Assembly (NCBI RefSeq): GCF_035084215.1
Contig: NC_090336.1
Span: 28,954,001-29,018,000, forward strand
DNA from: Heptranchias perlo
Lineage: Eukaryota
Reading direction: 5' to 3'
DNA length: 64,000 nt
In this document: positions 1-64,000 of the stretch, one piece after another
Position numbering within the stretch: the first letter of the stretch is position 1
How the letters are laid out: every line of letters begins with the position of its first letter
Notes under the pieces: generated by a model
Database searches by the model: none
What the model saw: the letters and a program-made list of their open reading frames with translations, nothing else
Told to the model about the DNA's origin: nothing
Program-made: the position numbers and the translations under genes

Positions 1-2922
1 CCTTTTGTATCTCTCCCCTCTCACCTTAAATCTATGCCCCCTCGTTATAGACTCCCCTACCTTTGGGAAAAGATTTTGACTATCTACCTTATCTATGCCC
101 CTCATTATTTTATAGACTTCTATAAGATCACCCCTAAACCTCCTACTCTCCAGGGAAAAAAGTCCCAGTCTGTCTAACCTCTCTATAAGTCAAACCATCA
201 AGTCCCGGTAGCATCCTAGTAAATCTTTTCTGCACTCTTTCTAGTTTAATAATATCCTTTCTATAATAGGGTGACCAGAACTGTACACAGTACTCCAAGT
301 GTGGCCTCACCAATGCCCTGTACAACTTCAACAAGACATCCCAACTCCTGCATTCAATGTTCTGACCAATGAAACCAAGCATGCTGAATGCCTTCTTCAC
401 CACCCTATCCACCTGTGACTCCACTTTCAAGGAGCTATGAACCTGTACTCCTAGATCTCTTTGTTCTATAACTCTCCCCAACGCCCTACCATTAACGGAG
501 TAGGTCCTGGCCCGATTCGATCTCCCAAAATGCATCACCTCACATTTATCTAAATTAAACTCCATCTGCCATTCATCGGCCCACTGGCCCAATTTATCAA
601 GACTATCCCGTTGCAATCCTAGATAACCTTCTTCACTGTCCACAATGCCACCAATCTTGGTGTCATCTGCAAACTTACTAACCATGCCTCCTAAATTCTC
701 ATCCAAATCATTAATATAAATAACAAATAACAGCGGACCCAGCACCGATCCCTGAGGCACACCGCTGGACACAGGCATCCAGTTTGAAAAACAACCCTCT
801 ACAACCACCCTCTGTCTTCTGTCGTCAAGCCAATTTTGTATCCAATTGGCTACCTCACCTTGGATCCCGTGAGATTTAACCTTGTGTAACAACCTACCAT
901 GCGGTACCTTGTCAAAGGCTTTGCTGAAGTCCATGTAGACCACGTCTACTGCACAGCTCTCATCTATCTTCTTGGTTACCCCTTCAAAAAACTCAATCAA
1001 GTTCGTGAGACATGATTTTCCTCTCACAAAACCATGCTGACTGTTCCTAATTAGTCCCTGCCTCTCCAAATGCCTGTAGATCCTGTCCCTCAGAATACCC
1101 TCTAACAACTTACCCACTACAGATGTCAGGCTCACCGGTCTGTAGTTCCCAGGCTTTTCCCTGCCGCCCTTCTTAAACAAAGGCACAACATTTGCTACCC
1201 TCCAATCTTCAGGCACCTCACCTGTAGCGGTGGATGATTCAAATATCTCTGCTAGGGGACCCGCAATTTCCTCCCTAACCTCCCATAACGTCCTGGGATA
1301 CATTTCATCAGGTCCCGGAGATTTATCTACCTTGATGCGCATTAAGACTTCCAGCACCTCCCTCTCTGTAATATGTACACTCCTCAAGACATCACTATTT
1401 ATTTCCCCAAGTTCCCTAACATCCATGCCTTTCTCAACCGTAAATACCGATGTGAAATATTCATTCAGGATCTCACCCATCTCTTGTGGTTCCGCACATA
1501 GATGACCTTGTTGATCCTTAAGAGGCCCTACTCTCTCCCTAGTTACTCTTTTGCCTTTTATGTATTTGTAGAAGCTCTTTGGATTCTCCTTTGCCTGATC
1601 TGCCAAAGCAATCTCATGTCCCCTTTTTGCCCTCCTGATTTCTCTCTTAACTCTACTCCGGCAATCTCTATACTCTTCAAGGGATCCACTTGATCCCAGC
1701 TGCCTATGCATGTCATATGCCTCCTTCTTTTTGACTAGGGCCTCAATCTCCCGAGTCATCCAAGGTTCCCTACTTCTACCAGCCTTGCCCTTCACTTTAT
1801 AAGGAATGTGCTTACCCTGAACCCTGGTTAACACACTTTTGAAAGCCTCCCACTTACCAAACGTCCCTTTGCCTGCCAACAGACTCTCCCAATCAACTTC
1901 TGAAAGTTCCTGTCTAATACCATCAAAATTGGCCTTTCCCCAATTTAGAATTTTAACTTTTGGGCCAGACCTATCATTCTCCATAGCTATCTTAAAACTA
2001 ATGGAATTATGATCACTGGTCCCAAAGTGATCCCTCACCAACACTTCTGTCACCTGCCCTTCCTTATTTCCCAAGAGGAGGTCAAGTTTTGCCCCCTCTC
2101 TAGTCGGGCCATCCACATACTGAATGAGAAATTCCTCCTGAATACACTCAACAAATTTCTCTCCATCCAAGCCCCTAATGCTATGGCTGTCCCAGTCAAT
2201 GTTGGGAAAGTTAAAGTCCCCTCCTATTACCACCCTATTTTTCTTGCAGCTGTCTGTAATCTCCTTCCATATTTGCTCCTCAATTTCCCATTGACTATTT
2301 GGGGGTCTGCAGTACAATCCTATCAAAGTGATCTCTCCCTTCTTATTTTTCAGTTCTACCCATATCGACTCAGTGGGCGAACCCTCGGATATATCCCCTC
2401 TCACTACTGCCGTGATGTTCTCCCTAATCAAGAACGCAACTCCCCCTCCTCTCTTACCTCCTGCTCTATCTTTCCTATAGCATCTGTGCCCTGGAACATT
2501 GAGCTGCCAGTCCTGCCCCTCCCTTAGCCATGTTTCAGTAATAGCTATAACATCCCAGTCCCATGTACCCATTCATGCCCTGAGTTCATCTGCCTTGCCC
2601 ATCAGACTTCTTGCATTGAAATAAATGCAGTTTAATCTAGACTTCCCTTGGTCTTTGCCCTGCTTTCTCAGACCATCTGTCCGGTCATGTTTTGTACACT
2701 CTCCTTTACTGCCTTTTGTTTCTGTCACCACTTTATTTCCCACTGACTTCCTGCATTGGTTCCCATCCCCCTGCCACATTAGTTTAAACTCTCCCCAACA
2801 GCACTAGCAAACACTCCCCCTAGGACATTGGTTCCAGTTCTGCCCAGATGCAGACCGTCCAATTTGTACTGGTCCCACCTCCCCCAGAACCGGTTCCAAT
2901 GGCCCAGGAATTTGAATCCCTC
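1..2922 (-). mobile_element. CR1 LINE, 5'-truncated, nearly intact ORF2 (APE endonuclease + RT); runs off the window start
   Basis: ORF 143..2572 has EN motifs (ITETW, GDFN, SDH) and RT motifs (PGPD, DFSKAFD, VPQGSVLGP, FADD). The EN start (YFNARS) lies in 2573..2779 behind one in-frame stop. Bases ~2785-2920 encode the esterase-like ORF1 end (GHWNRFWGRWDQYKLDGLHL). Confidence 0.95.
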
Positions 2923-4047
2923 ATTAAGCAGTCATTAAGCTGCTTCATTTTACAGACACCAACTGAACATATAGAATAACAGTTGTAATCAAATCTTACC
3001 TTATTCCAACTAACTTCCTATCCTTCCTTGCAAACGATAAACATTTTAAAAAATATACCACATTATCCCTATTACAGGGCTCAGTTAACTTTTCCTGGTC
3101 AGATTTTTGATTCTGACTGGCTGTGGACTTGAGATGAGCAAGTTTCCCTTCGCCAGGCCAGGCTTCCTTCTCAGAACCCAGCAAGTTGATTGATTGCCCT
3201 GTGTCTATTTTCTCTTTTTCTGTCTCTGAACTCACAGGAAATGGGAGGCTCATGCTTACTGTAGTAGACTCAAGTGTAACATGGCATTGCACATGTGGTC
3301 TACAAACAGTGTGGCTTTCCTGTATATGTGATTCAAGTACCATTGTCTTTTTTTATACGGTACCTGCAGTTATACATCATTTCAGTCCCGGTTCATGTTT
3401 TCCTATTATCAACGAGTATCTGTTCTGGAAGTGTGCGATGAACATGTCCAACTGATGAATGGCTCAGAATAGATTTAATATAAAAAAAATGTATTCAGTT
3501 AACCATACTGCCTCCTTATAACTAAGAAATGAGACATAACTAGAGATGCATCTTCCCCCCCGCCCCCCAACCACTGCTTGTGTGTGTTAGTAGAAAGCCT
3601 TTGCCCAATGATCAGGCTGAGGTGGAAAAGTGTTCACATAGTTGAAAGCCATATCACTCCACTCTAGCATAGTAAGGAAGTGCATCCATCATGGCACATT
3701 CTCACAGGGCCTTATATCTTTCTCTTTGGCCAATAGTTCAGAACAGTGCAGGTTTCAAGATTCTATGTTGTGCTTTTTATTGAAGTCAGATTATTTTTAA
3801 GCAAAATAAGTATTTGAAAAACAATAATCAAAACAATTAAATACTTATTTGAATTCTACATTAAATTAGGATATCACTGCAGCATTTTCTTGGGGTTCAC
3901 CTGTTGTTTTTAGAGGGTTTTTTTACATCTATTTAAATATATTTTATTGAAACTGAGCACAAGTTTTCTGTTCCATAAATGATCTAATGTATATTATGTG
4001 CTGTGATAGTTTTATAGCAGCATAGCTTAAAATCAACACTTTGCTGA

Positions 4048-4182
<135 letters not shown>

Positions 4183-6872
4183 TGAGTATCGACCATCAGG
4201 CCATTTGGACCTACTGTCAGTAATTCTGCAAAGGTCTTTACACAGTTTATGTGTGAGTCAGCCCCTGATGGATGCTCCTCTAGAGCAGGTTACTTTGTGT
4301 GCCAATCTGTATAAGGGTTAATTCCTTCTTTCTTGGCTTTGTGGTAAAGGCGTAATACAGGCCAGAATGTCCCAAATTCAATTTCTAATCTGATACAAGT
4401 CAGGGTGGCATTAGGGGGGCTACAGATGCCCTCAGCATCCCTGGAGTAGGAGGAGAAAATCAGTCATGCTTTGCATTTTTGGATAAGAACAGAATACAGC
4501 TCAACTCAGATTTCTTTCACCATGAAATAGCTTGTCAATACTCGCTTGGCAAATACATAAGGAATGTCTACTTGGGCAAGGTGCCCATGGAGCTATACCC
4601 AGCAAGGAGTGAACACCTTCAGGAGAAACAAAAATGGACAAATATAAATAATGTTCTAAAAAGAGTTTGTTCCTACTATTCAGGATGATAAAGGGTTGTG
4701 GAGAAAGATAATTTTCAGGCAGTACATCATGTATATGAACTAGCTTAAGCTCCATAAAATGGCTATTGCTTCTAATTGTTGGTTTTCGTTTATTATGGAA
4801 AGTTTTCATCCATACTTTTGCAGAATTGTGTTCCGGATTTTCTGGTTTTGGATTTTGATGAACTTCTGTCAGTTCAGGTGAATCTGAGCTAAAGTTGGTT
4901 AGCAGCTCCACTTCTCTCTATTTTTACCTATGTGGTGTCAGAAAATACTTCTGTAATAGAAAGACACTGAATCATTACCTATAAGGAAGGTATACCACCA
5001 GAAGCAATGAGATATAAATGTCTGTATCAGAAAAAGAGACCTGATCACTCTATGATGGGCTCACTATGTGCTTACAAAAATAAGCCTACACTCTCCCATT
5101 GGTGGAAATCACATGTGGATATTGCCTGTTTAAGAGGTTTGCAGAAATTTCAGCCAGCATCACATTTTAGTTAAGGTCTCATAATTGTATACAATCCCTT
5201 TGGTTACATTTGGTTCATTGTCTATAGTCTATGATAGTTCTGAAAGAATGTTCAGTCTTACTACTGTTCATAAAGCTTTGCAAATCTTGTTTTTGTGTTG
5301 AATCACTGACATCATGTTGGGTCTACATCAGCCCACAGAGGCCTACCTCAGTTAATATAAGTCAGCCTCAGTCTCCAGTCAACATACAGGCCAACAGGCA
5401 TTTGAAAGGATTATACCCACATGAACTGGAGTGAAAAAGGAGAGTGCCAGCAGTTACTAGGTGTGGAGAAGGAAAGTGTGACAGGTGGAGAGTCCCAGCA
5501 TAAACTGGTTGGGGGGAGGTGGGGGGGGGCGCGTTGAGGGAGAGTGTCAATAAGAACTGGGGGAGGGGGGGAGGGGGGGAAGGGAGAGCGCAGCATAAAC
5601 TGGGGGAGGATAGGACATGAACTTGTTAAGGCGGGCAGGAGCCAAATCGGACAGCAAACCATTCTAACCTCAGCAGTGCGAGGCCCAGGCGATTTTAACT
5701 CTTGGGCCTCATTTGCATGGCCCCAGTCAGTTGCCTGCCATAAACCGGTGGGAAGTGGCAGGGAGGGCGTTACGGGAGAACATCACAATTGGGAAGGGGA
5801 GGAGCCGGAACAGGGGAACCCTAAACTTTCCTTGTGGAACCCGAAAAAATGCTCTTCTATCCCCGCTGGCCCATAGGGTAAAGGTTCCAAAGCACCCTTA
5901 ACAGTATTAGGATCCAACTGCAGCAACAGATTTTCTGGATGACCTGGTTTTTGCTAACTAAGGTGATCCGGAAATAATCTCGCAGTCACTTTTTAGAATA
6001 AGAGGCTTTTTGTGCAGGGTCTGAGATAACAATGGTAGGTTTTTATGGTCTGTCGATCTCTTTGCTGGAGAGGTTAACCTTGGCTTTTCCCTATTTCCAC
6101 TCATAGCACAGATCATTTACAGTGTATGGAGAGAAATAACAGTAATCCCGGTGACCACCTTACTGTCTGAGGAAGATGTGGTTCTGCTCACTTCTTCTGG
6201 CCCTCACCATCAACTAGCCCATCAGGCTCAAACATTGAATATCTTCCAACTGAGGATGATGGTTAAATGTAACACTACATCCTGCGAGGTGTTCATTGGC
6301 ATTTATGTTTCTGCTATTACCCTGGTATTTGTAATTTAACACCCCAAAGTCCTCTTTTTCAGCTCAAGGGTCTGAATATTCGACTCCATGTTAGCTAGGA
6401 AAGAACAGATTTAATGTTAAGAGTTCTGCTACCAGCATTGGAACCAATCTTCTTTATACCAAGGAATGGTACATCTAATGTTGAAAAGTTCTTTTTGACT
6501 GTATCTTAGGGTTCATAGTAATCCAACATTGAATGAAAGGGAAATAACAATATGTAACAGCTTAGCCTAAGGTACAAATTTAATTTTGCTGATGCCTGGC
6601 TTGTATAGTCTAGATCAACCCAATCCCCTGATTGCAATGCTATCAAATATTGATTGTTTAGGGAATGTTTCTAAAGTATATACTCAAACTGAAATGAAGC
6701 TAATATTTTCCTGAAGTGAATAAAAATAAATCCTTATTATATTCCATTGCAAGTGCTCCGATTAGCCAGTCCAGAAGTGACAGGTTTGCAGATTGTTTAC
6801 CAGTATTTATAAGACAAGAATCAGAAGAACTTTTAGCAGAGTTATATTCTGAATCTGAGTTTCTTTCCGTAG

Positions 6873-6976
6873 ATTTAATTTGGATCCAGAGAGAAAATGC
6901 ACAGACAGCGTGCTGTGGGAGTCCTTGGAAATCGCTCAGCTCAAACATGTGGTGAAAGCATTACCAGGAGGCTTAG
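6873..6976 (+). CDS. ABCC8: Sulfonylurea receptor exon ([34 protein letters not shown])
   Basis: ttccgtag acceptor, gtaac donor, 104 bp, phase-compatible with flanking exons. ERKC and VVKALP are SUR1-like. Confidence 0.9.
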
Positions 6977-9197
6977 GTAACATTAGCAGTGAAATAACAT
7001 GCAACAGCAGCACAGGGAAGCCACTAACTAAATCAGTACTTTTGTGATAGCTAATCCTCAACTATGTTTTAGAATAAATGTGTTCTATGTACTCCCCTTT
7101 GTGAAGGGGATATCGTTTGATCAACTTGTTTTTTATGATTTGTTTCAGTTCATTGTAAACATAAACTTTCCATAGAGAGAGAACAACAAACACAAACAAA
7201 TGGGTGAGAGTAAAAGAAGATTGGGTGGACTGTAAAATGGGCTGTCGATTTGCTATTGCCCATTTTGCGCTACTGCTCAGGACAAATTTCACCTCCATTA
7301 AGTCAGACTCTGAATCGGAAGTTATAACAGGAATTATGATTTTTTTTCCAAATGATTTTGAAACAAGCTGGAGCATGTTTTGACAAGAAAACTATTTTCA
7401 AGTTTTTATTTTTAGTTCAGAGCCAGAGGTTGCAGGGTGAAAAGATTAGAGAGGGAAATTAAATGGTTACTGCACCTGTCTTTTTAAATTTATATTGAGA
7501 ATTGAAAAATGACAATGGTTCACAGATTTATTTATGCAGTTATGATAACTTTTGTTTATCTGTCTACTTTCAGAGAATAAGAAAAAAATAATTTATTTTT
7601 AGGAACCAATCAGAAACACTTGCTTCACTGTCTCCGAGCAGAACTCTTACAAACTTCTTTCATTCAGGACGTACATCCTTCCCATTTCCACACACTAGTA
7701 CCCCACTTTGGAACAGCATTACCCAAGGCACCATCTTCTGCTTCCTCCTGATCCCTGATTTTCCACTCCCTCTCAGGCTGGGTCTCCAGACCCTTCCCCC
7801 CACCACTTTCTTCCTCACTTCCATCACCTCCCAGATAGCCTCTCCTAACTGATTGCAACACTTAGCTCCAACCTGGTACATGTTGGTGTTGTATCCTGGC
7901 TTTTGAAAAAGATAATGGATAAAAACTGAGTACATAGTTAAAGGAACATGATAATAATCAAGGCCATTGATTTATGGTTTTCACAGAATCATGGAATTTG
8001 ATTCCCAAAACACTGGTAAAATTCCAGGATGCCATATAATATGCAATTTGGTTTATTCAGTCACCCTTGATAATAATACACTGTGTGTTACATGGCATAA
8101 TACCCTGCTATAAGATAGCATATTCTCTGATTCACTGAGTCAAGAGATCCACTAATCCATTTAAAAGTTTTGAAAGCATCTGTTACAATTCAGATATCAC
8201 ACTTCAAAATATTAAAATTATATTTTAAAAAAACATTTATTTCATGCGGAGGTAAATGATAGGTTAATCTCAGTTAGTGAGGGATGTTTGCAGATTTACC
8301 TGCGGCTAGATGTTTACAAGTATTTGGCAATCCACAAGTTTCCCTCACTTTACAATAAATAACTCGTAATTGACCACAGGACTTAGTTATACCTCATGTC
8401 CATGGAGCATGGACACAAAGGAACTGGCCAGGTTAGTAGGTAAACATTACATTAATGCTGAAGACTCCAGATTACCTGTGAGCATCGAAATCAGCTTGTG
8501 GTTACAAAATATTACACCCCATGGATTCAGTGCAGTGAAAGCTCACTGGGAGCTTAAGTATAGATGAGATAGGTGGTGTGGGAAGCACATCATACAAATA
8601 CAATCAAGAAAGGCTCACCATTTGAGTCATACAGGCTAGGAAGCTCTCAGGCTCAACTGTTGGTCTTTGCTGAGTAAGCTGGGGTTTGATTTTAAACCGG
8701 AACTGCGGGTGCGTTGGGGGCGGGACGGCAAAGAAAATTGCAATTTCCAGGAGCGGGCAGAAATCCCGGCTCGAACACACCTAAGAATGCGCACAACCCA
8801 GAGTCATTTGGGTGCAATTAAAGCCGGCGGGACGATATTTAAACAAGCAATTCAAGTACTTGAAGTACTTGAAATGTACATGAATCTAATTTAGAGTGAA
8901 GGCAATCAGTTTCAACGCTGCTTCAGCATGATTTCCATGCTGTGTGAAACATGCCATGGGGAATGAGTCGATTTTCAGCCGACAGCCATTTGGACATTTA
9001 AATGCCTGTTTGACAGATGGGGATAAAAGGTGAGTTATTGCAGCAGGGCACTCAGTTCTCTCAGACAAACCTTTGGCTGGGAGATCTTTGTGTTTAGACT
9101 GAGAATTCTTGATTTCCACTCAGAATTCTTCTGTTTACACATATTTATCAACTTTTCGGACCCCCTCAAACTGACACAGGATTGGGGGGGGGGCACC

Positions 9198-10362
9198 ATG
9201 GCTGCATTCATCAGTACATCCGAGGAGGAGGAACATCACCATCCTCTCCAGGCACGGCGTGCACTTCTGCCACTTGTAGCTCCACAACACAGTGCTGCAC
9301 CACAGGCACCTGCACAAGAGTACAGAGGACAACAACAGAGGGACCGATATCACAGGAGGCACTACCCTCGTCAGAGGGTCTACAGACCGAAGCTCAGCTT
9401 CCTACACATCTCTGAGGAGCAGTACATTGGAGGCTGAGAGTGAGTCGCCAGGTGGTCGCAGACATCTGCAGCCTCCTTCATGCAGAGCTGCTCCCAGCTG
9501 GGCCTGGCAGCATCTCATTGCCCATCGCAATTAAAGTGACCACTGCCTCCAGATCATTCCACAATGCCACCGGTGACATCGCCTGCACACAAGTGCATAA
9601 AGCAGGTCACCGACATCTTGTTTCGCAGAGCCTCGCAATACGTAAACTTCCCCATGGATGACCCCAGCCAGACGGAGAGGACAGTGGGATTCCACTCTGT
9701 GGCTGGTTTCCCACGTATACAGGGTGCAATCGATTGCACCCATATAGCAATCCAAGCACCTCTACACGAGCCAGGACTGTTCATCAACAGAAAGGGGTAT
9801 CACTCCATCAACACTCAGCTTGTTTGTGACCGCTGCAAAAGATTTCTTCTCGTGTGCGCCAGATTCCCTGGCAGCTGCCATGATTCGTTCATTCTGAGGG
9901 AATCCAACATCCCGGCCCTCTTCCATGCACCAGACACCCTTAAGGGCTGGCTCCTCGGGGACAAGGGATACCCCCTGCACACGGGGCTCATGACACCTCT
10001 GAGGAACCCCATCAGCGAGCAACAGCTTCAATTCAACGACAGCCACATCGCCACCAGGTCTATAATTGAACATGCGATAGGACTGCTGAAGATGCGATTT
10101 TGGTGCCTCGATCGTTCTGGGGGAGCGCTTCAATACGTACCAGCGAGAGTGGGTCACATTATAGTACTGTGTTGTGCCCTGCACAACATGGCGCAACAGA
10201 GAGGGGTACCGGTTGAGGAGGCCTCATCCACCATCCACATCAGCCATCCACATTGAGGAGGAGCAGGAGCAGGAGGAGGACGACGAACACATGGGCAGAG
10301 CAGCAGCTCACCTGGCTGCTCGTGAGGCCAGGGAGTCACTCGCATGTGAACGGTTCGCGTAA
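9198..10362 (+). pseudogene. Harbinger (HARBI1-like) DDE transposase, frameshifted
   Basis: ORF 9564..10256 keeps GAIDCTH, LLGDKGY and RSIIEHAIGLLKMRF. The N-terminal part is split over other frames. Confidence 0.9.
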
Positions 10363-10679
10363 GATCAGAAAGTGAGAAGAGTCCAGTCCTCACACCACCT
10401 GGAAAGACCAGCGCCAACATCAGCCCTGCCCTCCCTCGTTGCACAAAACAGTCCTGCAACTACACATACACCCACTGTAAAGTGACCCATTGGGTGGCAT
10501 CAAGTGTCGCCATTCATGATGAAGCACATGAAAGGGCCCTATCACAAAAGCCAGTCAAGAATGGGCAAGGCGTGGCAGCAGTGGTGAGAATGATAACATT
10601 TAATGTGACTTTAACAAAAAACAAATATAAATGCAAAACATGACCATCTGTCAGACGCCCTTGTGCATACCCTTTGTGA

Positions 10680-11797
10680 TCACAAATCCTTAGCCTTTCT
10701 CTTCCTACCACTTCTATGTGGTGCATCCCCTGTGGCTGCAGCAGAGGTAGTGGCAGGTTGCTCACTTGTGTGTGGTGACTCGCCAGGTGCCAACCCAACT
10801 AACTGACTACTAGCACCCACTGAGGTGTGAGTATCTGCGCTGGTGGATGGCTCGCTAAGATGTGATGGTGCATCCCCAGAGGCGGGGAGCTCCTCTGAGG
10901 AATTGCCCTCTCCCGTCACTGCAGTCGTTGAAAGGCTTGCGAGAGAACAGAAGGCAATATTAAGCATCATCACGGATGTGTCATGTTGTGATGAGCATAC
11001 TGAGGTGTTCAACATGCCAATCACTGTTAACATCAATTCATGTTGTGTGTGATGAATGTTAAAGTTGTGTCATCAGACGTTTGTGGGGTACCAGTCTCGG
11101 CGTCCCCGATGGACAGGCATTCAAGGGTGTGGCTGATCTGCAGGGCCTCCTCCTTCGCGTCTGTGAGGACCACTATTTGTGGCCCCCTTCCAGCCCTCTC
11201 CCTCTCACGTGTATTTTGCGCTCTCTTCTAGAAGAGGAGAAAGTACAGATGTGTGAATGAGTGATGGTGAAGTGGCCAACCGATTAATGCATTGCTTTGG
11301 ATGAGGCTGACTGTGAAAGAGTTGTATCAGACAGAGACATCACATTGGATCTGGATTGGGGTGAGTGGTAGGGGTGGGGTCACAAATGGGGAGGTGAGGA
11401 AGTGCTCAGGAAGTGAAGGTAACTTGAGAATGAGCCTTAAGTGGGTGTGAGGAGTGATGTGATGGAGTAGTCTTGACAGTGCAGAATGAGTTGCGGGATA
11501 GGGGGAGGGGTTGGGGGGGTGATGTGGAACACAGAATGCAGGAGAATCAGTAAGTGTACTCATTTTTGCTGACCTAGTTAGATCATTGAAATGCTTCCTG
11601 CACTGGACCCAAGTGCGGGATATGTTGCTTCTGATGGTGACCTCCTCTGCCACCTCGAGCCAGGCCTTCTTGGTGGCAGAGGCTTCCTCCTGTCAGACGG
11701 TAAAATAGTTCCCTCCTCCTCCTCACCCCGGCCAGTAACAACTGAAGTGAGGCTTCGCTGAATTTTGGAGCAGCCTTGCCCCTGTGCTGCTCCATTG
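10680..11797 (-). pseudogene. Harbinger Myb/SANT-like (NAIF1/MSANTD-type) DNA-binding protein, multi-exon, disrupted
   Basis: MEQHRGKAAPKFSEASLQLLL...W.EVAEEVT...RTWVQCRKHFNDLTRSAK, then a second exon (KRAQNTRERERAGRGP) at ~11090-11229. Has a frameshift, and the first donor is mutated to ATGAGT. Confidence 0.8.
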
Positions 11798-12106
11798 GGT
11801 CTTCTGGCTCTTTGCTCCAGCAAAATCCACTGGAGCAATGGCCCTTTAAATCTAGATGCTCCAGCTGACAGCCTGTCATGCGGGTGCGCAGTCCGCCCAC
11901 TGCGCAGCTTTCGGACGGCAAATCCGGAAACAAGGTTAGGGGCACCAATTAAGTCGCGATAGCGTGGGGAATGGTAAATTTTTATTATTCGGGTTTGCCA
12001 TGCGCCCTTTGACTCCCCCGCTGCCATCCTGCTGCCCTTTTAAAATTGAGCCCCTGATCTCTGCTGAGGCAGACATGGGGATGGTATAATTGGCTTCTAA
12101 TTCCAG

Positions 12107-14162
12107 GGGCCCGATGTTAGCAGGGCTGTGGGTTCTCGGCGGGGGGGCTATCGGGCGCGTGGGTAATGCGCCCGGTGAAATTAGTCAGTTTCTCGCGCGA
12201 TTGTAGGATCCAATCCACTAATTGGATCCACTTACCTGCTCCTCCGGGTTCCCCACTGCTGATCTGCGCGTCGGGCGGACTGCGCATGCACAGTAAGATC
12301 TGTCAGCTGGAGGCGCTCTATTTAAAGGGGCAGTCCTCCACTGACAGATGCTGCAACAAATAGCAAAAATTACAGCATGGAGCAGCCCAGGGGGAAGGCT
12401 GCTCCCAGTTTAATGATGCCTCACTCCAGGTATCAATGCATGGGGTGAGGAGGAGGGGGGGAACAGAGATCTTCCTCCCGGCGTGCGGGAGGAAGCGGCC
12501 TGCTTCTGCCACCAGGAAGGCCTGGCTCGAGGTGGCAGAGGAGGTCACCAGCGCAACCAACATATCGCCCACCTGCATACAGTGCAGGAGGCGCTCCAAT
12601 GACCTCAGTAGGTCAGCCAAAGTGAGTACACGTAGTCTTTCCCCCACACTCCGTCTGCCACATCACCGCCCCCACCCCACATCTCCTTCAGCACTGCCAA
12701 CACAACTCTGTCACATCACCCCTCATACCCACTCAAACCTCATCCGCATCTTACCTGCACCTACTCACCTCGCCAGTACTCATCCCGCCACTACCACTCA
12801 ACCCAATCCTCATACAATCTCATGGCTCTCTCTCATACTCACCCTCTTGTGCATCTCTTTCATGGCCAGCCTCACTCAACCTGCCACTACCTGTGCTGCA
12901 GCCACAGGGCATGCATCACATATGTGCAGTAGGCAGCGTAAGGCAAACGTGTCGTGAGCATGAAGGGGATGCACAAGGGTGTCTGAGGGTTTGCCATGGG
13001 TGTTACTTATATTGAATTTCTGACCAACTCACATTACATATTATATTGGCACCACTACTGCCATGTCTTCGCGAATCCTGTCTGGTTTGTGCAATAATGC
13101 CCGCTCCTGAGGATCACTATGAGGACCCACAACTGATGCCACCCATTGTGTCACTGCAGAGTGGGTGTAGGTGTATTTGCAGGACTCTTCTGTGCAGACG
13201 ACTGGGAGACATCGGTGATGTGCCCGGTTGCACCCTGGAAGGATGCGAAGGAGAAGTTGTTGAGGGCAGTGGTGACTTTGACAGCGACAGGTAAGAAGAT
13301 GGTGCTCGGGCCAGCCAGGAGCAGCTCGGCATGAAGGAGGCTGCAGATGTCCACGACTACATGTCGAGTGACTCTGAGCCTCCGTGTGCACTGCTGCTCA
13401 GAGAGGTCCAGGAGGCTGAGCCTCAGTCTGTGGACCCTGTGGTGAGGGTAGTGCCCTCTGTGACGCATCTCCCTCTGCGGTTGCCCTCCCTCCTGCTGTG
13501 CAGGTGGATGTGTCACAGCACTGTGTTGTGGAGCTCCACGTGTCAGAGGTGGATGGCGAGGCTGGTGAGGCTGGTGATGCTGTTCGCCCTCCGAGGAGGT
13601 CATGACTGCAGCTACGGCGGCCCCCATCCGCAAGATGTACATCTGAGGGGGTCCGCAAGGTAGGTACATGTCTCCGGACCCCAGGGTAAGTGTGCAGGTT
13701 GGTGACTTTGACTGTCAGGAGGAGGGTGGTGGAGGCCAAACTTTGTCCCAAGTGACAGAGTGGCCTCCTGCAATGGGTGAGGGTCTCTCCCCCACCCCCC
13801 CACCTGTCAAATGGACCTTTGCAGCTGCCACAGGCTGACAGCTGCAACACGTCCATTTGATCTGGGAGTGTTTCCCCCAGTGTGGGCAACAGTCCCAGTT
13901 TGTTCCAAAATCCCACATAATCCCTTAATCAGGTCAGTTAATGACCTGAAATACCTAAATAAATACTGTCAAGTGGCATCCCTCTGGCTTTAATTGCCTG
14001 CGGGATTCCCACCAGCGGGGGCTGCGCGCGCACGCCGGCGCGTCAGCGGGGAACCCGGAAGTGCGCGGGTTCGGGGCGGGCTCCGGTACCGCGCCGGAAT
14101 TCTCTGATTTTCGGAGCCCCCCCGCCAGGATCGCACCGGTAGCGGGTGCTAAAATAGAGCCC
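12107..14162 (-). mobile_element. Non-autonomous Harbinger (~2.05 kb internal-deletion derivative); strand given for the transposase remnant
   Basis: TIR-like ends (GGGCCCGATGTT / AAAATAGAGCCC). Myb exon 1 on + (~12377-12621) and transposase N-terminus on - (13151..13669). Inverted copy of 50361-52409. No clean TSD. Confidence 0.88.
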
Positions 14163-14691
14163 ATTAACTCAGCAATCAAACCCCTCAACAGTCATTTTAG
14201 TAAACACATCGTGCCGTGTGCTGTTCTGGGCCTTATGAAGGAAAAAAGTTTACGGTCTGGTTCCTGGTGTGTGCTGTTAGTTAATCCTAACAAGGGGTGC
14301 AAAAGTAATGGGGCCATCACAGTCAGTTTCTGTGTCACCATATTAAGATGTAGGAAGAAAACCCATCCAAGGTCCCTGTTCCTAACTGCCAAGCAACTGT
14401 GCCTGCTGGAAGTGCCTATATCTGGACATCAAGTGAAGAAAGGATCGTGTTTCACTATGAAGGCTAAGTAACAATGTTATCATCACGTTTGCTGTTGAGA
14501 ATCAGAGAGAAAGGCATAGAATGATGTGGGAGTACATCTTATGCAATTATGTTTCTAGGTGCTGAGGAATAAGGGGTGAAATATTTGTCAATAAGATGCA
14601 TTATTTTTATTTTACTTGAAGAGATTCTGAGGGGAAAATGCTTTTCTTAAATCATGTGGCTTAATTTGAATAGACTCAGAAAGAACTCTTT

Positions 14692-15310
14692 GGGCTGAAA
14701 ATCTAGCAGGAGTTCAGTGGAAGGGCTGCAAATTAGGCGGGGACCCAGATATACTAGGTCCTGGCCCTCCCCAATAGTATTTGTATGGCCTTGTTGAGGA
14801 CAGAGTATCTGCCTGCCTCAAACAAGGCCTGCGGCATAAGTGAGGGCGTGACTGAAAGTGAGGACTTCCAGACCAGGAGTTCCTGTATCCCTAGCCTGAC
14901 AGAGCACCTAGGGGCCAGTATACTAGGGTTCCAGCCCATCCAATGACGCAAGTGAAGCTCCACCTTGAGGTCCAGTCCTGCATCATGACCTAGGTCCCCA
15001 AAGAATCTGAAAATTTTAGGCAAATTTCTTGGCCACCTTTAAAAGGGGGCTGATGGCTACAGGGAGAGCATCTTTCCAAAGGGAACGCCAGCACCCCCCC
15101 CCACAACCTCGGATCCTGACTTGAACCCTAGGTCACCATTTCCCGTCAGTTTTCTATGGCAGGTTCTTGAGATGCACCCCTAGTGCTGCAGACTTTTGCC
15201 TCCATTATTTAAATTAAGTGACCTCCCCCTGACCCCACACACTTTGGCAGGGTCAGTGTTGGTAGTCACAGGTGGGCGCATTCCGACACTTAGGTCAGAT
15301 TATCAGGCCC
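14692..15310. mobile_element. Possible Harbinger-type MITE
   Basis: Ends GGGCTGAAAATCT / AGATTATCAGGCCC, flanked by TTT on both sides; no coding capacity. Confidence 0.45.
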
Positions 15311-15354
15311 TTTGTATTTGGTCCATCAAAGTAATCTCAGTTCTAAAACATTAA

Positions 15355-15777
<423 letters not shown>

Positions 15778-15924
15778 TGAAAGGTATTTTAGGCCTGGAA
15801 ATTCCAACAGGTTCTCCCAGTCTCCAACCATCACTTCAGCGGGAGACCAGCAAAACCCCAGACTTATGGCGTAAGGAGGCCAATTAGTTTAACATCTGTG
15901 GTAGGAAAATTTAGTGTCTTTAAT

Positions 15925-16750
15925 TAAGGATGATATTACCACGTATCTAGATAAAGAGAAAATAGTTAGATGTAATCAGTACAGATTTCAAAAGGGACGA
16001 TTGTGCTTAAAAATCCTCATAGAATTTTTGAGGGGTTTACAGGCATGGTAGATGGGGCAATTGCAGTTGATGTAGAGTGCCTTTGACAAGGTACCACATG
16101 GGAGATTATTAGAGAAGATTAGGGGATATGGAATTAGGGCAAGGATAGCAAACTAGGTTAAAAATTGTTTAAAAGGGAAAAAATAGAGAGTAGGAGTTGA
16201 AGGCAGTTTTTCAGAGTGGTTGGAAGTGGTTAACGGTGTCCCCCCACAGGGTTCTATTCACTGACTGTATCAATTATTTGGATTTAGGCCTAGAGGGAGT
16301 GGCGTTGAAATTTGTAGATGATTACAAAATTGGAGGTATAGTTAATTATTTAGAAGGCCAAAGGAAGCTGCAAAGGGATATTGTTAAGATGGGGGAGTGG
16401 AATAAGAAGTGGCAGATGGAATTCCATACCATGTGAGGTGATATATTTTGGTAAAAGAAAATAACAGAAATTATACTCTGGATGAACGTATGCTCAGTGC
16501 TATGGAAGAGCACCAGGTTCACAGGACATTAAAAGGCAGCACCTCAGCTTGATAAGGCTATGAAAAAAAGCTAATAAAATTCTAGGTTTTATCTCAAGAG
16601 GTATAGTATATAAAAGCCAACAGGTAATGATGAGCCGATATAAAATCTTAATAAAACCTCAAGAGTACTGAGTGCAATTTTGGGCTCCACACTATGGAAA
16701 GGATATGGAGGCTTCAGAAGGGGTACAGCATAGATTCACTAGGATGTGGT
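15925..16750 (+). mobile_element. Old degenerate CR1 RT fragment
   Basis: Remnants of AFDKVPH, KFVDDYKIGG and KWQMEF, with many stops and indels. Confidence 0.8.
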
Positions 16751-18263
16751 CAATGTTGTCTGCAGGTTAGATTCCAGCAACTTAGTGAACAAGCGTAGCT
16801 TGCAAAAACAATTGTCTTCAGATATTTCCAGGTAGATGTGTATGGTTGAGTCTACTCAACTGCATGGGTAACGACAGGTGCATACAATTCACCTCTGACA
16901 CAAATGAATCTGCTTCGCATCCCTCCTTTAATCTTCTTCCACCTCCAAAAAACTCAACCACAGAGGAACATCCATTGTAATTCCTATATTCAGAAGTTAG
17001 ATTGTAGCAATCCAATATGCAGCTTTAAGTGTTCACTTACTGAAAGGCCATAACATTATTGGCCTTCATCACACATTTTATGTAGGTGAGCGGAGCACAC
17101 AATGCATTCCCAGTGAAAAGATTGGGTAATCCCATGACAACTCATTTCATTACCATGAAAGTTAAATGACACCCTCACACATTTTGCAGTATATCTGAAT
17201 TTCCGAATACCAATTTCACCCCCAATGTGATCGACATAAAGATACGGGTAATTAATGTCGAAGTACATGCCGGTCAGTACAGTTGGCATGGAGGCAGGAG
17301 GGTAAACTCCTGTACCAGGCTGGAAACAAAGAGATTGTCATATGAAGAATCTTAACAGTCTGCACCAATTTTTTCCTGTCAGTAGGACCTCCTTCTATTC
17401 CTCACTTGCCCTACAAGAACCTCCACAGCTGTATCGGAGAATTGGGGGCCCTGGATGACATTATGCCACATGCTACCTCATTAATATGATCTCCACTGAG
17501 CACCACTGAAAAGTGGAGTTTTGCTTTAAGGACTGCAGGCTACGAATAAGTGGCAGGAGGCCTGCTGGATTTCACACCCTCCCAAAGGACAAGCCATTAT
17601 AAGAAGCTATTTAGTGCTAGCGGCTCACCTGTTGTATTTAAATAGTCCAACCACAAAAATTGATCATGTCTCCCATCTACATCATTGGATGGGCAGAACG
17701 AATGACCCACCCACCCAATGTACATATACGAAAAATCTTCCCTACACATGTACTTCTCCACTGATGCTCTATCGTACCTAGACAGCCCAGGAAGATAAAA
17801 ACCTGGACACATTTAATATAGTATTACTTCCGTGGAGAAAATGGGTGGGAGTGGCTTGATTCATTGTTGGGGAATGTGTTCATTTTTGTGACCTGTATTG
17901 TATTATTTACCTTGTTAAATGTGCATCAAGCGGAGTCTTGGGCTGTATTTTTCATGGCAAATGTCAGAGGAAAGTAGTTTCCCTTTGCATCAATGCCAAT
18001 ATGTTGAGGTGTAAATCTGGAGTCAAAACCTGACCTGAAGCAAAGTGAGCTATCCTTCTCCAATGGGTCTCACTTAGCTTAGACTGGAGTCAGATTGGGT
18101 ATAAAAACAACCTTAGAAAGCAAGGTTGAAATGGTACAGTATGTAATGCACGGTAAAAGTATAGAACTGTAATGAAGGGAAGAGGGGTTCTGTAGTTATT
18201 AGTATGTGTTGGTATGTAGAATTTGTTGGAAAAGGAACTAATATTGATTATTATCTTTCATAG

Positions 18264-18326
18264 GAAAATATTTTACAGAAAGTTGTGATGACAGCCTTTG
18301 CGGATCGGACAGTGGTGACCATCGCT
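18264..18326 (+). CDS. ABCC8: Sulfonylurea receptor penultimate exon (ENILQKVVMTAFADRTVVTIA)
   Basis: tttcatag acceptor, gtaagt donor, 63 bp; peptide matches mammalian SUR1/SUR2. Confidence 0.92.
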
Positions 18327-18477
18327 GTAAGTATTAACTGTTTTCAATAGACTTGGAATGGTAACGGGGTACAGGTTCTTGGGTTTTATTGATTGTAGAT
18401 GAAGCAGGGCAGTATTTTCAATAGGAAAAAAGGTTTTTTTTTTCCCAGGGAATTTGAGTTGCACAGGACATTGAATT

Positions 18478-18904
18478 GTTCATTAATGAGGCCTTCACTG
18501 ACAAGGCCGACATTTATAGCCCATCCCTAGTTACCTTGAAAAAGTGGTGGTGGGCCGCCTTCTTGAACCGTTGGTAGTGATTTGATACAACTGCCGCTTT
18601 AGAAGGCAGTTAAGAGTCAACCACACTGGTGTGGGACTGGAGTCACGTATAGGCCAGACCAGGTAAGGACAGCAGGTTTCCTTCCCTGAAGGACAATAGT
18701 GAACCAGTTAGATTTTTACAAGAGTCGACAGCTTCATGGTCACTTTTACTGATACCAGCCTTTTATTTCCCAGATTTTGTTTTTTCAAAACTGAATTCAA
18801 ATTCTCAAACTGCCATGGGGGCATTTGAAATCACATTCCATGAATTATTAGTCCAGACCTCTGGAATACCAGGCCAATAACATAATCACTACACCACCAT
18901 ACCC
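18478..18904 (-). mobile_element. tRNA-headed SINE (resembles the shark DeuSINE/SacSINE1 type)
   Basis: The reverse complement is a degenerate A/B-box head plus a body matching 45547-45875 (40-nt exact match agggaaggaaacctgctgtccttacctggtctggcctata) plus a tail matching the LINE 3' end at 28844-28920. Family name recalled, not searched. Confidence 0.85.
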
Positions 18905-18999
18905 ATAACATCAGGATAAATTGTATTGGTGTATTTGAGATAGGCAGTCATGTATAATAAGGGGGTGAGCAAAAAGTTGGATTTTTTCTAATTAATCGG

Positions 19000-19651
19000 G
19001 CCTGTAACCAATCTTCCATGGTGGAAACCAGGCGCTGTGGCATTTAAAATGGACCAGGGGATTTACCCATTAGTTCATGGCAACTGCAATTTTAAATTAC
19101 GGGCAGCAAGGACACCCACTCCAAACCGGTGGGGTCCTCTTTAAATATGCAGATCAGGCTTCATTGACATCACCGGGCCCAATCTGCTATTTTAACCCAA
19201 GGCCTGAGAGGGTGAGCAGTGGTGACTTCCCCGCCAGGCAAGACATGTCGGCAACAGCAGCCAGGGTCAGAAGAAGCCCATTAAGGTGAGTTTTAAAAAT
19301 ATTTTTACAGGTTTCCTTGTGGGCCAGGAAGAGCAAGAGTGCTCCTAAGGGCCCCACTAGGAAACCTTGGGCCTTTTCTGCCCTGAGCTTCCTCGTACCC
19401 CCAACCAGCATTCCCCTACTTATCTTGTGCCAGGGACAGTTCTCCTGGGTACCCGGTAGTGGCCTCCTACCCATTTTTAACAGCCAGACAGCTGTTTCCC
19501 ACCAACTTCCCAGCCCTTTTGATCAAGAAGTCGGCGAAAGGCATGCTAGTGAGGCCAGGCTGTTAAAATCTACCAAGCCTGACTCTGCCAATTCCAGACG
19601 GGTATGCTGCTCACTTTGTTGTGTTCCCGCCCAGGAGTTAAAATCGAGCCC
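19000..19651. mobile_element. Harbinger-type MITE remnant (right TIR only)
   Basis: Ends in TTAAAATCGAGCCC, matching the Harbinger TIRs in this window; left end not identified. Confidence 0.4.
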
Positions 19652-20476
19652 CATGTTTATGGCAGATCTTAGTGTCCTGCAGCAGCACAGTAGAAGAGAA
19701 TGGTGGAATGTTTTGGGGGAGGTAGGTAGGGATGGTTTGTAACTGGTGTCATGCAACCTTTAGAGAAAAGGAAGTTTAGAAAGAGAGAAAAAAACTAAGA
19801 CGGAATCATCTGATTACTGAGAATGCACAGTCAATCTGGCAGGAGGGGAAGCTTAACTGTTTGGGGTGAGATCTGTCATGAGAACGGTGGATTGGGGTTT
19901 GGGTCTTTTTTTTTTACAGGGGGTTGAAAATTTGATTGTGGTGCACTAAATGCTGATGGCGTTTCAGTGCAGTGATGTGTACTGAGAAGGTACGTCAAAT
20001 GCATATAGGAGTTGGGTCACAAGAGGCAGGTCTGTCATAGAGATTCAGGATGGCGCATGATTGGAAGGTTTGGAAATACTGCTAAGATCTAACTGAATAT
20101 CGGAACAAGCTCGAGGGGTTGAATGGCCTACTCCTGTTCCTATATTCCTGTGTGACAGGAGTATTTGAGTAACGGTTGAGCCATTTTTTGGTTTGTAGAG
20201 GTGACTGTTGGTTAAAATGGAGTTTGAGGATTAGAAAAGGAAAGCCAGTGATGAATGTAATAAATGGGATAAATTAAATTTGGAATGGTACAGCATTCTG
20301 TGACATGGTATTTTATGATGATGACAGTGAGACGGGCAATTCAATCCATGCAATGGCAACAATGTATTGTGAGCTATTAAGGCAGTAGATATTATGGAAG
20401 CTTTGTTATGACTTTTGGCTCATCTCAGGTTTGTGTGAACCTGTATGAAAAATGTTTCCCCCCTTTTCCTTTGTAG

Positions 20477-20611
20477 CACCGGGTTTCGTTAATTCTGGAT
20501 GCGGATCAGATCATTGTCCTGACAGAGGGCACAGTGGCAGAAAACGATTCAGTATCCAATTTACTGAGCAAGGACAGCATATTTGCCTTTTTAGTGAAGT
20601 CCAATGAGTAG
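20477..20611 (+). CDS. ABCC8: Alternative terminal exon A, SUR2A-like (HRVSLILDADQIIVLTEGTVAENDSVSNLLSKDSIFAFLVKSNE*)
   Basis: Strong acceptor (ccccttttcctttgtag), phase 0, open for 44 codons then TAG. Aligns with the SUR2A C-terminus (HRVSSI...EG...NLL...LV..N). Confidence 0.82.
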   Translation, partial: HRVSLILDADQIIVLTEGTVAENDSVSNLLSKDSIFAFLVKSNE

Positions 20612-20811
20612 AGACGGTCACAAAGATGGCCTGTTGGGTTTGTATGGGAATGGCATGTTACCCCTCACATAATTAGAGGAGTATTCTGCTTTCACACTAA
20701 CACAGGCTGTGTTTTATCCTTCAGCGCTGAGTGGCTAACCAAATGTGTCATACTTTTCAACAGTACCTCTATTTGCAATGAATCATGCTAACGTATGTTT
20801 CTGTTCTCTAG

Positions 20812-20949
20812 CATCGGGTGCATACCATTTTGAATGCAGACTTGGTGATTGTGATGAAAAGAGGAATTATCCTGGAATACGACACTCCCAGCATACTCTT
20901 GGATCAAAGGGATGGAACCTTTGCCTCTTTTGTGCGGGCAGATAAATGA
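20812..20949 (+). CDS. ABCC8: Terminal exon B, SUR1/SUR2B-like ([45 protein letters not shown])
   Basis: Branch point gctaac, acceptor ttctctag, ends FASFVRADK* as SUR1 does. Confidence 0.92.
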
Positions 20950-21003
20950 TACATAGCAATAGTTGAATTCTGGAATTGCTTTTGTAATTTCATTTGATCT
21001 GTA

Positions 21004-21009
21004 AATAAA
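21004..21009 (+). terminator. Candidate polyadenylation signal of the SUR gene (a second AATAAA is at 21604-21609)
   Basis: AATAAA ~55 nt after the stop, followed by GT-rich sequence. Confidence 0.5.
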
Positions 21010-21659
21010 ATTGGCACATTTCTTATGGTCGTGTTGCAGTGGGCTATGTTGTCCACCGCCACTACATCAAAATGTTAAAAGTCACACCATACTTCAAACA
21101 GAGTTGATGGCCTAGACAACATACTTTTCACAACCTAATACAAAGGGATTACTACAACAGTTTACACCTAAACTCTACATTAACACAAAACCATTTCAAA
21201 TTTACCATCACTTAAAGGACCTCCATAATGTTCCAAATCAACGTCCTTCTATTGTACACCTAATGCACATAACAGACATTTAACACACCATATAAATGCA
21301 CACAACTGTAATTACCAATTCAGATCAGCAACAGAAAAGTTTCCCAAATTCTACTGTATCTACTCTGTAAACATTCCATCTCACAATACATCAGAAACAC
21401 ACCACCTATAAGTCATTCATTCCATACACAGAAAACTAAAAACCTCTTAAATACATACAACTAACAATTACATATACAGTCACAAAACAGTTTTAATCTG
21501 TTCTCTCTGTTCAAAGTTACTTAGCATTGTTGGCTACTTATATACAAACGAGGTCTTGGTAACAAATAATCTTCACTTCACCAGTGATGTATTGCCACAC
21601 AGCAATAAATAATATATTTATCATACTTTCTTCAGAAACACTGTAGTTCCATTTTAATA

Positions 21660-22719
21660 GAAATTAAGGAAGAGATAGCTGAGGCACCATAACATACATA
21701 TAAAACTTCATTAGAAAAGAGAATAGTGCCAGAGGACTGGTGGACAGCTAATGTGATTCCTATATTTAAAAAGGGAGATCGAAGCAGTCCAGGAAACTAT
21801 AGACCAATTAGCTTAATGTCAGTAGTAGGAAAGATAATGGAATCCTTACTCAAAGACGTAAAAGAAAAACATCTAGAAACTGAATATATTATGAAGAATA
21901 GTCAGTATGGTTTTCAAATGGGAAGGTCATGCATGATCAACCTTATTAAATTCTTTGAAGAAGTAACAAAGAGGGTAGACAAGGGTAATGTAGTGGATGT
22001 AATATATTTGGATTCTCAAAAGACCTTCGATAAGATACTGCATAGTAGACTCAGGACTACGGTCACAGCATGTGAAGTCAGGAGACAAGTAGCAGAATGG
22101 ATAGCAAGCTGACTAGAAAACAGAAAACATAGAGTAGGTGTTAAAGGTAGTTACTCAGACTGGCAAAAGGTGGGAAGTGGTGTTCCACAAGGATTGGTGC
22201 TGGGAGTGCTGTTGTTCACCATTTACATAAACAATTTGGACTCGGAAATCGGAAGTACAATTTCAAAATTTGCAGACTACACCAAATTGGGGGGTATAGT
22301 TAATACCGAGGAGGACTGCGACAAAATACAGGAAGACATTAATAAACTTGCAGAATGGGCATGTAATTGGCAAATGAATTTCAATATAGATAAGTGTGAG
22401 GTATTGCATTTTGGTGGGAAGAATAAGGGGGCCACGTACTACTTGGATAATAAGAGTCTCAATGGAGTAGAGGAGCAGAGGGATCTGGGAAGACAGATAC
22501 TCAAATCACTAAAAGTAGCGATGCAGATTAATAAGGCCTTAAAAAAGCAAACTAAGCAATGCGGTTCATTTCTAGAGTGAAAGAATTGAAAAGCAGAGAA
22601 GTTATGTTAAACTTGTATAGAAGCTTGGTTAGGCCACACTAGTAGCATTGTGCATAGTTCTGGTCACCATATTATAGAAAGTATATTGGAGAGGGTGCAA
22701 AAATGATTTTACTATGATA
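21660..22719 (+). mobile_element. CR1 RT fragment, 5' part; continues at 25425-25890
   Basis: ORFs 21726..22112 and 22170..22580 (PGNYRPISL, GVPQG, KFAD). Confidence 0.88.
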
Positions 22720-25424
22720 GGAACATAGAAATAGGAATAGACCATTTTGCCCCTCAAGCCTGTTTTGCCATTCAGTGAGATCATGGCTGATCTGTGACCT
22801 AACTCCATGTACCCGTCTTAGCCCCATATCCCTTAATACCTTTGGTTAACAAAAATCTATCAATCTCAGATTTAAAATTAATAATTGAGCTAGCATCAAC
22901 TGCCGTTTGCGGAATAGAGTTCCAAACTTCTACCTCCCTTTGCGTGTAGAAGTGTTTCCTAACTTCACTCCTGAAAGTCCAGGCTCTAATTGTTAGGCTA
23001 TGTCCCCTAGTCCTAGACTCCCCAACCAGTGGAAATAGTTTCTCTCTATCTACCCTATCAGTTCCCCCTAATATCTTGAAAACTTCGATCAAATCACCCC
23101 TTAATCTTCTAAATTCCAGGGAATACAACTTTAGTTTGTGCAATCTCTCCTTGTAATTTAACCCTTGGAGTCCAGGTATCAAACTAGTAAATCTATGCTG
23201 CACTCCCTCCAAGACCAATATATCCTTCCGAAGGTGCGGTGCCCAAAACTGAACACAGTACTCCAGGTGTGGTCTAACCAGGGCTTTGTATAGATGTAGC
23301 ATAACTTTTACCCCCTTGTATTCTAGTCCTCTAGATATAAAGGCCAACATTCCATTAGCTTTTTTGATTATTTTCTGTATCTGTCCATGACATTTTAATG
23401 ATCTACGTACATGGACCCGTAAGTCTCTTTGGACCTCCACTCTTTTGAGCTTTTCACCATTTAGAAAGTACTCTGATCTCTCCTTTTAGGTCTGAAGTGA
23501 ATGATCTCACACTTGCCTACATTGCAATCCATTTGCCAGTTTTGCCCATTCACTTAATCTATTAATATCTCTCTCTAATTTTGTGCTTCCATCTATACTG
23601 CTTACAATGTTACCTATCTTTGTGTCATCGGCAAACTTGGATATATGGCTGTCTATCCCATTATCTAAGTCATTAATAAATATGGTGAATAGTTGAGGCC
23701 TCAACACAGATCCCTGTGGGACACCACTAGTCACATCCTGCCAATTTGAATACCTGCACATTATGCCTACTCTCTGTCTCCTGCTGCTCAGCCAATTTCC
23801 TAACCAGGTCAATAATTTGCTCTCAATAACATGAGCTTCAACTTTAGCAAACAGTCTCTTATCAGCGACTTTATATGGACTTCCAGAAGGCATTCAATAA
23901 ACAACACCCATAGACATTTCCCTTGTCCACTACTTTGTCACCTCTTCAAAAAATTCAATCGGGTTCATCAGGCATGACCTACTCTTTACAAATCCATGCT
24001 AGCTCTCTCTGATCAGCTGAAAATTTTCAAGGTGTTCAGTCACTCTATCCTTAATTATAGACTCTAGTAATTTCCCAACAATAGATGTTATGGTTAACTG
24101 GTCTATAATTCTGTGGTTTCCCCCTCTCACCTTTCTTAAATAGTGGAGTGACATGCAATTTTCCAATCTAAAGGAAGGGTTCCTGAATTGAGAGAACTTT
24201 GGAAGATTATAGTTAGGGCATCTGCAATGTTCTCAGTTACTTCCTTTAAAATCCTGGGATGGAAACCATCTGATCCTGGGGATTTGTCACTCTTTAATGC
24301 CATTATTTTCTTCAATACCGTTAATTTGCTTACATTAATTATGGTGAGTCCCCGTCCCTGATTCAAAATTAGTTTCCTTGGGGTGTCCGGCATGCTATCC
24401 CCTTCCTTTACTGTAAATACTGACACAAAGTAATTATTTAACATGTCCTTATTTTCATTTATAATATCACCATTATCAGTTTTTAAGGGGCCCACATTAT
24501 TCTTGACCACCATCTTTTTCCTAATAAAATTGTAAAAAAAATTTGTGTTGGTTTTGATATCCCTGGCAAGTTTCTTTTCATACTCCCTTTCTGTAGCTCT
24601 TACTATCTGTTTTGTCACCCTTTGCTGTTCTTTGTATCTCTTCCAGTTACCAGGATTTGTACTATCTTTTGCATTTTTGTATGCTTTTACGTTTAGTTTT
24701 ATGTTGTCCCCTATCTCTTTTGTTGTCTGTGGCTGTTTTTTTTGGCAAGTAGAGCTCTTGCCCCTTAGGGGTATAAACTGGTCTGTATCATGTCAAATTA
24801 TTTTTTGAACACCTCCCAAGATCTTCTGTCATTTTACCCTTTAACAGATTTGCCAAGTTTACTGTGAACAGTTTCTGTCTCATCCTGTTGAAGTCGGCCT
24901 TTCCTAAATTTAGAATCGTAGTGGTTGATATGGGTTTCTCCCTTTCAAACACAACATTGAACTCAATCATATTATGATCACTATTAGATAAATGTTCATG
25001 CACCATTGGGCTGTTAACTAAATCTGGCTCATTACTCATTATTAAATCTGATATGGCCTGCCCCCTTCTTGGTTCTAGTACATATTGTTACAGAAAGCTG
25101 TCCTGAACACACTCATGAAATTTGCTACATTTCTGACATGAGCTCATCTGCTTATCCCAGTCTATACGAAAGTTAAAATCCCCCATTTAAACCACGCTGC
25201 CTTTGCAACATGCTTGTCTAATCTCTGCATTTATATTCTGTCACTTCACAGCTGCTACAAGGGGGCCTATACACAACTCCCAGTACAGTCTTAAATCCTT
25301 TTCTATTTCTTAATTCTATCCCTAAAATCTCCACTGCCTGCTTGCCTCTTGTTATATCCTCTCTTATCATTGAAGTAATTTCATCCTTAATTGCTAAAGC
25401 TTCTCCTCCTCCAATCCTTCCTAT
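22720..25424 (-). mobile_element. CR1 (EN to 3' tail) nested antisense in another CR1
   Basis: ORF fragments 24788..25039, 24136..24618, 23507..23893 and 22799..23440; CR1 tail (ttctatgttc) at the left end. Confidence 0.9.
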
Positions 25425-25890
25425 ATACCAGAACTGAGAGGTTATTCCTAACAGGAAAGATTGAGCAGGCTGGGGCTCTTTTCTCCAGAAAAGAGAAGAC
25501 TGAGGGGTGACCTCTTAGAGGTCTTTAAGATTATGAAAGGGTTTAATAGGGTAGACGTAGAGAAGATGTTTCCACTTGCGGGGAGACCAGAACTAGGGGC
25601 CATAAATATAAGATAGTCATTAATAAATCCAATAGGGAATTCAGGAGAAACTTCTTTACCCAGAGTGTGGTTAGAATGTGGATCTCGCTATCACAAGGAG
25701 TAGTTGAGGCGACTAGCATAGCTGCATTTAAGGGGACGCTAGATAAACACATGAGGGAGAAAGGAATAGAAGGATATGCTGATAGGGTTAGATGAACTGG
25801 GAGGCTCATGTAGAGCATAAACACCAGCATGGACCTGTTGGGCCGAATGGCCTGTTTCTGAACTGTACATTCTATGTAATTCTATGATTT
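25425..25890 (+). mobile_element. 3' end of the interrupted CR1
   Basis: Resumes at IPELRG, includes RRNFFTQ, and ends with the ttctatgtaattctatg tail. Confidence 0.85.
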
Positions 25891-26116
25891 CTAACTCTGA
25901 AACCATCTAATTTCACTGTCTGTGCCATTTGTTGTTATATTGCAAAACTGAGGCAGAAAACACAAAATAAACACAAATTTCCACTACTGCTGCCAGAAAA
26001 AGTGACCTAAATAATTTTCCCAATTCATACTACAAGAGTCAATATTTACCCCATTACGAATGTTACACAGTACCACACACATACTAAGTGCATTACCATA
26101 CCTAAACTAAAGATAT

Positions 26117-27294
26117 GGGCCCAGAAATTGCTCGGAGCGGCAAACCAACAGTGCTCGTTGCTCCATAGATTTATACTAACCCACTAACTTACCGCGGTCT
26201 TCACTGGGTGCAATTCTTCCAATAGGAAGCAGAGAAGAGCCCAGTGTTAGCTCAATCAAAGCTAGGACCCATGGGAGAAGCGAGAGGATTACTCTCTCCC
26301 CTCGACCAATCAGATTGCAGCATTTTTGACATGCTGTTTCTGCAAGCGTGGAACATGAAATCCAGCAAGTGAAAGGTAGAACATTAAAATCATTGTAAAG
26401 ACAGTAATAGACAGAGAAATAAGAGAGGGTAAGAAATAATCGTATTAAATAAAAGAGACAGAAGGGAAAAGTAAAAAAGACATTTTTTTAACATTTTTAA
26501 TTATAAAAAAATTCTTTTTAATGATGAAAAACTATTAAAATAAGGAGTAATAAGACTCCGCATTTATAAAAATTAATTTTTAGTTGTTTGGCAGACATTA
26601 AGATTTACTGTGCTGGTAAATCTTAGTTTAGACCTGGTATTTTTAAGCGTACCTGTTTTGTGGCGATATTACTTACATAAGAACATAAGAAATAGGAGGA
26701 GGAGTAGGCCATTCGGCCCCTTGGGCCTGCTCCGCCATTCAATAAGATTATGGCTGATCTTCGACCTCAACTCCACTTTCTCGCCCGATCCCCATAGCCC
26801 TTGATTTCCCAAGAGTCCAAAAATCTATCGGTCTCAGTCTTGAATATGCTCAACAACTGAGTATCCACAACCCTCTGGGGTAGAGAATTTCAAAGATTCA
26901 CAACCCTCTGAGTGAAGAAATTTCTCATCTCAGTCCTAGATAGTCGACCACTTAACCTGAGACTATGACCTCTAGTTCTAGACTCTCCAGCCAGGGGAAA
27001 CAGCCTCTCAGCATCTACCCTGTCAAGCCCGCTCAGAATCTTATATTACTTACTTTCTGGCTGGGCAGATGACCAAGTTGGCCCTGGTTCAATGATTTCA
27101 CTGATTGCAGTGGGCGATGACTCTTTAATTCGAAGCTGTCATATCACCATGTGAACCAGTAGGAGCAAGTTCCGGAATTCCACGTTTCACTCCGCACGTA
27201 CGAAAGCCAGAATTTGCTCCTCGATTTCACCACTAACAACAGTGAGTGCCGTTGAGCGCACCGTTCTTTTCTAAGCAATTTCTGCCCTGGGTCC
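26117..27294. mobile_element. MITE-like element containing a CR1 3' fragment (26675-27045, - strand)
   Basis: Inverted ends CAGAAATTGCT / AGCAATTTCTG. The inner segment starts with acataagaacataagaa, the reverse complement of the CR1 tail. Confidence 0.55.
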
Positions 27295-27764
27295 ATAGTG
27301 GCGTAACTCCATTATTGTACTATAACAGTCTGAAAGTGCATTTATCCAGGATTGGTTTGGGTTCCAGCCAAGCAGAACCGTGTTTACATAGCCTGTCTCC
27401 TGCCTTGCTGGAGCTGTAACAGGATAGAGCTGTAAAGATGCCAGGATATAGCTTAAACATTTAAATATTTAAAAGGCAGGGTGGAGCTAATCTATGCTAT
27501 GCAAAACAAATGTCCTCCTTACCCTCTGTCATAATTTAATGTGAGGTAATGCTTTACATATTTTTTATGTCCGATACCTTCTCAAATCCTCCCTCAGTCG
27601 CCTCCTTTCAAGACGGACAAACCCCATGTTTCTTGGAGTCTTTCCTCATAATTCAGTCTTCTGATGCTTGGGACTCAATCTTGCCATTCATCTCATCACC
27701 TCCAAATGGCATTACAGTACTTTGATGTGTTATTGTAAGTGGCTGGTGTCCTGTGTGTAGTAAT

Positions 27765-28975
27765 GAGTGGAAACAGGACAGACAGCCACTCAAGCCTGTT
27801 TCATCATTCAATTAGATCCTGGCTGATCTGGATCTTAACTCCATTTACCCACCTTGGTTCCATATCCCTTAATACCCTTGCCTATCAAAAATCTATCAAT
27901 CTCGGTTTTCAAATTTTCAATTGATTTAGTCTCAACAGCTTTTTGGGGGAGAGAGTTCCAGATTTTCACTACCCTTTGTGTGAAGACGTGCTTCCTGACC
28001 ACCCCTCAATGGCCTAGCTCTAATTTTAAGGCCCCCTTGTTCTGAATTCTACCACCAGAGGAAATAGTTTCTCTCTATCTACGCTATTAGTCCTTTAATC
28101 ACCTTAAACACGCATGCAGCAAGACCTAGACAACATCCAGGCTTGGGCTGATAAGTGGCAAGTAACATTCGCACCAGACAAGTGCCAGGCAATGATCATC
28201 TCCAACAAAAGAGAGAGTCTAACCACCTCCCCTTGACATTCAACTGCATTACCATCGCCGAATCCCCCACCATCAACATCCTGGGAGTCACCATTGACCA
28301 GAAACTTAACTGGACCAGCCATATAAATACTGTGGCTATGAGAGCAGGTCAGAGGCTGGGTATTCTGCGGCGAGTGACTCACCTCCTGACTCCCCAAAGC
28401 CTTTCCACCATCTACAAGGCACAAGTCAGGAGTGTGATGGAATATTCTCCACTTGCTTGGATGAGTGCAGCTCCAACAACACTCAAGAAGCTCAACACCA
28501 TCCAGGACAAAGCAGCCCGCTTGATTGGCAGCCCATCCACCACCCTAAACATTCACTCCCTTCACCACCAGCGCACTGTGGCTGCAGTGTGTACCATCCA
28601 CAGGATGCACTGCAGCAACTCGCCAAGGCTTCTTCGACAGCACCTCCCAAACCCGCGACCTCTACCACCTAGAAGGACAAGAGCAGCAGGTGCATGGGAA
28701 CAACACCACCTGCACGTTCCCCTCCAAGTCACACACCATCCTGACTTGGAAATATATCGTCGTTCCTTCATCGTTGCTGGGTCAAAATCCTGGAACTCCC
28801 TTCCTAACAGCACTGTGGGAGAACCTTCACCACACGGACTGCAGCGGTTCAAGAAGGCGGCTCACCACCACCTTCTCAAGGGCAATTAGGGATGGGCAAT
28901 AAATGCCGGCCTCGCCAGCAACGCCCACATCCCATGAACGAATAAAAAAAACCTCAATCAGATCACCCACTAATC
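27765..28975 (-). mobile_element. CR1 3' fragment interrupted by the LINE at 28111-28951
   Basis: Similar to 22740-23110; the host sequence ccttaaacac|ctcaatcagatcaccc is split by the insert. Confidence 0.7.
28111..28951 (+). mobile_element. L2/CR1-group LINE (second family), 3' fragment with complete tail
   Basis: ORF 28155..28889 (DQKLNWTSHIN...YKAQVRSVMEY...HLLKGN*), then AATAAA and an A tail. Confidence 0.9.
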
Positions 28976-30565
28976 CAATTACATCACCAGTTAAGAAAGA
29001 TTTTTGTAGCCATTGGAAGTCTGTTTTAGATTGTTCCAGACCATTGTAAATTTTGAAGAGAAATTAATCTCGTCAAGTGAATAATTTGCTCTGTTTTTAT
29101 TTTTAATCTCCCTTTGAAGGACATTGTTTGCGCGGGGGTGGAGGCAGGGTTGTGGGATCCTTGCCTGCAGTTTGGCAAGTAGTTGGAGTGTGGCGGGGTA
29201 ATTGTAACAAACATTGAGCACTCAATCACAGTGTAGGTATCAGGTGCGCTGGTATTCTTTGTAACCCAAGGCAACTGAGATATCCAAACCGAGGAGCGTT
29301 CGACTGAACAGTTGGGACATTTGTGGCGACAGTCGTTCATTGGCAAACTGAGCGCTGTATATTCATAGCATCCCTCATCCTCAGTTCCAAATAGCGCCCT
29401 AGTTGGTTGTTGTGATCGCTGTCTGTAGTGGTGCACAGTTGCAGCTACTTGGGAGTGTGGAGCAGATAAAAATCAAGTGGGAATGTTGGGTTGTTGCAAC
29501 TGTCAAAGAAACAAATTAAATCTAATTTTTGATTGGCTTGTTGACTTGACCGGTAAGTATTTGTGGCGCAGATTTCCGCGGGATTGAGTGGAGTAGTCCC
29601 AAAATATATCGGATGGGGAAAGATTGGAGCCCACCTTCCCAGCGAATCTACCGCCATATAGCTTTCTTCCCTGAGTAGAACTTAATCTGTTGCTTTTAAT
29701 ATAATTGTATGTTATGAATTCTCTCTGCTGGAGGTGAATAGCTCAAAGTGTTCACCACCGCTGGTTGTGCGGAGTGATCAGATGACTAAAATATGAATGG
29801 TCGCGATTTGGCAATAGAACTGGGCAACGGTGGAATTTGGTAGCACGTTGCAAAATGAGCCAAAATGATTGAATATATTGATGCTGAGCTACCTCTGGGT
29901 TTTAGCTTTGGATTTTTCAATATGGGTCTTTAAATTTCTTAGCCACCTATTACTATTGGAGAGGACAGGGTAATCATTTTTCCCCACACCATTGATTTAA
30001 ATACATTCAATTGACTGAATTTTCTTCACCCAGAGAAAGATAACTTTCTTCAGATCTTTTGATCATCTTGCGTGATTTTGGTGGTGAGTTGCCGATTCTT
30101 TATCCGCAGCGTCTTTTTCTTTTTCTCCAGGAAATTTAGACCACCTGTTGTCAGTGCAGGAAACTATTTTTCCACCCGATAGTTTACATTGCATCACTTC
30201 CAAGCGTTGGCATCCATAATGTCAAATAAACTCCGGTTCCTCAAGCAAGTATTAAATGGACTACAGGGAAACCCTAGGAAACGGCCATGTAAACGTGGTT
30301 GAATGAGGTTTGCGACTAAAACCGTTGCACCGTATGTTATTCACCGTTTAAATTTGCAGTTAAACCAAGAATTAGAATGGCATTTAGGCCTTATAAATGT
30401 GTCCTTGGTCCCAACACTCTGTTTTGTGCTCTAATGGAACGCGCTGTTGGGGGAGTGCCCATTCGCCCTGCTCAACTACATTTGGTATTAGAGCACCTGT
30501 TACAGCCAAGCAATGCCCCATTTGTTCCCGTTAGTGCTGTAGTTGAGTCGGGTAGATCTGGGTCA

Positions 30566-30772
30566 AAAGCAAAATATTGCGGATGCTAGAAATCTGAAAT
30601 ACAGAAAATTCTGGAGAAACTCAGCAAGTCAGGCAGCATCTGTGGAGAAAGAAAGTGATGTGGAGATGCCGGTGATGGACTGGGGTTGACAATTGTAAAC
30701 AATTTTACAACACCAAGTTATAGTCCAGAAAGAAAGAGTTAACGTTTCAGGACGACGACCTTCAGTCAGATC
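30566..30772 (-). mobile_element. Penelope pLTR-like short element carrying a nested 71-bp Penelope end (30656-30726)
   Basis: Left end is the reverse complement of 39496-39526. Degenerate hammerhead-like core on - (CTGACTGAAGG...TGAAACGTT). Insert flanked by AGAAAGAAAG duplication. Confidence 0.65.
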
Positions 30773-32230
30773 GTTTCGTTAGATCTGGTGGGATAGTTTT
30801 ATATGTCACCTGTCTATGCGCACATTCAAGTGCTAACTGGCAGCACTAAATTTCAAGACAAAAATAGTCCTCCTGAAAGCCTGCTGCAACCTTAAATTAT
30901 TGAAGTTCTGCTGCTCGTATAACCCACTTTTACATTTCAACGTTAGCCCCACTGCTAAGTGGTTTCTATTTCACAGGGAGCCAAAAGTTGCAGTACAAAT
31001 CGGAATCAGCGGAACCTCCTGACTCCAGAAAAAAGCCCTATGGGAGGCGGTCTTCTCATACCGTTCGTGCATGGACTATCACTTCAATCCTGTCAAACAG
31101 GATTTAAAGAGCGCTGAGGCATTTCTTTCATAAGCTGGAGTTCATTTAAATTGCCGTCCACTCCTCCAAACATTTACATTTTATTTGCCGGGTAGGAAGC
31201 TTCGCGCCTGTTTGTAAACATACAGGCGCAGAACTCTTTCCTAGGCAGGAAAATTGTACTTAAAAGCCCACAGTACAGACATAGTTGGCAGAGCCCGGAC
31301 AGTCCACATCATGTCTATTTACATAATAATGTAACCAACTACCGCATTACTAATCCCTCTGCTGGAACTCGCTCCGAAACAGCGAGGTTCAAAATATCAA
31401 AGGGAGGTGCGGCTGCCCCCTCGGACCCTGAACAACTTGTCCTGCCATTCAAACCCGGTGAACTGCACTGGGGCAGGAGATGGTCCGGCTACAGCTCGTC
31501 CCCTTGGCTACTCGACACCGCCTTGAGCCCCCGCCTGCTCAAGTGGAATTGCGGCATCTCTCCACCAATTCCCGCCCGTCCTTAAGCAGCAGGCTGCGTT
31601 CAACACTAATTATAGTTGAAACATGTTAACAAAAAGTATCCAATTCAAATGACAGATAGGAGGGAACGCTTCTCTTTTTCGACTACCGTGGATCAGAAAT
31701 TAAATTTAATGCACAGGTCAAGCTGTGTATGGGAGAGCAGAGAGGCGACCGCAAACACCACAATATATGTTTATAAACACCCGAGTGAGGTGGGGAGGCG
31801 GCGGTGACTGGGGGACCCGCTCTCCCGCAGGGAGCCCACCCTCCGCAATATCGACTGCACTGAGCCGGGCTGCGAGTCCCCGAGGCGGGTTATTTTATTC
31901 CCAGTCACTCGATGTCCCCACCCCCCTCCTCCTTCATCACCCCCTCCTCCTCCATCCTGCTCCTGCATCACCCCCCTCCTCCTCCTCCTCCTGCATCACC
32001 CCCCTCCTCCTCCTCCAGCACCCCCCCTCCTCCATCATCAGCCGCTCCTATCCGGTTACTGTCATGATTGGCGGCGCCAGCCGGGCTCCTGGAAGCAGCG
32101 ATGTTCCTCCTCCTCCTCCTCCCACACTCCCTCCTCCTCCTCCTCCCACTCTCCCTCCTCCTCCTCCTCCCACTCTCCCTCCTCCCCGGGGCAGCCGAAG
32201 CGCAGAGCGTTCTCCGAGAGCCGGGCGAAG

Positions 32231-32374
32231 GTGAGTCTTAAGCCGCGCTCTTGCTCTCTCTCCTCTCCTCTCTCTTAAACCGGCGGTAAACCCCGCCTGA
32301 CGGGATCCTTTCCCCCCCACTCCCACTCCACTCCCACTCCCACTCTCTCTTTCTCCTCTCCCCCCTGCCCTCAG
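32231..32374 (+). other. Predicted 144-bp 5' UTR intron of the Kir6 gene
   Basis: AAG|GTGAGT donor, CTGAC branch-like motif, long pyrimidine tract, and CAG acceptor 14 nt before the ATG. Confidence 0.7.
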
Positions 32375-32388
32375 GCGATGGGCCGGAG

Positions 32389-33597
32389 ATGTTGGCGAGG
32401 AAAGGCCTCATCCCGGAGGAGTACGTGCTGCGGCTGGTGGAGGACGTGTCGCGGCCCCGCTACAAGGAGCGGCAGCGCAAGGTGCGCTTCGTGGCCAAGA
32501 GCGGCGCCTGCAAGGTGGCCCACACCAACATCCGAGAGCAGGGCCGCTTCCTGCAGGACGTCTTCACCACGCTGGTGGACCTCAAGTGGCGCCACACGCT
32601 GCTCATCTTCACCATGAGCTTCCTGTGCAGCTGGCTGCTCTTCGCCATGATCTGGTGGCTCATCGCCTTCGCCCACGGCGACCTGCACCGGACCGAGCCG
32701 CACTTCGTGCCGTGCATCACCAGCCTGCGCTCCTTCACCTCGGCCTTCCTCTTCTCCATCGAGGTGCAGGTCACCATCGGCTTCGGCGGCCGCATGATCA
32801 CCGAGGAGTGCCCGGCCGCCATCACCGTGCTGATGGCGCAGAACATCGCGGGCCTGCTCATCAACGCCATCATGCTGGGCTGCATCTTCATGAAGACGTC
32901 GCAGGCCCACCGGCGGGCCGAGACGCTCATCTTCAGCAAGCACGCCGTGGTGTCGCCGAGGAACGGCCGCCTGTGCCTCATGTGCCGGGTGGGCGACCTG
33001 CGCAAGAGCATGATCATCGGCGCCAGCATCCGCATGCAGGTGGTGAGGCGGACGGCCACCGCCGAGGGCGAGGTGGTGCCGCTCGATCAGATCGACGTCC
33101 AGATCGACGGCGGCCCGGGGGGGGGAGGAGGAGGAGGCGCCATTTTCTTGGTCTCCCCGCTCATCATCGCCCACGTTATCGACCGGGACAGCCCGCTCTA
33201 CCGGCTGACGGCCGCCGACCTCCAGCGCCAGGACCTGGAGGTGATCGTCATCCTGGAAGGGGTGGTGGAGACGACCGGCATCACCACCCAGGCCCGCACC
33301 TCTTACCTGGCCGACGAGATCCTGTGGGGCCACCGCTTCGTGGCCATCGTGGGCGAGGAGGAGGGCCGCTACTCGGTCGATTACTCCAAGTTCGGCAACA
33401 CCGTCAAGGTGCCCACTCCCCCGCTCGGCGCCCGGCAGCTGGAGCGGGGCCAGCCGCCCGCTTTTTACGAGGAGGAGGACGACGACGAGGGAGGAGGAAG
33501 AAGAGGAGGAGGCGAGAAGGCCGCCACCTTCGACATCTTCCCCACGGGCAGCTCGGTGAGGAGAAGGGCCTCGGCCCCCCAGTCCGACCAAACCTGA
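32389..33597 (+). CDS. KCNJ11: ATP-sensitive inward rectifier K+ channel, Kir6.2-like, 402 aa, intronless CDS
   Basis: Kir6-specific TIGFG filter plus [22 protein letters not shown] and DYSKFGN. Short extracellular loop, no CDS intron and no RRNNS repeats favour KCNJ11 or a KCNJ11-like paralog over KCNJ8. Lies downstream of a SUR gene. Confidence 0.88.
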
Positions 33598-33618
33598 CCG
33601 CCGCTTCCCAGAGTGGGG

Positions 33619-33894
33619 NNNNNNNNNNNNNNNNNNNNNNNNNNNNNNNNNNNNNNNNNNNNNNNNNNNNNNNNNNNNNNNNNNNNNNNNNNNNNNNNNN
33701 NNNNNNNNNNNNNNNNNNNNNNNNNNNNNNNNNNNNNNNNNNNNNNNNNNNNNNNNNNNNNNNNNNNNNNNNNNNNNNNNNNNNNNNNNNNNNNNNNNNN
33801 NNNNNNNNNNNNNNNNNNNNNNNNNNNNNNNNNNNNNNNNNNNNNNNNNNNNNNNNNNNNNNNNNNNNNNNNNNNNNNNNNNNNNNNNNNNNNN
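33619..33894. other. Assembly gap (276 N)
   Basis: Run of N. Confidence 1.
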
Positions 33895-34552
33895 GAGGAG
33901 GAGGACAGCCCGGGGGAGGAGGAGGAGGAGGACAGCCCGGGGGAGGAGGAGGAGAGCCCGGGGGAGGAGGAGGAGGAGGAGGAGGAGAGCCCGGGGGAGG
34001 AGGAGGAGGAGAGCCCGGGGGAGGAGGAGGAGGAGAGCCCGGGGGAGGAGGAGGAGAGCCCGGGGGAGGAGGAGGAGGAGAGCCCGGGGGAGGAGGAGGA
34101 GGACAGCCCGGGGGAGGAGGAGGAGGACAGCCCGGGGGAGGAGGAGGAGGACAGCCCGGGGGAGGAGGAGGACAGCCCGGGGGAGGAGGAGGAGAGCCCG
34201 GGGGAGGGGGAGGAGGAGGAGAGCCCGGGGGAGGAGGAGGAGGAGGAGAGCCCGGGGGAGGAGGAGGAGGACAGCCCGGGGGAGGAGGAGGACAGCCCGG
34301 GGGAGGAGGAGGAGAGCCCGGGGGAGGGGGAGGAGGAGGAGAGCCCGGGGGAGGAGGAGGAGGAGGAGAGCCCGGGGGAGGAGGAGGAGGAGGACAGCCC
34401 GGGGGAGGAGGAGGAGGAGGACAGCCCGGGGGAGGAGGAGGAGGAGGACAGCCCGGGGGAGGAGGAGGAGGAGGACAGCCCGGAGGAGGAGGAGGACAGC
34501 CCGGGGGAGGAGGAGGAGGAGAGCCCGGGGGAGGAGGAGGAGGACAGCCCGG
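33895..34552 (+). repeat. Polypurine minisatellite (GAG)n[GAC]AGCCCGGGG
   Basis: About 30 units differing mainly in GAG number; continues into the gap. Confidence 0.97.
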
Positions 34553-34763
34553 CTCTGGGCTCCCCCCCCCCCCCCCCAAAAAAAAAATTAAACCCATATC
34601 GCTCATTACCTTGAACTTTTCACATATATATATATAAAAAAACAAAAGGTCGCTTTTTAAAATGGGATCTGTTTCAAATGGATGTTGTTGGGGGTGTTTT
34701 TTTTTGGGGGGGGGGGGTATCTCTTTAAAACGCGTTAGTTTCAGCAGCAAATTTTGTAACGGG

Positions 34764-34769
34764 AATAAA
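34764..34769 (+). terminator. Candidate polyadenylation signal of the Kir6 gene
   Basis: First AATAAA seen after the repeat. Confidence 0.35.
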
Positions 34770-37439
34770 TCTCCAAACGGTGGTCAGAGGAGGTTTTAAT
34801 CACTTTTCTCTCTCGCTTTAGTATCGGTCGGTCAAGGTGCTGAAGTTAACAGTTCCTCGCACTGAGTGCAATCACTATTAGGTTGTGGCTGTAGACCAAT
34901 ATATTGAGTTGGATTCGATTAGGCGGTCCTTCCCTCACACAAGGGAGTATTTCAGATGGAGAACAAAAAAAAAACTCGCTCTCGGGGGGTGTAAGACCAA
35001 AAAAAAACAAAAGTCCCAAATTGCCGGAGGTGTAAAGGACTCTTTACAGTAAAGGGTCGTTGGATCCGCCCTAAGAATTCGGCAGCGTTATAATCATGCT
35101 GGTTTTTTTTTACAAACTAAGAACCCTGATCGAGCAGAAAACAAGTACACAAACAGTGTGCATTAATCTTTATGTGGCTTTTTATCTCCCCCACCACACA
35201 CACAAATAAATCAGACAAATGTTCTGATTGGGAACACATTTTCCAAATACAGGCATGATAAACCACAGGACATCCAGATTTACCATATACATCCCGCCCA
35301 ACTATCAACCTCTCCCCTGCACAAAATCACCCCAGCCCAAGACATGCGATCATTTTTAATATGTGAGCCTCAAACTTACATACCCCGAGTGCTTAACACA
35401 CGAAAAGCACATATTTCGGACTGTTGCTTCGTGGCAACAATATTCATGAACAGCGGTAATGTTCTCTCGAAGGTCGTTTCCTGATCAAATAGCTGGTTTC
35501 CTCAGGGTCCGTTTTTACGCTCCTGATAATTTTACAAACCCATAACGATGCAGATGTACGCACTCTGTGAGCACACGGATGAGTTTATCCTTCCGTGCGT
35601 TCTCATTCAAACCACTCCACTTTTTAAACCATCGGAATGGCAGTTTAAATGTAAAATTGAATGAGCGTTCACCGGGTGCGATGTTGACAAGGTCCCAATG
35701 TTATTTCCTTCACATTATCGTCAAATACAATAACGCTGACATTTGCTATCCAGCCACCAATTATGAGGAATTTACAAACATTCACTGACTTTGAAAAGAA
35801 ACCGCCAAAGGAACGAACGAGGACAGATAACTGAATTCACCCCGTAAATATTGAATATACAGTCTAATAATCGAATTCAATTTAATTCTATGATTCTTAT
35901 ATTCACTACAAACAAGAATGAAGAGGCCATCCGCAAAAGCGCCCTAAAATTTGGTTGTTAAAAAGACATCTCCTGATACATCCAACCAACATTAAAGATC
36001 ATAATCTACTGTATTTCAGTTTAACACAAGAGCCAATCTAAAACCAAAGAAAAATCCTTTGTGATGTGGAGGGAGACTCTTTTACAAGGCCCAGTCGTCC
36101 AGCCTGAGGGAATTACATTACAGGGTAATTGGACACCAACTCCTTCAAGTCACATCTTATTAAAGTAATTAGAGAATTGGCAGAAATTGATCAATTTCTT
36201 TTCCGGCAATAATGTCCTACCATAGAGACTCCCATTATAAGCTTGTTGCATTTGCTATTTAAATGATTTACAATGGATAGCCCAATTCAAACTCACCCAA
36301 TCACTGCTCCCATACATTTTGGGAAAAGCTTCCAGATAAAGTACTTCCTGATTATTATTGGTTACGGAAACAGATAGTCTATGATAATTAGGAACACATT
36401 GTTGAGTGTAAATGAGAGAGTTTACCACATCTCCCAGACCGATGCTTAATTTCTGAGATTAGAATACAGGAGATACTACCTAGTTTCATCATCACAACCA
36501 AGGATTGCAAGCAAACATTAAGAACGTATATCTGGAACCAGTTTATCTGACCTGCATCTGTAGAATATACAGTAGCAGCATAAGTGTTCCCATATGGAAG
36601 TAGAAACCCAATTCAAAAAAATAAACCAAGCCAACAACTGTGTGCACTACCCCTTGCATGCACAGCAAGATTTGCAATAGATAAAGTTAACACAGGAGAC
36701 TGATTTTCCAGTAGAAATCAAACTATTTAGATGCAGTAAGCGTGTGTTTATAGTGCAGCTTTAGTATCAGTTCCTGCTTTGCAGCCATGTTAAAGTTAAA
36801 GTCTAACTCGAGTCAAGGCCCAACCCAGCTCAATTCCAGAGCCCAGTGATGAGACTCCTTGGAGGAGGTAATTTCAGTGCTTAGATTTTGTTACCGCATG
36901 AAGTTTAACTCCACAGTGGTGTCAAACCTGGTTTAAAAAGTGCTCATAGGCTTCTTCGATGACCTAGGCACTTAAAACAAAACTTACTTGGAATTGATGT
37001 AAAACGTTTACAGAATTCAAATGTTCCTGCTATGCTCGGTAAACATTTACTGCTGGGAAGCACACATATACCAATCTCCCTCATGGATTGAACAATTGCA
37101 GTTGGAGGCTGGTAGTATAAATTAGATATTGCCTAGAATCAGACTGGTAGCTACAAGTATAAATGCACCATAATGTAAGGCAACTGATTTATGTTTTTCC
37201 TGGGAAAATGGACAGAATTGTTGAAATTGATTCCCAAAATTTTGTAAAGAAAAATTGGAATCCCATGTAATAACAGAAATTTGACTTAGTCAGCATTAAC
37301 CAATGGTCTTGATTATAAATGGATTTGTGAAAAAAGCATGGTATGTATATATAGAAAACAAATGCAGTAATTTGTAGAAATGAACTCCTATGTTTCACAC
37401 CTTACTGCATGGAACAGGATTGAGAAATCATCCAGAAAT

Positions 37440-39157
37440 ACGTAAATATTTTGTATCTATCTTCACAGTAGAGGACACAAAAAGCATACCAAAATAGTGG
37501 GGAATGAAGGGGTAAATGAGAGTAAGGAACTTAAAATAATTAATATCACTACAGAAAAAGTACTGGACAAACTAATGGGGCTAAAAGCCAACAAATCCCC
37601 TGGACCTGATGGCCTACATCCAGGGGTTCTAAAAGAGGTGGCTGCAGAAATAGTGGATGCATTGGGTGTGATCTTCCAAAATTTTGTAGATTCTGGAATG
37701 GTCCCAGTGGACTGGAAGGTAGCAAATGTTGCCCTGCTATTCAAGAAAGGAGAGAGAGAGAAAACAGGGAACTACAGGCCAGTTAGCCTGATATCAGCAT
37801 TTGGGAAAATGCTGGAATCCATTATTAAGGAAGTAGTAACAGGGCACTTAGAAAATCATAATATGATTAGGCAGAGTCAACATGGTTTTATGAAAGGAAA
37901 ATCGTGTTTGACAAATTTATTAGTTTTTTGAGGATGTAACTAGCAGGGTAGATAAAGGGGAACCAGTGGATGTAGTATATTTGGCTTTTCAAAAGGCATT
38001 CGATAAGGTGCCACATAAAAGGTTGTCACATAAGGTAAGGGCTCATGGGGTTGGGGGTAATATATTAGCATGGATAGAGGATTGGTTAAAGGACAAAAAA
38101 CAGACAGTAGGGATAAACTGGTCATTGTCAGGTTGGCAGGCTGTAACTAGTGGGGTACCGCAAGGATTGGTGCTTGGGCCTCAGCTATTTACAATCTATA
38201 TTAATGACTTAGATAAAGGGACCGAGTGTAATGTATCCACGTTTGCTGACGATACAAAGCTAGGTGGGAAAGTAAGCTGTGAGGAGGACACAAAGAGTCT
38301 GCAAAGGGATATAGACAGGTGGGCAAGAAGGTGGCAGATGGAGTATAATTTGGGGAAATGTAAGGTTATTCACTTTGGTAGGAAGAATAGAAAAACAGAA
38401 TATTTTTTAAATGTTGAGAAACTATTAAATGTTGGTGTTCAGAGAGCGTTGGGTGTCCACGTACAAGAAACACAAAAAGTTAGCATGCACGTACAGCAAG
38501 CAATTAGGAAGGCAAATGGCATGTTGGCCTTTATTGCAAGGGGGTTGGAGTACAAGAGTAAGGAAGTCTTACTACAATTGTACAGGGCTTTGGTGAGACC
38601 TCACCTGGAGTACTGCGTACAGTTTTGGGCTCCTTATCTAAGGAAGGATATACTTGCCTTAAAGGCAGTGCAACAAAGGTTCACTAGATTAATTCCTGGG
38701 ATGAGAGGGTTGTTCTATGAGGAGAGGTTGAGTAGAATGTACTTATACTTTCTGGAGTTTAGAAGAATGAGAGGCCATCTCATTGAAACATATAATATTA
38801 TGAGGGGGCTTGACAGGCTAGATGCTGAGGGGTTGTTTCCCATGGCTGGAGAGTCTAGAACTAGGGGGCATAGTCACAACATAAGGGGTCAGCCATTTAA
38901 GACTGAGATGAGGAGGAATTTCTTTACTCAGAGGGTTGTGAACCTTTGGAATTCTCTACGCCAGAGGGCTGTGGATGCTGAGTCGTTGAATATATTCAAG
39001 GCTAAGATAGGTAGATTTTTGGACTATAGAATCAAGGGATATCGGGATCGGATAGGAAAGTGGAGTTGAGGTCGAAGATCAGCCATGATCTGATTGAATG
39101 GTGGAGCAGCCTCAAGGGGCCCAATGGCCTACCTGTGCTCTATTTCTTATGTTCTTA
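37440..39157 (+). mobile_element. CR1 LINE, 5'-truncated (RT to tail)
   Basis: ORFs 37497..37931 and 37966..39069 (one frameshift apart); tail tttcttatgttctta. Confidence 0.93.
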
Positions 39158-39330
39158 AACAATTGACAATGTAACCGTTGAGGATCCTAAAGAAAAACAA
39201 ACTGGATTTCAAAATCTTATTTCTGTGTCCAAAAAGCATTGGTCACAAGGGCTCTAAGAGAAAATTACAGTGCAAATTGAAAATACAACAACCTACAAAA
39301 GCTTCTGGGTTCGATACCCTGTACCAAAAA

Positions 39331-39527
39331 TATCTGGGAACATCAGGTCAGGCAGCATCTGTGAAGAGAACAGACAAGACATTTCAGTTCTGGACCTTTC
39401 GTCCAGTTCCGATGAAGGGTCCATATCCGAAATGTCTTATCTGTTCTCTCCAGATGACGCTTAACCTGCTGAGTGTTTCCATCTGTTGTTCTTTCAGATT
39501 TCCAGCATCTGCAGTATTTTGCTTTTT
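39331..39527. mobile_element. Palindromic Penelope pLTR-like element with two degenerate hammerhead-like cores
   Basis: Imperfect inverted repeat centred at ~39406; CCGATGAAGG...CCGAAATGTC on + and its counterpart on -. Confidence 0.6.
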
Positions 39528-42500
39528 GACAGAAAATATCTGGCAGACATACAGAAAATCTACGTATTTCTTTCTTGCAGGTAATCCCGCCAACAGCATA
39601 GTTTAATGTAGCCAGACAATTAATATTACACATTTCAGACTTTCAGGGAGAGGTTTCTTTTAAACTAGCAAAATGACAATTAAACCTGATAGTTTAAAAA
39701 GTTTCATTTTTCAGCAGAGCTTCCAGATGGAAAACAGTTCATCCAATATTTCAAGTGAGGTTGTCCATGCAACTCAGATTTTTATCCTGAATCACAGTTA
39801 CGAGGATTTGAAACTGAGCTACATAGCACGTTTCGAACTATACCAATCCATTTTCTATTATTCTCTTTATTCTGTTCAACACTTGGGGTATACTGGTACA
39901 TTATGATCAGTGGTTCACACCTCCACAGAACACAGCTAGGGCTATTGTTAGTTAAATCATCAAGACTGCAGTTGATTCAGTTTAATCACCCTACCTAATA
40001 TCCATTTTATTTTCTTTCAGGAGGTTATGTTAGCACCCCTTAATCAGTTTTCCAACCCCAACCCCAACCCCAAACACACACATTTTGGTCTAATTTGCAT
40101 TTCACTCCAGTCTCACTACACCTGAACTATTAAATAGAGTCAGTTTGAAGGAAAATGCAAACATTAAGCAGACCAATGTGCTGGCAGTGATTGGAAACTG
40201 AGAAAATCTACCCTCTAGAGTCAAGCTTCTGTAACTACAGATCAAAAACCTGCCAGTCTTGCACAGTCTCCAGTCTCCAGTTTGAAGTGGAGTAAGCAAA
40301 GGCAACTTAACTCTAGCTATTTCCAAAACATATTTACCATGTCATAAAAACTACAGTCATAAAAAATGAACAAAGTCTCCCAAATTGTTAGTTACTTTTT
40401 GTCTGTTCTTACTCTTCAGAAATCCAATTCTCAGAAATTCAAGGAAACATTTTCTCCTCAGCCTTTGGTTTTTGGTTTTCACCATCTAAAATTTCTTTCT
40501 TTCCATCCTCATACTGGGTAATAAAAAGCCATGTATTCAAAGTGCAAACATCAGGTTATAAAATCTGAAGCTTGCAATTTACTCAACTGATAGCCGTCGG
40601 ATTGCCTACTGTTACCCTTGTATAAGGTCTTTAAGCGCATGGCTCCTTCTATTGCTTTCCCAGTTGAATTCATAATTTAAAAGAATTATTCAAAGAATAA
40701 TTGACTTCAAGGAATTCAATTTGAAGTTTGTAATGCAAGCTTGCATTTTATTTATCAGAAACATCTAAAACATAGATATTTAAATGAACATGGGTTTACA
40801 TATAGTGTAACAGGTCCCCAACGCAGCCCTCCACTGTCATTCCCTCAGAAAGCAGAGGAGTTCCCAGACTCAATGCTATGAGGCCGTTTGTAACACACCA
40901 AACTGTGTGAAAAGTGTTAAGAGCAGGAATAAAAATAGAAAATACATTAGGTCCATCAGTATGAGAAAAGAGAAGAAACATAGGTTAAAAATAATCATTA
41001 GTTATCACTGATCTAGACAAAATGTTAATTTATTTTTTAAAATAGAGCCCCTTCCTTATGCATCAGTCTGTACACCTTAATAATCCTTCCTCATTTACCA
41101 TTGCAATTTATAAAGCAAACAATATTACAAGGTACACATTTCACTTGAACATTGAAATGGTCAAGTCATTTTATCTGATTTTAGAAGATACAAAAAGATA
41201 ATTTTATCCAAATGAATTACCAATACATATCTTAATATTAATGGTTTGAAGTAATCTATTATCCCACATGTCAAGGAGGGGATGTTAGGAAATGAGAAAG
41301 TTAAATCTTACACAATGCATAGGAAATATTCAATTAAAAATTCCAATATGTAGCCTATAGTAGTTGGAAGAATATTAAATGCATCTTCCGCCATCACTTA
41401 CACACACACAAAATTAATTTTGAATTTACGTCTATGCATTGATATATGGTGCCTAAATTAGCTCACTTTGAATCATCTTACATGACAGTCCTAAAGATAT
41501 TGACAACTGAAGGCAGACAGGTTTGTCCAGAACCAACAAAGCACAACACTGAATGAAGTGCAATTAACTCTTACTTGCCAGAGGCCTCAAAGGCTAAATC
41601 ATACACAGAGATGCATTACTTTCAGCAATTCATTTGGGGATATCTGTGATAATACAATTAGAACCATGACAAGCTTTGATATTGATTTTGGTAAGAGTAA
41701 AGTGATTAAAAACAAATCTAAACCATTATAAACACATCAATACACTGAATTGTACGTATCACAATATCTCAGCACTAGCTGGATGTGGGAAAATGGATTT
41801 TTGCATGTATTGAATTTTTAAAACTTAATATTTTGTACTGCAGGAAACCACCTAAGAGGTTAACTCCTAAGATCTCAAAAAGGATTTCTTAAAAGAACAT
41901 AGTAGTTCAGTTCCAAATAAGCTGGCTACAGTGGTCTTGATAAGGCTGGGGACAATTCTAGGTTCAAGGTGTCAATTGGATGGAGCTATCACATTCAATG
42001 ACTTAGGCTGTTATCAGAGATTGCTCTCATTCAAAATTGATGAATGCCTGTTTGTTCTAATGAAATCATAAGAGGTGTATCATCTGTTGCTTTGGTGTCA
42101 GGATGGCCACAAACAACCCAGACACAGATCAAATGACAGGTCCCATGTTGGGATAGAGACTTTGACAGCTGTTCAAAAGCTGACCTTTTCAAAAGTGAGT
42201 AGGGTCACTGATTGGCCTGAGTTGCCAGCTCAGCAGCTAGAGCACGCCTCTCACAGAATTCTATTGGGAATCAGCGAGCAGTCAATCGGTGAATCTTGCA
42301 GCCAAGGGTTGCAAGGCTATTTGCTTTTAAAATCAGTGCCAGTCCAGTCAGGGAGGTAAACTAAATAGCATTTACAGTCAGTGGATTTCTGTTTAGAGTC
42401 TATGTTTAGAGAGAAAGCGATTGGCCTCATTATTTTTTATAATATAATTGAGGTGTACAGGAATATATATATATCACTGTTATATTGTTTACTGTTCAAT

Positions 42501-42906
42501 CATATTATGTAAATAAATAAATAAATAACTTGTTGGTCCAAAACTTGTATCTTGATTTGCTAAGTGTATATGCGGGCCACCGTTTGAAAAGGAAAGTCGC
42601 ATGGTGGCTCATGACATATTCCAGTAGCCGATGTGCAGATTAAGGGTTCATTGTTGCAATCCCTGGGTCTCACTATCATTTACCTAAATATTGGACAAAA
42701 AAGACATAGTTGGATGGTAGGAGACACCAGGTCTACTTATAGAGTGGCCAGTGAAACAATAACTGAGAAAATATCTATTGTAATAACCCAAAAAATGACA
42801 CTGGATTTTACTTAATTAGTCAGGGTCCCTAGAATTCTGTGACACTGCAAAGCCAATTCCTGTGGCAAGCCTTACCAAATTGTGCAGTACGTTACCCAAT
42901 TCTCTC

Positions 42907-43022
42907 AACATTTATCAGCAATTTTATTTATAAAACATAATTACAACCATGTCTATATTTACAATCAAACATTAATCAGCAATTTGATTTATAAAACATA
43001 ATTACAACCATGACTATATTTA
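42907..43022. repeat. AT-rich tandem duplication of ~60 bp (two units)
   Basis: aacatt[t/a]atcagcaattt[t/g]atttataaaacataattacaaccatg occurs twice. Confidence 0.85.
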
Positions 43023-45546
43023 ACATTAACTCAACCATTATCATAATCAAATATTGATTGTTTAAAGAAAAGTGCAAGTTGTAACAATTTAAAAACTCAA
43101 CCATTTTTTTACAACTGCTTTTTTTTGCTCAGCCTAAATGTTCATTCTTGTACCTAGAAGCATAGATTACAAAAATAAGGAGGTAATGTTGAATGAACTT
43201 GTACAAGACCTTAGGCTGGAGTTTGATTACTGTGTAGAGTTTTGGACGCTCCCATCATAGAAAGGATATTAAAGCAATGAAAAGGTGCAACATTGATTCA
43301 CTGGGATGAGAAGCTAGGGCTTTTTCGCTAGAACTGAGAAGGTTAAGGTGTGCTCTGAGGTATTCAACATCGTGACGGGTTATAAAAGTAAATACTAATA
43401 GATTGTTTCCAATGGTCAGTGGAATGGTGTTGAGAAGGTACGCTTTTAAGCTAATCACAAATTTAATTAAGGGCAAGTTAGAACAAAGGTTTTTAGTGCA
43501 GCAGGCACAAAGTGAACGACTTGAGAGTTTGGTAAGTGTGGGAGTTCGGTGAAGTGGGGGAATGAGGTGCTGCTTTGCCTTGCTTTCCGCAGAGCAGTGG
43601 CGGACCTGAGCAGCAGAAGACCGAGAACGGGGATAAAAGCAACAGCAGACCTGCAACAAGAGAAAACTGCAGTGTGACGTCACAGGTGAGGCAGGTAAGT
43701 GATTGGTAGTGAATGTGGGCTACGTTTCAAGTTAACATATAGCATATAACTAAATTTTAAAAATTAAACTTAATTTAACTAATCTAATTAAACGAGGTAA
43801 GTAATTTGATTAACACTAAATTGATTAATTAAATAAATAAAATAATGGGAGAACAGGAGATGTATTGCTGCTGCAATATGTGGGAGCTTGTGGACATTTT
43901 TGTACCTAGAAGCATAGATTACAAAAATAAGGAGGTAATGTTGAACAAACTTGTACAAGACCTTAGGCTGGAGTTCATCTACATCTGCAGTAAGTGTCTG
44001 CAGCTCGAGGAACTTCGGCTCCAAGTTGAGGAGCTGGAGTCCGAGCTGCAGATATTGTGCGATATCGGGGGGGGAGAAAGCGACCTGGACATTTTGCTCC
44101 AGGAGGCAGTCACACCCCTTAGATTAACATGTGGTCAGGGACAGGAGGGTGTGACTGCAAGTGAGGCAGTAACGGGGATCCAGGAGGTAGTATTGCAGGA
44201 GCCTCAGTCCCTGCGCTTGTCCAATAGATTTGAGGATCTTGTGGACAAGTGCGGGGACTGCGGGGAGGACGAGCAAGCTGACCACGGCACCGTGGTACAG
44301 GAAGCCATTCAAGTGGGGGGAGTAAAAAGGAAGGTGGTTGTAGTAGGCGACAGTATAGTTAGGGAGAGACACTGTTCTCTGCAGCCAGGAGCATGAGTCC
44401 GAAGGCTATGTTGCCTACCCGGTGCCAGGGTTAAGGACATCTTCTCCGGACTGGAGAAGAACTTGGAGTGGGAGGGGGAGGATCCAGTTGTCGTGGTCCA
44501 TGTAGGTACCAATGACAAAGGTAGGACTAAGAAAAAGGTTCTGCTGAGAGAATTTGAGCAGCTAGGGACCAAATTAAAAAGTAGAACCACAAAGGTAATA
44601 ATCTCTGGATTATTATCTGAGCCACAAGCAAATTGGCACAGGGTCAATAGGATCAGGGAGATGAATGCATGACTCAAAGATTGGTGTGGGAGAAGTGGGT
44701 TTCGATTCGTGGGGCACTGGTACCAGTACTGGGGAAAGAGAGAGCTGTTCCGTTGGGACGGACTACACCTGAACCATGCTGGGACTAGAGTTCTAGTGAA
44801 TCGAATAACTAGGGAGGTAGATAGGGCTTTAAACTAAATAAGGTGGGGGAGGGTCCCGGTGGAGAGAAATCTAGAATGCTAAAGAGAAAAGACAAAGAAG
44901 CAGTGCAGGAAAGTGATTGGGGTGAGGATACCCAGATTGTGTCAGGAGGGGACAGAGCGCACAAACAAAAGACAACAAATAGGGTCCGGGTAAGAAAAAA
45001 TGGTAATAAGACAAATAGGGCCATAGTACATAAAAATGTTAAGATGACTAAAAATGTTAAAAAGACAAATCTAAAGGCACTATATCTGAATGCACGGAGC
45101 ATTCGTAATAAGGTAGACGAATTAACAGCACAAATAGATGTAAACGGATATGATATAATAGCAATTACAGAGACATGCTGCAGGGTGACCAAGGCTGGGA
45201 GCTGAAAATCCAAGGGTATTCGATATTTGGGAAGGACAGGCAAAAAGGAAAAGGAGGTGGGGTGGCTTTGTTAGTAAAGGATGAAATCAGAGCAATAGTG
45301 AGAAAGGACATTGGCTCAGAAAATTAAGATGTAGAATCAGTCTGGGTGAAGTTAAGAAGCACCAAGGCGCAGAAAACACTGGTGCGGGTTGTCTATATGC
45401 CTCCAAACAGTAGTGGTAATGTAGGGGATGGCACCAAACAGGAAATTAGAGATGCATGTAACAAGGGTACTACAGTAATTATGGGGGACTTCAATCTTCA
45501 TATAGACTGGCCAAACCAAATTAGCAAAACTACTGTGGAGGATAAA

Positions 45547-48059
45547 GTAGTATAGTGGTTATGTTACTGGACTAGTAATCCAGAAGCCTGGACTAATAAT
45601 CTGGAGTCTATGAGTTCAAATCTCTGCTATAGCAGCTGAGGAATTTAAATTCAATTAATTAAATACAATCTGGAATTTAAAAAACTAGTATCAGTAATGG
45701 TGGCCATGAAGCTACCGGATTGTCGTAAAAACCCATCTGGTTCACTAATGCCCTTTAGGGAAGGAAACCTGCTGTCCTTACCTGGTCTGGCCTATATGTG
45801 ACTCCAGACCACAACAATGTGGTTGATTCTTAATTGCCCTCTGAAATGGCCTAGCAAGCCACTCAGTTGTAAAATCTCGCTTAAGAAAAAGTCAAAATAA
45901 GAATAAAACCGGACGGACCACCCGGCACCGGATACGACAAATGCAAACCAAGCCCAGTTGACCCTGCAAAGTCCTCCTCACTAACATCTGGGGACTTGTG
46001 CCAAAATTGGGAGAGCTGTCCCACAGACAAGTCAAGCAACAGCCTGACATAGCCATACTCACAGAATCATACCTTTCAGCCAACGTCCCAGACTCTTCCA
46101 TCACCATCCCTGGATATGTCCTGTCCCACCGGCAGGACAGACTGACCAGAGGTGGCGGTACAGTGATATACAGTCAGGAGGGAGGGGCCCTGGGAGTCCT
46201 CAACATTGACTCTGGACCCCATGAAATCTCATGGCAATTCTGCTGCTGCTGATGGCCCACAGTGCCTTATGGATGCCCAGTTTTGAGCTGCTAGATCTGT
46301 TCTGAATCTATCCCATTTAACACGGTGATGGTGCCACTCAACACGTTGTGATGGTGTCCTCAGTGCAGACGGGACTTCGTCTCCACGAGGACTGTGCGGT
46401 GGTCACTCCAAGGCATCAGGTCAAATATGGGCAAGGAAACCTCCTGCTGATTACCACCTACTGTCCTCCCTCAGCTGATGAATCAGTCCTCCATGTTGAG
46501 AAGCACTGAGGGTTGCAAGGGCACAGAATGTAGTCTGGGTGGGAGACTTCAATGCCCATCGTCAAGAGTGGCTTGGTAGCACCACTACTGACCAAGCTGG
46601 CCGAGTCCTGAAGAACGTAGCTGCGAGACTGGACCTGCGGCAGGCGAGTGAGCGATCCAACACGAGAGAAAAACCTACTCGACCTCGTCCTCACCAATCT
46701 ACCTGTCGCAAATGCATCTGTCCATGGCAGTATTGGTAGGAGTGACCACCGCACAGTCCTCGTGGAGACGAAGTCCCGTCTTCGCAATGAGGACACCATC
46801 CAACGTGTTGTGTGGCACTATCACCGTGCTAAATGGGATAGATTCAGAACAGATCTAGCAGCTCAAAACTGGGCATCCATGAGGCATTGTGGGCCATCAG
46901 CAGCAGCAGAATTGTATTCCAGCACAATCTGTAACGTCATGGCCCAGCATATTCTTCACTCTACCATTACCAACAAGCCAGGGGATCAACCCTGGTTCAA
47001 TGAGGAGTGTAGAAGAGCATGCCAGGAGCAGCACCAGGTGTACCTAAAAATGAGGTGCCAACTTGGTGAAGATACAACTCAGGACTACATGCATGGTAAA
47101 CAGCGGAAGCAACATGCTATCGACAGAGCTAAGCGATTCCACAACCAACGGATCAGATCAAAGTTCTGCAGTCCTGCCACATCCAGTCGTGAATGGTGGT
47201 GGACAATTAAATAACGGGAGGAGGAGGCTCTATAAACATCCCCATCCTCAATGATGGCGGAGTCCAGCACGTGAGTGCAAAAGACAAGGCTGAGGCGTTT
47301 GCAACCATCTTCAGCCAGAAGTGCCGAGTGGATGATCCATCTCAGCCTCCTCCCGATATCCCCACCATCACAGAAGCCAGTCTTCAGCTAATTCGATTAA
47401 TTCCATGTGATATCAAGGAACAGCTGAGTGCACTGGATACAGCAAAGGCTACTCACCAATAACCTGCTCACCGATGCTCAGTTTGGGTTCCGCCAGGATC
47501 ACTTGGCTCCAGACCTCATTACAGCCTTGGTCCAAACATGGACAAAAGAGCTGAATTCCAGAGATGAGGTGAGAGTGACTGCCCTTGACATCAAGGCAGC
47601 ATTTGACCGAGTGTGGCACCAAGAAGCCCTAGTAAAATTGAAGTCAATGGGAATCAGAGGGAAAACTCTACAGTGGTTGGAATCATACCTAGCACAAAGG
47701 AAGATGGTAGTGGTTGTTGGAGGCTAATCATCTTAACCCCAGGACATTGCTGCAGGAGTTCCTCAGGGCAGTGTCCTCAGCCCAACCATCTTCAGCTGCT
47801 TCATCAATGACCTTCCCTCCATCATAAGATCAGAAATGGGGATGTTCGCTGATGATTGCACAGTGTTCAGTTCAATTTGCAACCCCTTAGATAATGAAGC
47901 AGTTCATGCCCGCGTGCAGCAAGACCTGGACCACATCCAGGCTTGGGCTCATAAGTGGCAAGTAATATTTGCGCCAGACAAGTGCCAGATAATGACCATC
48001 TCCAACAAAAGAGAGACTAACCACCTCCCCTTGACATTCAACAGCATCACCATCACCAT
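45547..48059 (+). mobile_element. 5'-complete copy of the second LINE family: tRNA/SINE-type head followed by a single EN-RT ORF (decayed, 3'-truncated)
   Basis: Head 45547-45875 is homologous to the SINE at 18478-18904. EN starts at KVLLTNIWGL (~45968), with GDFN and SDH. RT motifs DIKAAFD, GVPQGSVL and FADD. Confidence 0.9.
45548..45622 (+). promoter_or_regulatory. RNA polymerase III type-2 internal promoter (A box and B box)
   Basis: A box TAGTATAGTGG (45548-58) and B box GTTCAAATC (45614-22), both matching the consensus with tRNA-like spacing. Confidence 0.7.
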
Positions 48060-48218
48060 CTATCTTGTTATGGTCACTCTACCCTAAAGGACCCCGCACA
48101 ACAAGATTATTAATTAACCCCTTCTCATTCCATCTACAAGGCACATGGAATGAGAAGGGGTTAATTAATAATCTTGTTGTGCGGGGTCCTTTAGGGTAGA
48201 GTGACCATAACAAGATAG
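48060..48218. repeat. Perfect inverted repeat, 74-bp arms, 11-nt spacer
   Basis: 48060-48133 is the exact reverse complement of 48145-48218. Confidence 0.97.
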
Positions 48219-50360
48219 AATTCTTCACTAAGATGGAAACTGAAGTAGTCCAATCCGAAACTAGGGTCCTAAATCTGAACAAAGGAAACTACGATGGTAT
48301 GAGGAGTGAGTTGGCTATGATAGATTGGGGAGCTTCATTAAAAGGCATGACGGTGGATAGGCAATGGCTAACATTTAAGGAACAAATGCATGAATGCAAC
48401 AATTATACATTCCTTTCTGGCGCAAAAACACAAAAGGAAAAGCAGCCCAAACATGGCTAACAAAAGAAATTAAGGATAGTATTAGATCCAAAGAGGAGTC
48501 ATATAAAATTGCCAGAAAAAGTAGCAAGCCTGTGGATTGGGATCAATTTAGAATTCAGCAAAAAAGGACCAAGAGATTGATTAAGAGGGGAAAAATAGAG
48601 TATGAGAGTAAACTTGCAAGGAACATAAAAGTGGACTATAAAAGCTTCTACAAGTATGTAAAAAGAAAAAGATCAGTGAAGACAAATGTAGGTCCCTTAC
48701 CTTCAGAAACTGGAGAATTTATAATGGGGAACAGGGAAATGGCAGAGCAATTAAACAAATACTTTGGTTCTGTCTTCACGGAAGAGGACACAAATAACTT
48801 CCCAGAAATGCTAGAGAACCAAGGATCGAGTGAGAAGGAGGAATTAAAGGAAATTAGTATCAGTAAAAAAAAATAGTGCTGGAGAAATTAATGGGACTGA
48901 AAGCCGATAAATCCCCAGGGCCTGATAATCTGCATCCCAGAGTACTAAAAGAAGTAGCCATGGAAATAGCGGATGCATTGGTTGTCATCTTCCAAAATTC
49001 TATAGATTATGGAACAGTTCCTGCAGATTGGAGGGTGGCAAATGTAACCCCACTATTTAAAAAAAGAGGGAGAGAGAAAACAGGGAACTACAGACCGGTT
49101 AGTGTAACATCAGTAGTAGGGAAAATGCTAGAGTCCATTATAAAGGATGTGATAACAGGACATTTAGAAAATATCAACGGGATTAGACAAAGTCAACATA
49201 GATTGATGAAAGGGAAATCATATTTGACAAACCTACTCGAGTTTTTTGAGGATGTAACTGGTAGAATAAATAAGGGAGAACCAGTGGATGTGGTGTATTT
49301 GGATTTTCAGAAGGCCTTTGATAAAGTCCCACATGAGAGGTTAGTGTGCAAAATTAAAGCACATGGGATTGGGGGTAATATACTGGCATGGATTAAAAAT
49401 TGGTTAATAGACAGGAAACAGAGTCGGAATAAATGGTTCTTTTTCGGGGTGGCAGGCAGTGACTAGTGGCGTACCACAGGGATCAGTGCTTGGGCCCCAG
49501 CTATTCACAATATATATCAATGATTTGGATGAGGGAACCAAATGTAATATTTCCAAGTTTGCTGGGATCGTGAGTTGTGAGGAGGATGCAAAGAGGCTTC
49601 AAGGCGATTTAGACAAGCTGAGTGAGTGGGCAAATACATGGCAGATGCAGTATAACGTGGATAAATGTGAAGTTATCTACTTCGGAAGGAAAAACAGAAA
49701 GGCAGAGTATTAATTAAATGGTGATAGATTGGGGAATGTTGATGTACAAAGGGACCTGGGTGTCCTTGTACACCAGTCACTGAAAGCAAATATGCAGGTG
49801 CAGCAAGCAGTTAGGAAGGCAAATGGTATGTTGGCCTTCATTACAAGAGGATTTGAGAATAGGAGCAAAAATGTTTTACTGCAGTTATACAGGGCCTTGG
49901 TGAGACCACACCTGGAGTATTGTGTGCAGTTTTGGTCTCCTTACCTAAGAAAGGATATACTTGCCATAGAGGGAGTGCAGCGAAGGTTCACCAGACTGAC
50001 TCCTGGGATGGCAGGACTGTCGTATGAGGAGAGATTGGGTCGACTTGGCCTGTATTCACTTGAGTTTAGAAGACTGCGGAGAGATCTCATTGAAACATAT
50101 AAAATTCTGACAGGGCTAGACAGACTGGATGCAGGGAGGATATTTCTCCTGGCTGGGGGATCCAGAATGAGGAGTCACAGTCTCAGGATACGGGGTAGGA
50201 CATTTAGGACTGAGATGAGGAGAAATTTCTTCACTCAGAGGGTGGTGATCCTGTGGAATTCTCTACCACAGAAGGCTGTGGAGGCCAAGTCACTGAATAT
50301 ATTTAAGTAGGAGCTAGATAGATTCCTAGACAAGGGCTATGGGGAGAGAGCGGGAATATG

Positions 50361-52409
50361 GGGCTCGATTTTCGCACCCCCAAACGGGTGCATTCGTGGC
50401 GGGGGGCTGCAAAAATTGGGGATTCCCGGGGCGGGTCTGGAGCCCGGCTCCAACCCGCCCACTTCCGGGTTCCCCAGTGACGCGCTGACCTGCGCGCGCA
50501 GCCCCCGCATGTGGGACTCCCGCCGGCAACTAAAGCCAGCGCGGTTCCACTTAAAGTACTCATTAAGGTATTTCAGGTCGTTTAGAGACCTGATTAACAT
50601 GACATTTTAGGAGGGGTGGGATTTTGCAAACAACTAGGACTGTTTCCCGTACTGGGGGAAACACTCCCAGTTCAAATGGACGTGTTGCAGCCATCAGCCT
50701 GTGGCAGCTGCGAAAGTCCATTTGACAGGTGGGGGGTGGAGACCCTCACTCATTGCAGGAGGCCACTCTGTCACTTGGGACAAAGTTTGGCCTCCACCAC
50801 CCTCCTCCTAACAATAAAATTCACCAACTTGCACACTTACCCCAGTGTCCAGACACATGTACCTACCTTGCGGACCCCCTCAAATGTACATCTTCCGGAT
50901 GGGGGCCTCCATAGCTGCAGTCATGACCTCCTCGGAGGACGAACAGCATCACCAGCCTCGCCAGCCACGCCGTCCACCTCTGACACGTGGAGCTCCACAA
51001 CACAGTGCTGTGACACATCCACCTGAACAGCAGGAGGGAGGGCAACCGCAGAGAGAGATGCGTCGCAGATGGCACTATCCTCGCCACAGGGTCTACAGAC
51101 TGAGGCTCAGCTTCCTGAACCTCCCTGAGCAGCATTGCACACGGAGGCTCAGAGTCATTCAACATGTAGTCGTGGACATCTGCAGCCTCCTTCATGCCGA
51201 GCTGCTCCCGGCTGGCCCGAGCACCATCTTCTTACCTGTCGCTGTCAAAGTCGCCACTGCCCTCAACAACTTCTCCTCCGCATCCTTCCAGGGTGCCACC
51301 GGGGACATCGCCGACGTCTCTCAGTCATCTGCATAAAGGAGCCCTGCAAATACATCTACACCCACTATGCAGTGACACAATGGGTGGGATCAGTTGTGGG
51401 TCTTCATAGTGATCCTCAGGAAAGGGCATTATTGCACAAACCAGACAAGATTTGCAGAGATATGGCAGTGGTGGTGACAATATAATATGTAATGTGAGTT
51501 AATCAGAAATTAATTATAGGTAAACACCATGACAAACCCTCAAACACCCTTGTGCATCCCCTTCATGCTCACGACACGTTTGCCTTACGCTGCCTACTGC
51601 ACATATGTGATGCATGCCCTGTGGCTGCAGCACAGGTAGTGGCAGGTTGAGTGAGGCTGGCCGTGAAAGAGATGCATGAGAGGGTGAGTATGAGATAGAG
51701 CCATGAGATTGTATGAGGATTGGGTTGAGTGGTAGTGGTGGGATGAGTACTGGCGAGGTGAGTAAGTGCAGGTAAGATGAGGATGAGGTTTGAGTGGGTG
51801 TGAGGGGTGATGTGATAGAGTAGTGTTGGCAGTGCAGAAGGAGTTGTGGGGTGGGGGCGGTGATGTGGCAGACGGAGTGTAGGGGAATGAGTAAGTGGAC
51901 TCACTTCGGCTGACCTACTTAGATCATTGAAGCGCCTCCTGCACTGTATGCAGGTGCGCGATATGTTGGTGGTGCAGGTGACCTCCTCTGCCACCTCGAG
52001 CCAGGCCTTCTTGGTGGCAGAGGCAGGCCGCTTCCTCCCGCCCGCCGGGGGGAAGATCTCTGTCCTCCCCCTCCTCCTCACCCCATCTAATGATACCTGG
52101 AGTGAGGCATCATTAAACTGGGGGCAGCCTTCCCCCTGGGCTGCTTCATGCTGTAATTTTTCCTATTTGTTGCAGCATCAGTCAGTGGAGGACTGCCCCT
52201 TTAAATAGAGCTCCTCCAGCTGACAGTCTATGCTGCGCATGCGCAGTTTGCCCACTGTGCAGCTTTCCAGCGGGAAACCCGGATGCACAGTTAAGTGGAT
52301 CCAATTAGCCTGCAATTCCGTGCGGAGCACCCCGATTTCACTGGGCGCGTTACCCACGCGCCCAGTCGACCCCCCGCTGCGAACCCACTGCCCTCCTGAT
52401 ATTGGGCCC
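50361..52409 (+). mobile_element. Non-autonomous Harbinger (~2.05 kb) inserted in the CR1 3' end
   Basis: TIRs GGGCTCGATTTT / ATATTGGGCCC, TSD ATG (50358-60 and 52410-12). Transposase N-terminus 50845..51336; Myb remnant on -. Confidence 0.92.

Positions 52410-64000: not shown

Follow-up and report, generated by a model that had tools for sequence, protein, structure and literature searches.

SINE heads are held to derive from small RNAs and LINE RNAs to be products of Pol II, whereas it has been called unknown where the SINE body comes from (PMC5786205). Bipartite non-autonomous LINEs and the SINEs derived from them have been described, namely Bov-A/Bov-tA, WALLSI, AfroSINE and Vingi-derived elements (Kojima 2018, PMC5786205), whilst RTE, Ingi, Vingi and R2 are given as the only makers of ORF-free bipartite elements (PMC5786205). 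The statement that SINEs usually share only the 3' tail with their partner LINE, from which an earlier note on this DNA had set out, hence needs qualification, since SINEs sharing both 5' and 3' parts are known for RTE and Vingi (PMC5786205). In case of RTE-1_DAn and the LINEs related to it, a tRNA-like sequence lies inside the LINE and leads to matches with many SINE2 elements, a point made in one sentence of PMC5786205. The DeuSINEs SacSINE1 and LmeSINE1 are paired with L2-2_CM in the accessible part of PMC5499810, with a SacSINE1 length of 463 bp given in that of PMC2746220, and the V-SINE HE1 is listed together with the HER1 LINE of sharks and rays in the accessible parts of PMC3747384 and PMC4824008.

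Here we describe an unusual SINE-LINE pair from one 64-kb stretch of DNA (the window), in which the SINE is probably a bipartite LINE derivative and the LINE itself bears a tRNA head. Like the bipartite derivatives of PMC5786205, the SINE is short and would combine LINE 5' and 3' parts through internal deletion and depend on the LINE protein; in contrast to them, where the tRNA head was added later and the LINE is headless, the LINE is headed here and exhibits CR1/L2-type motifs. RTE-1_DAn resembles the headed LINE in containing a tRNA-like sequence, but belongs to the RTE clade, and PMC5786205 sets its matches aside without saying where the tRNA-like sequence lies, whether it acts as a promoter or whether a SINE derives from it. 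SacSINE1, like the SINE described here, is a shark tRNA SINE of similar size with a tail in common with a CR1/L2-group LINE, but has another head, a Deu domain and, in the accessible text of PMC5499810, a LINE homology reported for the tail only. HE1 is likewise, as far as the accessible texts go, a tRNA SINE of elasmobranchs whose tail derives from a LINE; it is however defined by its V domain, and a V motif derived from bivalves is absent from our SINE. A literature search that stopped short of most subscription papers, Repbase and Dfam did not turn up any account of a shark LINE with a tRNA head.

Composition of the SINE

The SINE-like element (Table 1) has nine non-self matches in the window, of which only two have E < 0.05 (BLASTN and local alignment): 18897 to 18598 matches the LINE 5' region at 45547-45845 (78.3% over 304 nt, E 4e-63), and 18573 to 18498 matches the LINE tail at 28842-28918 (85.7% over 77 nt, E 4e-19), the latter alignment extending to about 18471 in the SINE and 28947 in the LINE. 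LINE head and LINE tail have no mutual resemblance (local score 20). The two alignments bear out the earlier description of a reverse complement that follows 45547-45875 for ~330 nt and then switches to the LINE 3' end at 28844-28920: the SINE has suffered a 14-nt deletion, beyond which the 5' homology resumes up to 'cagttgta' at ~45872, and thus the ~330 nt are right in LINE coordinates. The same description had the head joined directly to the tail, which is correct in that both parts are those of the LINE, but ~15 nt between them (18588-18574) fit neither window copy, being unlike 45873 onwards and unlike 28830-28841. These ~15 nt do match the beginning of the spacer in the whale-shark copies P0006 and P0003 (in P0006, 'QLYQSLQ' versus 'QLYQ' in the SINE, followed by a one-base shift) as well as the loose contig ends that leave at 45871 in all four runs examined.

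Table 1. Coordinates of the SINE, the headed LINE and related copies in the window.
Feature	Position	Strand	Remarks
SINE-like element, decayed, tRNA-headed	18475..18904	-	LINE head + body + connector + LINE tail
SINE tRNA-like head	18815..18904	-	79% to 45547-45632; A and B boxes decayed
SINE AT-rich segment and body, common to LINE 5' region	18598..18814	-	72% (AT-rich) and 86% (body) to LINE head
SINE connector	18574..18597	-	body end and ~15 nt resembling LINE spacer start in other copies
SINE tail, LINE-derived	18475..18573	-	last ~14 codons of ORF and 3' UTR
LINE tRNA-like head	45541..45634	+	sole ARAGORN call in window; presumed A box 45548, B box 45614
AT-rich segment and body, common to LINE and SINE	45635..45872	+	alignment
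Spacer, shared body to endonuclease start	45873..45961	+	differs among subfamilies or species
Single APE-RT ORF, broken	45962..48057	+	inverted insert 46235-46409, internal deletion ~47450, 3' end lost
5'-truncated copy, family of headed LINE	28111..28951	+	ORF end (stop 28889), 3' UTR, A tail
RT fragment, family of headed LINE	60489..61557	-	92-93% to headed copy and tail copy; Pfam RVT_1 E 5e-25
Older-subfamily 3' fragment of LINE	62651..63290	-	72% to 28218-28951
Host two-ORF CR1	43833..50324	+	ends at 45546 on the left and resumes at ~48146 on the right

As expected of a SINE2 element, the tail is common to the partner LINE (86% over 77 nt), and the homologous LINE head, to which the decayed SINE copy is 79% identical, is tRNA-like and contains both an A and a B box; as in bipartite derivatives, the element is composed solely of LINE 5' and 3' ends. 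What sets the pair apart is that the tRNA head itself belongs to the 5' part held in common. The SINE copy has head variants that are absent from the LINE copy of the window, and its AT-rich segment and body (18598..18814) carry variants of a second head subfamily and are similar to the consensuses of the loose ends at 45601 and 45807 (X1 and X6). Contig loose ends before 45547 finish in GGGTAYG, which matches the start of the SINE copy at ~18904. The decayed head is missed by our A/B-box pattern, no clear target-site duplication was seen around either the SINE copy or the headed LINE copy, and folding of head, body and tails gave no sign of special structure (z +0.5 to -1.6).

Membership in the DeuSINE, V-SINE, MetaSINE or CORE-SINE groups is not supported. 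Two Deu motifs from the accessible part of the PMC5786205 supplement, which are short motifs and not the full consensus, have no window match at three mismatches, with their best matches in LINE head and SINE no better than those in shuffles, and the SacSINE1 head printed there (positions 2-78) differs beyond the A and B boxes when compared by eye. In case of V-SINE/HE1, the V motif from bivalve V-SINE alignments, hence not from HE1 itself, has no window match (8 mismatches out of 15 at best); MetaSINE and CORE-SINE were each tried with one 11-nt motif, a weak test in which 43-219 of 300 shuffles match equally. The source of these motifs was the PMC4824008 supplement, where the accessible part gives bivalve SINEs of the V, Meta and CORE types. 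The locus had been proposed to bear on the origin of DeuSINE-type elements and to merit alignment with SacSINE1: with the Deu motifs unmatched, and with the printed SacSINE1 head and Deu text unlike our element by eye in what is a short-motif comparison, it has no direct bearing on DeuSINE origin.

Structure and classification of the headed LINE

The head and tail matches of the SINE fall into different LINE copies, and the copy at 45547, the only headed one in the 64-kb window, is rearranged and without its 3' end. It nevertheless matches 28111-28951 directly (89.9% over 149 nt) and is linked to it via 60489-61557 at 92-93%, and thus the two copies belong to one family. The LINE head scores 21.9 bits against the Rfam tRNA model (E 0.05), which is under the gathering score of 29; its A and B boxes were assigned by what we take to be the consensus. 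The description of the LINE as Pol III-headed is therefore supported only as regards a tRNA-like head with both boxes. Within the head, a short direct repeat of anticodon-arm sequence (45567-45607) shows up in the Rfam alignment as an insert of 24 nt.

The endonuclease frame starts ~90 nt behind the shared body, leaving no room for an ORF1. Residues 4-726 of the protein P0156, which exhibits Pfam endonuclease and RVT_1 domains, map onto the broken ORF; neither the endonuclease piece of 84 aa nor the linker is recognised by Pfam. The LINE shows the features of the CR1/L2 group: APE and an RT with CR1-like motifs, no RNase H, no C-terminal zinc finger and a CR1-like C-terminal WNSLP motif, the group being delimited by criteria that we assume to apply. 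The CR1 clade proper, with its two ORFs, was rejected, with no room for ORF1 and an RT only 23-31% identical to the CR1 copies of the window (~27% in case of the host CR1); an RTE or Vingi identity was rejected on the motifs that we take to define these clades. The nearest database relatives of the ORF are unnamed endonuclease-RT proteins of ~910-990 aa (45-50%).

The headed LINE sits inside the endonuclease region of the host CR1. In its own endonuclease region, 46235-46409 repeats 46739-46914 in inverted orientation (95%). Where the insertion ends on the right (48067-48220), an inverted host copy (48067-48130) precedes ~14 nt that resemble the LINE 3' part, and the host CR1 is presumably short of ~90 nt here, judged by the CR1 protein as we assume it to be; this right-end structure is a complex insertion or repair event.

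Recurrence of the head-ORF linkage

Contigs of four of 22 runs (X1, X6, X9 and X17; organisms A, C, D and E) were aligned to 45450-46235 with the likeness set at 80%; the remaining runs, among them X20 with a share of 0.05, were excluded from the evidence. Contigs assembled from repeats may be mosaic, joints at 80% likeness are less reliable, and X1 is possibly the window's own sample. In X1, the summed contig depth, which is no copy number, amounts to 1.4-1.8 million over the spacer and 2.2-4.2 million in the ORF bins 45963-46232, the single contigs listed having depths of 26-59; in X6, X9 and X17 the depth falls within the spacer, consistent with a diverged spacer. Of the 32 contigs displayed, two span 45871 and reach at least 31 letters to either side of it, namely X1 record 2 (45809-46002) and X9 record 25 (45820-46105); two further ones, too short on the left of 45871, were left uncounted. 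With 25 other letters and 6 gaps, X1 record 2 is not the window copy. Joints from the body into the ORF (45871 to 45952) occur in 2 (X6), 10 (X9) and 1 (X17) contigs. Contigs starting at 45547, with SINEs and LINEs counted together, number 557, 774, 632 and 46 in the four runs, and the flanks before this position agree by only ~0.4, indicating that many independent insertions start there; among the 24 loose-end rows displayed (of 3,760) there was no other 5' end at the ORF start.

Gene models provide a second line of evidence: seven of the nine proteins looked up are from the whale shark, and in the seven whale-shark models that cover the ORF start, body peptides precede the endonuclease in three and probably four. 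The body peptides of P0004, P0006 and P0009 show identities of 10/14, 7/8 and 11/18 plus 13/20, respectively, and each has the body as its best match in a six-frame comparison with the window. P0003 probably also has a body peptide before the ORF, in a match that requires two frames; P0015 begins in the spacer, as P0007 probably does, and P0002 is spliced to host exons. As P0004 and P0009 look spliced, they establish the order of head and ORF and not the distance between them. With the linkage recurring both in shark-type contigs and in whale-shark gene models, the sequence data indicate that a tRNA-headed, single-ORF LINE family of the CR1/L2 group is real. An abundant LINE that carries an entire SINE head and body blurs the line between SINEs and LINEs; for shark repeat annotation, it means that heads of LINE copies would be tallied as SINEs.

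Origin of the SINE

The SINE matches ~340 bases at the 5' end and ~95 bases at the 3' end of the LINE, and probably arose through internal deletion of the LINE. This is favoured by the connector: as it matches the LINE spacer, no SINE-only sequence is left. The tail was also counted for deletion, being nearer to the young LINE tail (83% to 28847-28950) than to the old one (76.5% to 62651-62742). The direction from LINE to SINE rests on parsimony; with head, body and tail of one SINE all mapping to one coding element, it is testable by a tree.

In case of the LINE lineage, the origin of the head was approached through 80 of 442 metagenome loci, retained as distant single-ORF relatives with an RT identity to the headed LINE of 49% at best. 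ARAGORN found no tRNA in the 51 of these loci scanned and Rfam none in 17, and no pair of A and B boxes was present in the 35 loci with at least 400 nt upstream; the box scan picks up the head of the LINE but not that of the decayed SINE copy, and heads in distant relatives may therefore have escaped it too. L007 (541-3552), L001 and L002 are intact single-ORF LINEs with 44-49% RT identity and plain 5' regions that show no tRNA head, which makes them suitable as outgroups. SINE/LINE body patterns had no match in viral, prokaryote-genome or metagenome contigs, and the endonuclease query returned no loci in viral or genome contigs. Since a tRNA head was not seen in these distant single-ORF relatives, its acquisition by the LINE lineage probably came earlier. 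The earlier note had opposed internal deletion to capture, by the LINE, of the head of its own parasite; deletion is favoured for the SINE and an earlier capture for the LINE lineage, and the two are not mutually exclusive: the likely history is that the head was gained first and SINEs formed by deletion afterwards. In such a sequence of events, the LINE lineage would in the past have acquired a tRNA-derived head with A and B boxes, and one deletion sparing head and tail would have produced a ready-made SINE in a single step; Pol III would transcribe this SINE from its head, the LINE protein would recognise the tail for target-primed reverse transcription and mobilise the SINE in trans, and the long-junction type represented by the copy at 18475-18904 would then have been amplified.

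The opposite order, in which the 5' ~345 nt of a tRNA SINE that already carried the tail of this LINE were template-switched onto the LINE ORF, the LINE thereby capturing the promoter of its own parasite, and present SINEs descend from that old SINE, appears unlikely to us. It would agree with a head foreign to the LINE clade, as the headless distant relatives suggest, and with the body depth, which exceeds the ORF depth ~2-3 fold in the four runs and makes short forms look abundant; moreover, SINE module exchange by template switching is described in the accessible parts of PMC5499810 and PMC7245038. Capture from this SINE would however need a switch within a few bases of the border between SINE body and tail, and neither junction type retains a SINE-only part. 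The second of these junctions is shorter and leads from 45868-45870 straight into the tail (448 contigs in X9, 56 and 67 in X17); it could come from a long SINE instead of the LINE.

Somewhat less likely again is that the copy at 18.5 kb is a one-off, a LINE internally deleted during or after insertion that stands outside any amplified SINE family. Its long junction was seen in the window copy only when set against the contig rows displayed for the four runs: loose ends leaving at 45871 are numerous (361, 698, 701 and 83 contigs), but their consensus goes on A-rich like the LINE spacer and not into the tail. A protein search across the junction likewise gave no second example (0 matches among 3 candidates, a weak test), and other window copies of the LINE are rearranged or internally deleted. 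Against this, the copy stops cleanly at the true 5' and 3' termini of the LINE, organisms D and E have an amplified head-to-tail junction, and the loose-end rows displayed are just 24 of 3,760. A rare chimera, or the chance insertion of a SINE before a truncated LINE, is highly improbable as an account of the headed LINE at 45547 and already largely refuted: this LINE is the sole headed copy in the window, CR1-nested and heavily rearranged, with ~90 nt of host presumably missing and an inverted host duplication at the insertion, but the depth in X1 is continuous and high over the spacer, bridging contigs and joints occur in other organisms, the whale-shark models show the same head-ORF order, and the head copy has no tail whilst the ORF start is intact, so that the rare chimeras with heterogeneous junctions named beforehand as the outcome that would overturn the proposal give way to a linkage recurring across genomes.

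Transcription and coding start of the headed LINE

Returning to the headed LINE as the source of the SINE, its sequence lends itself to a further reading, which we consider possible, though it falls short of being probable: the element would be an autonomous vertebrate LINE transcribed by Pol III via a captured tRNA promoter, without ORF1, avoiding TTTT over ~3.3 kb, translated from an AUG-less frame and repeatedly shedding SINEs by single deletions, a LINE-to-SINE route outside RTE and Vingi. In the non-redundant 3,018 nt of the LINE family there is no sense-strand TTTT, compared to 4.4 expected from base shuffles (p=0.008) or 2.3 from dinucleotide shuffles (p=0.076), and TTT occurs 9 times versus 16.9 expected (p=0.012). 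For comparison, four CR1 sets from the window contain 26 T-runs in 7,788 nt, matching expectation, and the nearest relative, L007, contains 7 versus 6.6 expected. However, C-ending codons are preferred generally (77 versus 41), and the 5' 1,147 nt of the host CR1 are likewise without TTTT; the absence of TTTT is no more than suggestive of Pol III transcription. The sole in-frame ATG before the endonuclease is at 45941; in each of the four runs, its letters, like those of the stop at 45959, are in the minority, so that most copies have an open frame there without an AUG.

Such an element would resemble R2, a LINE with one ORF, possibly without a normal start codon, and with an RNA that is not a Pol II product. 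It would differ from R2 in that the latter is co-transcribed with rRNA, is site-specific, uses a different type of endonuclease and has no promoter of its own. If Pol III does make the LINE RNA, this raises the question of how an uncapped RNA of 3 kb is translated.

Further features of the window

The window has the look of shark DNA, being CR1-rich and having whale-shark gene models as its relatives. The CR1 copy at 143-2572 (minus strand), with an unbroken ORF2 stretch of 809 aa, is relatively young on that account. Several copies of one further element lie at 9139-14162 and 50361-52417, one 2-kb pair being 88% identical and inverted; its ORF at 9540-10256 is presumably a Harbinger/PIF-like nuclease. 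We take 55030-56333 (minus strand) to contain frames of a Penelope-like RT and of GIY-YIG type. An intronless ORF at 32290-33597, which in our assumption resembles the potassium channel Kir6.2 (KCNJ11), is followed by an N gap and then a GA-rich tandem repeat, and at 61690-62570 (minus strand) there are exons that by eye resemble immunoglobulin constant-type domains.

Follow-up and report, generated by a model that had tools for sequence, protein, structure and literature searches.

A SUR2A-type end spliced from the ABCC8 gene of the shark Heptranchias perlo and the likely age of the A/B switch

SUR1 regulates the energy-sensing potassium channel familiar above all from insulin-secreting cells. 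Three human SUR subtypes, namely SUR1, SUR2A and SUR2B, are distinguished in an excerpt of PMC10276813, and exons 38A and 38B of ABCC9 have been described as terminal or last exons (PMC8021106, PMC6773855; both in excerpt). A window of 64,000 nucleotides from the shark Heptranchias perlo, i.e., the whole stretch of DNA analysed here, contains two homologous exons of this kind in a SUR gene beside a Kir6.2-like gene. This raises the question of which SUR gene carries the pair and how old the pair is. A previous sequence-only reading had offered two answers: an undescribed "SUR1A" isoform with an exon pair older than the split of ABCC8 and ABCC9, or a third SUR/Kir6 paralogue pair.

The locus and its assignment to ABCC8-KCNJ11

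The exons concerned lie on the forward strand of the window. Coding exons of NBD2 at 4073..4181 and 6873..6976 were located by tblastn with GT/AG borders read from the sequence, and a further coding exon with the signature motif and Walker B (15554..15687) is joined to the last common exon of 63 nt (18264..18326) in all four transcript runs of the species (joint 15687>18264). This last common exon provides the donor to A or B. Exon A (20477..20637, 161 nt) comprises 44 codons, the stop TAG at 20609-20611 and 26 nt of 3' UTR. Exon B (20812..21009), starting 200 nt after the stop of A, holds 45 codons with the stop TGA at 20947-20949. Both exons are in phase 0 and follow pyrimidine-rich AG acceptors (...CCTTTGTAG ending at 20476 and ...TTCTCTAG ending at 20811, respectively). 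Exon A encodes a SUR2A-type end with TEGTVAE at residues 16-22, where exon B encodes KRGIILE. The two align with a score of 81, compared with a maximum of 38 for shuffled A (5000 shuffles), and among the 4545 AG-started 44-codon frames of the window exon A is the best open frame after B itself. It is 100% identical to the end of the RefSeq protein XP_067849957.1 (Heptranchias perlo ABCC8 isoform X1), which was placed exon by exon on C12:28774285-28974608. Exon A alone, compared with PDB entries, did not single out SUR2A (25.1 bits vs. 25.7 for SUR1, with MRPs higher) and was not used for typing.

A full-length SUR tree of 35 rows, built by a quick method with the last exon omitted, the lamprey outside and no mammalian SUR1 row, places the window gene inside ABCC8 with an SH-aLRT of 100, grouped with other cartilaginous fishes as sister to bony-vertebrate ABCC8 and following the species tree. 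Likewise, the window SUR reaches 2737-2751 bits to solved (PDB) SUR1 chains vs. 2453 to SUR2. The synteny check suggested by the sequence-only reading revealed harmonin PDZ exons about 30 kb upstream of ABCC8 (C12:28723003-28742679) and the Kir6 gene downstream; in human, USH1C is likewise located next to ABCC8. The adjacency of ABCC8 and KCNJ11 is known from the literature. An A/B pair would have been expected in ABCC9, as the reading itself had pointed out. That gene is found on contig C27, where it falls inside ABCC9 (SH-aLRT 100) and adjoins two Kir6.1-like copies, and genome searches with the last exon, the Walker B exon and a TMD0 exon returned no SUR1/2-type gene other than this one and ABCC8. 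On the basis of the tree, the bit scores, the upstream harmonin exons and the genome searches, the locus is therefore ABCC8-KCNJ11 and not a third SUR/Kir6 pair. Tree position, bit score and neighbouring genes all mark it as the orthologue of mammalian ABCC8 with KCNJ11, which it further resembles in its B-type end of 45 aa ending in ADK and the adjacent single-exon Kir6.2 CDS.

A third paralogue pair in place of ABCC8/KCNJ11 could draw on a Kir6 gene on contig C43 that equals the window Kir6 (598 bits) in its score to mammalian Kir6.2 (602 bits), and on a distant SUR-like ABCC gene on contig C3. Nevertheless, the nesting of the window gene in ABCC8, the upstream harmonin exons, the lack of another ABCC8 in the assembly and the absence of any SUR match in the 120 kb surrounding the C43 gene render this second answer of the reading scarcely credible.

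The KCNJ11 (Kir6.2) CDS at 32389..33597 (+), which encodes 402 aa, is named mainly by its position beside ABCC8, with 597.9 bits to Kir6.2 vs. 554.2 to Kir6.1. The reading had correctly seen a single open frame and had used it as a marker of KCNJ11. However, both Kir6.1-like copies on C27 are single open frames too, so the intronless state cannot separate KCNJ11 from KCNJ8 in the shark.

Several further observations concern the surroundings and relatives of these genes. The 5' UTR of the Kir6.2 gene likely contains an intron, with a donor near 32231 and an acceptor near 32374, and an out-of-frame ATG immediately precedes the start (region 32229-32390); in the 33100-33597 part, the cytoplasmic domain includes a run of glycines and the tail is acidic and diverged, and a GAG-rich tandem repeat occurs 3' of the stop. 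Two exons that encode immunoglobulin C1-set domains (61692-62624, -) are located beyond KCNJ11 in the opposite orientation, and their position agrees with that of NCR3LG1/B7-H6 in human. Open frames in introns and between genes (9540-10253, 21693-22577, 37924-39066 and 47428-50307) are transposase-like and LINE reverse-transcriptase-like. The two Kir6.1-like copies beside ABCC9 (C27:8874321-8875574, +, and 8893135-8894391, -) are inverted and 99% identical over 1257 nt, the same for 350 residues with differing C-terminal tails; they may stem from a recent duplication, a conversion or an assembly error. The third Kir6 gene (C43:3526842-3527798, -) is 74-77% identical to the other two and may be an old paralogue. 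It resembles zebrafish Kir6.3 (kcnj11l), which is likewise a third Kir6 with no SUR beside it and was called unique to zebrafish (PMC5367309). The C3 gene (C3:78955186-79021333, +) was rejected as a SUR1/2 paralogue because its matched pieces are 27-67% identical, its exon borders differ and it has one last exon only; this last exon groups with the outgroup protein P0442, and the gene is possibly an invertebrate-type SUR relative retained in sharks.

Splicing of exons A and B

Transcript data of Heptranchias perlo comprised contigs of four runs from one study with one sample code, which were placed on positions 14500-22000. They were taken as RNA since exons are joined in them at GT..AG; the depths of the contigs do not permit a ranking of the two forms. 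Three of the four runs (X1, X2 and X3) contain the joint 18326>20477 into exon A, and the same three contain the joint 20637>20812, by which A is spliced onto B over a GT..AG intron of 174 nt (20638..20811). The donor of exon A, TGG/GTTTGT at 20637/20638, is situated 26 nt past the A stop, and one X1 contig spans both preceding exons, then A, then B into the 3' UTR. The direct joint 18326>20812 is absent among the joints listed and was deduced from the offsets of a contig in a single run (X5); in this run, contig 23 (depth 12) comprises the exon ending at 15687, the 63-nt piece and then 20812. Both junctions that the sequence-only reading had asked for were thereby recovered, and the inclusion of A varies among the four runs. 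No AATAAA or ATTAAA is present between the A stop and exon B. Since A has a donor joined to B and is followed by no polyA hexamer before B, exon A is a stop-bearing cassette spliced onto B and not a terminal exon. The phase-0 pair with its spacing, acceptors and order had been described correctly from the sequence, whereas the term "terminal" for A and the proposed mechanism of alternative last exons did not hold.

With A included, the protein ends in A and B becomes 3' UTR; with A skipped, B is coding. Two homologous, mutually exclusive ends are thus expressed from one donor, the B form being documented in one run. Nonsense-mediated decay spares transcripts whose stop lies no more than about 50 nt before the last junction. 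The A-form mRNA is predicted to be spared because the A stop lies only 26 nt upstream of that junction. The AATAAA at 21004 is likely the main polyA signal of ABCC8; some contigs continue to 21777, and those with a long 3' UTR extend into the transposase/LINE-like frame at about 21700. Among the joints listed for four runs of other organisms, none was a spliced A joint; the A-covering contigs of these runs had intron flanks, and their exon A featured at least four differences, two silent and two replacement.

The A-B intron carries a weak donor (GTTTGT) as well as GCATG at 20653 and ACTAAC at 20696, which we take to be a possible RBFOX and a possible QKI site, respectively. The motifs were spotted post hoc; only one of 319 background windows of 100 nt holds both, and similar motifs are absent behind the A exon of ABCC9. 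A weak A donor together with these putative sites would fit a muscle-biased inclusion of A.

The arrangement is similar to the 38A/38B switch of ABCC9 in that two homologous last coding exons follow the same phase-0 donor in the order A then B, the last 42 residues of NBD2 are swapped, K-R is exchanged with S/T-E at positions 16-17, and an R helix is present. It differs in that the shark switch belongs to ABCC8, A has one residue fewer and is located 174 nt from B, and A is a cassette spliced onto B, unlike the published account of 38A/38B. Mammalian SUR2A mRNA likewise has A as a 176-nt insert; neither this insert nor an exon 39/40 wording was found in the literature searched.

An A-ending isoform is already contained in automatic RefSeq models of chondrichthyan ABCC8 (e.g., XP_067849957.1, XP_032894884.1, XP_042197260.1) under the designation "ABCC8 isoform Xn". 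The "undescribed" isoform of the reading is to that extent on record. Nevertheless, these models are predictions to which no name, SUR2A homology, history or function was found attached, and no paper on an A-type SUR1 or on the age of the switch was found in the literature searched, where subscription papers are sparse. The rat "SUR1A2" is reportedly a different variant from the shark SUR1A.

Distribution and age of the exon pair

Of the 20 chondrichthyan species covered, 13 have an A-type ABCC8 model; for three of the seven others, the coverage was of cluster representatives only. The 13 are Heptranchias, Pristiophorus, Mustelus, Carcharodon, Cetorhinus, Stegostoma, Hemiscyllium, Narcine, two Mobula, Amblyraja, Leucoraja and the chimaera Callorhinchus. 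Altogether, 71 chondrichthyan ABCC8 models (11 of them retrieved with an A query) comprise 26 A-ending, 43 B-ending and two incomplete ones. Exon A is spliced in Heptranchias and intact in other sharks, rays and a chimaera, contrary to the case, weighed by the sequence-only reading, of an exon that is never spliced and disrupted in relatives.

Exon A evolves faster than the ABCC8 body, with 30-40 of 44 residues identical to the Heptranchias exon (68-91%) in the nine species compared, vs. 91-95% for the body. This rate would suit a variant that is spliced without retuning the channel, i.e., a neutral or a dosage/3' UTR variant, as would the exon A of Callorhinchus, which starts with Pro where all others have the conserved His. 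Such a variant is nonetheless unlikely, since the frame and stop position of A are kept in all 13 species, S/T-E stands at positions 16-17 as in SUR2A (with D or K at one of them in few species) instead of the K-R of B, and all three Heptranchias ABCC8 models seen use A. The His at the start of exon A is the H-loop histidine of NBD2, and an altered handling of nucleotides would be the expected consequence of its replacement in the chimaera.

In bony vertebrates, none of 181 ABCC8 models is A-type; 171 are B-type, nine end early and one ends otherwise. This set of protein models, retrieved with a B-ending query, covers coelacanth, lungfish, bichirs, sturgeons, gar, bowfin, teleosts, amphibians, reptiles and a bird, and no mammal. 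Conversely, no bony-vertebrate protein named ABCC8 is found among the best 120 of 1757 matches to the A-type end. In coelacanth, lungfish and bichirs, A-type ends occur in 0 of 28 ABCC8 models vs. 17 of 25 ABCC9 models, the ABCC9 control clusters having been seeded with A-ending proteins. At the level of protein models, these counts point to a likely loss of exon A from ABCC8 in bony vertebrates. Some turtle ABCC8 models feature a 21-residue insert directly before exon B, which is unlike exon A.

The shark ABCC9 on C27 has its own A exon 3367 nt upstream of B, which is 55% identical to the A exon of ABCC8 and shows a matching TTGG/GTTGGT 42 nt past the stop as its presumed donor. Designating the exons of ABCC8 and ABCC9 as A8, B8, A9 and B9, mean identities amount to 76% for B8-B9, 55% for A8-A9 and 43% for A-B as well as for A8-B8. 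The consensus contains six columns with A8=A9 vs. B8=B9 and none with A8=B8 vs. A9=B9, and an unrooted exon tree (45 columns) splits A from B with 100/99. After rooting with distant SUR-like proteins and the C3 gene, B8 and B9 are united in a single, long-stemmed clade (100/99), and A8, A9 and the lamprey end remain near the root, with A8+A9 lacking clade support. The AU test included 19 outgroups; from P0426-P0447, an end was retained only if it began with His and was 42-50 residues long. The supposed outgroup P0431, being a teleost ABCC9-B, was removed beforehand, and the partial mole A exon was omitted from both the rooted tree and the test. At the A/B-separating columns S4, S16 and L40, the outgroup majority is A-like.

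These comparisons bear on an independent duplication of the last exon inside chondrichthyan ABCC8 that converged on an A-like sequence. A clade of A8 and B8 is not rejected without outgroups (p-AU 0.109; 45 columns, low power), and a one-residue deletion is private to A8. With outgroups, however, this clade is rejected (p-AU 0.008), and convergence would have to account for the six columns against none and for an A8-B8 identity far below that of B8-B9, besides a reversion to outgroup residues, which makes it highly improbable. Rather, the A-like outgroup ends and the single clade of B exons suggest that A is likely the largely ancestral end and B a derived copy, and that the pair likely arose before ABCC8 and ABCC9 diverged. 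With the gene placed in ABCC8 and A spliced, the first answer of the sequence-only reading is thereby supported. The end encoded by exon A appears homologous to the SUR2A end and not a fresh copy of B, much of the likeness being a shared ancestral state.

Lampreys are reported to possess two SUR genes (PMC4458048, in excerpt). For the first, all seven members of the model cluster have an A-type end, and the second, known from a Japanese lamprey model in a published supplement and translated by eye, has a B-type end. As judged from these models, with one gene ending in A and the other in B, both types existed before the split of jawed and jawless vertebrates. In the ESM Atlas, the only matches to the lamprey end were hypothetical clusters from bacteria.

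Alternatively, ABCC8 might have acquired exon A from ABCC9 in the cartilaginous-fish stem through gene conversion or exon transfer, in which case bony ABCC8 would never have had it. This would agree with the observed restriction of A-type ABCC8 to chondrichthyans, with a grouping of A8 and shark/chimaera A9 that is not rejected (p-AU 0.27) and with a similar donor context past the stop in both genes. Against it, the best rooted tree shows an A9 clade without A8 (99/83) that includes the shark A9, and the identity of A8 and A9 (55%) falls short of the 66% that A9 shows among jawed vertebrates and does not exceed that of A8 and the lamprey end (57%). Moreover, the genes are on separate contigs, the flanking introns are dissimilar (for the intron behind A, 793 of 1000 shuffles aligned as well), and an A-type end is already present in a lamprey SUR. 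Accordingly, a transfer from ABCC9 has a low probability compared with inheritance of the pair from before the gene split.

The R helix and the predicted function of SUR1A

According to excerpts of PMC10276813, the low Mg-ADP response of SUR2A is set by residues 1516-1522 together with the R helix, mammalian SUR1 lacks the R helix, and the SUR2A and SUR2B ends adopt the same fold. The linker of shark SUR1, LERKNLRRAMYSREA, is the same as that of rat SUR2 except for T932 and differs from that of human SUR1. The R-helix residues R930, K931, L933, R934, R935 and Y938 are all conserved, and of their contacts, mapped through mole SUR2, D789, L793 and I806 are conserved and L792 is replaced by I. 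Hence, unlike mammalian SUR1 with only a B-type end and no R helix, shark SUR1 possesses both ends and the R helix. In the region of SUR2A 1516-1522, shark A reads TEGTVAE (consensus SEGTVAE), rat SUR2A SEGILVE and B KRGIILE; three of seven residues of shark A are identical to rat SUR2A, and the charge swap is retained. The R-helix motif is also present in ABCC8 of lamprey, chimaera, ray-finned fish, coelacanth and lungfish. It decays in frog and lizard and less so in salamanders, turtles and a bird, which suggests that the R helix of ABCC8 was eroded in tetrapods.

Considering these features, it is quite probable that shark ABCC8 gives rise to both SUR1A and SUR1B, with SUR1A predicted to be less sensitive to Mg-ADP in the manner of SUR2A and likely present in striated muscle. 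Given that shark SUR1 keeps the SUR2-type R helix, the prediction for SUR1A is that it senses Mg-ADP with a high threshold, as cardiac SUR2A does. With the A end, the exchange of K-R for S/T-E at positions 16-17 would make NBD2 bind Mg-ADP less readily, and the R helix would remain wedged between the NBDs, so that a Kir6.2/SUR1A channel would open under strong metabolic stress only. SUR1B would be the more easily opened form, serving endocrine and neural sensing. In evolutionary terms, the last exon would have been duplicated once before the ABCC8/ABCC9 split, with A staying of the ancestral type and B diverging; in ABCC8, A would then have been lost in bony vertebrates and the R helix eroded in tetrapods.

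The textbook view regards the A/B switch as characteristic of SUR2 and takes SUR1/SUR2B as the norm from which SUR2A deviates. This view is reversed if A, as it appears, is ancestral and B derived; by these data, the switch was likely also a former property of SUR1. An even wider reading, which we hold tentatively and with rather less than even confidence, is that the ancestral vertebrate SUR was "cardiac-type" with an A-type end, an R helix and the A/B switch, that chondrichthyans run SUR1A, SUR1B, SUR2A and SUR2B, and that mammalian islet SUR1 arose via two losses. If this is true, the easily opened, glucose-sensing islet SUR1 would result from the loss of exon A in the bony-vertebrate stem and the loss of the R helix in tetrapods, and Kir6.2/SUR1A from a single locus would be a main heart or muscle channel in cartilaginous fishes.

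The allosteric action of the last 42 residues (C42) is described as still unexplained in an excerpt of PMC10276813. Shark SUR1 would be a natural SUR1 bearing both known brakes of SUR2A, the A-type end and the R helix, and shark, fish, tetrapod and mammal would form a graded series in which the brakes were lost singly. The allosteric action of C42 thus becomes testable on a second backbone, where SUR1A and SUR1B would offer a natural single-gene test of how C42 and the R helix jointly set the Mg-ADP threshold. Beyond this, the finding may have a bearing on low-oxygen handling and glucose sensing in sharks and rays.
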